A DNA stretch of 64,000 nt. Source: Elusimicrobiota bacterium (lineage in GTDB: Bacteria > Elusimicrobiota > Elusimicrobia > F11). Made by a program: the position numbers and the translations under genes. Within the stretch, counting starts at the first letter, position 1, and each line of letters begins with the position of its first letter. Where the stretch lies: the NCBI GenBank assembly GCA_044221725.1, contig JBGAON010000001.1, positions 736,001 to 800,000 on the forward strand, in the 5' to 3' direction. The notes under the pieces were generated by a model, which was given only the letters and a program-made list of their open reading frames with translations, did not search any database and was not told the DNA's origin. This document shows positions 1-64,000 of the stretch, piece after piece.

Positions 1-168
1 GCGATCAAATACTTTAAGCTCGCTGTTGAGAACGATCCGAAAAATGTCGAAGCCTGGAAGGGGCTCGGATTCCTGCTGGAGAAATGCGGGCGCAACCCCG
101 AAGCTCAAATTGCCTACCAACACGCTCTGCAATTGGCGCCGAACGATCCTGATATGAAAAAGAAATGA
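1..168 (+). CDS. 3' end of a TPR-repeat protein (partial)
   Basis: Frame 1 reads AIKYFKLAVENDPKNVEAWKGLGFLLEKCGRNPEAQIAYQHALQLAPND, a TPR pattern; its TGA overlaps the ATG at 165. Confidence 0.8.
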   Translation, partial: AIKYFKLAVENDPKNVEAWKGLGFLLEKCGRNPEAQIAYQHALQLAPNDPDMKKK

Positions 169-2777
169 CGCGCGCCGCGAATCGAGATACCGCTCCGGCA
201 AAAGAGTCGAGTTCGATCTTGATGCGCGTGTCTGTCGCCCTGCTGGCACTCACGCACGCTGCGTGCGCGCTGCTCTTCTACACAAACCTCACGCGCAATC
301 CTTATTACACGCAAATCGCTTTATTAAACGTTGGCATCGCGGCTATTGGAATTTTGTGGGCGATCCATGTTTGGATCAAAGGCGAAATTTCAATTCCACG
401 GTTCTCTTACGAAAAGCCGATGATCGCGTTCTTGCTCGTTGCATTTGCAAGCTCGGTGTGGGCGTGGTGGAAGCATCCGGTTTTGAGGCCCGGAATCGGC
501 TATGAAACCACGCGCGTTTGGATTTTCACGCTCGTGAATTGCCTGATGGCGTTGTACCTGCCTGGAATTTTCACGAAACCACTCGGCAAAAATCCGGTGC
601 GCATTTCCATTTGGACGGACATCGTTTTGTCGATCGGGTGGGGGGCGTTGTGGTTGGGATTTCATGCGAACAAAGATCCCGATCCGAACGCGATTTTTTG
701 GGACAGTTACGGCGGTTTTCTTTGGATTATGGCGGCCGTTTATGTTGTGTTTCGTACGCGGCGCGCGGAAGCGATTGAATTTTTCCATCTCATCTTGTCG
801 ATTGGCTTTCTCGCAAGCATTTACGGTGTCATGCAATACGCGGGCAAAGACATTATCTGGACCAGCTTGGTTGTTCCCTATGGTGGTCGACCCGTTTCGA
901 CGTTCGGAAATCCAAACTTCCTGTCTTCGTACATCATGATGGTGGCGCCGTTGGCCTTTGGACTCGGACTGCGCGCTCAAGGCAAGGAGCGGGTCGGATA
1001 CATGATCGTGGCGTTCGTTGTCACCGTGGCGGTGCTGTGCACGCTCACGCGTTCCTCGTACATCGGGTTGTTTGCTTCTCTGTTGGTGATGGTGGCGCTC
1101 TTGGCATCCATCAATCCGCGAATGGTTTTTAAATTCATTGGAGTTGCGGCCGGCCTGTTTGTTTTTTTAATTGTCGTCTTCCCCAAAACCCCCATTTTTA
1201 CTTCACAATCGCCGTTGCTCCGGTTTACCGAAGTATACGACGCGATAAAGGGTGGCCAAGTCTACGGCCCGTGGCATCAGCGAATTCTTATTTGGTCGTC
1301 GGCGTGGGACATTTTTCATCAAAATTTCTGGGTCGGAAGTGGCTGGGGATGCTTCGAGCTTTTTTATCCGTTCTTCCAAGGGAAATACTTGTTCGCGCCG
1401 GTGATCGGTACGTTGCGCACACACGCAAACAACGCGCACAATATTTTGATGGAAATATGGGCGCAGACCGGAATGCTCGGCGCCGGTTTTTCGCTTTGGT
1501 GGCTTGCGGTCATGGTCGTGAGTGGTTGGAGAATTGTGAAAGACCAAACCGAAGGATTCGCGCGCTTTGTGGCCGCGGGCCTCGTGGCCGCGCTTGTTGG
1601 CATGGTGGTTGATAATTTTTTCGGGAATGTTTCGATTTTCTTTGCGACGCCGGCGTTTTTGTTTTGGTGGTATGCCGGCGCGCTAGAGAATGAAAACGAA
1701 CGCGCCCACGTCGAGACACGCGCATTGAGCACGATGGTGGGGCGTCCCCTGCTGATCTGTTTTGTTTGCTTTTGTTTTGTCGTCATTGTCTATTTCTTTA
1801 AGCGTTGGCAGCAGGAGATTTATTACTTCGACGGATTTCGGTCCGCCAAGATGGGAGATATTCCGAAATCCATTAAATCACTTGAAAAGGCTTACGAGTG
1901 GTTTCCGGGCGAGGTGAACAGCAATTACGAGTGGGGAAATAGTTATGCGACGTACGCGCGCGCGCTGGCGGACAAAGGTTTGAGCGACGAAGCTCTGTCG
2001 TATCGTCAAAAAGCCATTCACGCGTTTGGCGAGGCGTTGCGTGCAAATCCCGGCTACGATGAAATCTATTTTAATCTTGGAGTGATCGAAGGTCAGAACG
2101 GCGACCGCGTGAACGCAATCAGGAATCTCGAAATTAGTTTGTATATCAATCCGATGTTGCGCGACGCGTATGGGGCGCTTGGAAATCTGTACTTGCAAAT
2201 GGGCGATCCCGCGAACGCCGCAAAGGTTTTTGCGAACAGCGTTGATGCCTTTCCGAACGATAAGGATCTCTGGAACAATTTGGGTTATTGCTACAGTCAG
2301 CTGAAGGAAAGCAGGAAGAGTTTTGAAGCCTACAAGCACGCGGTCATGATCGATCCCTCGTTTAATCAAGGCTGGCAAAATCTTGGGCTGGCCGCCCGCA
2401 CGCTCGATGAAAAGAAGGATCCAATTCTGCAAGTCCCCTACTGGATTCAACAAATGGAAGCGGCGGTTGCGAAACGCGATTTTGCGGCGGCGCTTGCGCC
2501 CGCGGAGCGGATTGCCGAAACAATTCCGAACAACGCGGATACCCATTTGTCGCTCGGAAATATTTATTTTTACCAACACAGAAATGATGAAAGTGAAAAG
2601 CAGTTCAAAAGAGCAATCGAGCTGAACCCGCGGTTCGTAATTGCGTATGTTAATCTCGGTCGCCTTTATCAGTTGAGCGGCAAAACGGCCGAAGCGCGCT
2701 CGGAATTTGATAGGGCGCTCGCCATCGATCCCGCGAACAAAGAAGCCAAAGACGCGTTAAATTCCCTCCCGAAATAG
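165..2777 (+). CDS. O-antigen ligase (Wzy_C/WaaL-like) membrane protein with C-terminal TPR repeats
   Basis: Many TM segments; STFGNPN, TLTRSSYIG, GSGWGCF and AHNILMEIWAQTG motifs; about 8 TPR-like repeats at the C-terminus. Confidence 0.85.
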   Translation: MTRAANRDTAPAKESSSILMRVSVALLALTHAACALLFYTNLTRNPYYTQIALLNVGIAAIGILWAIHVWIKGEISIPRFSYEKPMIAFLLVAFASSVWAWWKHPVLRPGIGYETTRVWIFTLVNCLMALYLPGIFTKPLGKNPVRISIWTDIVLSIGWGALWLGFHANKDPDPNAIFWDSYGGFLWIMAAVYVVFRTRRAEAIEFFHLILSIGFLASIYGVMQYAGKDIIWTSLVVPYGGRPVSTFGNPNFLSSYIMMVAPLAFGLGLRAQGKERVGYMIVAFVVTVAVLCTLTRSSYIGLFASLLVMVALLASINPRMVFKFIGVAAGLFVFLIVVFPKTPIFTSQSPLLRFTEVYDAIKGGQVYGPWHQRILIWSSAWDIFHQNFWVGSGWGCFELFYPFFQGKYLFAPVIGTLRTHANNAHNILMEIWAQTGMLGAGFSLWWLAVMVVSGWRIVKDQTEGFARFVAAGLVAALVGMVVDNFFGNVSIFFATPAFLFWWYAGALENENERAHVETRALSTMVGRPLLICFVCFCFVVIVYFFKRWQQEIYYFDGFRSAKMGDIPKSIKSLEKAYEWFPGEVNSNYEWGNSYATYARALADKGLSDEALSYRQKAIHAFGEALRANPGYDEIYFNLGVIEGQNGDRVNAIRNLEISLYINPMLRDAYGALGNLYLQMGDPANAAKVFANSVDAFPNDKDLWNNLGYCYSQLKESRKSFEAYKHAVMIDPSFNQGWQNLGLAARTLDEKKDPILQVPYWIQQMEAAVAKRDFAAALAPAERIAETIPNNADTHLSLGNIYFYQHRNDESEKQFKRAIELNPRFVIAYVNLGRLYQLSGKTAEARSEFDRALAIDPANKEAKDALNSLPK

Positions 2778-2853
2778 TCGCATCCCGCGAGAATTACGTT
2801 TGATACAATCGGCGATCATTTTCCGTCGAAATTAATTCAGGAGTTTTTCCACT

Positions 2854-3612
2854 ATGTCAGGGCATTCCCGCTGGGCTGGTATCAAGCACAAGAAGGCCAT
2901 CATTGATTCAAAACGCGGCAAAGTTTTTACGCGTGTGGCCCGAGAAATCACAATTGCTGCGAAGCAAGGTGGCGGAAAGCCCGACTCCAATCCACGTCTG
3001 CGCAAAGCGATGGAAGACGCGCGGGCGGTGAACATGCCTTCCGAAAATGTGAAGCGCGCGATTCAGCGCGGCACCGGCGAAATCCCAGGCATGGAAATCG
3101 TGGAAACGTCCTATGAAGGTTACGGGCCGGGCGGTGTCGCGGTCTTTATTGAAGCGACGACCGACAACAAAAATCGCACCACGGCAGAGATGCGGCACCT
3201 TTTTTCGGAGCATGGCGGAAGTTTGGGCGAGTCCGGCAGTGTTGCATGGATGTTCGAGCAGAAGGGATATATTACCGTTGAGAAAAAGTCGGCCGATGAA
3301 GAAAAGTTGACGAACCTTGCAATCGAACTTGGCGCCGAAGATATTAAGACCGATGACGATGACGTGTTTGAAATCGTTACCACGCCCGCCGATTTTGAAA
3401 CGATTAAGACAAAACTCACCGAAGCAAAAATTCCGTTGGCCAGCGCCGAAGTCTCTTTGATTCCGAAAAATACCGTTGCGCTGGAAGCCGATCAAGCCAA
3501 GCGTTGCTTGGATCTTATGGACGCGCTGGAGTCGCACGACGATGTAAAAACCGCGAACGCGAATTTTGATATTTCGAAAGAAATTATGGAGAAAGTTTCG
3601 GCGCAGCAATGA
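2854..3612 (+). CDS. yebC: YebC/PmpR family protein
   Basis: MSGHSRWAGIKHKK, YEGYGPGGVA and TDNKNRT motifs; upstream of ruvC; AGGAG RBS. Confidence 0.95.
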   Translation: MSGHSRWAGIKHKKAIIDSKRGKVFTRVAREITIAAKQGGGKPDSNPRLRKAMEDARAVNMPSENVKRAIQRGTGEIPGMEIVETSYEGYGPGGVAVFIEATTDNKNRTTAEMRHLFSEHGGSLGESGSVAWMFEQKGYITVEKKSADEEKLTNLAIELGAEDIKTDDDDVFEIVTTPADFETIKTKLTEAKIPLASAEVSLIPKNTVALEADQAKRCLDLMDALESHDDVKTANANFDISKEIMEKVSAQQ

Positions 3613-4106
3613 GAATTCTCGGGCTCGATCCGGGTTTGGCGCTTTTGGGTTGGAGTGTGGTTGATGTTTCGGCCGGTGGTCACTCTCTCGCAGCGTTTGG
3701 TGTGGTTGAGACCGAAGCGCACACGCCGTTAACAAAACGGCTCGGCCAGATTTACGATGATCTCCACACCTTGTTTGGTCGACACCGGCCCGACGCGGTC
3801 GCTATCGAAACACTTTTTTTTGTGAAGAACGCAAAGACGCTTGCGCAGGTCGGACACACGCGCGGTGTAATTTTGCTGACGGCGGGGCAAAATGGTGTTC
3901 AAGTGTTTGAATACGCGCCCCGGCAAATAAAGATGGCGCTCACCGGTTTCGGTGGCGCCGAGAAAAGACAGATGCAAGCGATGGTGCAGCGCATGCTGAA
4001 TCTCAATGACATTCCCAAACCCGATGACGCGGCCGACGCGGTGGCCGTGGCGCTCTGCCATTCGCAATACGCGCAGACGCTCGGAAAATCGGCGGTTACC
4101 GTATGA
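3609..4106 (+). CDS. ruvC: Holliday junction resolvase
   Basis: ILGLDPGLA, IETLFF and KPDDAADAVAVALCH motifs. Confidence 0.95.
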   Translation: MRILGLDPGLALLGWSVVDVSAGGHSLAAFGVVETEAHTPLTKRLGQIYDDLHTLFGRHRPDAVAIETLFFVKNAKTLAQVGHTRGVILLTAGQNGVQVFEYAPRQIKMALTGFGGAEKRQMQAMVQRMLNLNDIPKPDDAADAVAVALCHSQYAQTLGKSAVTV

Positions 4107-4111
4107 CCGAT

Positions 4112-4198
4112 TTCGTCATCCCGGCAAGTCTTAAGCGACGATCCAATTTAACCGAAAGTAAAAGTGGGCCCTGGATAGAGACATTCCAGGGCGACGGC
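4112..4198. repeat. REP/RPE-like composite palindrome, family A copy 1
   Basis: 4165-4198 is the exact 34-bp reverse complement of 51204-51237; the left arm resembles the reverse complement of 51245-51278. Confidence 0.85.
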
Positions 4199-4203
4199 CG
4201 TTT

Positions 4204-4836
4204 ATGATCGCGCAGTTGAGAGGCAACGTCATCGAGACCGGTATTGAGAAGGATACTTTTCGTGTTGTGCTCGACGTGAACGGTGTCGGCTACGAAATTT
4301 TCATGGCGCGTTCCACCGAAGGCCGCATCGTGGACGGCCAGTTGGCCACAATTTTGATCAGTGAATCGGTGACCGCGTTCGATGGCGCGACCACGTTGTA
4401 CGGCTTTGCCACACGCGAGGAAAAAGATTTCTTCTGGCGTATTCGTGAGAACGTGGACGGAATGGGACCCAAGAAAGCGCTCGAAGTGTTGGACAAGATC
4501 AGCAAATCCATGCCCGACTTCAAGCGTGCGATCATTGACGGCGATGTGCGTTTGCTCGTGTCGGTTTTTGGATTTACAAAGAAGACCGCCGAGAAGCTTG
4601 TGTTCGCTTTGAAAGGCAAAGCCGATGGTTGGACCGTGCAGGGCCCGGTAAAATGGCAAGAAGCCGCGCAGCGGCCGCAAGAGTTTGATGCGCTCACCGG
4701 TCTCGTGAATCTCGGCTATGACGAAGCCGAAGCGCGCGCATTGTTGCAAAAGGCAAAAACCAACGTCGGCGGCGAAGCGACCACAGAAAAATTATTAAAA
4801 GAAGCGCTGCGGCTTGTCGCCGGAAAACTTTCATGA
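4204..4836 (+). CDS. ruvA: Holliday junction branch migration protein
   Basis: [28 protein letters not shown] and [10 protein letters not shown] motifs. Confidence 0.93.
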
Positions 4837-5879
4837 CGATCATCGATAAGTCCACGCGCACCATTGTGAGCCCGCAAGCGGAGACGGGCGAAGACCGTGT
4901 TGATCAAAGTCTCCGGCCGAGCACGCTCGATCAATTTATCGGCCAAGAGAAACTCAAAAAAAATCTCCGCGTATTTTTGAAAGCCGCAAAAGATCGTCGC
5001 GAGCCGTTGGACCACGTGTTGTTTTGTGCGGCGCCCGGCCTTGGGAAAACAACGCTCGCTTCGATCATCGCGAAAGAAATGAACGTCAGCTTGCGTCAAA
5101 CCTCGGGGCCGGTTCTGGGCCGTGTCGGTGATTTGGCGGCGGTGCTGACCTCGCTCAACGAAGGCGACGTGTTTTTTATTGACGAGATCCATCGGTTGAA
5201 CCGCGCTGTCGAAGAAGCGCTTTATCCAGCGCTCGAAGATTTCCAGTTGGACATTGTCGTGGGCCAAGGGCCGTCGGCCAAAACGCTCAAGTTGCCGATA
5301 CCCAAATTTACGCTCGTGGGTGCCACCACGCGATCCGGTTTGCTCACGAGCCCGTTGCGCGACCGCTTCGGCATCGTTTCTTATCTCGAATTTTACGAGC
5401 CCGCCGATATTGGGCGAATCATCGAGCGCTCGGCCGAAATTCTAAAAGTAAAAATCGAAGCCGATGCGTGCCTGGAGATCGCCAAGCGCTCACGCGGTAC
5501 ACCGCGTATCGCGAACCGATTGTTGCGCCGCGTGCGCGATTTCGCGCAAGTAGCGAACGGTGTGGTCACTCTGTCGGTCGCCAAAGAGGCGCTCGCCGCG
5601 CTCGAAGTGGACGAAATTGGTCTCGACCGCATGGACCGCAAAATTTTGCTCACGATTATTGAGAAGTTTGGTGGTGGTCCCGTCGGACTGGATACCGTGT
5701 CGGTTGCCGTCAGTGAAGAACGCGAAACTGTTGAAGATGTTTACGAGCCGTTCCTGATCAAAGCTGGCCTGCTCGCGCGCACGCCGCGCGGCCGCGTGGT
5801 GACACCCTCTGCTTACGAACACTTCGGCAAAAAAGCGCCCGCCTCGAAAATAAACGACGCCTCTCTGTTTGAGAATTGA
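4833..5879 (+). CDS. ruvB: Holliday junction branch migration helicase
   Basis: [32 protein letters not shown] and [11 protein letters not shown] motifs. Confidence 0.97.
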
Positions 5880-7084
5880 TGTTTAGAACGTGGCTCCCGG
5901 GGCTTGCCGGGGCGATGCTGCTTTGTTCCGCGTGTCATCCGCCGCGAACGCCCGAGGTTCGTCGCCCGCTCGAGATCGAAGGGAAGGTAAAAGAACCGCC
6001 GATCAAAGCGCCGGCAAACGAAATCGTTCGTGTCGGCCTCCGCGTCGAAGAAACCGAAGTATCGGTGGGATGCTTGGGAGCGATTGAGGCGGTTGATTTG
6101 GTCAGTCGAAACAAAGAAACGTGGCCGCCCGGCCGTTATGTGTTCACCGCAAAAAAAGGGACTTTGTACTTGGACGGGTCCGCCAAAGGAACAAAGTGGC
6201 GACTGAATTCGGATGACCGTGAGAAATTTTTGCATTCTGGAAATAACGAATATCGTGGCGAGCTTGTTGTGCGCGTGGCCGGTGAGAACAAGGTGACCGT
6301 TGTGAATGAATTGTCCATCGATGATTATTTAAAGGGTGTGTTGCCCCGCGAAGTGGTGGTGACCTGGCCCGATGAGGCGCTTAAAGTGCAAGCGGTCGCG
6401 AGCCGAACGTATTTGGCATCGCATCTGGGCAGTCACGCGGCGCAAGGATTTGATTTATGTTCCGATGTGCATTGCCAAGTGTACGGCGGCAGAGGAAAAG
6501 AACATCCGAGCTCAAACGCGGCCGTGGAAGGAACGAGCGATGAGGTTATCGTTTATGAAGGAAAGCCGATCGGAGCCTACTTTCATTCGAACTGCGGTGG
6601 TACCACCGAAAAAATTGGTCCCGTGTGGGGGCAGACCGACAAACCGTATTTGCCGCGAAAGAAATGTTCGTTCGGTACCGCTGATCCGCGCTATCACTGG
6701 AATATCACGTTCGCGAACGCCGATATGCTTCAGATCTTAAAAGCAAAAACAAAAGTGACGGGCTCCAAATTGAAATCGGTTCGAATCGCGCAAAAGAGTC
6801 CGTCCGGGCGTGCGCAGACAATGGCGGTGGTCACCGACAAAGGAACGTTTCATTTGAGCGGGAACGAATTTCGCATTGCGCTGAACCCAGAGAAAATTCG
6901 CAGCACGCTGTTCACAAAGATCCAAGCGCATTCGGCGGCAACGACGTTTGCTGGTATGGGATGGGGGCACGGCGTTGGAATGTGTCAGTGGGGTGCGAAA
7001 GGCCAGGCCGAACAGGGCAAGGATTATCGCGATATTTTGGCGTTCTATTATCCGCACACCGAGATTAAGAAATGGAGTCGATAG
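5879..7084 (+). CDS. SpoIID/LytB domain protein (lytic transglycosylase-like), possible lipoprotein
   Basis: YLKGVLPRE, EALKVQAVASRTY, CQVY and GWGHGVGMCQWGA motifs; N-terminal LLCSAC. Confidence 0.9.
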   Translation: MFRTWLPGLAGAMLLCSACHPPRTPEVRRPLEIEGKVKEPPIKAPANEIVRVGLRVEETEVSVGCLGAIEAVDLVSRNKETWPPGRYVFTAKKGTLYLDGSAKGTKWRLNSDDREKFLHSGNNEYRGELVVRVAGENKVTVVNELSIDDYLKGVLPREVVVTWPDEALKVQAVASRTYLASHLGSHAAQGFDLCSDVHCQVYGGRGKEHPSSNAAVEGTSDEVIVYEGKPIGAYFHSNCGGTTEKIGPVWGQTDKPYLPRKKCSFGTADPRYHWNITFANADMLQILKAKTKVTGSKLKSVRIAQKSPSGRAQTMAVVTDKGTFHLSGNEFRIALNPEKIRSTLFTKIQAHSAATTFAGMGWGHGVGMCQWGAKGQAEQGKDYRDILAFYYPHTEIKKWSR

Positions 7085-8262
7085 AGATTAAAGACCGGGC
7101 GGCCGCGCAGCTATCGCGCGGTGTGTCGTGGATTTTTTCAAACGAAATCTACAAGCGTCCGGTGAACCTCAAACCGGGAACGTGGTGCACGTTTCATTGC
7201 CGTTCGAAGATTATTGCAACCGGTTACGCGAACCCGCATTCGCTTATTTTTGGACGCGCGGTGGCGTTGGGCGCGCGCGAAGATATCACGGAGCTTCTAC
7301 GCGAACGGTTGCAAGACGCGTTTGCGCAGCGGTTGTTACTTAAAGCTGACGGTGCCGCCCGGTTGGTTTTTTCTGAGGGTGATTTTATTCCGGGCCTTGT
7401 GATTGACGTGTACGGGGATTTTGCGGTCTTGCAATCGAACACGGCGGGTATCGACACGGTGCTTCCCGAACTCGAACAGCTGGTGCCCGAAATTTACGAA
7501 GCGACGACGGGGCGACCGTTAAAAGGATTTATCGTGAAGGCTGACTCGGCGGTTCGTGAACTCGAACACATAAAAGAGTTTAAGACGATCGTGAGCGGCG
7601 CCGAAAAAGATTTTGAAAGTGTGTCTTTCGTCGAAGGTCGTGCGCGTTTCGCGGCCAATTTGATTGATGGACAGAAAACGGGTTTTTTTCTCGACCAAAA
7701 AGACAACCGAAACTATTTGGCGGGACTTATTAACGGCGCGGGACAACGCGTGCTGGATTTGTGTTGCTATTCCGGTGGTTGGGGCCTGCGCGCGTTGGTT
7801 AACGGCGCCGAACACGTGACGTTTGTGGACGATAGCGCGCCGGCCCTCAAGCTTGTGAAGCGTGGCTTGGAATTGAACACACTTGACTCGGCGCGCGCGA
7901 GCCTGGTCGATTCCGACGTTTTTGAATTTCTCGAGAAAGATACGAACATGTACGACATTGTCGTTGCCGATCCGCCGGCGTTCGTGAAATCAAAAAAACA
8001 TTTGGTTACCGGTATGAAAGCCTATGAGAAGTTAAACCGGCTCGCGTGGCAGCGCCTCCGGCCGGGCGGAATTCTCATCACTTGCAGTTGCAGTTACCAT
8101 TTGTCGGACGCCGACTTCCTCGATATCGTGAAAACAGCGGTGGCCAAAGAAAAAGGTATCGCGCGTGTCGCCTTTCGAGGCGGTCAAGCGGCGGATCATC
8201 CTGTGCTGCTCGCCATGCCCGAAACACGGTACCTGAAATGCCTCGGCCTGCAGAAGATATAA
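7072..8262 (+). CDS. rlmI: RlmI/RlmK-family SAM-dependent rRNA methyltransferase
   Basis: SEGDFIPGLVID, GQKTGFFLDQ, VLDLCCYSGG, DPPAF and TCSCS motifs. Confidence 0.88.
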   Translation: MESIEIKDRAAAQLSRGVSWIFSNEIYKRPVNLKPGTWCTFHCRSKIIATGYANPHSLIFGRAVALGAREDITELLRERLQDAFAQRLLLKADGAARLVFSEGDFIPGLVIDVYGDFAVLQSNTAGIDTVLPELEQLVPEIYEATTGRPLKGFIVKADSAVRELEHIKEFKTIVSGAEKDFESVSFVEGRARFAANLIDGQKTGFFLDQKDNRNYLAGLINGAGQRVLDLCCYSGGWGLRALVNGAEHVTFVDDSAPALKLVKRGLELNTLDSARASLVDSDVFEFLEKDTNMYDIVVADPPAFVKSKKHLVTGMKAYEKLNRLAWQRLRPGGILITCSCSYHLSDADFLDIVKTAVAKEKGIARVAFRGGQAADHPVLLAMPETRYLKCLGLQKI

Positions 8263-8277
8263 GCGCCCCCGTTTCTC

Positions 8278-9306
8278 ATGACCCGTTTTCGAATTGATCC
8301 CGACACGCTTGATTTCGCGCTTTCCGAAAACCTCATTGCGCAGACGCCGGCCAAGCAACGGGATCACGCGCGCTTAATGGTTCTGCATCGTAACACGGGC
8401 GCCATCGAACATCGCATCTTCTCGGACATCATCGATTATTTGAACGCGGGGGATGTTCTCGTCATCAACAAGGCGAAGGTAAGCCGTGCGAAATTGGCCG
8501 GGCAAAAATCGTCGGGCGGCAAAGTCGAAGTTATTTTTCTGGAACGGATCAACAACAACGCCCATTGGAAAGCGCTGGTGCGGCCGTTTGTGAAGACCGA
8601 TGCCGAAATAAAGTTGGGCGATAAGCTGACGGTGGCGGTGAAAAGTCGTTTTGAATCGGGCGAATATCTTCTTGAAACAAAATCGGGCGATGTTGAACAG
8701 GCGCTCACGCACGATGGGAAATTGCCGCTTCCTCCTTATATTAAGCGGGCCGCGAACGATCCGTTGACCGCGCTCGACGAGAACGAATATCAAACGGTTT
8801 ACGCGAGCACGGAGGGCTCGGTCGCCGCGCCGACCGCGGGCCTGCACTTCTCAGAAGCGCTGCTCGAAAAGATCAAAAAGAAAGGTGTTCGCGTGGTCGA
8901 CGTTCTGCTGCACGTGGGGTGGGGAACTTTCAAGCCCATCACAGAATCGGTGCGCTCGCACAAAATGCTCGGTGAAAAATACGAAGTAAGCGCCGAAACA
9001 TTGAACGAATTAACATCAGCAAAACGGGAGGGACGCCGAATTGTCGCGGTCGGTACAACGTCCACCCGCACGCTCGAATCGCTGGAAAAGGGGGCGACCG
9101 GGGAAACGTCGCTGTTTATTCAGCCTGGATTTCAGTTTAAATGGGTGAACGCGCTCATTACCAATTTGCATGTTCCGCGGTCCACGCCGGTGTCGCTCAC
9201 GGCCGCGTTCGCCGGACTTCACAATTTGGAAAAAGCCTACGAGGTTGCAATCGCGGAGAACTATCGTTTCTTTTCGTACGGCGACGCGATGATGGTGCTG
9301 GAATGA
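8278..9306 (+). CDS. queA: S-adenosylmethionine:tRNA ribosyltransferase-isomerase
   Basis: LIAQTP, PLPPYI, YQTVYA, SVAAPTAGLHF and YRFFSYGDAM motifs. Confidence 0.96.
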   Translation: MTRFRIDPDTLDFALSENLIAQTPAKQRDHARLMVLHRNTGAIEHRIFSDIIDYLNAGDVLVINKAKVSRAKLAGQKSSGGKVEVIFLERINNNAHWKALVRPFVKTDAEIKLGDKLTVAVKSRFESGEYLLETKSGDVEQALTHDGKLPLPPYIKRAANDPLTALDENEYQTVYASTEGSVAAPTAGLHFSEALLEKIKKKGVRVVDVLLHVGWGTFKPITESVRSHKMLGEKYEVSAETLNELTSAKREGRRIVAVGTTSTRTLESLEKGATGETSLFIQPGFQFKWVNALITNLHVPRSTPVSLTAAFAGLHNLEKAYEVAIAENYRFFSYGDAMMVLE

Positions 9307-10451
9307 CGATTTTTTCGATTTCGCATCGAGACGCTGGTTCAAAAGCGCGCGCTGGCGTTCTGCAAACTGCGCACGGTTCGATTGAGACGCCCGTGTTCAT
9401 GCCCGTCGGCACACAAGGTACCGTGAAAACCATGGGATCCGAGGATATGGAGCGCATGGCGTGCAAAATATTGCTGGGCAACACGTACCACCTTTTTCTG
9501 CGGCCCGGGTTGGACACGCTGCTAAAAGCCGGCGGTCTTCACAAATTTATGGGTTGGCCCGGCGCGATTCTTACCGATTCGGGCGGCTATCAAGTTTTTT
9601 CGCTCGCGTCGCGTTGCAAGGTGAGCGAACAGAGCGTGGAGTTTCATTCGCACGTCGATGGCCAGAAGCGGGTTCTCTCCCCGGAGTCGGCCACGGAATT
9701 TCAACTAAAGATCGGTGCGGACATAGCGATGTGTTTGGACGAACTGCCGCCGTATCCGTCGCTCAGATCCGATGCTGAGGCGAGCATGGAAAAGACGTTG
9801 CGTTGGGCGCGACGTTGCAAAGAAACGTATCTTCCTTTTGCTGTGGGAGACCGCGTTCCGCTCTTGTTTGGAATTACACAAGGAGCGAACTTTCCAGATT
9901 TGCGCCGGGAGTCGGCCAAGCGAACCGTGGAAATTGATTTGCCGGGGTACGCGATCGGAGGATTGGGCGTTGGGGAAACGAAAGAAGAGATGTGGGCGTT
10001 TCTTGAGGCAAGTGTGGAACCGCTTCCGTACGACAAACCGCGCTACATGATGGGAATCGGGCAACCCGAAGATATGTGGGAGGGTGTTGAACGCGGTGTC
10101 GACATGTTTGACTGTGTGCTCCCCACGCGCAATGGCCGAAACGGGCAGGCGTTCACGTCGGTTGGAAAAGTGAATGTTCCGAACTCTGTCTATCGTGAAG
10201 ATTTTTCGCCGCTCGACTCCGCTTGTGCCTGCGAAACCTGCACGCGTTACACGCGCGCTTATCTGTGTCATTTGTTTCGGGCCGGGGAATTGTTGGGTCC
10301 ACGGCTCGTAACTTTACACAATTTGACCTTTATGTTAGGGTTGCTTCGCACCATCCGCAACGCCATTATTCATGGAAATTTCCGAGAAGAAAAAGAAAAA
10401 TTCCTCTCTAGTTATCGCGCTCTCCCTGCTGTTCATCGCGGCCGGGATTGA
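9303..10451 (+). CDS. tgt: tRNA guanine(34) transglycosylase
   Basis: TPVFMPVGT, NTYHL, LTDSGGYQ, DMFDCVLPTR and a Zn-binding CxCxxC; start set at the ATG overlapping the queA stop. Confidence 0.96.
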   Translation: MTIFSISHRDAGSKARAGVLQTAHGSIETPVFMPVGTQGTVKTMGSEDMERMACKILLGNTYHLFLRPGLDTLLKAGGLHKFMGWPGAILTDSGGYQVFSLASRCKVSEQSVEFHSHVDGQKRVLSPESATEFQLKIGADIAMCLDELPPYPSLRSDAEASMEKTLRWARRCKETYLPFAVGDRVPLLFGITQGANFPDLRRESAKRTVEIDLPGYAIGGLGVGETKEEMWAFLEASVEPLPYDKPRYMMGIGQPEDMWEGVERGVDMFDCVLPTRNGRNGQAFTSVGKVNVPNSVYREDFSPLDSACACETCTRYTRAYLCHLFRAGELLGPRLVTLHNLTFMLGLLRTIRNAIIHGNFREEKEKFLSSYRALPAVHRGRD

Positions 10452-11490
10452 AGCGAAGTCATCTCCGAAACCACCCGATAAGAAAGTCGTTCAATCCAAA
10501 GCCTGGTCCATTGTTCGCGAAGCATTAACGTCCGAAGACTCGGCCGTGCGCGAGCAAGCGGTGCAAGCGCTTGAATATGTCCCCAACGAGCAGACCACGA
10601 ACGCACTGCTTTCATCCCTGAAAGACGAAAGCGAATGGGTTCAAATTTGGGCGGCCCGCAGTTTGATCAAGCAGGGAAATCCGGCGGGCAAACAAACGCT
10701 TCTGGCCATTATGCGGTCAAGTGCCGAGATACCGAAAAACACGACCGGTCCGCTGGCGGCTCTCGAAAAGATGAAATCGTTGGCGCGCGGCCGGCTGCGG
10801 GGCGAAGCGACGAAAGTGCTTGGTTTGTTTCATGATTCGGATTTGGTTCCGGTGCTGCGTGATGCAAAGCACGACAACGATGGTCGCGTTCGCGACGGAG
10901 CCGCGGTCGCGTTGGCGCTCATGGGAGATAAATCGGAAGCGGTCGTTTTTGCGAGCGCGCTAAAAGATCAAGATCACGGCGTGCGTCTTGCGGCGCTCGA
11001 AGCGTTGGACGCCATGGGAGACAACCGGTTCGTTGCGCCGATTCAAGTTTTGTTATCCGACTCCGAAGCCGATATTCGCGCGGCGGCGTTGCACGCGCTC
11101 GGCACCATTCGTGCGGTGGAGGCCACCGATTCGATCTCTCCGCTTTTGACCGATGAGAATGGTCGCGTCAGAGAAATGTCCGCGTGGGCGCTCGGTGAAG
11201 TCCGCGCACGAAACAAAATCCCCAATTTAAAAGCATCCATGACCGATCCCAATTCGCTCGTCAAAGTGGCGGCGGCCTCCGCACTGGGCAAGATAGGGGA
11301 CACGTCCGGTTTGCCGGTGCTCGAAGCCGCTCTCAACTCAAACGAAACGGATGCGCGCGCGCGTGCTGCCATGGTCTTGTCCGACATTCCCGATCCAGAA
11401 ATGATAGCACTGGCAGCGAGAACCCTCGGAGATGGTAATATCCGCGTCCGGCTCGGAGCCGCGGTCTCAATTTTAAAATCCAAAATATAA
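10372..11490 (+). CDS. Exported HEAT-repeat protein
   Basis: Basic then hydrophobic N-terminus; recurring L.D....VR..AA.ALG repeats. Confidence 0.8.
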   Translation: MEISEKKKKNSSLVIALSLLFIAAGIEAKSSPKPPDKKVVQSKAWSIVREALTSEDSAVREQAVQALEYVPNEQTTNALLSSLKDESEWVQIWAARSLIKQGNPAGKQTLLAIMRSSAEIPKNTTGPLAALEKMKSLARGRLRGEATKVLGLFHDSDLVPVLRDAKHDNDGRVRDGAAVALALMGDKSEAVVFASALKDQDHGVRLAALEALDAMGDNRFVAPIQVLLSDSEADIRAAALHALGTIRAVEATDSISPLLTDENGRVREMSAWALGEVRARNKIPNLKASMTDPNSLVKVAAASALGKIGDTSGLPVLEAALNSNETDARARAAMVLSDIPDPEMIALAARTLGDGNIRVRLGAAVSILKSKI

Positions 11491-11509
11491 AGGAAGAAAA
11501 GAAACAATT

Positions 11510-11971
11510 ATGAAGCAGGAATTCGTCATCGCCCCCGCGCAGGCGGGGGGCCAGTCACCTTGGTTCCAAAAAGTTTTGCTTTTTCTCGCCGTCTGGATTC
11601 CCGCCTTCGTGGGAATGACGACCACATCGGTGTTCGCCATGGCCGCACGTCCGAATACCGATCCGAACGCGCCGCCACCGCCGGCGTGGGCGCAATGGTT
11701 TCCGATCGTTATCATGGTGGGCGTTTTCTATTTCTTGCTTATTCGGCCTCAGTCGAAACAGCGCAAAGAGCGCGATAACATGATGAACAACTTGAAGAAA
11801 GGCGATCGCATCGTCACCCAGGGCGGACTTATCGCGACCGTGGTTAACGTGTCACCCGATGTTCTCGATATTAAGCTGAACGAAGACGTCAAAGTGAAAA
11901 TTCGTCGGTCCGGCGTCGCAGAAGTATTGCCCGCCGAACCCGCGGTCATCGAACCGACGGTGGTGAAATGA
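11510..11971 (+). CDS. yajC: Preprotein translocase subunit YajC with N-terminal extension
   Basis: FYFLLIRPQ and LKKGDRIVTQGG motifs; upstream of secD. Confidence 0.93.
   Translation: MKQEFVIAPAQAGGQSPWFQKVLLFLAVWIPAFVGMTTTSVFAMAARPNTDPNAPPPPAWAQWFPIVIMVGVFYFLLIRPQSKQRKERDNMMNNLKKGDRIVTQGGLIATVVNVSPDVLDIKLNEDVKVKIRRSGVAEVLPAEPAVIEPTVVK
11524..11620. repeat. RPE/dRS3-like palindromic element, in frame within yajC
   Basis: Inverted arms CGTCATCGCCCCCGCGCAGGCGGGGGGCCAG and CTGGATTCCCGCCTTCGTGGGAATGACG. Confidence 0.8.
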
Positions 11972-13410
11972 ACAGCAAACTCGCTTGGAAGGGCGGCATC
12001 ATCCTAGCCGTCATTCTGTTTTCGATTTTCAAGCTTTATCCCAACTTCGTGTGGTACAGCATGCCGCTTGAAGAGCGCCAGAATCAGTCGAAGCGAAAGA
12101 ACCCATTGGCCCGCGAAGTTGTTCCGTTGGGGCTTGATTTGCAGGGCGGCGTGCGGCTCGTTTATCAACTCGATACGAGCAAATTGCCCGACGAAAGCGA
12201 TGCGACGGTTTCCCGTGCGGTGGAACAAAATATTGTGGTTATCAATAACCGCGTGGACGCGCTCGGCGTCGCCAACCAGACCGTGATCCGTCAGGGTCGG
12301 GAGTTTATTGTTGTGGAATTGCCCGGCGTGTTCGAGAGCGAAGAAGCGAAAAATATTATTGGAAAGACCGCTCTTCTTGAATTCAGAATGGTGAAAGACG
12401 ATGAGTCTCTCGTAAAAATATTGGACGAGATCAACAAAAAGGGCGTCCGACCGGAAGATGTCGTGAACAATCGTCTTCCCGATGAAATCAAAAAAATGAT
12501 TCCGGCTGGACTGGCGCTTCTGCCGCAACGGGAAGGCGGCTATTTGCTCGTCGATGAAAAGCCGGCTCTCACCGGAAAATATTTGAAAGAGGCGCGTGTG
12601 GAGATGGGTGGAAATCGCATGCAGATTGGCGGACTGTCCATTGGGTTCGAGCTCGATGCCGAGGGCGCCAATATGTTTGAAGCCCTTACAAGCTCGCACA
12701 TCAACGACCGGCTTGCGATTGTACTCGACAGCATGATCCAGTCGGCCCCGCGCATTGAGTCTCGAATTCCGGGCGGACGCGGCCAAATCACCGGTAGTTT
12801 CTCTCCTCAAGAAGCAAAGAACCTCGCGAACATCCTTAATTCGGGCAACTTGCAGGCTCCAATGTCGGTAGCGGAAGAACGAACCGTTGGTCCCGAGCTT
12901 GGGGAAGACTCCATTCGCAGCGGTTTCCGCGCGATGGCGGTGGGTTTCATCCTCGTTATCGCCTTTATGTTGGTCTACTACAAATTCTCCGGTTTCTTGG
13001 CCGACATTGCGCTTGTTCTGAATCTTGTGCTTCTCATGGCGATCATGGGGTCGATTAAGGCGACCATGACGATGCCCGGCATCGCCGGTATTTTGCTGTC
13101 GCTCGCGATGGCCGTTGATGCGAACGTGATCATTCTCGAGCGCGTGCGGGAAGAGTTGCGCAAAGGAAAAGACGTCAAATTTGCGATTGAAGAAGGTTAC
13201 TCGAAAGCGTTCACGGCTATCTTCGACGGACACGTGACGAGCATTCTCGCGGCGGCATTCCTATTTCAGTTTGGAACCGGCCCCGTTAAGGGATTTGGTG
13301 TGACGCTGATGATTGGTCTCATTATTTCACTGGCGACCGCCGTTTGGGTAACAAAATATTTCTACGAACTTTGGTTCGCCATGGCGCGACCAAAAACTTT
13401 GAGCGTTTAG
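11968..13410 (+). CDS. secD: Protein translocase subunit SecD
   Basis: LGLDLQGG, VGPELG and AVDANVIILERVREE motifs. Confidence 0.96.
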   Translation: MNSKLAWKGGIILAVILFSIFKLYPNFVWYSMPLEERQNQSKRKNPLAREVVPLGLDLQGGVRLVYQLDTSKLPDESDATVSRAVEQNIVVINNRVDALGVANQTVIRQGREFIVVELPGVFESEEAKNIIGKTALLEFRMVKDDESLVKILDEINKKGVRPEDVVNNRLPDEIKKMIPAGLALLPQREGGYLLVDEKPALTGKYLKEARVEMGGNRMQIGGLSIGFELDAEGANMFEALTSSHINDRLAIVLDSMIQSAPRIESRIPGGRGQITGSFSPQEAKNLANILNSGNLQAPMSVAEERTVGPELGEDSIRSGFRAMAVGFILVIAFMLVYYKFSGFLADIALVLNLVLLMAIMGSIKATMTMPGIAGILLSLAMAVDANVIILERVREELRKGKDVKFAIEEGYSKAFTAIFDGHVTSILAAAFLFQFGTGPVKGFGVTLMIGLIISLATAVWVTKYFYELWFAMARPKTLSV

Positions 13411-13436
13411 CTCCCAATAAAGGAAAACCATCGAAC

Positions 13437-14342
13437 ATGGAATTTTTTCACGGAACAAACATCGATTTCATCGGTAAGCGTCACTACTATTTTGGGGTGA
13501 CCATCTTGCTTGCGCTCGTCGGCGTTTTCGCGTTCGTTAAGAATCGGGGACCGGTTATGGGCCTTGAGTTTACTGGCGGCACATTGCTGCAAGTCGGCTT
13601 CAAAGAGCTTCCTCCGATCGATCAAGTGCGAGCGGATTTAAGCAAAGAAGGTTGGAAAAGCTTCAGTCTTCAAACCCAGCCAACAAGCCAAAGCCTTATT
13701 GTGAAGATCAAAGGTGATGAGAAACCAAAAGACGACATTGCCTATGAATTGTTGAAGACGCTCAAGAAGTTTTATCCGGACAATGTGAAGCCGGTTGTGG
13801 ACCGCGTTGAATTCATTGGTCCTGTCGTCGGACGCCAGCTCATCTTCAACACCTACATGGCGATTGTTCTGTCGCTCATCGTGATTCTCATTTACGTGGC
13901 GTTCCGGTTCAAAAAGTTTATTTGGGGAACGGCCGGCGTTATCGCGCTCGCTCATGACGTTTTTCTTACTTGGGGTCTTCTCACGTTGCTGAATCGTGAA
14001 ACCACGCTGGTTATTGTCGCCGCGCTGTTGACGCTGGCCGGTTACTCGATTAACGACACCATCGTGATTTTTGATCGTGTTCGCGAAGATCTCCGAGCGG
14101 CGCGCAAAGAGTCGACGTTTGATCTCTACAACCGCGCACTGAACGAAACACTGGGCCGGACGATCAACACGTCGTTAACGGCGTTTATTGCCTCGTTGAC
14201 GCTGTTTTTCCTCGGCGGCGAAGTAATTCATGATTTCGCGCTCGCGATGAGTGTTGGTATTTTGTTGGGAACGTATTCGAGTATTGGCGTGGCGTTGTCT
14301 CTTGTGTACGAGATTGAATCGAGGCAACAGAAGAAAAGATGA
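13437..14342 (+). CDS. secF: Protein translocase subunit SecF
   Basis: GLEFTGG and GYSINDTIVIFDRVRE motifs; ATG at 13437 follows AAGGA. Confidence 0.95.
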   Translation: MEFFHGTNIDFIGKRHYYFGVTILLALVGVFAFVKNRGPVMGLEFTGGTLLQVGFKELPPIDQVRADLSKEGWKSFSLQTQPTSQSLIVKIKGDEKPKDDIAYELLKTLKKFYPDNVKPVVDRVEFIGPVVGRQLIFNTYMAIVLSLIVILIYVAFRFKKFIWGTAGVIALAHDVFLTWGLLTLLNRETTLVIVAALLTLAGYSINDTIVIFDRVREDLRAARKESTFDLYNRALNETLGRTINTSLTAFIASLTLFFLGGEVIHDFALAMSVGILLGTYSSIGVALSLVYEIESRQQKKR

Positions 14343-14953
14343 AAGTAAAAAAGTTTCGTCTCCGTCCACGACTCCCCAGCGTGGGAAAGAATTTAAAAGC
14401 CATTATGGGCATCAAACAATTGCCCATTGAGCTTGAACAATCACTGATTCAAGAATGCGAACCTTTTCTGTCGCATGTGTTGCCCACCGCGTTCTATCAG
14501 ACGTGGTCGCAAGATGAAATTCCGGTTACGTTCCGACCGATCTTGGATGCCGCCGGTCTCGGTAAAGCGATTGCGGTGAGTGCCGCCGTTGCCACCATCG
14601 GATCCGACATTGAAGACGTGATTTCACAGCGATTGATGAACGGGGAGACGCAGCGGTCTCAAGTTCTGACGGCGTTCAGCGAGGAAGCGGCCGAACTTTC
14701 CCTGCAATTTTTGTTGCGTCTGTTGGCCGATGACGCGAAGAGCGACGATTGCGATTTGGCGGAGACCTTACCGATCACCGATCCGGCCATAATGTCGGAA
14801 ACATTGGCGTTGCTCGAAGCGCACCAAGAGGGCGTGGTGCTGGATAACGCTCAACATCTGACGCCGCGTTTCACGCGGATTGCGCTGATTGCATGGTGGC
14901 CAATCTCGAAGAAAAAACGTTCCACGCCCGCCGCGAAGAAAAAAATCGCCTGA
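14339..14953 (+). CDS. Hypothetical protein weakly resembling the methionine synthase activation domain
   Basis: Coupled to both neighbours; AVATIG...NGE...LTAFSEEAAE and GVVL...LTP patterns. Confidence 0.5.
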   Translation: MKVKKFRLRPRLPSVGKNLKAIMGIKQLPIELEQSLIQECEPFLSHVLPTAFYQTWSQDEIPVTFRPILDAAGLGKAIAVSAAVATIGSDIEDVISQRLMNGETQRSQVLTAFSEEAAELSLQFLLRLLADDAKSDDCDLAETLPITDPAIMSETLALLEAHQEGVVLDNAQHLTPRFTRIALIAWWPISKKKRSTPAAKKKIA

Positions 14954-16917
14954 AGTCGTCTTCGCTTTCCACCGTTTCCTGGTCGCATGTGCTCGCGGGT
15001 TTTGTGGGCGCGGGCTATTTGCACCTTGTGGGGAAAACCTCCGCGCTTTATCAATTTGATCATCCCCAGTTCCTTTCCTATCGCCGGGAAAAGAAGCCCG
15101 TCATTTACGCGTTCTGGCACAACGCACAAGTGTTTTTGGCGTACGCTCACCGCGATGAGAATGTGAATATCCTTGTGAGCAAGAGCAAAGACGGCGAATA
15201 CATTGCCCAAGTTATGAAGCGTTTGGGCCTGAACGCGGTGCGCGGTTCTTCGAGTCGCGGCGCCGAACAGGCGCTGCGCGAAATGTGCGACCGGGTTTCG
15301 GACGGGGAGCAAGTGGGGTTCACGCCCGACGGCCCCCGCGGGCCGGTGCAAACCGTTCAAGGTGGGGCCATCATGGCCGCCCAATTGTCGGGCGCACCCA
15401 TTGTGCCGGTGACCTACGTGTCACGTCGGCGTATTGTATTCAACAGTTGGGACAAGTTCGTGCTGCCGCTGCCGTTTTCGTCCATCGTGACGGCGCACGG
15501 CAAACCGCTTTTTATCGATAAGGACACGCCAATCGATCAAGCCAAAGAAAAAGTACGCACCGCGCTAAACGATGTGGTCGAGCAAGCCGAGCAGATTCTT
15601 GACCGGGCACCATCGTGGGGAACGCATTTGTTCGCGTGGACGCTCAAACAGCTTTATTCGATTCTTTCCGCGGTGCTACTGCCATTGGTCTTTCCGATGT
15701 TGGTGTTTCGTCATGGCGCGAAACGATCCCTGACGTTTATGCGAGAGCGTTTTCAGTTGAAAATCGATATTGATCCGGGGACGCGTGCCGTCTGGTTGCA
15801 TGCGGCGTCGGTTGGAGAATGGCAGGCTCTCAAGCCCGTTCTCAATCGGCTGAAATCCATGAACAAGTTGAAATTTGTGATCACGGTCAGCACGCCCGAA
15901 GCGCGCGTGATAGTCGCGCGTGAGGAGCCATCCGCTATTGTGCGGCTTGCGCCGGTGGATATCGGTTTTGTGGTAAATGCTTTTATCGAAAAGCTGCGGC
16001 CAGCGATTGTTGGAATTGTGGAAACAGAGTTATGGCCGAACATGTTGCTTCGGCTCCGAGAAAAAAATGTGGCGGTCGTTCTCATTAACGGGCGCCTCTC
16101 AAAAAGAAGTTTTCGTCACTGGAATGTTTTTCGGCCGTTCGCGGAATATCTTCTCGGTTCGTTCGCGTCTTTTTTTGCGCGTACCGATTTGGACGGGCGG
16201 CACTACGTGCAACTTGGAGCACCGTTGTCGCGCATGACGGTGAGCGGTAACACGAAAATGGATAATTTGACGGTGCGCATGCCGTCCGCCGACAGTGACC
16301 GAGAAAAACAGGCGGATAGGATCGCCCGGTTTGGCTCCGCGGATGGAATACTGCTGGTGGCCGCGAGCACGTGGGATGGAGAAGAAGAAGCCATCCTCGA
16401 AATGTTTAATGTGAAGGAGCGCCCCAATTTCCGCGTGATCATCGCTCCGCGACGCGCGAATCGGTTCGAAGCGGTACGCAAATTGCTCGAGAAGTATCCG
16501 ATCTCGTGGTCGTTGTGGAGCAACGTAAAAGAGACGAATCGATGGGACACCGATATTTTGCTTGTCGACACGTTGGGGGACTTGAAAGAATTGGTTCGCG
16601 CGGCCGATATTTGTTTTGTGGGCGGGAGTCTGATTCCGCACGGGGGGCAAAATCCTTTGGAAGCGGCCGCCGCAGGAATTCCCGTGCTGTTTGGTCCGTC
16701 GATGGAAAATTTTCACGAAGAGGCTGCTGAGCTTAAACGCCAAAACGCGGCACGGCAGCTGCGGAACACAGCGGATCTGCACGCGGACATTCGCGAGCTT
16801 GCCGCCGACGCCGGTCTCAGACAAACGATGGGTGCCGCGGGTGCCCGTTACGTGGCATCAAAGCAAGGAGCGTCCGAAATAACGGCGGCCGCCATCGCCG
16901 ACATTTTAAAAATATGA
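14950..16917 (+). CDS. waaA: DUF374 (LpxJ-like acyltransferase) fused to Kdo transferase
   Basis: N-half FWHN, SKSKDGE, VRGSSSRG, TPDGPRGP; C-half WLHAASVGE, ETELWPN, GGQNPLEAA; start uncertain (CTG at 14950 overlaps the upstream TGA). Confidence 0.88.
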   Translation: MKSSSLSTVSWSHVLAGFVGAGYLHLVGKTSALYQFDHPQFLSYRREKKPVIYAFWHNAQVFLAYAHRDENVNILVSKSKDGEYIAQVMKRLGLNAVRGSSSRGAEQALREMCDRVSDGEQVGFTPDGPRGPVQTVQGGAIMAAQLSGAPIVPVTYVSRRRIVFNSWDKFVLPLPFSSIVTAHGKPLFIDKDTPIDQAKEKVRTALNDVVEQAEQILDRAPSWGTHLFAWTLKQLYSILSAVLLPLVFPMLVFRHGAKRSLTFMRERFQLKIDIDPGTRAVWLHAASVGEWQALKPVLNRLKSMNKLKFVITVSTPEARVIVAREEPSAIVRLAPVDIGFVVNAFIEKLRPAIVGIVETELWPNMLLRLREKNVAVVLINGRLSKRSFRHWNVFRPFAEYLLGSFASFFARTDLDGRHYVQLGAPLSRMTVSGNTKMDNLTVRMPSADSDREKQADRIARFGSADGILLVAASTWDGEEEAILEMFNVKERPNFRVIIAPRRANRFEAVRKLLEKYPISWSLWSNVKETNRWDTDILLVDTLGDLKELVRAADICFVGGSLIPHGGQNPLEAAAAGIPVLFGPSMENFHEEAAELKRQNAARQLRNTADLHADIRELAADAGLRQTMGAAGARYVASKQGASEITAAAIADILKI

Positions 16918-17939
16918 AAATCCTGGTGATTCGTTTCTCAAGTCTCGGAGACGTCGTGCTTTCAACGGCGATCCTTCCGAATCTGCGCGCGCGCTGGCCG
17001 GAGGCGGAAATCTCGGTACTTACGAAGGTTGCGTTCGCGGCCGTGTTCGACAACAATCCGTTTGTTAATTACGTGCGCGTCTTCGATCCGGAGAAACAAA
17101 GTTTTTCGAGACTCGCTGCTGAAATCCGTGATGAACATTTTGACATCATTATTGATTTGCACGCGAATCCGCGTTCGTGGTTTGTTCGGCTTCTGGCCGG
17201 CGCGCCGCTCACGGTCACCGTGGAAAAAGCAACGCTCGCGCGCTACACGGCGCTTTATTTCAAGCGAACGCCTCGATCATTATCGCGGTCGGTGCGCGAA
17301 CGAATTCTCGATTGTCTAAAGCCGCTGGATGTTCCTGTTGTAAATACCGAAACGCAACTGTTTCCAAAGAACGCGAACGAAATATTGGCCACGCACGGGA
17401 TTGGCCCACACACAAAACTCATCGGCGTTGCCCCTGGCGCGAAACATCCAACGAAACGCTGGTCCGCCGAAAGGTTTGCGGATTCGGCAAACCGGTTGGG
17501 CGCTTTTCCGAACTCCATGGTCATCCTTCTTGGAGACAAGGCCGATCGGTCCGTGGCGGATCGTGTTTCGAGCCTCGTGAAAATTCCGTGCAAAAATTTG
17601 GCCGGTTGGACGAGTCTAAGCGAAATGATCGCGATCGTTTCGCGGATGTCTCTTCTGCTCACAAACGATTCGGGCATCATGCATATTGGCGAAGCGCTAA
17701 AGATCCCTCTCGTGGCAATTTTTGGTCCCACGATCCGTCAATTCGGCTTTGCGCCGTATCGAAAAACGTCGCGCGTGGCCGAGGTTGTAAACCTTAGCTG
17801 CCGTCCGTGCACGCTGCATGGTGACGAACGCTGCCCGCTCGGACACCATCGCTGCATGAAGGAAGTGGACGTGAATGCGGTTTTGTACGTGGCGTCGTCG
17901 CTGCTCGAAGATCAAGGGTTGCTCGGCGAGACACCATGA
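16914..17939 (+). CDS. GT9 lipopolysaccharide heptosyltransferase
   Basis: ILVIRFSSLGDVVL, APGAKHPTKRW, TNDSGIMH and IFGPT motifs. Confidence 0.9.
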   Translation: MKILVIRFSSLGDVVLSTAILPNLRARWPEAEISVLTKVAFAAVFDNNPFVNYVRVFDPEKQSFSRLAAEIRDEHFDIIIDLHANPRSWFVRLLAGAPLTVTVEKATLARYTALYFKRTPRSLSRSVRERILDCLKPLDVPVVNTETQLFPKNANEILATHGIGPHTKLIGVAPGAKHPTKRWSAERFADSANRLGAFPNSMVILLGDKADRSVADRVSSLVKIPCKNLAGWTSLSEMIAIVSRMSLLLTNDSGIMHIGEALKIPLVAIFGPTIRQFGFAPYRKTSRVAEVVNLSCRPCTLHGDERCPLGHHRCMKEVDVNAVLYVASSLLEDQGLLGETP

Positions 17940-18973
17940 GAATTCTCCATCTGTTGGATGAGCGTTGGGATTCGGGCCTTACGGCGTACGCGTTACAAAT
18001 TGCAGCGTTGCTGCAAAAGTCGGGTCACGCCGTCGCTGTCGGCGTGTTGGCCGGAAGGAAGCCCGAGACGTTGGCAAAGTCGCTCGGGCTCGACACGCGT
18101 CCGGTCGACTCGCTTTTTGATCTTCGCAAACTAATTCGAAACGGTAGCTGGGACGCTATTAACGTGCACACGGGACGCATGCATTCGTGGGCGCTTGTAT
18201 TCAAACCGTCGCATGTGCCGGTTGTACGGACGCGTGGGGATGCGCGGCCCGTGAAAGCCAATTTGGTTTCGCGTTTTGTTTATCGGCGCACAGCGGCGGT
18301 GATTGCGGCGTCGGCGCATATCGCCGGGTATTACGAGGAAGATTTTGGTTTGTCCGAAAATAAGTTGCACGTGATCTATCCGTCGGTGGCCGTGCCAGAG
18401 AATTGGGAAGCGCCGCCGGCGGATCGGGTGGGAATTCTCGGTCGACTGGATCCGGTGAAGGGGCACGCCTATTTCCTCGAAGCGGTGGTTGATATTTTAA
18501 AAGAACGTCCGCAGACAAAATTTTTCATCGCAGGCAAGGAAGCCAATATTCGTTACGAATTGTTGGCGAACCAAATGCGCGAACTCGGGATTCAAGATGC
18601 GGTTTCGTACGTTGGTTTTCAGCCGTCCGCGCTACAATTCATGAAAAGTTGTTCGGTCGGCGTGATTGCGTCCATTGGCAGCGAAGAAATTTCACGCGCG
18701 TGCCTGGAGTGGATGGCCGCGGGCCGGCCGGTGGTGGGCACGCTCGTCGGTTGTTTGCCCGAACTGGTGGAACCAACCGAGACCGGATTCCTGGTTGCGC
18801 CGGGTGACGGGTTGGCCATGGGCGATGCGATCCTCAAACTTCTGCGCGACACGAACGTGGCCCATTCGTTCGGAAAAAATGCGCAGGCTCTCGCCCGGAA
18901 AAAATTTGGTACCGACGCTGAGTTGAAAAACACGCTTGCCGTGTACGAAAAAGTTGCGAATCGCTCACGTTGA
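17936..18973 (+). CDS. GT4 glycosyltransferase
   Basis: GRLDPVKG and EEISRACLEWMAAGRPVV motifs. Confidence 0.88.
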   Translation: MRILHLLDERWDSGLTAYALQIAALLQKSGHAVAVGVLAGRKPETLAKSLGLDTRPVDSLFDLRKLIRNGSWDAINVHTGRMHSWALVFKPSHVPVVRTRGDARPVKANLVSRFVYRRTAAVIAASAHIAGYYEEDFGLSENKLHVIYPSVAVPENWEAPPADRVGILGRLDPVKGHAYFLEAVVDILKERPQTKFFIAGKEANIRYELLANQMRELGIQDAVSYVGFQPSALQFMKSCSVGVIASIGSEEISRACLEWMAAGRPVVGTLVGCLPELVEPTETGFLVAPGDGLAMGDAILKLLRDTNVAHSFGKNAQALARKKFGTDAELKNTLAVYEKVANRSR

Positions 18974-20036
18974 TACCGAGCGCACGTGGCGCGGAGGGGA
19001 ACAACAGGTCTTCTCGCTGATTCAAGGATTAAAGAAGCGTGGATACGATAATCTCATCGTTGCGCGCCGCGGTAGCGAACTCGCCCAGCGCGCAAAATCC
19101 TTGGCGCCCGTCATGGAAGTGCGGCCCGTCGGAGAATGGGATTTTGTGACAGCGCACTTCGTAAACCGGCGCTTCAAGAAAGAAAGAGTCGACATTGTTC
19201 ACGCGCACACGAGTCATGGTGCCGCTCTTGCTGCGTTGTCAACGCTGGGAACAAACATTCCCGTTGTGGTAACGCGGCGAGTTGATTTTCATTTATCGAG
19301 AAACGTTTTCTCGCGTTGGAAATACAACCGGGCGACCCGCATCGTGGCGATCTCACAAGGAGTCAAACGGATTCTTGTGGAAGACGGTGTTCCAAACGAG
19401 AAAATTTCGGTTGTGCCGAGCGGTGTCGATTTCAACCGCTACACATCGGTTCGCGCGCTTACGAAACAGGATTTGGGAATTCCGAGCGCTGCGCCGCTCG
19501 TTGGCCAAGTGGCCGCGCTCGCTCCGCACAAAGATCAACGAACCCTGCTCGCCGCCATCGCGCTCCTGCGAAAGGCCCTCCCGAACGTAAGGCTCGCGAT
19601 AGTCGGTGAAGGTCCGTGCCGTGCCGATCTTGAAAAGGAAATCATCCGGCTCGAACTTCAAAATACCGTTCAGCTTCTTGGCTTTCGCGAAAACCCACTG
19701 GACTTTATTCCAGCGTTCGATGTTTTTTGCCTTTCTTCCAATGAAGAGGGATTGGGAACCTCGCTTTTGGACGCAATGGCGCTGCGTGTTCCCGTGGTTG
19801 CAACCGCGGTTGGCGGAATTCCAGAGCTCATCGAACACGAAAAAACGGGTCTTTTGGCCCGTCCGGAAGACCCGGAAGCGCTGGCAGAGATGCTATCCCG
19901 CTGTCTTGCTGGGGGGGCCGACCGGCCCGTGATGGTGGCTCGGGCGGCCGAAAAGGCGAAAAATTTCGATATTTTAGGTACCGTTGTGCGCATGGACGAC
20001 ATTTATCAACAATTATCCACAGGGTTATCCACATAA
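18954..20036 (+). CDS. GT4 glycosyltransferase
   Basis: TWRGGEQQV and EGLGTSLLDAMALRVPVV motifs; TTG start inferred. Confidence 0.88.
   Translation: MRIAHVDTERTWRGGEQQVFSLIQGLKKRGYDNLIVARRGSELAQRAKSLAPVMEVRPVGEWDFVTAHFVNRRFKKERVDIVHAHTSHGAALAALSTLGTNIPVVVTRRVDFHLSRNVFSRWKYNRATRIVAISQGVKRILVEDGVPNEKISVVPSGVDFNRYTSVRALTKQDLGIPSAAPLVGQVAALAPHKDQRTLLAAIALLRKALPNVRLAIVGEGPCRADLEKEIIRLELQNTVQLLGFRENPLDFIPAFDVFCLSSNEEGLGTSLLDAMALRVPVVATAVGGIPELIEHEKTGLLARPEDPEALAEMLSRCLAGGADRPVMVARAAEKAKNFDILGTVVRMDDIYQQLSTGLST
20003..20033 (+). promoter_or_regulatory. Cluster of three co-oriented DnaA boxes
   Basis: TTATCAACA (20003), TTATCCACA (20013) and TTATCCACA (20025). Confidence 0.6.
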
Positions 20037-20044
20037 CTCACAAA

Positions 20045-20797
20045 ATGATCTCTCTTATCATCATTACTCGAAACGAAGAACATGACATCGAAGCGTGTCT
20101 CGATTCGGTATCGGGGCTGGTTAATGAGATCGTTCTGATCGATTCTGGATCCACCGATCGCACGCTTGAGCTCGCGCGGCGATTCACGGCCAACGTTTCT
20201 CACCGCGATTGGACCGGTTACAGCGCCCAGAAGCAATTTGCGCTCGACAAAGCCAAAGGCCCGTGGGTCTTGAATATCGATGCGGATGAACGCGTGTCAG
20301 AGAGCCTTAAGACCGAAATAAAAAATGTTTTGGATAAGGATGTCGCTCAAGCGGCGTTTCGTATTCCGTTTCATCATTACTTTTTAGGGAAACGATTGCG
20401 CTTCGGTGGTGTGGCCGGCGAAACGCACATTCGGCTGTTCAGGAAAGATTGCGCTGCCTACGGTACCGAGCCGGTGCATGAGGGGATAAAGATTCAAGGA
20501 TCGGTCGGCCAATTGACCCACCCGATCGAACACCAAAGCTATCGCGACCTGACCGAGTATCTTGAGAAGTGCAACACCTACACGTCGGCTATCGCCGAAC
20601 AGAAGTTTCGAAAAGGAAAGCGATTTCACTGGTGGCACCATTTGAGATTGCCGTACGAGTTCGCGGTCCGGTATTTTTTGAAACTCGGGTTTCTCGACGG
20701 CGGGGCTGGGTTGACCTACGCGGTGCTCTCCTCCTATTATGTGTGGCTGAAATTCATGAAATTGCGTGATCTGGAAAGCAAACAAGGAGTTCGATGA
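20045..20797 (+). CDS. GT2 LPS core glycosyltransferase (KdtX/WaaE-like)
   Basis: IIITRNEE, IDSGSTD, IDADE and GFLDG motifs. Confidence 0.88.
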   Translation: MISLIIITRNEEHDIEACLDSVSGLVNEIVLIDSGSTDRTLELARRFTANVSHRDWTGYSAQKQFALDKAKGPWVLNIDADERVSESLKTEIKNVLDKDVAQAAFRIPFHHYFLGKRLRFGGVAGETHIRLFRKDCAAYGTEPVHEGIKIQGSVGQLTHPIEHQSYRDLTEYLEKCNTYTSAIAEQKFRKGKRFHWWHHLRLPYEFAVRYFLKLGFLDGGAGLTYAVLSSYYVWLKFMKLRDLESKQGVR

Positions 20798-21606
20798 TGT
20801 GGCCTTTGATTGGCGGTGGTTTGGCGGCGTTGGCCGGTTTGAGCGCGCGCTGGAATTGGTGGCGCTTGAAGCGTGCCGGCATTCCGATTCTCATGTACCA
20901 CAAGATTGGGGATCCACCGGCCGATTCGAAACTGAAAAAGCTTTGGGTATCGACCGAAAAATTCCGACGACAGATGGCCTATCTCGCCGACGAAGGGTAT
21001 CACCCGATCACGTTTAAAGACATTTATGCTTTCTGGGACAAGAACGTTCCTCTGCCGGCCAACCCGGTGATTATTACGTTTGATGATGGTTACGCGAACA
21101 ATTATGAAAACGCATTTCCGGTTTTAAGGGATTTTGGGTTCCGCGCCACACTTTTTGTTGTTGTGCAAACGGTCGGATGGGACAACCGTTGGCACGATCC
21201 GAAGACCGAAACCCGCATACCGATGATTTCGTGGGCGCAATTGAAAGAACTTCAGAAAGCGGGATGGGAAATTGGATCCCACACCATGAACCATCCGAAC
21301 TTGCAACGTATTGAGCTGAAGGAAGTGTCCGCCGAAATGGAGAAGAGCCGGAAAATAATCGGCGAATTTTTGGATGAGGTTCCGCCCACGCTCGCTTATC
21401 CGTACGGATCGGGCGCCGATGTTCCGGCGATTCGCGACAAGGCCAAAGACGCCGGTTACCGTGTCGCGGTCAGCGTGCACCCCGGAAAATGGACAATCGA
21501 GCAATTTCAAAAATCACCGTTCGAATTGCCGCGTATTTTTGTTCGCGGTGAAGAATCGATGTTTGATTTTCATTTGCAAATGACGCGCGGTCAATCGCGG
21601 TTGTAA
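20794..21606 (+). CDS. Polysaccharide deacetylase (NodB/CE4) with N-terminal anchor
   Basis: ILMYH, ITFDDGY, GSHTMNH and AYPYG motifs. Confidence 0.9.
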   Translation: MMWPLIGGGLAALAGLSARWNWWRLKRAGIPILMYHKIGDPPADSKLKKLWVSTEKFRRQMAYLADEGYHPITFKDIYAFWDKNVPLPANPVIITFDDGYANNYENAFPVLRDFGFRATLFVVVQTVGWDNRWHDPKTETRIPMISWAQLKELQKAGWEIGSHTMNHPNLQRIELKEVSAEMEKSRKIIGEFLDEVPPTLAYPYGSGADVPAIRDKAKDAGYRVAVSVHPGKWTIEQFQKSPFELPRIFVRGEESMFDFHLQMTRGQSRL

Positions 21607-21614
21607 CACTCGAC

Positions 21615-22577
21615 TTGTCTTTTCTTCGGCTGTTTCTCTTTCCCTTTTCGTTCCTCTATTTTTGGGGCCTCGTGCTCGACCGGTGGTGGACCTCGCGCCG
21701 CCGCGTGCGTTTGCCGGTGCCGGTCATCTCGATTGGCAATCTCACGCTCGGTGGAACCGGCAAAACGCCGGTTCTTATTTATATCGCGAACGCGCTGGTG
21801 GCCGAAGGAAAAAATGTAGCGATCCTTTCGCGCGGCTACGGTTCCGACGAAATTGCGCTCGTGAAACAAAAGTGTCCGGAGGCGGTAATTGGCGTGGGAG
21901 CAAACCGCGTGGCACGCGCGCGCGAGCTACTGACCGAACACCCTATCGACGTGTTCGTATTGGACGATGGCTTTCAGCATTGGGCGATCGCACGCGATCT
22001 CGATATCGTTTGTGTGGACGCCACGCGACCCTTAACCAAAGAAAAACTTTTCCCGGCGGGACGGTTGCGCGAACCGGCGTGCGGACTGCGTCGCGCTCGG
22101 ATTGGTTTGCTGACGCGTTCGGATCTTGTGCCCACCACGGACCGGCTCGAGCAGAAACGGTTTCTCGAAAGGAATCTCCCAAAAGGGTCGGTTGTTGAAT
22201 CGGTTTTTAAAAACGAATTGATGGGCGCCGCAACATTGGCTCCGATCGGCATCGATCGGCTGGGCAACAAGCGAATCGTGGCGGTCTCGGCGATTGGCAA
22301 TCCGCAAGCGTTCGAAGCGGGGCTTTCTGATATCGGTACGGTTGTCGCGTCCCTGCGATTTCGTGACCATCACGACTATTCACCATCGGATGCGAATCGA
22401 ATTCGCCGGGCGGCAAAAGAGGCGGACCATGTGATTGTGACCACCGAAAAAGACTGGGTAAAACTCAAGAAGTTCGATTGGACGGACGTGCCCGTGTATG
22501 TTCGCAAAATCGAACTCTCGATCGGCGAATCGGATCTCGCGACGTGGCAATCCGCCATCCACGCGGTTTTTAAGTGA
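21615..22577 (+). CDS. lpxK: Tetraacyldisaccharide 4'-kinase
   Basis: IGNLTLGGTGKTP, LSRGYG, LDDGFQH and TTEKD motifs. Confidence 0.95.
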   Translation: MSFLRLFLFPFSFLYFWGLVLDRWWTSRRRVRLPVPVISIGNLTLGGTGKTPVLIYIANALVAEGKNVAILSRGYGSDEIALVKQKCPEAVIGVGANRVARARELLTEHPIDVFVLDDGFQHWAIARDLDIVCVDATRPLTKEKLFPAGRLREPACGLRRARIGLLTRSDLVPTTDRLEQKRFLERNLPKGSVVESVFKNELMGAATLAPIGIDRLGNKRIVAVSAIGNPQAFEAGLSDIGTVVASLRFRDHHDYSPSDANRIRRAAKEADHVIVTTEKDWVKLKKFDWTDVPVYVRKIELSIGESDLATWQSAIHAVFK

Positions 22578-23446
22578 AAAAGTTCCGTTATTTTCTCGAG
22601 TTCGTGCCGGTTTGGATTCTCGACCAAATTCTCAATTTGTTGCCCGCCGCGTGGGCTTATGCGTTGGGGGAACAGCTTGGACTTTTGATGTCAAAAATTA
22701 TTGCGAAGCGGCACCGATTGATTCTTGAAAACCTGGCACACGCGTTTCCAGAAAAAACCGCCGTGGAGCGTGCGCGCATTGCTTGTGGCGTGTGGAAAAA
22801 CCTCGGGCGAACCGCCGTTGAATTCATTCGGTTGCCAAAGTTGCTGAAGTCGGTGTCTTCCACCGTGGAATGGGAGGGCGCCGAACACGTTGTGGAAGCG
22901 CTCGCAAAAGGGCACGGTGTGATTCTTTTGACCGCGCATTTTACGAACTGGGAATTTCTCGGCGTGCTTGTGAACAAACGGTTCGGCAACATAACATCGA
23001 TTGCACGCCCGATTAAGAATCCGTTCGTGGAAAATTGGGTCCAATCAAAACGCCGAACCAACGGCATGAAAATAATTTTGCACCGCAATGCCGTGAAGGC
23101 GTCACTGAAAGTGTTGCGCGCAAAAGAATCGCTCGGCGTGCTCGTGGATCAAAACTTGTACACGGGCGGTGTGTTCGTGAATTTTTTCGGACGCCCCGCC
23201 GCCACGACCACGCTGCCAGCGCTTTTGCAATCGCGCACGGACGCAACGATTATCATTGCGGTTTGTTTGCGTGAGAACAACACGTTTCGCGTGCTGTTTG
23301 AGCCGCCGTTGCCGGCGCTTAAATCAAGCGATGCCGAAGCGGTGAGCGCGCATACGCAATTGATCTCGACGCATCTCGAAAATATCATTCGCCGTTACCC
23401 TGAAAACTGGTTCTGGATTCACAACCGATGGAAACGAAAAATATAA
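22574..23446 (+). CDS. lpxL: Lipid A secondary acyltransferase (LpxL/HtrB family)
   Basis: TAHFTNWE, LVDQ, FFG and PENWFWIHNRWK motifs. Confidence 0.88.
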   Translation: MKKFRYFLEFVPVWILDQILNLLPAAWAYALGEQLGLLMSKIIAKRHRLILENLAHAFPEKTAVERARIACGVWKNLGRTAVEFIRLPKLLKSVSSTVEWEGAEHVVEALAKGHGVILLTAHFTNWEFLGVLVNKRFGNITSIARPIKNPFVENWVQSKRRTNGMKIILHRNAVKASLKVLRAKESLGVLVDQNLYTGGVFVNFFGRPAATTTLPALLQSRTDATIIIAVCLRENNTFRVLFEPPLPALKSSDAEAVSAHTQLISTHLENIIRRYPENWFWIHNRWKRKI

Positions 23447-24438
23447 ATCGAATTCTCGTGGTGGTGCTCGATAATTTGGGTGACGCCGTCATGGCGACTT
23501 CCATGCTCAAACCGCTGAAGCGACGTTATCCGGGCGCGCAGATCGGTTTTTGGGTGAAAGATTACGCGGCCGGTTTGTTCTCGGACCAATCGATGATTGA
23601 CCTCGTGCACGCGGCGGATCCGTTTTGGGACCGGTCGCCCGGCGTGGCCAAGGGTTCGTTTTTTAAATTTGTTTCCGCGGTGAACGATATTCGCCGAACA
23701 AAATACGACCTGGCGTTTGTCCTCAACACCGAATGGCGGCGCAGCATTGCTTGCGTGGTGGCCGGTATTCCCAAGCGTGTCGGCTACGAGCGACGCGAGA
23801 GCAATTTGTTTTTGACCGACGCGATGCCCATGAGCAAAAAGCCACAGCACTTTGTCGATGACCATCGAGCTTTGCTCGAGCTTTGGGCCCACGAAAAAAT
23901 GCCGGCCGCCGATTTTGTGCCCCGGCTTGAAGTGACCGCCGAACAAAAGCGCGATGCGGAATCGTGGTTGGGCAGGACGGGTTGGTCGCCTTGGACATAC
24001 ACGGTGCTGCACTTGTTTTCTGGCGACGAACAGAAAAATTGGCCGCTCTCGTGTTGGGCGCAACTTGTCGACGATCGTGTTCGAGCCAACTCCTCCGAAC
24101 GGTTTGTGGTGCTGTGCGGTCCTTCCGAAGAAATAAAGATGGCGCCGTTTCGAAAGAACTTTGAGCGGAAGGAGGTTCGGTTCTTAATTGCACCATCGCT
24201 CTCCCAGTTAAAATCAATCCTGGGTTCCGCAAGTTTGTTTGTCGGCGGCGATTCGGGGCCCGGGCACGTGGCGGCCGCTCTCGGCGTGCCAACGATCTCC
24301 CTTTTCGGTGACACCAATCCCAACCGTTCGCGGCCGCTCGGCAACGGTTCGTTGCGTGTGTTGCAGCGCTCGCGGCTTCGCGCGTTGTCGGTTGACGATG
24401 TCTCGCGCACGATGAGTGAAATAGAGGCGCGTGTATAA
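23428..24438 (+). CDS. GT9 heptosyltransferase
   Basis: LDNLGDAVM and GGDSGPGHVAAALG motifs. Confidence 0.88.
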   Translation: METKNINRILVVVLDNLGDAVMATSMLKPLKRRYPGAQIGFWVKDYAAGLFSDQSMIDLVHAADPFWDRSPGVAKGSFFKFVSAVNDIRRTKYDLAFVLNTEWRRSIACVVAGIPKRVGYERRESNLFLTDAMPMSKKPQHFVDDHRALLELWAHEKMPAADFVPRLEVTAEQKRDAESWLGRTGWSPWTYTVLHLFSGDEQKNWPLSCWAQLVDDRVRANSSERFVVLCGPSEEIKMAPFRKNFERKEVRFLIAPSLSQLKSILGSASLFVGGDSGPGHVAAALGVPTISLFGDTNPNRSRPLGNGSLRVLQRSRLRALSVDDVSRTMSEIEARV

Positions 24439-25696
24439 TTTGACCAATATGGGTACTTTTCAGCGGCGGGTCCGTCCGACGGCGCTCGCGTTGTTTGCAA
24501 TATCACTGGCGATTTCAATATCCGCCGCGGAAATAATGGCCGCGCTTTTGTTGATCGAGTGGGGATACCGCGCCTGGCGCGAGCCGGCGCCCGTGCGGAG
24601 CCTGCCGAGATACGTCGAAGCACCGTTGTTCGCGTTGTTCCTTTGGTCAATTGCGACCGGCGTGTGGACCGGATCCAGCACCGTCTGGAATTCGGTTCAA
24701 AGCCAATCAGCGTTCATTCTTTTTTATTGGGCCGCCTGCGCTGTTGATTCATCGGAGACGCCCGCATTCTTCCGCTGGCTTTGCGGGGCGACGATTGTCG
24801 CGGGCGCGCTCGGTGTGGTTCAGCACTTCACGCACATAAATTATGTACCCCACATCAAGTTGTATGTGATTCCCGAGTTTTTTCAGGACTGGTTTCCACC
24901 GCTCGTGCATTTGTTCGCACAGAACAACGAACGGGCCGTTGGCCCGCGAAGTCATCCGTTGACGTACGCCGAGTGTTTCATTCCAGGGTTTTTTCTACTG
25001 CTGGGTTGGTTGGTAAGCGAATTTCGTGTGCGCGGTTGGCGCACGCGAACCGTTTTTTGGCTGTCGCTTGGGATGGCGTGCGTGATGGGCGGCATTTTGT
25101 TTGCGGCCGGCCGCGCGGTGTGGATCGGTATTCTCGTTGGTACCGCCGGTTTTGCGTTTGCGCTCGGCAAGAAATATTTGCGCCGAGAGATGTTTGTCGC
25201 ATTGGTGGTGGTGATTCCGGTCGTAATGTTCGGTTCGGCGAAAATGCGAGGACGATTCCTCAGCATTGTATCGCCCACCTCGGGCACGTTGGGCGATCAA
25301 CTGAGCAAATCCACCCGGCTCAATATTTGGCATCAAGCGGTCCGGGATTTTCACGGTCACCCGATCGTGGGCGTGGGGCTGGAAGGCACGCGAATCACAA
25401 CGTACGACGTCACGCGTGGCCAGAACCGCGAATGGACAGAAACCCACAACATGTATCTGCAATTTCTTTTGGAGCTTGGCGTCGTGGGCTTCGGAATTTT
25501 TCTCTGGGTTCTTTTTGCGTGCGGTAAAATAATTGTGAATACGTCGGGTTTGCAGCGCGCCTGCTTCGTCGGCATGTTCCTTTCGTTCTTGGTGGCGGGT
25601 TTGACAGAGTCCTGGCCAAAGGACAAAGAAGTTGCGATGCTATTTTGGACAATGATGGGGTTCGCATCCCTTTTGAGGAAATTTGAGAAATCGTAA
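24431..25696 (+). CDS. waaL: O-antigen ligase family protein
   Basis: Multi-TM; GRAVWIG, RLNIW, PIVGVG and HNMYLQFLLELG motifs; inside the LPS cluster; alternative ATG at 24449. Confidence 0.82.
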   Translation: MYNLTNMGTFQRRVRPTALALFAISLAISISAAEIMAALLLIEWGYRAWREPAPVRSLPRYVEAPLFALFLWSIATGVWTGSSTVWNSVQSQSAFILFYWAACAVDSSETPAFFRWLCGATIVAGALGVVQHFTHINYVPHIKLYVIPEFFQDWFPPLVHLFAQNNERAVGPRSHPLTYAECFIPGFFLLLGWLVSEFRVRGWRTRTVFWLSLGMACVMGGILFAAGRAVWIGILVGTAGFAFALGKKYLRREMFVALVVVIPVVMFGSAKMRGRFLSIVSPTSGTLGDQLSKSTRLNIWHQAVRDFHGHPIVGVGLEGTRITTYDVTRGQNREWTETHNMYLQFLLELGVVGFGIFLWVLFACGKIIVNTSGLQRACFVGMFLSFLVAGLTESWPKDKEVAMLFWTMMGFASLLRKFEKS

Positions 25697-26237
25697 ACCA
25701 GCCATATTTCTGGATCGTGACGGCACGATTCTTAACGAACGCGGTTATCTTGGCGATCCCAATGATATTGTGTTCTACCGGAATGCGTACCCCGCTCTGG
25801 TTCGTTTGTCACGGGCGGGTTTTGTTCTCGTCATTGTGACGAACCAATCGGGCATTGCGCGCGGCTATTTCACTGTCGCCGATTTCAAGCGCGTGCACGC
25901 CCGCTTCGAAAAAATGTTGGAGCGACGCGGCGTCCGAATTGCCGGCGTTTATTTTTGCCCGCACGGTCCAAAAGAAGGTTGCGTTTGCCGCAAACCGAAG
26001 ACGGCGCTCATCCGTCGTGCCGTGAAAGATTTGAACATCGATTTGAAAAGATCGTTTATGGTGGGAGACCAGCTGCGCGATGTTGAAACGGCACGCAATT
26101 TGCGCATCCCGGGCGTGATGGTGCTCACCGGTGCGGGCCGCTCGCTCATGCGAGAAGGCCGTCGCGTGGCGACGAAGATAACATCGAATCTCGATACGGC
26201 GTCGCGTTGGATTCTTTCTCGGTCCCAATTTAGGTAG
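25683..26237 (+). CDS. gmhB: D-glycero-D-manno-heptose 1,7-bisphosphate phosphatase
   Basis: FLDRDGT, VTNQSGIARG, CPH...CVCRKP and MVGD motifs. Confidence 0.93.
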   Translation: MRNRKPAIFLDRDGTILNERGYLGDPNDIVFYRNAYPALVRLSRAGFVLVIVTNQSGIARGYFTVADFKRVHARFEKMLERRGVRIAGVYFCPHGPKEGCVCRKPKTALIRRAVKDLNIDLKRSFMVGDQLRDVETARNLRIPGVMVLTGAGRSLMREGRRVATKITSNLDTASRWILSRSQFR

Positions 26238-26250
26238 ATTTCTTCCCCAT

Positions 26251-28314
26251 ATGCAGGACTCCTCCGTCTCCTCCACTCGTTGGGCCGTTGCGCTTGCACT
26301 GCTCATGCTTTTGAACGGCGCCGTGTTGTTCGTCTGGACGCACCGCGACACGCAGCCACTCGCGTGGGATCAAGCAATTCACACGAAGATAGCGATGGAC
26401 TACGAGCAGCGCTTGGCGACCGGCAAATTGTCGGAATTGTTCAAGCCGGTCGATATGAATTATCCGCCGCTTTATCACTTGATGCTGATCCCAGCGCTGC
26501 ACGTTGTGTCGGACATTGCGGATGCCGGCGCGTTGGTAAATTACTTTCATCAGTGCTTGCTCGTGCTGGCGGTGTTTGGTGTGGGGTTTTTGCTGCTGGG
26601 GCCCTGGCAGGGATTTACGGCCGCTGTTTTGGTGAGTTTTTACCCAACGTTAACGGATTTAAGCCACAGCACGCTCATCGATTTGTCGCTCACCGCTTGG
26701 GTGGCCGCCGCATTTTTCTTCTTGGTGTTGTCGGACAATTTCTCGAACTTCAGTGCAGCGGTCGCGTTTGGCATGGCGCTCGGAGCGGCGATGCTCACAA
26801 AGTGGACCGCGCTCGGTTACTTGTTCTTTCCTTTAATGTGGGCAATATTCCGGGCCGCGCGAAATAAAAAATTCTTAATCGCCGTTATTTCTCTTTTTAT
26901 TGCGGCTGCCGTGATGGCGCCGTGGTATCTCCAAAACTTTATCCCGATGTTAATCCGCGTGCCAAAGCTGGCTGGTTTGCCACCGGCCAGTTCCGAACGG
27001 TTGTCGGGGCTCGCAAACGTTTTTTGGTATCCGCTCAGTCTCGGTCAGCAAATGAGCGCGACGTTTGTGATCTTGTTGGTGCTCGGCATTCCGAGCTTTC
27101 TGTGGCGTCCGAAGATGGGGAAAGTGTTGCTGTGGTTTGTCGGTAGCATGTTGTTGTTCAGTCTCATTCGGAACAAAAATATTCGGTATTTTGCGCCGGC
27201 CTTGCCCGCGGCCGCGTTGATTACGGTCGCGTGGTTGCCGACGTTTAAACGCGTGGCGTTTGTGATCGTGATGATTCTTGGGTTAGCGTTGCTGCGGTTA
27301 GCCACGCCTCCCGCCAACATGAACTGGCAGCACGAAGCGATCATCGAAACTGTTCAAAAGGTGAAGCCCACGGAACTTCCGGCGGTAACCGTTCTTGTGG
27401 TCGCCAACACGCCGTATTTCCACAGCGTGACCCTGAACATCTCGGCGCGCGCCAAAGCAGTAAAGAATATTCTGTTCCGCGGACCGAGCAAGCAACGTTC
27501 GTTTGAGTTTTCGGATTTTGTTCTTTTTAAAACAGGTGACTTGGGTCCGGCGTTCACGCTGGGCACCATCAACAAATGCGCGGCCGTGATTCAGGATCAA
27601 AAATCCTGGTTCGCAAAATCATTTAAAGAGGTCGCACGCTGGCCGCTGCCCGACGGAAGCGAGGCCATTTTGTACGAATGCCGCCCGACGCCCGAAAAAG
27701 TGGCCGATCCGGGCCTTTTTAATATGTCGCTCGACCGGCTGGACTTGCCGAATGTGAGCGCAACCGGTATGCAATTGCGCGTGACGCCGATTTCTGCGGC
27801 GGACACCGCGGTCGGTCGATTCAAAGAACTGTCGGTTACATGCGCGTCCGTCGATTACAAAGGCGTCCTGTTTCGCAATGTTCGGATCCGACTCCTGAAA
27901 CCGCAAATCAACTTGCCGCTCTTTTTCGAAACGGGCCAGATTGAACTTCATCGCCTCGGAAGTCTCGAGCCGCGGGCCACGATTCCGGCGGATGCCATCA
28001 TTTTGCTCGCGCGCGAGAAAGTCAAATGGCTTTCGGATCCCACGATAGAATTCGACGGATCGGTTGTTCGGATTTCCGGACAAGCAAAAGGCGTGCCCAT
28101 TCGAATTGTGGCCGACGTGAAGGTGGAACAAAACAGATTTGTATCGAAACTGGAGTCGCTACGTATTTACCGTATACCCGTGCCGCTTTTTTTTCTTACG
28201 AATTTGACCGACGTATCGATTCCGCTTAACCGCGATCAGGACTGGTCGTACGATATTGTCGTGCCGAGTGTTTATGGCGCGGGCGGCAACTTGTCCATCG
28301 GAGCTGTGCAATGA
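26251..28314 (+). CDS. ArnT/PMT-like (GT-C) membrane glycosyltransferase with a beta-rich C-terminal domain
   Basis: WDQAIH, YPPLY, GAAMLTKW and PWY motifs; about 13 TM segments; soluble C-terminus. Confidence 0.75.
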   Translation: MQDSSVSSTRWAVALALLMLLNGAVLFVWTHRDTQPLAWDQAIHTKIAMDYEQRLATGKLSELFKPVDMNYPPLYHLMLIPALHVVSDIADAGALVNYFHQCLLVLAVFGVGFLLLGPWQGFTAAVLVSFYPTLTDLSHSTLIDLSLTAWVAAAFFFLVLSDNFSNFSAAVAFGMALGAAMLTKWTALGYLFFPLMWAIFRAARNKKFLIAVISLFIAAAVMAPWYLQNFIPMLIRVPKLAGLPPASSERLSGLANVFWYPLSLGQQMSATFVILLVLGIPSFLWRPKMGKVLLWFVGSMLLFSLIRNKNIRYFAPALPAAALITVAWLPTFKRVAFVIVMILGLALLRLATPPANMNWQHEAIIETVQKVKPTELPAVTVLVVANTPYFHSVTLNISARAKAVKNILFRGPSKQRSFEFSDFVLFKTGDLGPAFTLGTINKCAAVIQDQKSWFAKSFKEVARWPLPDGSEAILYECRPTPEKVADPGLFNMSLDRLDLPNVSATGMQLRVTPISAADTAVGRFKELSVTCASVDYKGVLFRNVRIRLLKPQINLPLFFETGQIELHRLGSLEPRATIPADAIILLAREKVKWLSDPTIEFDGSVVRISGQAKGVPIRIVADVKVEQNRFVSKLESLRIYRIPVPLFFLTNLTDVSIPLNRDQDWSYDIVVPSVYGAGGNLSIGAVQ

Positions 28315-29192
28315 AGCGTTTTCTTTCTGTTTTGCTTTTATTGGGAACGAACGCGGTTTGTGCGGCGGACGTGATTCCGCGCTCACCCGACGTGCCGCTC
28401 AGCACGGCATCGGCGCACGGTGCCGGTGTTGTGAATGGCGCCACGGTTCCTATTCGACTGAGCGATGTCGCAAATTCGGCCTTTTGTGTGGGCGAGCAAT
28501 TAACCTTTGTCATCAAATACGAATTTGTGAATGCGGGAACCGCAACAATGTCGGTCAAGCAAGGCCCGCTCATTGATGGACGTCCATCGATGCACATCGA
28601 GACCGTGGCAAGCTCCAATGGGTTTGTGGACGCGTTCTTTAAGGTGCGCGACTTCAACGCGTCCACCGTTGATTCGGCGTCATTAAACTCAAGAAATTTC
28701 CATCAAAATCTAAAAGAAGGCGGATACAAAGTCATCCGCAACACGTCGATTGATTACAACAAGCGGGCCTACACGTTTCAGCGTACGAAGAACAATCACA
28801 CGACCGAGCGAACCGGTGTCATTCAGCAACCGGTGTACGATATTTTGTCGGCGTTCTTTTACACGCGCACGCTCGATTTAAAACCGGGCAAGACCGAGGA
28901 AATGACGGTTTTTTCCGATGAGGACATCTACCAAATGGTGATCAAGGTGGACCCAAAAGTGGAAACCATCACGGTGCCGGCCGGAAAATTCCGCTGTCTG
29001 AAAATTGAACCGGGGTTAAAAGGCGATTCCATATTTCAATCGAACGGCAGCAAGATGTTCATTTGGCTTACAAACGATGAGAAGAAGATGCCCGTGCTGA
29101 TTCGCTCGAAGGTTTTTATTGGCGCGTTTGACGCCGAATTGGCGAGTTATCAACCCGAGAACCTGGTTTTTGACAGCAAAGAGGGGAAATGA
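28311..29192 (+). CDS. DUF3108 exported protein
   Basis: Signal peptide; GEQLTF, FFKVRD, DILSAFFY, TVPAGKF and WLTNDEKKMPV motifs. Confidence 0.82.
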   Translation: MKRFLSVLLLLGTNAVCAADVIPRSPDVPLSTASAHGAGVVNGATVPIRLSDVANSAFCVGEQLTFVIKYEFVNAGTATMSVKQGPLIDGRPSMHIETVASSNGFVDAFFKVRDFNASTVDSASLNSRNFHQNLKEGGYKVIRNTSIDYNKRAYTFQRTKNNHTTERTGVIQQPVYDILSAFFYTRTLDLKPGKTEEMTVFSDEDIYQMVIKVDPKVETITVPAGKFRCLKIEPGLKGDSIFQSNGSKMFIWLTNDEKKMPVLIRSKVFIGAFDAELASYQPENLVFDSKEGK

Positions 29193-29205
29193 TAAGGACA
29201 GCTAC

Positions 29206-30213
29206 ATGAAACCTGCTGTTCCCGCCGTCGCGGATCTCTCCTTGCTCAAATGGATTCGTCGCTTCGAAGGTGTGCCAATTGCTGTCGTTGGCGATCTCAT
29301 GGTCGACCGTTCCTATCGAGGACCGGCCGAGCGAATCTCTCCTGAAGCGCCTGTTCCCGTGGTTCACATCCTCGAGGCCAATTTTACGCCCGGCGGAGCC
29401 GGTAATGTGGTGAACAATCTTGCTGTGCTCGGAGCGCGGCCCACTCTAATTTCCGTACGCGGCGAAGATCCGTCCGGAAAAGAAATTGAAGCGGATTTGC
29501 GCAGTCGTGGCATCGACGTTTCCAATCTCATTGTTGATGCGCAGCGGCCGACGATTACAAAGAACCGTGTGTTCGCTGGCCACCAGCAGGTCGCGCGTTT
29601 TGATTTCGAAAAACGCGGTGCGATTTCGGGCCAGCATTTGGACCGGATCACGGACATTCTTAAGCGCATCGTGCCAAAACAAAAGGCCGTCATCATTTCG
29701 GATTATGGAAAAGGCCTCATTACTCCCGCCGTTATCAAAGCCTGTCTGCAAGCCGCACAAAAGCACGACATTCCTGTCATCGTCGACCCAAAAATCGAAC
29801 ATTTCATGCAATACAAAGCGGTTGACTGCATCACGCCGAACACCAAGGAAGCGGTGGAAGGGATGCGCACGTTTGCACCGAAGTCCGAAGATGAAATGCT
29901 CGCGCTCGGTCGAAAAATTCTGGCGAAATTAAAAAGCCGGTCGCTGCTGATCACGCGCGGCGAAAAAGGAATGACGCTTTTTCAAAAGGACAAGGTCCCG
30001 CAAACAATTCCGGCCGTCGCCCAGGAAGTTTACGACGTCACGGGAGCCGGTGACACGGTGGTCTCCACGTTTTCTCTGGCCCGCGCGGTTGGCGCGCCGT
30101 ATTTGCAAGCCGCAAAAATCGCAAACATTGCGGCCGGGGTGGTGGTTGCCAAGGTGGGCACCGCCGTCGTTACGATTGAAGAGTTGGTTGCCCGCGTGAG
30201 ACGATCGTCGTGA
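29206..30213 (+). CDS. rfaE1: Heptose-7-phosphate kinase (stand-alone RfaE domain I)
   Basis: RISPEAPVPV, GGAGNV, SDYGKG and YDVTGAGDTV motifs. Confidence 0.92.
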   Translation: MKPAVPAVADLSLLKWIRRFEGVPIAVVGDLMVDRSYRGPAERISPEAPVPVVHILEANFTPGGAGNVVNNLAVLGARPTLISVRGEDPSGKEIEADLRSRGIDVSNLIVDAQRPTITKNRVFAGHQQVARFDFEKRGAISGQHLDRITDILKRIVPKQKAVIISDYGKGLITPAVIKACLQAAQKHDIPVIVDPKIEHFMQYKAVDCITPNTKEAVEGMRTFAPKSEDEMLALGRKILAKLKSRSLLITRGEKGMTLFQKDKVPQTIPAVAQEVYDVTGAGDTVVSTFSLARAVGAPYLQAAKIANIAAGVVVAKVGTAVVTIEELVARVRRSS

Positions 30214-30929
30214 GCTCGGTGTTGGGCGTTATTCCGGCGCGTTACGCGTCGACGCGCCTTCCCGGTAAACCGCTTGCTTCAATTCTGGGGCGACCCATGG
30301 TCCGGTGGGTTTATGAGGCGGCCGCGAAAAGTTTGGACCGTGTTGTCGTAGCAACCGATGATCAACGCATTGCGCGCGTGGTGTCCAGCTTTGGCGGAAC
30401 CGCGATGATGACGCCGGCTTCGTGCGCGAGCGGTACCGAGCGCATGGCCTATGTGGCCAAAAAAATGAACGCCGATTTCTACGTGAATATTCAAGGTGAT
30501 GAGCCGATGATGAAACCGGACACGGTCAAACGAACTGTTCTTGCCGCGATAAAAAGAAAGGCGATTGCCACGCCGGTCACCGATCTGCAACCGAAAGATT
30601 TTGAAAATCCGAACGCCGTCAAAGTCGTTGTCGGCGAGGATGAGCGCGCCATCTATTTCTCGCGCTCGCTGATTCCATATCCCCGTGTGCCGTCGGCCGC
30701 GAACAAACCGGTCAAGCACATCGGGCTTTATGTTTATCCGCGGGCTTCTCTGTTCAAATTTGTTTCTTTGAAACCAACTGTTCTCGAGCGAACCGAAATG
30801 CTCGAACAATTGCGTGCAATTTATTACGGGTTGCCAATTTACGTGGCGAAGACGCGGTTTGATTCGGTGGGCGTGGACACGCCGGCCGATCTAAAAGCGG
30901 TTTCGGCTCAATTGAAAGGAGCGAAATAA
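30210..30929 (+). CDS. kdsB: CMP-Kdo synthetase
   Basis: IPARYASTRLPGKPL, NIQGDEP and LEQLRA motifs. Confidence 0.96.
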   Translation: MSSVLGVIPARYASTRLPGKPLASILGRPMVRWVYEAAAKSLDRVVVATDDQRIARVVSSFGGTAMMTPASCASGTERMAYVAKKMNADFYVNIQGDEPMMKPDTVKRTVLAAIKRKAIATPVTDLQPKDFENPNAVKVVVGEDERAIYFSRSLIPYPRVPSAANKPVKHIGLYVYPRASLFKFVSLKPTVLERTEMLEQLRAIYYGLPIYVAKTRFDSVGVDTPADLKAVSAQLKGAK

Positions 30930-33349
<2,420 letters not shown>

Positions 33350-33350
33350 A

Positions 33351-33581
33351 ATGAAACCGAACAAGGAAAATCCAAAAGACAAAAACAAGCCAGTCGCACC
33401 GACCGCGCCCGTGGAGCCGATGTGGCAGCCCACATGGAAATGGCATTTGAAAGTTTTGGGCGGCGTGTATGTGGTGCTGGCGATAGCGTATTTTGCGGTG
33501 TCGACTTTTTTAAGCCGTGTGCCGCCACCGTACAAACTTCGCGACATTCCAAAAGAAATCACGCCCTGGATGAAAAAATAA
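33351..33581 (+). CDS. Small single-TM hypothetical protein
   Basis: GAGG RBS; fills the kdsA-kdsC gap exactly; its stop overlaps the kdsC ATG. Confidence 0.65.
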   Translation: MKPNKENPKDKNKPVAPTAPVEPMWQPTWKWHLKVLGGVYVVLAIAYFAVSTFLSRVPPPYKLRDIPKEITPWMKK

Positions 33582-34123
33582 TGCCGTTGCCGAAGTCCGT
33601 GCTCGTGTCGCGGGCGAAGAAAATCAGGCTTGTTGCGATGGATATCGACGGAGTTCTAACGAATGGCGATGTGCTCGTGCTCGAATCCGGAGAAGAAGTG
33701 AAAGCATGGAACGCGAAGGACCGGTTGGTGTTGGCTTTGCTTCGTGATTCCGGAAATCCGCTGACGATTGCCTGGATCACGGGTCGCTCCTCAAACTCCG
33801 TTGTGCGCTCCGCCCTCGACCTTGGTATTCCCCACGTGATTCAGAAATGCTCGGCCAAAAAAGCAGCGCTCGAAAAAATTCTTTTGAAAACCGGCATTTC
33901 TATTTCGGAGGCGGCGTACATTGGTGACGATATTATTGATTTGCCTGTCATGAACGCGGTCGGTTTCGCTGCGTGTCCGGCCGATGCCGTGACGGACGTG
34001 AAGAGAATTTCGCATTACGTTTCTCCACTGGAGGGCGGTCGTGGCGTGGTGCGTGATGTTTTGGAATTTGTGCTACGGGCCCAGAAAAAATGGGACGACT
34101 TGCTCTCGCCTTTCTTGCGATAG
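33581..34123 (+). CDS. kdsC: Kdo-8-phosphate phosphatase
   Basis: DIDGVLT, ITGR, YIGDDIID and GGRGVVR motifs. Confidence 0.93.
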   Translation: MPLPKSVLVSRAKKIRLVAMDIDGVLTNGDVLVLESGEEVKAWNAKDRLVLALLRDSGNPLTIAWITGRSSNSVVRSALDLGIPHVIQKCSAKKAALEKILLKTGISISEAAYIGDDIIDLPVMNAVGFAACPADAVTDVKRISHYVSPLEGGRGVVRDVLEFVLRAQKKWDDLLSPFLR

Positions 34124-34704
34124 CGACGGTGTTCGGAGGGAGCGCGTGTCGCCGCTCCGCTTCTTCGTCGTCCACGACGGCTCCCGCTGCCAACGGTCGC
34201 GAGGTGTCCGAGTTGAAAATGACCGCCATGCACGTGCAATCCTACAGCGAAAGTGGGCTTGAGTGGGAAATGAACGCGCCGTTCGGCGAAGTGTTCACAC
34301 ACAAAAACATCATGCGCGTGAAGGACATGAGTGTGCAACTCTACGAGAACGGCACCAAGTCGAGCGATGTATCGGCGATGCGTGGAATTATGTCGACGGG
34401 TCCCAAGGTGGAATCCAAAACGCCGGTGGGCGGACCGACGGCCGCCGATGTGAGCTTGGACCAAGGCGATATGTATTTGGATGGTAATGTGGTCATGATA
34501 TCCACGGACGGCAGCAAACTCCTCACCGATTGGGCGCACTATCACAAGAAAACAAATTTGATCACGTCGAAGGCCCCCGTGCGCGTTGAAAGAAAAGATT
34601 CGATCACAACCGGCATCGGCATGGAAGCTTCCGCCGACATGTCCCACGTGCACATCTTCAACGAAACGCTAACAATTCCCGAACAACCGGGAGAAAAACT
34701 TTGA
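34090..34704 (+). CDS. lptC: LPS export protein LptC (lipoprotein-type N-terminus)
   Basis: GSAC lipobox; beta-jellyroll pattern GNVV..LLTD..ITSKAPV..GIGM; located after kdsC. Confidence 0.8.
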   Translation: MGRLALAFLAIATVFGGSACRRSASSSSTTAPAANGREVSELKMTAMHVQSYSESGLEWEMNAPFGEVFTHKNIMRVKDMSVQLYENGTKSSDVSAMRGIMSTGPKVESKTPVGGPTAADVSLDQGDMYLDGNVVMISTDGSKLLTDWAHYHKKTNLITSKAPVRVERKDSITTGIGMEASADMSHVHIFNETLTIPEQPGEKL

Positions 34705-35564
34705 GTAAGGACGGTGGATTAATTCCCCACCCGAACCCTCCCCATTGGCAAGGCATGGGGAGGGGCCGCCACTTTTTGGTCTCGCAAATTTCGGGAGGGA
34801 ATTTTTTTCTCTCCTCCCCACGTCTCATCAGTGGGGAGGGTAGGGTGGGGCATAAATTCATTTTCATTTCCTTTTTCCTGTTGTTTGCCGCGCGAGCCTT
34901 TGCCGTTGAAACCACGATAAAAGGTGGTCGTATGGAACTGGTGAACAAAGGCGAGTCAGTGGTGTTTTCGGAAGGTGTTCAGTTGGATCGCGGTGGAGAT
35001 CAGCTGAAGGCAAAAAAGATGAAGACGAACCGCGACCGTAGTCAGATATACGCCGAAGGGAACGTGCAGCTGTTCCGGCAAGTGAGCGCCACCGAAACCT
35101 GGCACGCGTACGGCGAAAGCGGCTATTACGACACGAAAGCCGGCGGCGGCTATTTGACGGGGCCCGAGAAAAACAAGGCGCATGTGATTCATACGGAAAT
35201 TATTACCTCGACTTCCTCCCGCGTGGTGCATTTGTACGCGTACCGAATTGATTTTTTCCGCGAGGTGAAGAACGCGTTTGCGAAAGGCGCCGTGCACGGT
35301 TCAACCGTTGACCCGAGTACCGGCGAGCAATACGAGTTCTGGTCCGACGAGGCAAATTTTGAAGGAGCAAAGAACACGCTAACGCTCACAGGTTCGCCGC
35401 AGCCGGTTGTGATTCAGACCCTTGCAACCGGAAAGCGCACCGTCAAAGGCGACAAAATTGTTTATAACACGGAACTGAAAACAATGGCGAGCGAAGGGAA
35501 CGCCGAAGCGATTTTTGAAGACGAGAAGACAGAGAAAGCGAAGGAGACGCCAAAAACGAAATGA
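34701..35564 (+). CDS. lptA: LptA/OstA-like periplasmic LPS transport protein
   Basis: Between lptC and lptB; signal h-region ending ARAFA; AEGNV and GDKIVY motifs; true start may be GTG 34845. Confidence 0.75.
   Translation: MSKDGGLIPHPNPPHWQGMGRGRHFLVSQISGGNFFLSSPRLISGEGRVGHKFIFISFFLLFAARAFAVETTIKGGRMELVNKGESVVFSEGVQLDRGGDQLKAKKMKTNRDRSQIYAEGNVQLFRQVSATETWHAYGESGYYDTKAGGGYLTGPEKNKAHVIHTEIITSTSSRVVHLYAYRIDFFREVKNAFAKGAVHGSTVDPSTGEQYEFWSDEANFEGAKNTLTLTGSPQPVVIQTLATGKRTVKGDKIVYNTELKTMASEGNAEAIFEDEKTEKAKETPKTK
34725..34850. repeat. Composite palindrome, family B copy 1
   Basis: CCCCACCC(G)AACCCTCCCCA...TGGGGAGGG and CCTCCCCA...TGGGGAGGGTAGGGTGGGG arms, shared with 63116-63232. Confidence 0.85.
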
Positions 35565-36280
35565 GCTTGATCGCCGAAAAGCTGGAAAAAACATACGGCA
35601 AACGAAAAGTCGTCAAAGGAATTTCTCTGCAGGTTTCGCCCGGAGAGATCGTTGGCTTGTTGGGGCCCAACGGCGCTGGTAAGACCACGACGTTTTACAT
35701 GATTGTTGGGCTCGTTCAGTCGGATAAAGGCACCGTCACCATGAACGGCAACAATCTCACGGGGCTTGCGATGTACAAGCGCGCCCGTTCGGGTCTCGGC
35801 TATTTGTCGCAAGAACCGTCCATTTTTCGGCAGCTCTCGGTGGAAGACAATTTGCGCGCCATTCTTGAGCATCAGCCAGGAACAAAAGGCGAGAAGGAGG
35901 AGCGCGTGAACACGCTCCTCGAGGAGTTTGGTCTTACGCGTCTGCGGTCGCAAATGGCTTCCACATTGTCCGGCGGAGAAAAACGGCGTTGCGAAATTGC
36001 GCGGGCGCTCACGACCAACCCGCAAATCCTGTTGCTCGATGAACCGTTCGTCGGAATTGATCCGATCACCGTAGCGGACATTCAAGGCATGTTGCAGTCA
36101 CTGAAAAAACGCGGACTCGGTATTTTGATTTCGGATCACAACGTTCAGGCCACGCTCGAAATTGTGGACCGCGCGAGCATTGTGTTCGAGGGTCGAATAT
36201 TGACGGAAGGGTCGTCTCAAAAATTGTTGACCGATCCGGAAGCCAGGCGTGTTTACCTTGGCGAAAAATTTAAAATTTAA
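35561..36280 (+). CDS. lptB: LPS export ABC transporter ATPase
   Basis: GPNGAGKTTTF, LSGGEKRR and LLDEPFVGIDP motifs. Confidence 0.96.
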   Translation: MSLIAEKLEKTYGKRKVVKGISLQVSPGEIVGLLGPNGAGKTTTFYMIVGLVQSDKGTVTMNGNNLTGLAMYKRARSGLGYLSQEPSIFRQLSVEDNLRAILEHQPGTKGEKEERVNTLLEEFGLTRLRSQMASTLSGGEKRRCEIARALTTNPQILLLDEPFVGIDPITVADIQGMLQSLKKRGLGILISDHNVQATLEIVDRASIVFEGRILTEGSSQKLLTDPEARRVYLGEKFKI

Positions 36281-36326
36281 TACGATTCTTGGACCACCGA
36301 CGGAAATCCAAATAACATCGGAAACT

Positions 36327-36785
36327 ATGAAAGTACTTGAATTTCTTGATCCTTCGTGTATCACGTTGGAAGTTAAAAGTTCGACCAAAAAAGAAGCGAT
36401 AGCGGAATTGTGTCAGGTGTTGTACGCCAATTCCAAAATCAAGGACGCCGAAACGGTTTTGGGCGCGCTGATGGAGCGAGAGAAGTTGGGCTCGACTGGC
36501 ATCGGCCAAGGAGTCGCGATTCCCCATGGAAAATCCGAATCCACAGCAAATCTTGTTGGCGCGCTCGGAATCTCGAAGAAAGGCGTTCAGTTTGAATCGC
36601 TCGATGGTGAACCTGTCCATGTCATCTTCATGTTGGTTGCACCGAACGATTCAACGGGGCAACATTTAAAAGCCCTTGCCCGTGTGTCCCGCCTGCTGAA
36701 AGACAAATTTTTCCGCCAAGCCATCAAAGAAGCCAAAGTGCCCGCCGACATCGAAAAAATCATCCGAGAAGAGGACGAGTACTAA
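36327..36785 (+). CDS. ptsN: PTS EIIA (Ntr/Fru type)
   Basis: REKLGSTGIGQGVAIPH and HLKALARVSR motifs. Confidence 0.9.
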   Translation: MKVLEFLDPSCITLEVKSSTKKEAIAELCQVLYANSKIKDAETVLGALMEREKLGSTGIGQGVAIPHGKSESTANLVGALGISKKGVQFESLDGEPVHVIFMLVAPNDSTGQHLKALARVSRLLKDKFFRQAIKEAKVPADIEKIIREEDEY

Positions 36786-36788
36786 CCG

Positions 36789-37745
36789 TTGAGCGAACTC
36801 ACAATAAAAGAGTTTTTTGACTCCTGCGCCAACGAGCTAAAGCTCGAGTGGGTGTCGGGACGAGCGGGGGAAACCCGCGTTGTTAATGTGAGTGAAGTAA
36901 ATCGACCGGGTCTTTCGTTTGCAGGATATTTCGAATTCTTTCGCCCGGAACGCATCCAAATATTGGGGCAAGGCGAATACGCTTATTTGCAAACGTTGGA
37001 TAACGCGCGGCGTTTGGCGATGCTCGGAAAGGTTTTCTCGTTTAAAGATCTTCCGTGTGTCATCCTCACGCATGGGCACGAACCGACCGCCGAAATCGTT
37101 GAACAATCCAATCGCAACAACATCCCTGTTTTTACCACGTCATTAACAACCGCGCATCTCGTTCGGGAGCTGTCTGTTTATTTGGAACGGCGCCTCGCTC
37201 CCATGGTCATGATGCACGGCGTGCTCACGGTCGTGTACAGCTTGGGTGTGCTGATCATGGGCGAGTCCGGTAGCGGCAAATCGGAGTGCGGTTTGGAATT
37301 GGTGAAGCGCGGGCATATTTTGGTTTCCGATGATGTTGTCGAAGTTCGTCATCACCCGGGCGACGTGTTGATCGGTTCGGCCGGCCCGCTGCTTAAGCAC
37401 TATATGGAAGTGCGCGGATTGGGCATTATCGATGTGAAACAGGTTTTTGGAGTAAGTTCGGTGAAAGACACCGCGCGCATTGAACTCATCGTGAAGCTTG
37501 AGATGCAGAAAGGCGACGGCGATTATGAGCGCATTGGACTCGAAGACCGAACCACGAATATTCTTGGTGTCCAAGTGCCCGAGGTGATTTTGCCGCTGCG
37601 TCCGGGGCGCAACGTCGCGGTATTATTGGAAGTGGCCGCGCTCAATCAGCGTCTTAAACAAGAAGGCGTGTTCGCTGCACGGGATCTGAACCAAAAACTT
37701 TTGAGCAAGATGGCCGCCTCAAAAACAAAAGGGGCAAAAGGCTGA
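36789..37745 (+). CDS. hprK: HPr kinase/phosphorylase
   Basis: NRPGL, GESGSGKSE and EVRGLGII motifs. Confidence 0.95.
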   Translation: MSELTIKEFFDSCANELKLEWVSGRAGETRVVNVSEVNRPGLSFAGYFEFFRPERIQILGQGEYAYLQTLDNARRLAMLGKVFSFKDLPCVILTHGHEPTAEIVEQSNRNNIPVFTTSLTTAHLVRELSVYLERRLAPMVMMHGVLTVVYSLGVLIMGESGSGKSECGLELVKRGHILVSDDVVEVRHHPGDVLIGSAGPLLKHYMEVRGLGIIDVKQVFGVSSVKDTARIELIVKLEMQKGDGDYERIGLEDRTTNILGVQVPEVILPLRPGRNVAVLLEVAALNQRLKQEGVFAARDLNQKLLSKMAASKTKGAKG

Positions 37746-38599
37746 GAGAGGCGTTTCATTGCATCATCGTTACCGGTCTCTCTGGCGCAGGCCGATCGGT
37801 GGCGCTCAACGCCCTGGAAGATTTGGGCATTCTCTGCGTCGATAATCTCCCGCTGCAACTGCTGCCAAAATTGGCGGACCTGTACCACGAAAGTGGAGTT
37901 TCACTCAAACAAATCGCCGTGGGCATCGACGTTCGCATTGGTGTGTTGCTCGACGAAGTCACAAAGTCGCTGCAGGATTTGTCGCGGCGCGGCATCACGT
38001 ACCAGATTTTGTTTCTCGAAGCGAAAGACGACGTGCTCATGCGTCGGTTTTCGGAAACGCGCCGTCGTCATCCCCTCGGTCTTTCGCTTGCGGGCGGAAT
38101 CCGCGAAGAGCGTCGTCGCACGCGGGCGCTGCGCGTGATTGCGGACCGGGTGATTGATACAACAAACACAAACCCGAACGAGCTGAAAGGCATCCTCGCG
38201 CGCGCTATCCGGCTGCAAAAGACGAGAAAAATGACCATTACGGTCACGTCGTTTGGTTACAAATACGGAATTCCAATCGATGCCGATATTGTGCTCGATG
38301 TTCGCTTCTTGCCCAACCCGAACTACGTTCCGAGTCTTAAGAAGCTCACGGGACTCCATCACCGGGTGTCCAAGTTTGTATTATCGCAGCGCCTTACGAG
38401 ACGTTTCCTTGAGACGGTAAAAAACATGCTGGATATGACCGTTCCGCAGTATTCGAACGAGGGGAAAAGCTATCTCACGTTAGCGATTGGATGCACCGGT
38501 GGACGACACCGCAGCGTGGCATTGGCCGAGGTGCTCAAGAATTACCTCGCGATGAAGAAATTCCCAACACGGGTTGTGCATCGCGACATTGGAGTCTAA
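37742..38599 (+). CDS. rapZ: RNase adapter RapZ/YvcJ P-loop protein
   Basis: TGLSGAGRS (upstream of the ORF-track start), CVDNLP, SETRRRHP and GCTGGRHRSV motifs; CTG start inferred. Confidence 0.92.
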   Translation: MREAFHCIIVTGLSGAGRSVALNALEDLGILCVDNLPLQLLPKLADLYHESGVSLKQIAVGIDVRIGVLLDEVTKSLQDLSRRGITYQILFLEAKDDVLMRRFSETRRRHPLGLSLAGGIREERRRTRALRVIADRVIDTTNTNPNELKGILARAIRLQKTRKMTITVTSFGYKYGIPIDADIVLDVRFLPNPNYVPSLKKLTGLHHRVSKFVLSQRLTRRFLETVKNMLDMTVPQYSNEGKSYLTLAIGCTGGRHRSVALAEVLKNYLAMKKFPTRVVHRDIGV

Positions 38600-38608
38600 A
38601 ACACAGCT

Positions 38609-39013
38609 ATGATCGGTATTTTGATTTTGACGCACGGCGCGTTTGGTGAGGATATGCTCAAAACCGCGTGCGGCATTATGCACGAGTCGGAAAAAATTGC
38701 GGCGCTGAACTTGTCGCGACGACTGGATTTTCCGACGCTGCGCAAGCGTGTTTCCGAGACGATTGAGCAGCTGAAAGCCGAAGGCGGCGTGCTCGTGCTG
38801 ATCGATGCGTACGGTGGCACGTCGTACAACACAACGTTGCCGCTTATGAACGTGCACACAATTTCGCTTGTGACCGGCGTGAACCTGCCCATGGTGTTGT
38901 CGGCGCTCACAAATCGCCACCGAATGACGCTTGATGCGCTGGCACGAAAAGTCTCGGAAGATGCGAAGAAAACAATTTCTGTTTTATCGAACACAAACGT
39001 ACCAACGAACTAA
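38609..39013 (+). CDS. PTS mannose-type EIIA
   Basis: ILILTHG, DAYGGT and GVNLPM motifs. Confidence 0.9.
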   Translation: MIGILILTHGAFGEDMLKTACGIMHESEKIAALNLSRRLDFPTLRKRVSETIEQLKAEGGVLVLIDAYGGTSYNTTLPLMNVHTISLVTGVNLPMVLSALTNRHRMTLDALARKVSEDAKKTISVLSNTNVPTN

Positions 39014-39021
39014 CCGAACCC

Positions 39022-39300
39022 ATGATTGAGAAAAATTACACCATCAGTAACCGTCTCGGCCTGCACGCGCGGCCAGCGTCCCTTTTTGTGAAAACGACCT
39101 GCCGGTTTACGAGCTCGGTAAAAATTGTGAAAGACGAACGTGAGATCGACGGCAAAAGTATCATGGGACTCTTGATGTTGGCCGCGGGCCCCGGAACAAC
39201 GCTCACGATCAAGGCCGACGGACCGGACGAAAACGACGTTTTGACCGCCCTCGATGACTTGTTCGCGCGTCGTTTCGATGACGATGCCGAAGCGGAGTAA
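39022..39300 (+). CDS. ptsH: Phosphocarrier protein HPr
   Basis: GLHARPA and KSIMGLLML motifs. Confidence 0.95.
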   Translation: MIEKNYTISNRLGLHARPASLFVKTTCRFTSSVKIVKDEREIDGKSIMGLLMLAAGPGTTLTIKADGPDENDVLTALDDLFARRFDDDAEAE

Positions 39301-39303
39301 GTT

Positions 39304-41088
39304 TTGAGCGAACAGAAAGACACCGCGCTTTATCTTCGTGGCGTCGCCGCTTCCGATGGAATCGCGATCGGGCCGGCGTTCGTCATGGAAGACGAAGACG
39401 TCGCGGTTCCACGTTGGGAAATTCCGAAAGAACGCATTAAAAGCGAAGTCGCACGCTTCCGTTACGCGCTGGGTCGTACGAAAGACGAAATGAACACGAT
39501 CCACAACAAAGCGCTCAAGGTTTTCGGTAAGTCGCACGCGAAGCTCATGGATGCGTATTTGTTGATTCTGAACGATCCGTTCCTCAACAAAGACGTGATC
39601 AAGCTCATCGAAACGCAGCATGTGAACGCTGAATATGCGCTCACGCAAATCATCGATCGCACCATCAAAGTCATGGAAAATTTCGAAGACGAATATTTCC
39701 GTGACCGCAAATACGACATTTTGGACGTCGGCCATAAGGTGCTGCGGCACTTAATGGGGCATGAGAAGAAGACGTTGCAATCCATTTCCGAGCCCTCGAT
39801 TGTGATCGCACACAATCTCACTCCAACCGATACAATGAATTTGAAAGAGCACGCAGCGATCGGTTTTGCCACGAACATCGGCGGAAAAACATCGCACGCG
39901 GCGTTGCTTGCGCAGTCGATGACAATACCTGCCGTCGTCGGTATGCGCGATGTCACCAGCCGCATTCGCACGGGCGATCTTATTATTGTTGACGGTCATG
40001 AAGGCCTCGTGATTGTGAAGCCCGATCAGGCGACACTGACGCGTTACAAGGTGGAGCAGAGCCGCCGCTTCGACGAAGAACGCCGCTTGGAAAAATTGCG
40101 CGATTTGCCCGCGCAGACAACCGACGGTCACCGTGTCACGCTGGCCGCGAACATCGAAACCTCCGAAGATGTGAAAGTGGCGTTGTCGCACGGCGCGGAG
40201 GGCATTGGTCTGTTTCGAACCGAATTTTTGTTCCTGAATCGACGTCATGCGCCCACCGAAGAAGAACAGTATCAGAGTTACCGCCAAGCGGTGCGGGCCT
40301 CGATTCCGTATCCGGTCATTGTGCGTACGCTCGACCTGGGAGGCGACAAAATGTCATCTCTTGGGATGGGCGGCGTTTCGCCCGAGGACAATCCGTTTTT
40401 GGGTTTGCGCGGAATTCGATTGTGTTTGAAATTTCCCGAGGTGTTCAAGACGCAGTTGCGCGCGATCTTGCGCGCGTCCGTTGATGGAAAAATAAAAATC
40501 ATGTACCCCATGGTGTCGGGGCTCGATGAGCTTCGTGCCGCCAACGCAATTCTTCAGGAAGTCAAAAGCGAACTCCGCCAAGCACAGATTCCGTTTGATG
40601 AAGCGCTCGAAGTCGGCATGATGGTGGAAGTGCCGTCGGCGGCGCTCGTCGTTGATATTCTCGCTCGCGAGGTCGATTTCTTTTCTATCGGAACAAACGA
40701 TTTGATTCAGTACTCGTTGGCGGTGGACCGTGTGAACGAAAATGTAGCGAACTTGTATCAGCCGCTGCATTTGGCGGTTTTGCGGCTTATCGATCAGACC
40801 GTGAAAGCGGGGCACAATATTGGAAACAAATGGGTGGGCGTGTGCGGCGAAATGGCATCGGAGCCGGAACTTGTGCCCATTCTGATTGGATTGGATATTG
40901 ACGAGCTTTCGGTTTCACCAAGCGCGGTTCCAAAAGTGAAAGAAGTGATTCGTTCCACAAGCTACGCCGATTGTGTTCAATTGACGAAAGATGTGATGAA
41001 CGCGTCGAGCGTGGAATCATCGCAGCGCATTTTGCGTCTGTTCGCGATGCAGCAGCGGCAGCAGTCGGCCCTACCCTCCGCTCTCTAA
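39304..41088 (+). CDS. ptsI: PEP-protein phosphotransferase (Enzyme I)
   Basis: [29 protein letters not shown] and CGE motifs. Confidence 0.96.
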
Positions 41089-41102
41089 ACGGAAACAGTT
41101 TC

Positions 41103-42887
41103 ATGCCAGACAATATTCGAAATTTCTGCATCATTGCTCACATCGACCATGGAAAGTCCACCTTGGCGGACCGCTTGCTGGAGCTCACTGGCACGGTCGC
41201 CGTGCGCGATATGCGCGGTCAAATTTTAGACGGGATGGAACTCGAGCGCGAACGCGGCATCACGATCAAAGCGAAGTCCGTGCGGATGGAATACCAGGGA
41301 AAGATTTTAAACCTCATTGATACGCCCGGACACGTGGATTTTACCTACGAAGTTTCGCGCGCCCTAAACGCATGCGAAGGCGCGCTGTTGGTCGTGGATG
41401 CCAGCCAAGGTGTTGAAGCTCAAACGATGGCAAACGCAGGCCTTGCTGCGGATGCTGGCCTAAAAATCATTACGATTATCAATAAGATCGATTTGCCGGC
41501 CGCCGATCCGGACCGCGTGCACGAAGAAGTTTTCGAGATTCTTGGTCTGGAAGACGATCCGATCTTAATCAGCGCCAAAACCGGCAACGGTGTCCCGGCC
41601 GTGCTTGACGCCATCATTAATCGCGTGCCAGCGCCCGGTGGAAACGCGGATGCGCCGGTCGCCGCTCTCTTGTTCGATTCGGTGTTCGATGTGTTCCGCG
41701 GTGTTATCGTGCACGTGCGTATGATGGAAGGCGAAGTGAAAGTCGGTGACCGTGTTCGGTTCATGGCCTCCGGCGAAGAATTTACCGTGGAAGAACTCGG
41801 TTATCTGGTAATGAAACTTCAGCCCGCGCAAAAGCTTTCGGTGGGCGAAGTCGGCTACATGATTCTCGGCATTCGCGACGCGGCGCAGGTGCACATTGGT
41901 GACACGATCACCTCGGTCGAACGCCCGACCGAAAAGGCGCTCCCGGGTTATCACGAAGTGAAACCGTTTGTTTTTTGCGGAATGTTTCCGATCAATTCGA
42001 GCGATTATCCGGTACTGAAAACGGCGCTCGAGAAACTTCATTTAACGGATTCGTCGTTTCAATACGAACCGGAAACATCGACGGCGCTGGGGTTCGGATA
42101 CCGCTGCGGGTTTCTTGGTCTTTTGCATATGGACATCATTCGCCAGCGTCTCGAACGCGAATTCGATTTAAGCTTGATCATCACGGCGCCCAACGTCATT
42201 TATCGCGTCGTTGATCAACATGGAACGACGTCCGAGGTGCACAACCCGGCGGATTTTCCGGACAGCGGCCACGAAACCGAAATCCAGGAACCGTATGTTC
42301 GCGCCACAATTCTCACACCAAGCGATTACACGGGCTCCATCATGCAATTGTGCCAAGATCGCCGCGGCATCATGATCGATATGAAATACGTGACCACCAC
42401 GCGCGTGCGGTTGCAGTACGAGTTGCCGCTCGCTGAGATTGTGGTTAACTTCTATGATCAATTGAAGTCGTTGTCGCGCGGTTACGCGTCTTTTGACTAT
42501 GAACCCGTCGGTTACCGTGCGGGTGATCTCGTGAAACTCGAGATTCTCGTTTCAGGCGAACCGTTGGACGCTTTGTCGTACGTCGTGCACAAAACGGGCG
42601 CGTACGCGTGGGGCCGGCGCATCACCGAGAAAATGAAAGAACTGATTCCACGCCAAATGTACGAAGTGCCGCTGCAGGCCCGCATCGAAGGCCGGATGAT
42701 CGCGCGCGAGACGGTGCCGGCGCTGCGCAAAGACGTGTTGGCCAAGTGCTACGGCGGCGATATCTCGCGCAAACGCAAACTTTTGGAAAAACAAAAAGAA
42801 GGCAAGAAACGTATGAAGCAATTCGGGACCGTCGAGATTCCTCAGGAAGCGTTTCTTGCGGTTCTGAAGCTGTCGGAAGATCAGTGA
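41103..42887 (+). CDS. lepA: Elongation factor 4
   Basis: [20 protein letters not shown] and [18 protein letters not shown] motifs. Confidence 0.97.
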
Positions 42888-42928
42888 GTTCATCGGGCGA
42901 CGATTCAAAATATAAACGGGAGAAATAA

Positions 42929-43867
42929 ATGGAAGCGCGACTTTTTTTCTTATCAATTTGGTGTGGAGTGTACGGCTATCTCGTGCGTCTCGCTGCGAAA
43001 AAAGACGAATTGCTGGATAAGCCCGCGGTCGTCATGATCATGAACAGTCTTTTTTGGATGACCGGTGCCGCGATGCTCGGAATGCTGATCGCAAGTTATT
43101 CGGAAAAACTCGAGCAAACCACATCGTATTCGCTTGTTTTTGGTGGTATCGGACTTATTACCGGCGCAATTATGGGCTTCTACCGTTCTCAGAATGCGCA
43201 AAAGCGGGAAGCGTTAATCAAAGACAATCTTGAGTGGGCCGATACCGGATTTTCGGCCATTTTGTTGGCGTCGGTGGTGATGTTCTTCATTGTTCAGGCG
43301 TTCAAAATTCCGTCCGGATCGATGCGCATGACGTTTGTCGAAGGCGATCACCTTTTTGTGAACAAATTTATTTATGGGCTTCCAATTCCTCTCACGGAAA
43401 AAAAGATTCTTCCGATTAAAAAAGTTACGCCGGGGGACATCGTGATCTTCCGTTTTCCAGCGAAAAACGAAGACAATCCCCATTACGGCAAAGATTTCAT
43501 TAAACGTTGCATCGCGCTGGAAGGACAGAAGGTTGAAATCATCAACAAGCGCGTGTTTGTGGATGGCGTTGAGCGCGTGGAGCCGTACAAGCAACACGTC
43601 GAAGACGCCATTTATCCGAAGTCGACGTATTCAAACGAAGAGTTTCAAGAACGTTGGCAGACCGGACTTTTCGAAGGGATCGGTGGAAACGAGATTCGTG
43701 ACAACTTCGGTCCGGTGATTGTTCCTCCCGGTTGCATTTTTGTGATGGGGGACAATCGCGATCGGTCGTTTGATTCCCGTTTTTGGGGTCCGCTCAAGGT
43801 ATCGGCGGTCAAAGGGAAGGCATGGTTGTTGTACTGGCCGCTTTCGAGATTTCGACTCGCCAAATAA
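42929..43867 (+). CDS. lepB: Signal peptidase I with extra N-terminal TM segments
   Basis: IPSGSM, FIKR and MGDNRDRSFDSRFWG motifs; follows lepA. Confidence 0.94.
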   Translation: MEARLFFLSIWCGVYGYLVRLAAKKDELLDKPAVVMIMNSLFWMTGAAMLGMLIASYSEKLEQTTSYSLVFGGIGLITGAIMGFYRSQNAQKREALIKDNLEWADTGFSAILLASVVMFFIVQAFKIPSGSMRMTFVEGDHLFVNKFIYGLPIPLTEKKILPIKKVTPGDIVIFRFPAKNEDNPHYGKDFIKRCIALEGQKVEIINKRVFVDGVERVEPYKQHVEDAIYPKSTYSNEEFQERWQTGLFEGIGGNEIRDNFGPVIVPPGCIFVMGDNRDRSFDSRFWGPLKVSAVKGKAWLLYWPLSRFRLAK

Positions 43868-43880
43868 ATTCGCCGGCACC

Positions 43881-44966
43881 ATGACCTCTCCGGTTGGTCT
43901 GTACGTTCATCTTCCTTTCTGTGACGCGAAGTGTTCGTATTGCGACTTCGTCACTTTTACGGATCGGCACGCTCAGATCGATTCTTATCTCGCCGCGTTG
44001 GCCGCGGAGATGGCACGTTATCGCGGGTGGCCGCTCCAAACGCTTTTCGTTGGAGGTGGCACACCAACGGTTCTTTCCCCAAATCAAATAGAAAAATTAA
44101 TGCGCAGCATTCACCAGACGTTTGGAATGGCCGGAATGACCGAAGCAACCGTCGAAGCAAATCCCGAGAGCGCCACGCGAGACCGGCTGAAAGCTTATCA
44201 GCACGCCGGCATCAATCGTCTGAGTTTCGGCGTCCAGACCACGAACAATCTATTGCTCGAAAAGCTCGGTCGACTGCACAATCGCGAAACATTTTTGGAT
44301 CGGTTTGAAAGCGCTCGCTCATTGGGATTTCAGAACATCAATATTGATTTGATGTTTGGTTTGCCGGGGCAAACATTGAAGGACTGGCACGAAACGTTGG
44401 AATCGGTCGTAAAGCTCCATCCGGAACATATTTCAACGTATGCTCTTAAAGTCGAACCCAGCACGAAGCTTGGTCGCGATGGGTTTGTGGTAAACGGCGA
44501 TCTTGAAGCCGATATGTATTTGTTTGCCGCGGACTTTCTCGTGGCGCACGGGTACGGTCATTACGAAATTTCCAACTTCGCAAAACCCGGTCGCGAATCG
44601 CAGCACAATCTGCTTTATTGGCAAAACAAAAATACCGTCGGCATCGGTATCTCGAGCACCAGCTACGTCGACGGGCGCCGGTTTAAAAACACGCCGCACT
44701 TGAAGACGTATCTCGACAAAGCGCGCGTGTCGGAACAAAGTTTGGTTGAAGACGTGGTGCTTGAAGCAAACGAGCGGCAAAAGGAATCGGCGATGTTGGC
44801 GCTGCGACTGAAGCGCGGCATCGCGCACGAGACATTAAATGGACTCGATGTGCCGATGACGCAGACGTTCCTTGAACGAGGTCTGGCCGTGCTCGAAAAA
44901 GGAATGTATAGTCTCACGCCGAAAGGTTGGTTGTTGTCGAATCTGTTGTTTGAACAATTCGTGTGA
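43881..44966 (+). CDS. hemW: Radical SAM heme chaperone HemW/HemN-like
   Basis: LYVHLPFCDAKCSYCDF, GGGTPT and YEISNF motifs. Confidence 0.9.
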   Translation: MTSPVGLYVHLPFCDAKCSYCDFVTFTDRHAQIDSYLAALAAEMARYRGWPLQTLFVGGGTPTVLSPNQIEKLMRSIHQTFGMAGMTEATVEANPESATRDRLKAYQHAGINRLSFGVQTTNNLLLEKLGRLHNRETFLDRFESARSLGFQNINIDLMFGLPGQTLKDWHETLESVVKLHPEHISTYALKVEPSTKLGRDGFVVNGDLEADMYLFAADFLVAHGYGHYEISNFAKPGRESQHNLLYWQNKNTVGIGISSTSYVDGRRFKNTPHLKTYLDKARVSEQSLVEDVVLEANERQKESAMLALRLKRGIAHETLNGLDVPMTQTFLERGLAVLEKGMYSLTPKGWLLSNLLFEQFV

Positions 44967-45892
44967 GGGAGCTGAACGAGTTAATGGCACTCATCCCAAA
45001 TTGTCTTCCGCCGCTCAAGAAAAACGTTTCTATTCTCATCCCAGCGTACAACGAAGAAAAGGCGATAACGAACGTTGTCGCTGATCTCAACGACGCATTA
45101 AAAAATTCCGACTGGAAATACGAAATCATCGTTGTTGATGATTGTTCGAAAGACAACACCGTGTCGGCCGCCGAGAAAACCGGAGCCAAAGTTATTTCCC
45201 ATCCGAAAAACATGGGGTACGGCGGCGCCCTGCGCACGGGCATTGAGCACGCCGCCTACGATTGGGTTGCCACGATCGATGCCGATTGCTCGTACCCGGC
45301 GAAAGAACTTTTGAAACTTCTGCCATACGCCGATCATCACGACATGGTGATCGGCGCTCGCCAAGGGAAAAATTATTGGGGAACCGTTTTTAAGCACCCG
45401 GCGCGGCTCGTGTTTTTGGCGCTCGCACAGTTTGTGGTTGGCTACCGGATTCCCGACGTGAATTCGGGGCTTCGGTTGATGCGGAAATCCGTCGTTAAGG
45501 AAATGTTGCCGCGGTTGTGTCGCGGTTTTTCGTTTTCGACAACGATCACGTTGTCGTTCCTCAGCAGTTACCGTTTCGTCCATTTTGAACCGATTGAATA
45601 TTTGTCGCGCGTTGGTTCCAGCAAGGTTCGTTACGTGCGGGATACGCTGCGCACGTTGCAGCTGATGCTAGAGACCATTGTCTATTACAACCCGCTTAAA
45701 GCCGGCGTGCTGCTCATGTTGTTGCCGTTTTCTGTTGGATCCGCGGCTTTTCTCATATCGATCTTCGGTGAAGACGCGAACTGGTTTTTCTTTTCGATGG
45801 TGATGTATTGCTTCGCGTTGGTGTTTCTGGGTTTTGGGTTTGTCATGTTACTTCTGCTGCGCGCGCCCAAAAGGGCCACCGACCCGAGTTGA
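44963..45892 (+). CDS. GT2 polyprenol-phosphate glycosyltransferase-like protein
   Basis: IPAYNEE, VDDCSKD and IDAD motifs; two C-terminal TM segments. Confidence 0.85.
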   Translation: MRELNELMALIPNCLPPLKKNVSILIPAYNEEKAITNVVADLNDALKNSDWKYEIIVVDDCSKDNTVSAAEKTGAKVISHPKNMGYGGALRTGIEHAAYDWVATIDADCSYPAKELLKLLPYADHHDMVIGARQGKNYWGTVFKHPARLVFLALAQFVVGYRIPDVNSGLRLMRKSVVKEMLPRLCRGFSFSTTITLSFLSSYRFVHFEPIEYLSRVGSSKVRYVRDTLRTLQLMLETIVYYNPLKAGVLLMLLPFSVGSAAFLISIFGEDANWFFFSMVMYCFALVFLGFGFVMLLLLRAPKRATDPS

Positions 45893-48069
45893 AGAAAAAA
45901 GACCGCCGCCCTGTCACCGTCTCACCGGTTCCTTCGGAGCCCGCGCCGCCTGTTTGGAAATCCGTTCTCGGTTGGTCCATTTGTGTGTGGCTTGTTTTTG
46001 TTGTGCTCCGGTTCGAAAACAAGTTTCCGGTCTCGTTTGATGCGATGTTTTCGTACCTCGGCCAGTTCGCTGATTTTTCTTTTGTTCCTTTCCTAAAAGC
46101 GCTGTCCGGTTATTTTAAGTCGCTTATGCTCGGCGCGTTATTTGTCGTGGGCTCCGTTGGATGTGGCCACGTGTCGTTGCCCACTACGCTCAAGCAAAAC
46201 ATGTCGTTGTTGGGTTTGACGGTGGTGTCTTTCCTGGTGGGCGCAATGGAGTTCTCGTTCGCGCTGACGGGTCTTGGCTTTTTAAAACTTTACCATCCAC
46301 CGGTTTTGCTCGGACTCCTTATCGGTGCTGCGGCGGTTTCGTTTTTTCTCTCCCGTGAATTTCTGGCCGCAATTTACCGGGCGGTCTTTCCCATTCGGTT
46401 TTCTAAAATTTTCGCATCGCCGGCGTCGGTGCTGGTGGTGCTGTTGTATGCGATTGCGTTTTCGATGGCCTTCGTGCCCGAGCTTTTTTACGACGCGCTC
46501 GTTTACCATTTGGGTCTTCCACAGATGTTCGTGAACGAAGGGCGCATCGTGAATCTCACGAACATGTATCCGTCGCGCGCTCCGATGCTTGTGCACATGC
46601 TTTATGTAATGGGCGTGGGATTGGACGGCAGCACGTTCGCGAAGCTCATCAATCAGTCGTTCTTTATCGCTGGACTTGCTGGTATCACGGAATTGTGCAG
46701 AGTTTTTGGTTGGCGCCGCTTCGCGCCGTGGGCGTGTTTGTTTGTCGCTTCGATTCCTGTTGTGCAACTCAATATTTGGTCGACGGCGATCGACGCCTCG
46801 ATCGGCAGTTTTCTTGTAATGACCGTTTATTGTTTATGGAAATGGAGCGAAAGCGAATCGGATAAGGTCGCGTGGGCCTGTCTCGTGGGACTTTTTGCTG
46901 GCGCATGTTTTGCGATCAAGTATCCCGGCGTGGTCGTGCTGATGTTGACCGGTGTACTAATGCTTTTTCTTTCCTATCGACGAGTGAAGGTGTCCACTCT
47001 ATTTCTTTCCGGCTTTGTGTTATCGGTGGTGGCCGCCGGCGTTGTTTCGCCGTGGCTTGTCCGAAATTATGTTTGGACCGGAAACCCGGTTTATCCCATT
47101 GGCGCAAAATTTTTTGAGAGCCGCGGCTTGAACGAAGTGAGAATGATGGCCGAAAAGGATGTGACGAAGACGAACAAACCGAAGACAGCGGTTGAATTTG
47201 TCACGTACCCGTGGCGGCTCACATTCCTCGAAATTTCGAATTTCAACTTTGTTGGCCCGCTCACCCTCGGGCTTCTGCCGCTCGTGCTGTTGCTAAACGT
47301 AAAGGAGCGTTCGATTCGGTTTTTGGCATTGGCGAGCTTCGGTTATTTTGCGTTGCAGCTGCAGTTTCTCGGACAGATTCGCTACCTGATGGCCGGATTC
47401 TTTTTGCTCAGCGTGTTGTTGGCGGGTGGCCTGTCTGTGGTCGTCGAGAAATTGAAAGTGAGCGGTTGGTTTGTGCGTTCGGTCATCGTCGGAATCGTTG
47501 TTTACCAGATGGGTTGGATTTTCATGATGATGGAAGGGCAATATCATCCGTTGCCACTGTTGTTTGGAAAAATATCACGCAACGAATATTCGGCCACGAT
47601 GCACAACGGTCTCAATTTGTGGCCCTGGAACGTCATGAAAGAGGATCTGGAAAAGCTTCCAGAGCCGTGTCGAATCTACATTCTTGGAAACGAACAGGTT
47701 TTCGGTTTTCCCAAGCGATTCTGGTATTCGAGCGTGCACGATTGGGTGCCGCTTGTGTTGTGGGCGAACGCGAGCACCGACGGAAACACGCTCTACGAAA
47801 AAATGAAAAGCCAAGGTTTTACGCATCTGCTTGTGAACGTTCCGGAAACCATGCGGTTGGAGGGTTACAATCTTTTCCCGTGGAATGACACCGGTAGAAA
47901 GGCGTTCACGGAATTTGCGGATCAGCATTTGAATCTTGTGAACGTGAAGGGGATCGCCGGCTACGAGCATTCGGTTTTCTTGTTTGAATTGAAAGAGCAA
48001 ATTCCGCCGCAGCCGTTTGGCCAATTTGGTGTTTTCTTTCGCGACGTTTTTAAATTGGGAGCCAAATGA
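45889..48069 (+). CDS. Large multi-TM protein, GT-C-like
   Basis: YDALVYHL, AIKYPG and PWLVRNYVWTGNPVYP motifs; TTG start overlaps the upstream TGA. Confidence 0.7.
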   Translation: MKKKDRRPVTVSPVPSEPAPPVWKSVLGWSICVWLVFVVLRFENKFPVSFDAMFSYLGQFADFSFVPFLKALSGYFKSLMLGALFVVGSVGCGHVSLPTTLKQNMSLLGLTVVSFLVGAMEFSFALTGLGFLKLYHPPVLLGLLIGAAAVSFFLSREFLAAIYRAVFPIRFSKIFASPASVLVVLLYAIAFSMAFVPELFYDALVYHLGLPQMFVNEGRIVNLTNMYPSRAPMLVHMLYVMGVGLDGSTFAKLINQSFFIAGLAGITELCRVFGWRRFAPWACLFVASIPVVQLNIWSTAIDASIGSFLVMTVYCLWKWSESESDKVAWACLVGLFAGACFAIKYPGVVVLMLTGVLMLFLSYRRVKVSTLFLSGFVLSVVAAGVVSPWLVRNYVWTGNPVYPIGAKFFESRGLNEVRMMAEKDVTKTNKPKTAVEFVTYPWRLTFLEISNFNFVGPLTLGLLPLVLLLNVKERSIRFLALASFGYFALQLQFLGQIRYLMAGFFLLSVLLAGGLSVVVEKLKVSGWFVRSVIVGIVVYQMGWIFMMMEGQYHPLPLLFGKISRNEYSATMHNGLNLWPWNVMKEDLEKLPEPCRIYILGNEQVFGFPKRFWYSSVHDWVPLVLWANASTDGNTLYEKMKSQGFTHLLVNVPETMRLEGYNLFPWNDTGRKAFTEFADQHLNLVNVKGIAGYEHSVFLFELKEQIPPQPFGQFGVFFRDVFKLGAK

Positions 48070-49493
48070 GCGAAAAGATTTTGATTCTCGGCGCGGGTCC
48101 CACGGGGCTCGCCTCCGCCGTGAAACTCGCACAGGCCGGACGTTCGGTGAAGTTGATTGAACGGCTGCCGTGGACCGGCGGCCTCTGCAAATCCTATCAG
48201 CATGGACCCTTCACGTTGGATTTGGGTCCGCACCGGTTTACTCCGCACAACAAAGAAGTGAACGATTTTGTTTCCGATCTTTTGAACGGCGAATTGATTG
48301 TGGTGAAATACCAAGGCGAAATTTGGCTCGGCGATCGGTTCATCAGTTACCCGTTCAGTCTTAAAAACTTGCTCACGCAAATTCCACCGTCCTTGTCGCT
48401 CAAACTAATTTCGACATACCTTGCGGCGATATTGAGTCCGAAGAAATCGGGGGAGGTGACCTACGAAGAGTGGGTGATGAATCATTTTGGCAGCGAAGTG
48501 ACCCGTCTAATTTTTCGACCGCTCATCGAGAAGGTGTGGGGGACCCCGCTTCCCAAGTTGGCCGCACGCTTCGCGCGTCAGCGCATCGCGATTGCGAGTC
48601 TTTTCGAGATCGCATGGGAAGTTTTGACCGGCCGTCGGCCCGCAAAATTCCGGTCCGAGTTTTTTCCGGACAATTGTTTTCTTTATCCACCAAAAGGGTT
48701 CGGTCACATCATGGAGCGTATGACCGAGGAATTCGAAAAGGCCGGCGGCGAAGTGAGTGTGGATTCCACGGTCAAAGAAATCGTCGTTAATGGGAACAAG
48801 GTGACACGGGTTGTCTACGAAAAGAACGGCCAGTCTGTCACCGAAGAGAACCCGGCCATCGTGATGACGACAATTCCAATCCAATACTTCTTTGAAATCG
48901 TTAAACCCGTGCCGCCGACGCCTGTGCTCGAGGCTGCGAAACGTTTGAAGACGCGGCGCTTGATTCTTCTTTATTTGGTCTTAAACAAAGATCGTTATTC
49001 GAAAAACACGTCGCTTTACTTTCCGCCGGCCGAATTTCCGTACGGTCGCGTGTGGGAACAAAAAAATCACAGCTCAAAAACGGTCGACGTCCCGGGAAAA
49101 ACGGTGCTCGGTCTTGAGATCCCGTGCTGGGAAAGCGACGATCTTTGGAAGATGGACGACAACGGAATTTTCGAACGCGCGGTCGCTCCGCTCGAAAAAC
49201 ATGGATTACTGAATCGCGCCGATGTCACCGAATATTTCACGGTTAAACTGGGGTCGGTTTATCCGGTGTGGGATGTCGACTTCGAAAAAAACCTCAACGT
49301 GCTGTTGGAATACGAACGCGGAATTGAGAACTTGATTTTTAACGGCCGACCTGGATTGTTTTTTTATAACAATCTGCATCACTCGCTCGATATGGGATTC
49401 GTCGCGGCGAACCATGTCCTTTCGGGGCGCTCGAAAGCCGAAAAATGGATTCCCGATTCCAAGGCTTTTGAAGCGTTTCAGCTCGTCGAATAA
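48066..49493 (+). CDS. FAD-dependent oxidoreductase (protoporphyrinogen oxidase/UDP-galactopyranose mutase-like)
   Basis: GAGPTGL, GGLCKS, DLGPHRF and GRPGLFFYNN motifs. Confidence 0.8.
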   Translation: MSEKILILGAGPTGLASAVKLAQAGRSVKLIERLPWTGGLCKSYQHGPFTLDLGPHRFTPHNKEVNDFVSDLLNGELIVVKYQGEIWLGDRFISYPFSLKNLLTQIPPSLSLKLISTYLAAILSPKKSGEVTYEEWVMNHFGSEVTRLIFRPLIEKVWGTPLPKLAARFARQRIAIASLFEIAWEVLTGRRPAKFRSEFFPDNCFLYPPKGFGHIMERMTEEFEKAGGEVSVDSTVKEIVVNGNKVTRVVYEKNGQSVTEENPAIVMTTIPIQYFFEIVKPVPPTPVLEAAKRLKTRRLILLYLVLNKDRYSKNTSLYFPPAEFPYGRVWEQKNHSSKTVDVPGKTVLGLEIPCWESDDLWKMDDNGIFERAVAPLEKHGLLNRADVTEYFTVKLGSVYPVWDVDFEKNLNVLLEYERGIENLIFNGRPGLFFYNNLHHSLDMGFVAANHVLSGRSKAEKWIPDSKAFEAFQLVE

Positions 49494-49520
49494 AACAAAG
49501 TTAGCAGTCCCTACGGCTGC

Positions 49521-49549
49521 TTGACAAAAATAATCATCCCTGCTAGGCT
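49521..49549 (+). promoter_or_regulatory. Sigma70 promoter of the hrcA operon
   Basis: TTGACA, 17-bp spacer, TAGGCT, with an extended TG. Confidence 0.75.
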
Positions 49550-49575
49550 TAGCACTCAGAAAGGATGAGTGCTAT
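49549..49575. promoter_or_regulatory. CIRCE operator (HrcA site)
   Basis: TTAGCACTC-N9-GAGTGCTAT directly upstream of hrcA; one mismatch to consensus. Confidence 0.93.
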
Positions 49576-49582
49576 TTAAGTC

Positions 49583-50662
49583 ATGCGAATATTACCCACA
49601 GACGAACATTTGGCGCGCAAGCAGAAGATGCTCCAGGCGGTCGTCCATATATATATAAGGACGGGCAAACCGGTCGGGTCGTCCACCATTCTTGAGAACT
49701 ACCGTTTGAACCTTTCGCCGGCCACAATTCGCAATGTTCTAGCGGATCTCGAGAAAGAGGGGTATCTCACTCATCCGCACACGTCCGCGGGCCGAATTCC
49801 AACGGACCGTGGTTATCGGTTCTATGTGGACTCCATTGCGCAAGTTCAGAAACTCGCGCACGAGGAAGAGCAGAGAATTAAAGAAGAATACACTCGGCGC
49901 CGCCGCGAGATCGATGAATTGATGCTTTCCACCACGCGACTTTTATCCGCGCTGTCGAACTGCACCGGATTTGTGCTGCCGGGAAAAGTGGAGACCGAAC
50001 ATTTGCGCCGCGTGGAACTGATTCCGGTAAGCCACACGCAAATTTTGGGCGTCCTGGTATCGGACACCGGTTTCGTTCGTAATCAAATGATCGAAGTTGA
50101 ACGCGTGCCGGATGATGACACGCTTCGCAACGCCTCCCGTTTCTTGAACGAACGGTTGGCCGGGCTTTCGTTCAGCGATGCGCAGCTCCGGTTCTTGGAA
50201 GTGCTCGATCAATTTCATCGTCAGCGCAATGAGCAACTCGATTTGTTGCAAACGTTATCGAAGTATTTGTTTGGTGCCGAAGTTCGAAAGGACATTTATC
50301 TGGAAGGCAGCAGCAATGTTTGGAAATTCCCGGAACTGCACGATGTCGAAACAATGCGCAACTTTTCTCAGTTTATTGACGAGAAGCAAGCCTTGAGCGA
50401 GGTGCTGACGCGCGGCTTGACAAAAGACGGTTTGCAGGTGCGCATCGGCTCCGAATATTTTCCGGAGCTGAAAGATTTTAGTGTTGTGTCGTCGGGTTTT
50501 CACATGCACGGCCGGCCGATGGGTGTTCTCGGCATTTTGGGGCCGAAGCGAATGGAATACGAACGCATGATGGCGATTGTGAACACGGTGGCGCAATTGA
50601 TGGAGAAATTTTTGCAGGGCGAAGAATCGAAACAGCTAAAGGGGAAGAAGAGCAATGACTGA
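49583..50662 (+). CDS. hrcA: Heat-inducible transcription repressor
   Basis: PVGS, SPATIRN, PHTSAGRIPT and ILGPKRMEY motifs. Confidence 0.96.
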   Translation: MRILPTDEHLARKQKMLQAVVHIYIRTGKPVGSSTILENYRLNLSPATIRNVLADLEKEGYLTHPHTSAGRIPTDRGYRFYVDSIAQVQKLAHEEEQRIKEEYTRRRREIDELMLSTTRLLSALSNCTGFVLPGKVETEHLRRVELIPVSHTQILGVLVSDTGFVRNQMIEVERVPDDDTLRNASRFLNERLAGLSFSDAQLRFLEVLDQFHRQRNEQLDLLQTLSKYLFGAEVRKDIYLEGSSNVWKFPELHDVETMRNFSQFIDEKQALSEVLTRGLTKDGLQVRIGSEYFPELKDFSVVSSGFHMHGRPMGVLGILGPKRMEYERMMAIVNTVAQLMEKFLQGEESKQLKGKKSND

Positions 50663-51203
50663 CGTGCCGAAAAATTCGGAACCGGAGATTCGGCCGGAAC
50701 TCGAACAGAAACTTTCGGAACTGGAGATTCTCCGGCAGTCGCTCGAAGAGGCGAAGGCGAAAGAGAAGGACGTTTTCGATCAGTTGCTGCGTTTAACGGC
50801 GGAGTTTCAAAATTACCGCAAACGCAGCGAAACGCGCGTGGTTGAATCGCGTAAGGCCGGGAAAGAAGATGTGTTGTTGCAAATTATTTCGCTCACGGAT
50901 TCATTGATTCATGCGGAGGCGTCGACGAAAAACGCGACCGACATCGAAGCCATGAAGAAAGGTCTCTCGATGGTCCTTATGCAGTTTGAAAAATTTTTGG
51001 CGGATCAAGGCTTGAAGCCGATCAAAGCAAAAGGCGAAAAGCTGGATCCGTCGAAACACGAAGCGATAGCGCGTGTGCCTTCAACGGAACTCGAAGAGGG
51101 AACTATTGTTGATGAGATCCAACGTGGATACACACTGAACGATCAAATTGTGCGACCGTCGCGCGTCAGCGTCGCGGCCGCGCCAGCAGAAAAGAAAGAT
51201 TAA
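50655..51203 (+). CDS. grpE: Nucleotide exchange factor
   Basis: AEFQNYRKR, DPSKHEA and QRGYTL...RPSRV motifs. Confidence 0.94.
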   Translation: MTDVPKNSEPEIRPELEQKLSELEILRQSLEEAKAKEKDVFDQLLRLTAEFQNYRKRSETRVVESRKAGKEDVLLQIISLTDSLIHAEASTKNATDIEAMKKGLSMVLMQFEKFLADQGLKPIKAKGEKLDPSKHEAIARVPSTELEEGTIVDEIQRGYTLNDQIVRPSRVSVAAAPAEKKD

Positions 51204-51278
51204 GCCGTCGCCCTGGAATGTCTCTATCCAGGGCCCATTTTAAGTGGATCCTGGCTTGAGACATGCCAGGGGGACGAA
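51204..51278. repeat. REP/RPE-like composite palindrome, family A copy 2
   Basis: Two inverted hairpin arms between grpE and dnaK; inverted relative to 4112-4198. Confidence 0.85.
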
Positions 51279-51310
51279 TTAAAGAGACGAAAATTTAAGG
51301 AGGAAGTGTT

Positions 51311-53191
51311 ATGGCAAAAATAATTGGAATTGACTTAGGAACATCGAACTCGGCCGCGGCCGTGATGGAAGGCGGAAAGCCGACCATTATTCCGTCGGCA
51401 GAAGGAACAACGCTCGGCGGAAAAGCTTTCCCATCGTATGTGGCGTTTACGAAAGGAGGCGACTCTCAGCTTTTGATTGGAGAACCGGCGCGTCGTCAGG
51501 CCGTGTCGAACCCCGAAGGAACGCTGACCACGTTCAAGCGCAAGATGGGCACCGACTTTAAATACAAGGTGAATGGCAAAGAATACACGCCGCAACAGTT
51601 GTCGGCGTTCATTCTGCAGAAAGTTCGCCGCGACGCTGAAGCCTATCTTGGCGACAAGGTAGAAAAAGCGGTTGTGACCGTGCCCGCGTACTTCAACGAC
51701 AATCAGCGCCAAGCGACGAAAGACGCCGGCACGATTGCGGGCTTGGACATTGTGCGCATCATTAACGAACCCACCGCCGCCTGTTTGGCCTACGGTATCG
51801 ATAAAAAAGGCGCCGATGAAAAAATCATGGTGTTTGACTTGGGTGGTGGAACGCTTGACGTCACGATCATGGACTTTGGCGGCGGCGTGTTCCAAGTCGT
51901 GTCGACGAGCGGTGACACCCAGCTCGGCGGAACCGACATGGATAAGATCTTGATCGACCACATCGCCGAAGAATTCAAGAAAGAATCCGGCGTCGATGTT
52001 CGCAACGACGCGATGGCCACGCAGCGACTCAAAGAAGCGGCTGAGAAGGCGAAGATTGAACTTTCGACGACGCTTGAGACCGATATCAACCTGCCGTTCA
52101 TTACGGCCGATGCGTCGGGACCGAAACACTTAACGCAAAAACTATCGCGGGCGAAACTTGAACAATTGATTCGTCCGATCGTGGACCGTTGCAAAGCTCC
52201 AATTCACCAAGCATTGTCCGATGCGAAGCTTGAACCGAACCAGATCACGAAGATCATCTTGGTCGGTGGTCCGACACGCATGCCGGTCATCCAAAAATTC
52301 GTGGAAGATACGGTGGGGCGCAAAGTGGAACGTGGTATTGATCCGATGGAATGCGTCGCTATGGGCGCGGCCGTGCAAGCGGCGGTGCTGACCGGCGAGG
52401 TGAAAGACGTGCTGCTCTTGGACGTCACGCCGCTCACGCTCGGGATCGAAACGCTGGGAGGCGTCGCCACGCCGCTCATCGATCGGAATACCACGATTCC
52501 CGTGCGCAAGTCGCAAAAGTTCTCGACGGCAGCCGACAATCAGCCGGCCGTGACGGTGCACGTCATTCAAGGTGAACGTCCGCTCGCCAAAGACAATCTG
52601 TCGCTCGGAAATTTCGACTTGACCGGTATACCCCCAGCACCGCGAGGCGTGCCTCAGATTGAAGTGAGCTTCGACATTGATGCGAACGGAATCTTGAACG
52701 TGACAGCCAAAGACTTGGCGTCGGGCAAGAGCCAGAACATTACGGTTACCGCTTCGACAAAGATGAAGAAGGACGACGTGGAGAAAGCGGTCAAAGAAGC
52801 GGAGAGATTCGCTGAAGAGGACAAAAAGACCAAAGAGAAAATTGAAACGCGAAACGAAGCCGACAGTGTCGTCTACAACGTGGAAAACATGCTGAAAGAA
52901 CAGGGCGACAAAATCGCGAAAGAGGAAAAAGAGAGCATCGAGAAGGCGGCGGCGGCCGTCAAAGAAGCGTTGAAGGGCGAGGATCTCGAGAAGATTAAAT
53001 CGACCAAAGACGAACTTCTCAAGGCGTCGCACAAGCTGGCCGAGCAAATGTACAAAGCGGCCGCGGAAAAACAGGCACCGGGCGCGGCAGCCGGCACGGC
53101 CGGCGCGGGTGCCACGTCCGACGTAAACGGCCACGGGAAAAAGCCCGATGATGTTGTGGACGCCGAGATTGTCGACGAAGGCAAGAAATAA
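51311..53191 (+). CDS. dnaK: Chaperone DnaK (Hsp70)
   Basis: [21 protein letters not shown] and DLGGGT motifs; GGAGG RBS. Confidence 0.98.
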
Positions 53192-53243
53192 AAATGCGCT
53201 GTTTCCCCAAACGCAAATATTGTTTCGGTAAAGCGCCCTCCTG

Positions 53244-54377
53244 ATGGCCAAGCGAGATTATTACGAAGTCCTCGGGGTATCGAAGGGCGCCACGCCGGAA
53301 CAGATAAAGGCCGCGTACCGTCAGCAGGCGATCAAGTACCATCCCGATAAAAATCAGGGCGACAAACAAGCCGAAGAAAAGTTCAAGGAATTGAACGAGG
53401 CTTATAGCGTGCTTTCGGATCCCGAAAAGAAAGGCGTCTATGATCAGTTCGGCCACGCGGGCGTCGAAGGCGCGACCGGTGCGGGCGGATTCCGCGGTGG
53501 CGCCGGAGGTCAAGGTTTCGGCGGATTCGGGGATCTCGGCGATATTTTTGGCGAGATGTTCGAGCAGGCGTTCAGCGGTCAGGGTCAGCGCGCTCAGCGT
53601 GGCGGTGGCCAGCCCGGACGTGACCTGCGCGTCGATCAGGAAGTGACGCTGCAGCAAGTTCTGACGGGAACCGACGTTACGCTCGACGTACCGAACTACG
53701 AAGCTTGCAGCAACTGCGCGGGCAGCGGAGCGAAACCTGGTACCGGGAAAAAACAGTGTCCCGATTGTCGCGGGCGCGGACAAGTTCGCGTGTCGCACGG
53801 ATTTTTCACGATGGCGCAAACGTGTCCGCGATGTCGCGGGTATGGGGAGATTATTGAAAATCCCTGTCCGCAGTGTTCGGGAGCCGGCCGGGTTCGCAAA
53901 AACAAAAAGGTAAAGGTTCGCATTCCGCCGGGAGTTGAGAACGGCACGACGCTGCGTATTGCGGGTTCCGGTGAGGCGGGCGAACGTGGGGCGCAAGCGG
54001 GAGATCTTTACGTGGTTGTGCACGTTGCAGAAGACAAACGCTTCGAGCGCGATGGTGCGAACCTCATCACGGACGTCACGATTTCGTTCCCGTTGGCCGC
54101 TCTCGGCGGCGAGATATCGGTCCCCTCGCTGGACGGGACGGTACGCTTAAAGATTCCGGCCGGAACTCAGCCCGGTGTTCATTTCCGCGTGGCTGGTCAC
54201 GGGCTCCCGCAGCTTAAGTCCCGTTCCAAGGGCGATTTGTATGTGCGCGTGCAAGTGAACGTGCCCAAGAAGCTATCGAAAGAGGAACGGAAAATGATTC
54301 ACGACTTAGCGATCAAGTTTGGAGAAACAAACATCTCGAACGACGAAGGAATGTTTAAGCGCGTCTTCGGCAGCTAA
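53244..54377 (+). CDS. dnaJ: Chaperone DnaJ
   Basis: HPD J-domain, G/F region and four CxxCxGxG repeats. Confidence 0.97.
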
Positions 54378-54385
54378 CGTCTTTC

Positions 54386-55120
54386 ATGTCTCACATCTTT
54401 GTTCGTCCCGAAAATGTTGTCGGAAATACGTTCGTCCTCGATGAAAAAGAGTCGCATCACGTTTCAAAAGTTCTCCGAATAAAATCCGGCGAGACCGTCT
54501 CTCTATTTGATGGGGAAGGCGGACAATTCGAAGGTCAGCTCACCACCGTTACGCCAACCAAAGTAAAAGGGACGATCCTTCAAAAACTGGCAACAAAATC
54601 GAAGGCCACGTTTGTGACGTTGTTTCAAGGTTTGCCAAAAGGATCAAAACTCGATTACGTAATCGAAAAAGCAGTTGAGCTCGGGGTTGACCGCGTTGTT
54701 CCGTTCACGAGCAAGAAGAACCCTGTGCACGTCGACGACTTGAGCGAGGCAAAGAAAAGCCGCTACGAACGGGTTGCCGAAGCGGCCGCCAAGCAATGCG
54801 ATCGCCCATCCATTCCCAAAATCGGCGAACTCCGTAAGCTCGACGGGTTGGCCAGCGACGTACAGGAAGGCATGTCCTTGGTGTTTGTTCTCGACAAAAG
54901 CGCCGCGAGATTGCGGGATGTTCTGGCTCCCATCGCAGGCATTCCGCCCCAGAAAATTAACCTGTTTATTGGTCCCGAAAGCGGTTTTTCCGAGGACGAA
55001 ACCGCCTGGCTCACGGCCCACGGCGCAAAGCTGGTTTCCCTGGGCAATTTCACATTCCGCACCGAGACGGCCGGTCTTGTCGCTCTGGCGCTTGTGAATT
55101 ACGAACTCGGAAATCTTTAA
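54386..55120 (+). CDS. rsmE: 16S rRNA m3U1498 methyltransferase
   Basis: HVSKVLR, EKAVELG, IGPESGF and RTETAG motifs. Confidence 0.93.
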   Translation: MSHIFVRPENVVGNTFVLDEKESHHVSKVLRIKSGETVSLFDGEGGQFEGQLTTVTPTKVKGTILQKLATKSKATFVTLFQGLPKGSKLDYVIEKAVELGVDRVVPFTSKKNPVHVDDLSEAKKSRYERVAEAAAKQCDRPSIPKIGELRKLDGLASDVQEGMSLVFVLDKSAARLRDVLAPIAGIPPQKINLFIGPESGFSEDETAWLTAHGAKLVSLGNFTFRTETAGLVALALVNYELGNL

Positions 55121-55121
55121 T

Positions 55122-55156
55122 TTACAGATCGGTTACCTGTTCTTAAGAGATTCTTC
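55122..55156 (+). promoter_or_regulatory. 10-11-bp periodic direct-repeat box, copy 1
   Basis: TTAC-N7-TTAC-N6-TTAA-N7-TTC; TAAAAT at 55169 lies 6 nt before the ATG. Confidence 0.55.
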
Positions 55157-55180
55157 CGTCCTCTTCGTTAAAATCCCTGA

Positions 55181-57508
55181 ATGCGTTTTCCTTTTTTGAG
55201 GACCATTTGCTTTCTGATCACACCCGCCTATTTTTTTTCGAATGTTGCGTTTGGAGCCCTTACTGATTTTGACTCGTTGCAGCACTTAGGAAAACGAAAA
55301 GTCCTTTCTCCGTCTCGGCAAACGGGGCCAACGGTTTTCCATATTCAAGATGTTCACCACAATCCGGACGTGCAGCGAAATATTGCACGCACAATTGAAG
55401 AATTGAGACGCATTCGGAGCATTGATGCGGTCGCGCTCGAAGGCGCGTTTGAACCGGTTAACCTGTCCCATTTTCAAAAATTCACGGGTCGCGAAATCGT
55501 AGCGGCGGTCGCCGATCAAATGATGATGCAGAACGAAATTCCGGGGCCAATCTACGCGGCGTTGCGCGAGAAACATTTTCCACGGATCGTCGGGATCGAT
55601 GATCGCGAACATTACCGTTTGAACGTTGATGCGTATCGTGCTTCGCAGCACGGCGTACCATTTGCATTCCGAGAATTGGAAGCGGCGGAAAGCTGGCTTC
55701 AACAGAGAAAATCGAGCTTTTTCAATTCGAAACTTTCTTTGTTCGATTGCCACGTGCAAGCCTGTCGACGCCGAGGCCAACAATTCGATGACGTCAATTT
55801 GTTGTCCGCCTATTTTTCGCTTTGCAAAACCGAAGAAGAAAGGTGGCTGGTCCGAGCGTCCCGTAGAATGGAATTGGCGCGGAAGCTTGTGAGATTTTCG
55901 TTGCGAAGCGCCGAATGGCAGGAATACAAACGACTGTCTCGCGAATCCTTTCCGGCGCTCCGACCGCGGACTCTCGTACCGTTTGAAAAGTTTTACGAGC
56001 AAGCGGAACTTCGCGATGAACGCATGGCGCAAAATGTTTTAAAGGAAATTGCGCGTTCGAAGTTCACGACGAATAGCACGATAGCGTTGGTGGCGGGCGG
56101 TTTTCACACGTCGGGGATCGATCAGCGTTTGGTTGAGGCCGGTTGCCGCGTGGTCACTTTTGTTCCCAATATGCCAAAAGGCGGCACGAATGCCGGCAGT
56201 TCGTATTTGAACTTTCTTTTTCAGGACGACAAATCATTTTTGGCCGCGGAGCCACTGGCCCGTGAAACCGAACAGCTGATTTCAGAGCGTATTCTCGCAC
56301 GCGCTCTCCGTACGCGGTATCGATCGGAGGCGGTCCAACTGTTTCGAACGGTTCTCGGTCTCGGGACACGGTGCTGTATCGGAACGCTGCGAATCGCACG
56401 GCACTCGTTTGTGTTTGTCGGCCAACTTTCGAAAGCGTTTGTAATTTGGACCACATTTCGAGATAAGGCATTGCCGGACGAGCGAGTGTTCTCGGTTGAA
56501 ATTCCAAACGATCAATCGATTGATGCGGTTCAAAAATTGGCCACTACAACTGGAGACCAACTGGTCGATTGGTATGTGCGTACAATGAAACTATTTAATC
56601 CGAAAAACGATGAAGACCGTAAGCGGGTGCTCGAATGGATTTCGGCCCAACTTCGAAAGGCGGCGCAGTCAAAAATTATCTCTCCGTACGCGGTTATTGA
56701 TCATTTTTTTCATCCGATTGGCATTGCGGATCTCGATATTCTGTTGCCAAAGTATCCGTCGGCGCTGCGCGTTTTTTCTAAAGGATTCAAGAACATTCCT
56801 CTTTCCGGGAAGTTGTCCGACGAGGAATTTGTGCGGGAAGTTCTTGAGCATTTGATGAAGTTTCGAGTTCCGGGTAAACCGTTGAAGATTCTCGTCGCAG
56901 GAGGTGCCGGCGGAGGGAAAAGTACATTTGCAACGAATCTCGCCCGGGTGGCTGCATCGATCAATTTGAGGTCCAAATCAGAAAGCATGGATGCGTACCT
57001 TCTGTCGCGTCAGCAAAGACATGATAAAGGATTGGAAGGCTTGGCCATGTACGAACGCGACAAGGTCGGCGCCATGGTTGAGTCGCTTGCGAGCGAACGA
57101 CCGTTTTTCGGACGGACGGCCGACCGCAGGAAAGACATCAGGCGATACGAGGAAGTTGAAACCGACCCCAAGAATCTAGATCTCTATATTTTTGAAGGCG
57201 TTCTTTCGTTGGCCGACCAAGACTTACGAGAGGCATTCGACGTTGGAGTGTATGTCAACGAAAGCGACCAATATCGATTCCAAAATCGGCTCGACCGTGA
57301 TCCCGGTCTTAAAGGATACAGCGCGCTGATGATCGCGTGGACATTTGCTCAGACGCAACTCGACGAATTTCGTATGGCCCGTGACTCTATTCGGTACGCC
57401 TCATTGGTCGTCAAACCAATAAACCACGCCATCTACATTTCCAATCATCACTTGCATGATCTGAGAAAGGGGCCCGCGGAAATTCGCGGGGTACGGGTTG
57501 CCGCGTGA
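55181..57508 (+). CDS. Putative exported protein: uncharacterised N-terminal domain plus uridine kinase-like P-loop domain
   Basis: Signal-like N-terminus; IQDVH, VALEGA, VGIDD and GGFH motifs; C-terminal GGAGGGKST, SMDAY, FEG and RLDRD. Confidence 0.7.
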   Translation: MRFPFLRTICFLITPAYFFSNVAFGALTDFDSLQHLGKRKVLSPSRQTGPTVFHIQDVHHNPDVQRNIARTIEELRRIRSIDAVALEGAFEPVNLSHFQKFTGREIVAAVADQMMMQNEIPGPIYAALREKHFPRIVGIDDREHYRLNVDAYRASQHGVPFAFRELEAAESWLQQRKSSFFNSKLSLFDCHVQACRRRGQQFDDVNLLSAYFSLCKTEEERWLVRASRRMELARKLVRFSLRSAEWQEYKRLSRESFPALRPRTLVPFEKFYEQAELRDERMAQNVLKEIARSKFTTNSTIALVAGGFHTSGIDQRLVEAGCRVVTFVPNMPKGGTNAGSSYLNFLFQDDKSFLAAEPLARETEQLISERILARALRTRYRSEAVQLFRTVLGLGTRCCIGTLRIARHSFVFVGQLSKAFVIWTTFRDKALPDERVFSVEIPNDQSIDAVQKLATTTGDQLVDWYVRTMKLFNPKNDEDRKRVLEWISAQLRKAAQSKIISPYAVIDHFFHPIGIADLDILLPKYPSALRVFSKGFKNIPLSGKLSDEEFVREVLEHLMKFRVPGKPLKILVAGGAGGGKSTFATNLARVAASINLRSKSESMDAYLLSRQQRHDKGLEGLAMYERDKVGAMVESLASERPFFGRTADRRKDIRRYEEVETDPKNLDLYIFEGVLSLADQDLREAFDVGVYVNESDQYRFQNRLDRDPGLKGYSALMIAWTFAQTQLDEFRMARDSIRYASLVVKPINHAIYISNHHLHDLRKGPAEIRGVRVAA

Positions 57509-57566
57509 TAAAAAAGGTATTTTGGGGCTGCCTTTATCAAAAATACAGGCCTGAACGCTAAAAACG

Positions 57567-57602
57567 TTACAGAAATTTTACCGAATCTTAAGGCGAGCTT
57601 AA
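57567..57602 (+). promoter_or_regulatory. 10-11-bp periodic direct-repeat box, copy 2
   Basis: TTAC-N7-TTAC-N6-TTAA-N7-TTAA; shares TTACAGA, TTACC and TCTTAAG with copy 1 at identical spacing. Confidence 0.55.
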
Positions 57603-57680
57603 TCCGATGACGACAACACTAAATCCAGTTAAGCCCTGCTTCGCCGATGGCTACGCAGGGTTCGTTCGCAAGGAAAGCGA

Positions 57681-58916
57681 ATGAAAATTTGGTCTTTCAC
57701 ATTTGGTTGCAAAGTCAACCAATACGAAACAGAGTTGCTGCGGCACCGTCTAACGGGGCCGGGCGATATTCATGTGCAGAAACCCGAAGATGCGGATCTG
57801 TGTTTGATTAATTCGTGCAGCGTAACAGCCTTCGCGGACAAGGAATGCCGGCAGTTGGTTCGGAAAGTTTTGCGGTCAAACCCGACGGCGCGAACGATTG
57901 TGACCGGTTGTTACGCGACCCGCGCGCCGGAGGAGATTCAGAAGATTTCGGATCGCATCGAGATCTATACGAATCAGGAAAAGGACGAATTGCCGTCGTG
58001 TGTCGGGTTCGAAGTGAGCCAGCAGCCGCTCGGTATTCATCAGTTTGCGGGTCGGACGCGGGCGTTCTTAAAGGTTCAAGACGGCTGCCAGGCGCCGTGC
58101 AATTACTGCATTATTCCGACGGTGCGGCCGGACATGTGGAGCAAACCTGTGGACCAAGTTTTAACGGAAGCAAAAGCGCTCTTGGCGAACGGGTATCAGG
58201 AAATCGTTTTAACGGGGATCCGACTCGGGTTGTACCGGAGCAAAACGGAAGGGGGCAGCAAGCATGACTTGCTCGAACTCCTAAAAGCGCTGGTCGCGAT
58301 CCCCGGAAAATTTCGCATTCGGTTGTCGTCGTTGGAAGTGACCGAGGTGACGGACAAACTGATCGATTACGTCGCCCAAGAACCAAAGATTTGTCGGCAC
58401 TTCCACATCCCGATGCAATCGGGATCCACGCCGGTGTTGAAAGCGATGCAGCGCTGGTACAACGTGGATTTTTACAAAGAGCGCGTGCGCGCGGTGCGAC
58501 GGAAATTGCCGGACTGCGGTTTAACAGCGGACGTTATGGTCGGTTACCCGACGGAGACGCCTGAACAATTTGAAGAAACGGTCCGTAACATAGAGGAAAT
58601 GGAATTGTCGGGGCTGCATGTGTTTCGGTTCTCGGCCCGCGAGACAACAAAGGCCGCGCAGCTAAAACCGCTGGATCCGCGGATTGTGACCGAACGAGCG
58701 AAGCGACTCGGTGAGGTCGACAAAGTTTTAAGAGAGAATTTTTACCGCCGGTTTGAAGGGACGCAACGCGAAGTGTTGCCGGAACCGACGGGCGAGGCGT
58801 GGACGGACAACTACATTCGCGTGGACGTTCCGTTAAGCGAAGTCAAATTTGGTCTTTCACATAGACGGGTGGAATCGTCACAGTTCGTCGAAAAAATTGC
58901 ATTGGGGGCCGTGTGA
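57681..58916 (+). CDS. mtaB: tRNA t6A37 methylthiotransferase
   Basis: GCKVNQYE, INSCSVT and KVQDGCQAPCNYCIIP motifs; near rsmE. Confidence 0.92.
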   Translation: MKIWSFTFGCKVNQYETELLRHRLTGPGDIHVQKPEDADLCLINSCSVTAFADKECRQLVRKVLRSNPTARTIVTGCYATRAPEEIQKISDRIEIYTNQEKDELPSCVGFEVSQQPLGIHQFAGRTRAFLKVQDGCQAPCNYCIIPTVRPDMWSKPVDQVLTEAKALLANGYQEIVLTGIRLGLYRSKTEGGSKHDLLELLKALVAIPGKFRIRLSSLEVTEVTDKLIDYVAQEPKICRHFHIPMQSGSTPVLKAMQRWYNVDFYKERVRAVRRKLPDCGLTADVMVGYPTETPEQFEETVRNIEEMELSGLHVFRFSARETTKAAQLKPLDPRIVTERAKRLGEVDKVLRENFYRRFEGTQREVLPEPTGEAWTDNYIRVDVPLSEVKFGLSHRRVESSQFVEKIALGAV

Positions 58917-59257
58917 CCGAGTGTATTTTTTGTAAAATCGTCGCCGGCCAAATCAAGGCCAATGTGGTGTTAGACGACCAACGCGTGATGGCTTTCCGGG
59001 ATGTAAACCCCAAAGCTCCCGTCCACATACTCATCATTCCCAAGAAACATATAGAGCGGTTTTCAGTAATGCCCGAGAGCGATCTCGATTTGCTCGCGGA
59101 CATTCAACGCGCCGTTAAGAAAATTGCGGCTCAAGAGAAGATTTCAGAAAAAGGTTTTCGCTTGATCACAAACAACGGGAAGGATGCGGGTCAGACGGTT
59201 GATCACATGCATTTTCACATGTTGGGCGGCAAGGCAATGTCCTGGCAGCCCGTATAA
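58913..59257 (+). CDS. hinT: Histidine triad nucleotide-binding protein
   Basis: CIFCKI and HMHFHMLGG motifs. Confidence 0.93.
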   Translation: MTECIFCKIVAGQIKANVVLDDQRVMAFRDVNPKAPVHILIIPKKHIERFSVMPESDLDLLADIQRAVKKIAAQEKISEKGFRLITNNGKDAGQTVDHMHFHMLGGKAMSWQPV

Positions 59258-59278
59258 AAAGGATGGTGATGTTTCACT

Positions 59279-59479
59279 GTGGTTTTAGTTAAGTTACGAG
59301 ATAACGAAACAATCGAAGATGCTCTCCGCCGCTTCAAACGCGAATGCGAACGAAACGGAATTATGCAAGAGATCAAACGTCGAGAGTATTTCGAATCGCC
59401 CGCTGTTCGGAAAAAACGAAAAGCGGCCGAAGCGCGACGCAAATTAAAGCGTCGAATGATGCGGCAGAAACGGCGATAA
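59279..59479 (+). CDS. rpsU: 30S ribosomal protein S21
   Basis: ALRRFKR...EIKRREYFESP motif. Confidence 0.95.
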   Translation: MVLVKLRDNETIEDALRRFKRECERNGIMQEIKRREYFESPAVRKKRKAAEARRKLKRRMMRQKRR

Positions 59480-59509
59480 ATACCTCACAATAAATCTAGA
59501 AAAGCAGCA

Positions 59510-59554
59510 CGAAACCCGCGTTCCAGAGGTGAAGCCAACGGAATGCGGGTTTCG
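59510..59554 (+). terminator. Stem-loop between rpsU and dnaG (possible partial terminator)
   Basis: 15-bp stem CGAAACCCGCGTTCC/GGAATGCGGGTTTCG; weak U-tract. Confidence 0.5.
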
Positions 59555-59570
59555 CGTTCTAAGAGAGAAT

Positions 59571-61379
59571 ATGTTCAACCGAGAGCAAATTGATCAGGTG
59601 CGGTCGCGTGCCGACATCGTCGAAGTGATTCGCGAATATGTTCCGTCGCTGAAAGCGTCGGGCCGGTCGGTAAAAGGGTTGTGTCCGTTTCATAGCGAGC
59701 GAACGCCGTCATTTTATGTGCATCCGGAAAAGGGCTTGTTCAAATGTTTCGGGTGCGGCGAGTCGGGCGATGTGATCGCGTTTATCTCGAAGATGGAGCA
59801 GTTGACGTTTTCGGAAGCGTTGCGGCTGCTGGCGGAACGCACCGGCGTGCGATTGGAAGAAGACAAATTTCAGCAGAAAAGGGAACCCGAAGGAATTCGC
59901 GAAAAGGTTTACCGGGTTCTTGAAGCCGCATCAAAGATTTACGAAGACCAGTTGTGGGACGACCGATTGGGGCAGCCGGCGCGGTCGTATTTGGATGAAC
60001 GATTTATTTCGGACGATACGCGGCAAGCGTTTCACCTGGGATTCGCGGCGCACACCGGTGGCGGGGTTTTTGAAACGCTGGTCAAGAAAGGTTTTGCAAT
60101 AGAGTTGTGCCAACAAGCGGGGCTTGTGGCGCGGTCGAACAGCGGTCGGTTTTACGATCCCATGTTCGGTCGACTGATCTTTCCCATATTTGATTCGTTC
60201 GGGCATGTGATTGGATTCGGCGGTCGCGTGCTGCCACAAACCAAGAAACATTTCCTGGGCGGCGACGTTGAAGAAGACAAAGGTCCAAAATATTTGAACT
60301 CTCCGGAAACACCGGTGTTTTCTAAGGGGAAGTCGCTGTACGGACTTTTGCAGGCGAAACAAAGTATTTTGGCCTCTCGTCGCGCGGTGATTCTCGAAGG
60401 ATACATGGACGTGATTGGCGTGCATCAAGGCGGCGTGACAAACGCCGTGGCAACACTCGGAACCGCGTTTACCCGTGATCATGCGAAAGTACTGAAGCGT
60501 TACGCGAGCGACGTTACGGCGTTCTTCGACCCGGACGCGGCCGGCGAACAAGCCGCGATGCGTAGCTTGGAGCCGATGATTCAAGAAGATTTTTATCCGC
60601 GCGTTGTCATGACAGACGAAACCGGCGACCCCGACGAGATCATTCACGAGAAAGGCAAAGAGTTTTTTGAACAGCTGATTGAAAAGGCACCGGACTTCTT
60701 GGGGTTTGTGGAGCGCGTAACGGGCGCAGGAAAAGACGCTCCGTTAGATAAGAAGTCGGAGGCGGCGATGAAAGTGTTGGCGCTGATCGCGCAAACACCA
60801 AATGAAATTTTGAAGTCGGAATGGACGGCGCGGTTAGCAGCGGATCTGGGGCTGCGTGTGGAATCGCTCCAGGAACAATTAAAAAAGAAAGCGGTGGCCC
60901 GGTCGGTGTTGAGCAGCACGCCGGCGCCGAAGCCGATAAAAAAGGAACGAACGTTCCCGTCGGCCGAAGAAGAGATTTTGGTTTTGCTGATGAGCGAGCC
61001 GCGGTTTTTAAAAGAAACAGAGTTGCGAGCAGAAGATTTCACAACGGAACGCGAGCGGCGGCTTTTCGCAAAGATGTCGGAACAATTTTTGAATACCGGG
61101 GCACTGTCAATCCCAAAATTGGTGGACGACGTGACCGAAGCAGAAAAGGACTGGGTGGTTCGAATGTCGCTCGATGAGCACGAGTTTGAAGACCCGGCCG
61201 ATCGTTACAATCAGTTGGTCCGCAGCGTACGCTTAAAAAAAGAAAAGCAACGCCTGCAGGAGCTAAGTCGCAGCATTGCCGCGGGAACCGCGGCGATGGA
61301 TGTACAAATGGAATACAAGGATTTATTGCGCCGCATCAAAGGCACAGCGAGCGACGCGAAGGGAATGGTGACGAAATGA
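59571..61379 (+). CDS. dnaG: DNA primase
   Basis: CPFH..CFGC zinc finger, [13 protein letters not shown] and TOPRIM DPD motifs. Confidence 0.96.
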
Positions 61380-63109
61380 TCCAACAACATAACAAGTCCA
61401 TCATCGACAACGACGTGTTGATGAAAGGGCTTATTACGCAGGGCAAAGAAGCCGGGTATATCACGTATGAGGAAATCATGCGCCGGCTGCCGGAAAACAC
61501 AACTCCGGAAGACTTGGACAATTTCTTCGGGCAGCTCGAAGAAATGGGCATCCAAGTGTTGGAAGCCGAAGATTCGGGCCGCAAGCCGGCCGCCTCGGAA
61601 GGCGCGCCGCAGCCAGAAGTCGAACTCGATACGCAAAATTCCATCCGCATGTACCTGTCGGAAATGGGGCGGGTGCCGCTGTTAACGCGCGAACAAGAAG
61701 TGACGCTGTCGCGAAATATTAAGGAACACGAAAAAGATCTGCGCCTGCTGGTGCTTCAGTCGCCGATCACGCTCCGTGAAATCAGCAACTGGCAGACGCT
61801 GCTTGAGCAAGACGAAATGACGCCAAAAGAACTCATGCCGCGCGGTCGCAAAACGTCCGCTGAGCTCAATCGCATGAAGCTCAAAGTGAAGCAGGTCGCC
61901 GGGTCCATTCAGAAGAGCGAGAAAGTCATTAACAACTTGGACGAGAAACTCCAAGCGCCGAACTTGTCGATCAAAGCGAAGATGAAGTTGCAGTTGTTGG
62001 CCGATCAAGAGCGCAAGCACATCGTTAACGAAATTATCAGCTTGAACTTAAACCAAGACAAAATCAAACGTCTGACGAACAAGATCAAAACGATTGCTTT
62101 GAAAATCCGTGAGTGTGAAGACGAGCTCGAACGCTACGAAAAGCGGCTTAATATGCCGCACGCGGAACTCCAGGCGATCTACAACAAAGTGCTCGCGAAG
62201 AAAGTAACGCCGTCCGCCTTCAAGAAACTCACCGGTTACACGCTGACCGGTATCGAGTCGACGATGGAGAACATCAAAAACGTGGAAAACCGTCGCACGC
62301 GCATTTTGCAGGTGCTGCCGGTCACGCGCGACAACATCATTGACTTGGATGTGAAGATTCGCGACTTGGAAGAAGCAATTCTCAAAGACAAATTGAAACT
62401 CATTCGCGCGAACCTGCGCCTTGTGGTTTCGATTGCGAAAAAGCACGTCGGTGCATCGAACTTGGAATTACCGGACTTAATTCAAGAAGGGGGGCTGGGA
62501 CTCATCAAAGCCGTTGAGAAGTTCGAATGGCGTCGCGGTTTCAAATTCTCGACCTACGCAACCTGGTGGATTCGCCAATCCATCAATCGCGCGATCGCGG
62601 ACCAGGCTCGCACCATCCGCATTCCGGTGCACATGAAGGAAATTATTTCGAAACTCACGAAGGTAGCCCGCAAATCGCGTCAGGAATTGGGTCGCGATCC
62701 AACGCTCGAAGAATATTCGAAGGCGCTGCGTCTATCGATGGACAAAGTGCGCGGCATTCTGCGAATTATGCAGGACCCGGTTTCGCTTGCGACACCCGTC
62801 GGTGAAGAGGAAGATTCGTCTCTCGAAGAATTCATTGAGGACGAGGCCAGTTCGGAACCGTCCGAAGGTGCACAGGATTTCCTGCGGCACCGCGAAGTGG
62901 AACGCGCGCTTTCGACGCTCAGCGAACGCGAAGCTCAGATCATCCGCTTGCGGTTTGGTATCGGCACGGGTTATCCGCGCACGCTCGAAGAATTGGGCCG
63001 CATCTTCAACGTGACCCGCGAACGCGTTCGTCAAATCGAAGCGAAAGCAATCCGCAAACTGCGCCACCCATCGCGCAGCCGGGTGCTGAAAGAATACTTG
63101 GACAATTAA
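61376..63109 (+). CDS. rpoD: Primary sigma factor sigma70
   Basis: Region 1.1; [31 protein letters not shown] and TRERVRQIE motifs. Confidence 0.97.
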
Positions 63110-63115
63110 GGAAGA

Positions 63116-63232
63116 CCCCACCCAACCCTCCCCATTGACGAAGAATGGGGAGGGCCCACTTTCCTACGCACTCTGCACAGCAACGCAGTTTTTTCCTCCC
63201 CATGTCTCCTCAATGGGGAGGGTAGGGTGGGG
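63116..63232. repeat. Composite palindrome, family B copy 2
   Basis: Same arms as 34725-34850 with a different spacer. Confidence 0.85.
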
Positions 63233-63244
63233 AAAAAGTTATCC

Positions 63245-63288
63245 AACCCCTCGTGAAATCACCTGATTTTACGAGGGGTTTTGTTTTT
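63245..63288 (+). terminator. Rho-independent terminator after rpoD
   Basis: AACCCCTCGTGAAATCA/TGATTTTACGAGGGGTT hairpin followed by TTGTTTTT. Confidence 0.8.
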
Positions 63289-63323
63289 CAGGGCTTCTTA
63301 ACGTGATCTTAATGCGCCCTTAA
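63287..63323 (+). promoter_or_regulatory. 11-bp periodic direct-repeat box, copy 3
   Basis: TTCA-N7-TTAA-N7-TTAA-N7-TTAA (CTTAA three times). Confidence 0.55.
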
Positions 63324-63349
63324 TAAAAGTACAGTTATATACGTTGGAT

Positions 63350-64000
63350 ATGCGCAATACCCTCGGTGTTTTCATCGCGTTCGTGTACTTTTTCGGCAAC
63401 GTGGTTCTGGCGCATTCGGCAGAAGTAAATTTTTGGCGCGAACGTCAAAAAAAGCAAACTCCACCCGAAAAAAACGAGGTTCAACTTGCGGCGTTGCCGG
63501 CCTCCCTGCCGGTGGGCCGGGACAACCCCGCCGACCTTCTCCGCCAAATACCCACGCTCAGCAAAACGTTCAACGCCATTTCAGAAAACGCGCTTCCTGA
63601 AAAATTTAAGCCGTCCCACGTTCCGGCCGACCTTCGCCCAGTTCTTGAACGCATTCCGACAAACGCCGGCACCATCAAGCAAGTAAGCATCGCGCCCACC
63701 GACAAATCGATGGTCGTGTTGCTGCAGGACGTGCACATGAACACCGAAGCGCAGGGAAATATTGCCGAGATCGTAAAAGCGATGCGCGTGCCGGTCGTTG
63801 CCGTCGAAGGGGCGGAGGGACCCTTCAATTTTTCGGATTTCGAAAATTTTAAAGACGGAAAAATAAAAAAGGCGGTTGCCGATTCTTTTCTGCACCAGAA
63901 CCTGATATCAGCGCCAAGCTATGCTGGTGTGTTGAGCGAGAAAGGAAAGCTTCAGCTTGTTGGCGTGGATGACGCCGACCGCTATCAGGCAAACGTAAAC
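63350..64000 (+). CDS. 5' part of a putative exported protein paralogous to 55181-57508 (runs off the window)
   Basis: Hand-translated open frame: MRNTLGVFIAFVYFFGNVVLAHSAEVNFWRER...LLQDVHMNTEAQGNIAEI...VAVEGAEG...VADSFL...VGVDDADRYQANV. Confidence 0.8.
   Translation, partial: MRNTLGVFIAFVYFFGNVVLAHSAEVNFWRERQKKQTPPEKNEVQLAALPASLPVGRDNPADLLRQIPTLSKTFNAISENALPEKFKPSHVPADLRPVLERIPTNAGTIKQVSIAPTDKSMVVLLQDVHMNTEAQGNIAEIVKAMRVPVVAVEGAEGPFNFSDFENFKDGKIKKAVADSFLHQNLISAPSYAGVLSEKGKLQLVGVDDADRYQANVN

Follow-up and report, generated by a model that had tools for sequence, protein, structure and literature searches.

A dispersed family of predicted exported proteins in an Elusimicrobiota genome joins a Tiki-fold head, a candidate processing peptidase, to variable cargo

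INTRODUCTION

Tiki trims secreted Wnt, and polymorphic toxins and MARTX proteins with autoprocessing domains combine a conserved carrier with variable cargo, a boundary motif and cassette exchange. The Tiki fold recurs across a superfamily of TIKI/TraB-PrgY-GumN, ChaN and erythromycin esterases, including EreC (6xcq), BcR135 (2rad), ChaN (2g5g), HopBA1 (5t09), RRSP and PMT C2. The available sections of PMC6254334 and PMC7979712 set out an acidic-x-His, Glu, Arg and late His layout, with E3900/H3902/E3930/H4030 in RRSP (PMC6254334) and E47/H50/E78/R261/H289 in EreC (PMC7979712). According to the same sections, the fold can also be non-catalytic, as in PMT and ChaN, and EreC is an esterase.

Omnitrophota and Elusimicrobiota encode giant and long proteins that pose a puzzle, both in their processing and in the place where their cytoplasm-type enzymes act. 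The giant proteins of Omnitrophota, named Archaeovorins, are described with N-termini lacking identifiable domains except C39/S8 peptidases (bioRxiv 10.1101/2023.11.21.568195, 10.64898/2026.06.07.730766), and the word 'tiki' is absent from the text of both preprints. In the PEXEL/plasmepsin V/PTEX system of Plasmodium, a signal peptide, a nearby short motif, a dedicated protease (plasmepsin V, which cuts PEXEL) and many unrelated cargoes are brought together, as outlined in the accessible part of PMC10096305. Here we describe a protein family found through two genes in a 64,000-nucleotide stretch of an Elusimicrobiota genome (the window). A search of a limited literature collection found no paper describing its head domain family or motif.

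RESULTS AND DISCUSSION

Two paralogous genes in the window

The preliminary description of the window reported collinear motifs in two genes, the second missing from the open reading frame track. Both frames contain every motif quoted, namely YFFSNV/YFFGNV, IQDVHHNPDVQRNIA/LQDVHMNTEAQGNIA, VALEGA/VAVEGA, VADQ/VADS and VGIDDREHYRLNV/VGVDDADRYQANV in gene 1/gene 2, and LVAGGFH was likewise confirmed in frame; the N-terminal parts match far beyond chance (phmmer E 1.7e-32 among 22,846 frames). Gene 2 is real and, completed from the genome, encodes 3,280 aa and ends at G000:C3:809192. Its head carries D127, H129, E153 and D207, with R469 and H493 past the window end, and is followed by a KLFLAP boundary, PP2C, Rce1-like membrane modules, FHA, a further PP2C and a tail ending ..RRLIDSQA. 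Gene 1 does end in a kinase domain, of the PRK/uridine kinase type (aa 570–723; PF00485 E 4e-8; PDB uridine kinases E 1e-6), and no membrane helix is predicted after its leader (Table 1). Pieces of gene 1 recur unchanged in the DNA runs of two independent data sets (studies X4 and X7), so an assembly artefact is ruled out. RNA contigs (X6) overlap parts of the gene, from which transcription cannot be concluded.

Table 1. Coordinates of features in the window
Feature	Position	Strand	Details
Four-repeat element upstream of gene 1	55122..55157	+	2 mismatches
Gene 1	55181..57508	+	775 aa: leader, Tiki-like head, middle region, kinase, tail
Predicted signal peptide of gene 1	55181..55258	+	ends ..YFFSNVAFG; charge and hydropathy only
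Predicted Tiki/EreA/ChaN-fold head of gene 1	55280..56215	+	D57, H59, E87, D140, R278, H309
Middle region of gene 1, aa ~345–569	56215..56887	+	no Pfam or PDB match, no usable Atlas match
Head/cargo boundary motif of gene 1	56237..56257	+	F-L-A-A-E-P, degenerate; family consensus K-L-F-L-A-P
PRK/uridine-kinase-like P-loop cargo of gene 1	56888..57349	+	Walker A GGAGGGKST at 56900
C-terminal tail of gene 1	57470..57508	+	..EIRGVRVAA-stop; family R(-7)...A(-1) type
Second four-repeat element, between gene 1 and mtaB	57567..57602	+	perfect; direct repeat bracketing gene 1 with first copy
Four-repeat element variant upstream of gene 2	63287..63323	+	3 mismatches
Gene 2, 5' part	63350..64000	+	leader, head start; frame open at window end

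A common build around unrelated cargo

Genes 1 and 2 belong to 26 dispersed paralogues of 775–8,881 aa that make up 6.4% of the genome. Their common build is an export leader, a Tiki/EreA/ChaN-fold head, unrelated cargo and, at the C-terminus, a helix whose last residue is typically Ala. A hydropathy and charge scan gave a net positive n-region in 25/26 leaders, with a hydrophobic core, and the family-typical leader end is Y/F-x-x-x-N-x-A-F/W-A. The earlier proposal of a dispersed, exported modular family with variable cargo is thus borne out, export being predicted: there are 26 copies, not two with the same C-terminus, only 5/325 paralogue pairs have cargo in common, the architecture is not that of a fixed enzyme, and leaders are predicted. 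A conserved N-terminal module, variable C-terminal cargo and many paralogues, which are among the features of a polymorphic effector system, are all present. As in polymorphic toxins and MARTX, a conserved carrier with variable cargo, a boundary motif and probable cassette exchange come together; the cargo here is mostly metabolic and regulatory enzymes, the leader is of Sec type and a putatively trans-acting form exists.

Ala is the last residue in 21/26 paralogues versus 159/1,693 (p 4e-17), and Ala-ending tails recur in relatives (32/45 and 21/30). A DNA-level site was rejected as the origin of this tail, since the final Ala is encoded by any of the four codons and followed by any of the three stops, as was a long common C-terminal domain (clusters of ≤6 among 104 tails). 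The conserved tail may serve as a handle for a second, delivery step.

A four-repeat element of the type TTAC-N7-TTAC-N6-TTAA-N7-TTAA (≤3 mismatches) lies 5' of 23/26 paralogues and has 0 matches in the shuffled genome. Gene 1 occupies a swappable slot between rsmE and mtaB: rsmE lies immediately 5' of mtaB in 6/9 relatives, and a same-genus genome has a different tail-bearing gene between them. This element may mark the slots into which the genes move as cassettes.

Fold and conserved residues of the head

The structure model of the head (pLDDT 88.8) has the parallel beta-sheet core and flanking helices of the TIKI fold. With this model, EreC and BcR135 take the top five places in Foldseek (E 1.5e-4 to 9e-3), and VIA-align Z-scores are 9.2 for EreC, 8.7 for ChaN, 8.5/8.4 for BcR135/136, 7.8 for HopBA1 and 6.8 for PMT, modest values from a predicted model that unrelated methyltransferases tie. 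D24/H26/E54/R245/H276 (D-x-H, E, R, GxFH) are invariant in 26/26 paralogues, kept in 137–140/140 homologues outside this genome and intact in stand-alone heads; head homologues form 9,681 50%-clusters. The residues follow the RRSP and EreC order, matched by order and motif rather than by residue-level superposition, and make up the 2His/2acid catalytic set plus Arg of the superfamily. Fold and residues alike thus agree with the EreA/ChaN/TIKI layout first suggested. The head differs from the superfamily by Asp for Glu at the first position, a long helical insertion and its use as a repeated N-terminal module or as a stand-alone partner of motif-bearing proteins.

No Pfam or NCBIfam model passes its cut-off on the heads, save ChaN in 1/26 (PF04187 matches 4/26, one above cut-off, covering only the last ~50–80 positions). 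Membership of the ChaN family proper, a single-domain heme-binding lipoprotein, was rejected on this count and on architecture. The TraB family (TIGR00261), which matched 1/26 heads at E 0.008, was rejected as well, and the head profile retrieved nothing relevant from PDB sequences.

A dedicated peptidase for processing is the likely role of the head. The intact residues do not name its reaction, because the fold includes non-catalytic PMT and ChaN and the esterase EreC. Accordingly, the head might bind the boundary motif without cutting, as a chaperone, adaptor or modifying enzyme (ester/acyl chemistry, anchoring) that assembles a surface or periplasmic enzyme complex. The non-proteases of the superfamily (the ChaN heme binder, esterase EreC and PMT, which lacks the catalytic set, in the sources as available) agree with such a role, as do EreC/BcR135 as best fold matches, and catalysis would not need one head per cargo in fused genes. 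Five catalytic-position residues that stay invariant across 140 homologues and stand-alone heads are more than one would expect of mere binding, and the motif lies at the edge of the conserved part, within a linker modelled at low confidence; we regard this alternative as unlikely, if the most serious one. It is highly improbable that the head is itself the effector, an RRSP-like protease against a host protein with the cargo as passengers: RRSP and HopBA1 are effectors of the same fold, but effectors are usually the variable part and the head is the conserved one, and a single head gene occurs in operons with motif-bearing neighbours.

Boundary motif and split form

As a sequence pattern, the head is either fused, with the motif directly after it, or stand-alone beside headless proteins with leader and motif. 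In fused heads, L-[R/A]-[P/Q] follows GxFH by 40–95 aa in 21/27 matches classed as fused. Among close relatives, conservation stops at K-L-F-L-A-P (final L in 88/120, A in 65, P in 52), a motif that has decayed to LAAEP in gene 1 and to ALA/TLQ in members of the Endomicrobiaceae type. When a fused head was modelled by AlphaFold together with its linker and LAP motif, residues 456–495 had pLDDT <50 and showed no sign of docking.

Loci of the Omnitrophota type encode the head separately, as a gene of ~510 aa that often lies 3' of a giant gene and pilZ, a link to the giant proteins of that phylum. Stand-alone heads number five in Elusimicrobiota genomes, 37/86 head matches from 79 metagenome loci and 117/118 proteins of a further homologue set, in which 12/15 organism-named rows are Omnitrophota. 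Of 31 genes that follow a stand-alone head, a set with several close kin and one gene counted twice, 21 encode a signal peptide and then L-[R/A]-[P/Q], versus 24/442 leader-bearing proteins of this genome; 10/31 lack the strict motif. The 24 background matches look like chance, and headless clients in this genome were rejected. Each of the 11 headless neighbours that were scanned contains PFK, aldolase, GAPDH, PPDK, PGK, TIM or FBPase, and 10/11 are free of membrane helices beyond the leader, with PFK starting at residue 73. On our best reading, the head would act on L-[R/A]-[P/Q], in cis in fused and in trans in split loci.

Most family members carry membrane helices, and some cargo could therefore face the producer's own cytoplasm. 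Ordinary inner-membrane proteins, with a periplasmic head as sensor and enzymes in their own cytoplasm, would suit the presence of at least one predicted helix in 72/73 Ala-ending homologues scored, and hairpin counts ahead of some cargo could be odd. We nevertheless consider this quite improbable: in gene 1 and three further paralogues no helix separates the head from the cargo, the first PP2C of gene 2 and the HD domain of C4_575421 precede any helix, nearly all headless clients are helix-free, and the genome retains separate housekeeping PPDK, PGK, TIM and GAPDH.

Where the cargo may act

With confidence slightly above even, we favour a Tiki-fold head that is a processing peptidase at L-[R/A]-[P/Q], readying exported cytoplasm-type enzymes for delivery, with a host or prey cell as a possible destination. 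Once the protein has left by the Sec route, its head would recognise the motif and cut there or close by. The cargo released in this way would include kinases, phosphatases, a sigma factor, GGDEF and glycolytic enzymes; because these depend on ATP/PPi/GTP or DNA, they would likely be active in another cell's cytoplasm or at an open junction with that cell.

Neither of the secretion components profiled, a second SecA and the Tad ATPase, follows the distribution of the family. The Tad/Flp pilus was rejected as a dedicated machine (its ATPase query is unmatched in seven family-positive f4 and f10 genomes and matched in 19/19 family-negative ones), as was an accessory SecA (no consistent second copy); T2SS and T4P loci are present. 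The negative SecA and Tad results, GH18, phosphorylase and glucan enzymes that could function outside, and the cell-wall degradation favoured by the Omnitrophota preprints (bioRxiv 10.1101/2023.11.21.568195, 10.64898/2026.06.07.730766) would fit processed cargo that stays with the producer and works in its periplasm or on its surface, using metabolites of lysed or tapped prey. Sigma-70, HTH, GGDEF, beta-CASP RNase, Ser/Thr kinase and PP2C/FHA cargo has cytoplasmic macromolecule targets, which makes this outcome rather improbable.

The favoured reading, processing for delivery, follows a logic like that of PEXEL/plasmepsin V/PTEX, with no homology: the family is bacterial, motif and protease class are different, and cleavage and translocon are here conjectural. 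Archaeovorins and the family both have a leader, membrane helices or hairpins and mixed cytoplasm-type enzymes. Assignment to the Archaeovorin type with >30 kaa, a SecA-like domain and a T2SS/Tad locus was rejected: members are dispersed, mostly 0.8–9 kaa, and no SecA-like domain was found in them or in this genome; four relatives have such domains in long frames. More boldly, and only tentatively, Elusimicrobiota and Omnitrophota might share an undescribed form of motif-licensed export, a bacterial analogue of PEXEL/plasmepsin V. In it, an L-R-P tag behind the signal peptide would be removed by a peptidase of Tiki fold, and the C-terminal helix would thread whole enzymes (of glycolysis, kinases, phosphatases, sigma factors) into host or prey, whose metabolism would be taken over.

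Leader, processing head, boundary motif and tail would form a common, testable grammar, with a ~510-aa stand-alone enzyme and a 40-residue substrate as a laboratory-sized handle and the motif as a route to listing the exported repertoire of both phyla. Exported glycolytic enzymes, if true, would indicate a new form of metabolic parasitism.

Related elements and distribution

Internal modules resembling CPBP/Rce1 intramembrane proteases show F..aH and H..YN in 7/26 members, with EExxxR not intact; PF02517 gave two matches, both below cut-off and within one member. An 8,370-aa headless giant in the genome has leader, upstream element and tail as in the family, with no clear motif and no Pfam match. 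Genome size counts against the favoured reading: within family f16, the genomes richest in copies are the larger ones, whereas copies are few or absent in the genus with the smallest genomes (8/19), and the available part of PMC11257099 describes the larger Endomicrobiaceae as putatively free-living.

Gene organization and cargo of the family

The genes at window positions 55181 and 63350 (genes 1 and 2) share every collinear motif pair quoted in the preliminary description, with the order kept, and gene 2 could be completed beyond position 64000 from the source genome (G000; 2.82 Mb, five contigs, 94% complete). Pieces of gene 1 match without differences in DNA runs from two other studies. 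A phmmer search with one HMM round retrieved 26 paralogues in G000 (frames of 775–8,881 aa), together taking up 6.4% of the genome (181,779 nt). Stretches outside the shared N-terminal domain (the head) are common to just 5 of 325 paralogue pairs, which bears out the proposal of a dispersed modular family with variable cargo.

Cargo matched Pfam at E≤1e-3 in 14 paralogues and gave no match in the remaining 12. Besides the cargoes of genes 1 and 2, the types comprise GH18 with hexokinase, phosphorylase, starch synthase, 2-hydroxyacid dehydrogenase, adenylate kinase, WD40 (two paralogues), GGDEF, HD with ADK and DHQ synthase, MBL/beta-CASP, and sigma-70 with Ser/Thr kinase, a metallophosphatase falling below the cut-off. 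Further types occurred in 6 of 20 outside homologues scanned (from 140), the other 14 giving none at E≤1e-8. Degenerate Rce1-like membrane modules are present in 7/26 paralogues; together with the zincin-like motifs recurring in some cargoes, they could cut the polyproteins further.

Coordinates of the features discussed (window positions, or contigs C1–C5 of G000; L numbers are individual loci)
Feature	Location	Description
Gene 1	window 55181-57508	775 aa; PRK/uridine kinase cargo (Pfam)
Gene 2	window 63350 to G000:C3:809192	3,280 aa; PP2C x2 + FHA cargo (Pfam)
Four-repeat element, perfect	window 57567-57602	upstream of mtaB
Long imperfect inverted repeat	window 63110-63290	between rpoD and gene 2; CCCACCCAACCCTCCCCATTG...CAATGGGGAGGGTAGGGTGGG
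Zincin-like (I/L)xHE(L/M/G)xH	G000:C2:161450, C3:353780, C3:449527, C3:541933, C4:150091	within cargo of family members
8,370-aa frame (L107/L108)	G000:C5:256702-281811	family leader, upstream element, ..ELVKSQA tail; two AcrB-like genes upstream
18,016-aa frame	G000:C2:219180-273227	family-like leader, weak four-repeat element; adjoined by regulator identified by eye as OmpR-type
Second set of very long exported proteins	G000:C3:407277, C5:215673, C3:233798, C5:508494, others	set apart from family
Split Tad/Flp locus (L105, L106)	G000:C2:207431-212764 and C1:298218-299236	directly after four-gene family cluster
Omnitrophota-type operons	L121-L173, e.g. L138:11444-16855, L139:11442-20669	signal-peptide-bearing multi-enzyme proteins

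Leader and C-terminal tail

The leader n-region is net positive in 25/26 paralogues, and 21/26 end in Ala, compared with 159/1,693 of the remaining long frames (p = 4e-17), with all four Ala codons in use and Arg frequent at −7. Ala-ending tails recur in 32/45 complete proteins of relatives, in 78/140 homologues with truncated ones counted in, and in 21 of the 30 Endomicrobiaceae-type proteins scored (from 46). The tail may resemble ssrA-type degrons. The 8,370-aa frame yielded neither a Tiki-like head nor any Pfam match. The second long exported set ends in ..K(I/M)(A/V/G)(I/V)(L/V)(K/R/N), which we take to be T9SS-CTD-like.

Distribution and novelty

Matches numbered 15–41 per genome in 21 of 40 relatives and zero in the other 19, and were found in 50/151 genomes across Elusimicrobiota; 9,681 50%-clusters match at E≤1e-3. 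All 78 family loci in named genomes belong to Elusimicrobiota (assigned by title or genus), matching Atlas clusters include Elusimicrobiota and Omnitrophota, and Endomicrobiaceae are among the names on homologues. Because the paralogues interleave with relatives' heads (FastTree, 70 heads, midpoint-rooted), the expansion is older than the genus. Within family f16, copy number drops with genome size, from ~23–45 candidates in most 1.5–2.1 Mb genomes to 2–13 or none in genus g45 (1.1–1.3 Mb; 8/19 genomes positive); judged from smallness alone, the smallest may be the endosymbionts described in PMC11257099.

Huge proteins of Omnitrophota and Elusimicrobiota are described as poorly characterised (PMC11573180). 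The main texts of two Omnitrophota preprints (bioRxiv 10.1101/2023.11.21.568195 and 10.64898/2026.06.07.730766) do not mention Tiki, and the literature searched yielded no description of the head family or its motif.

Structural comparison of the head

The AlphaFold model of the head (pLDDT 88.8) returned EreC and BcR135 at all of Foldseek ranks 1–5. VIA-align scores were 9.2 for EreC, 8.7 for ChaN, 8.5/8.4 for BcR135/136, 7.8 for HopBA1 and 6.8 for PMT, with unrelated methyltransferases interleaving at 8.8 and lower. D-x-H, E, R and GxFH show no substitution among the 26 paralogues and are conserved in 137–140 of the 140 best-scoring homologues, in the same order as E47/H50/E78/R261/H289 of EreC (PMC7979712); the D-x-H, E and late H likewise follow the order of E3900/H3902/E3930/H4030 in RRSP (PMC6254334). 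Since fold matches and residue order agree, the head is, on predicted structure, a member of the TIKI/EreA/ChaN superfamily, as its motif layout had suggested, yet of no curated family (Pfam and NCBIfam profile searches, 26 paralogues).

Stand-alone heads and the boundary motif

Five stand-alone heads (frames of 567–623 aa) in three Elusimicrobiota genomes adjoin headless leader proteins with LRP/LAP right behind the signal. A metagenome scan queried with stand-alone heads, and hence biased towards them, gave 86 head matches at 79 loci. Of these, 37 stand alone, 27 were assigned to the fused class (L155 wrongly) and 22 are cut off. A downstream gene is present for 31 of 34 distinct stand-alone heads, and 21 of these 31 non-independent genes encode a signal plus L[RA][PQ] within 35 residues (LRP/LAP being set down before testing on new loci, and Q added after the scan); the corresponding figures are 24/442 for proteins with a leader in G000 and 0/10 for genes on the opposite strand. 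The other ten comprise seven with LR-x or FRP and three with nothing. In 21 of the 27 fused matches, the motif lies 40–95 aa past GxFH, after a variable linker; among close relatives, conservation past the head stops at KLF-L-A-P, which reads KLFLAP in gene 2 and degenerate FLAAEP in gene 1.

Frequently the stand-alone head lies downstream of a giant gene (13 loci for the cluster; one giant carries a SecA P-loop domain) and of pilZ (11 loci). The same setting is described for Omnitrophota giants in section 11 of bioRxiv 2023.11.21.568195, and 12/15 organism-named relatives of the heads are Omnitrophota. All 11 long headless neighbours scanned, selected as complete frames, carry central-carbon enzymes, and in ten the leader is not followed by any membrane helix. 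The Omnitrophota-type operons span much of glycolysis/gluconeogenesis (PFK, aldolase, TIM, GAPDH, PGK, PPDK, FBPase). Three fused heads nest within stand-alone ones (FastTree, 70 heads), so fusion or fission occurred more than once. Paired heads in tandem or near tandem (L132, L136, L137, L111) suggest paralogues differing in motif specificity.

Proposed processing and delivery

The domain architecture, the head's fold and residues, the existence of both fused and split forms and the position of the motif are established, and the observation on genes 1 and 2 is real: it describes a modular exported effector-like system with a testable processing hypothesis. Family proteins would be exported via Sec, and the head fairly probably recognises and cleaves the motif, in cis or trans, a logic like that of PEXEL/plasmepsin V (PMC10096305) without homology. 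Against this mechanism, the superfamily fold includes esterases and non-enzymes, and the fused-head model places linker and motif at pLDDT <50.

Action of the cargo inside another cell is a more tentative proposal, somewhat short of even odds, made because nucleotide- or DNA-dependent enzymes sit on the exported side of helix-free members such as gene 1. However, most family members have membrane helices, the smallest f16 genomes hold few copies, and no machine co-distributes with the family (second SecA and Tad ATPase profiled among relatives), which count against the mechanism and delivery. The split Tad/Flp locus (RcpC, ATPase and T2SSF; elsewhere a pilin-like gene and a 256-aa secretin) was rejected as a dedicated machine, since it does not co-distribute with the family.

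A four-repeat element and the gene 1 slot

TTAC-N7-TTAC-N6-TTAA-N7-TTAA lies upstream of 23/26 family genes (≤3 mismatches; 0 matches in shuffled DNA) and of 59/81 in relatives. The exact element occurs in all 14 genomes from families f1 and f10 and in none of the other 26, seven of which are family-positive. Gene 1 interrupts dnaJ-rsmE-mtaB and is flanked on both sides by such elements. rsmE directly adjoins mtaB in six of nine relatives examined (two loci uninformative); the empty site carries a perfect element in relative G006 and a 3-mismatch one in G002, and in a same-genus genome another gene, ending ..FRIVGKSA, occupies the slot. Cassette exchange at the element would fit this locus. 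The OmpR-type gene beside the 18,016-aa frame is a candidate regulator of the element.
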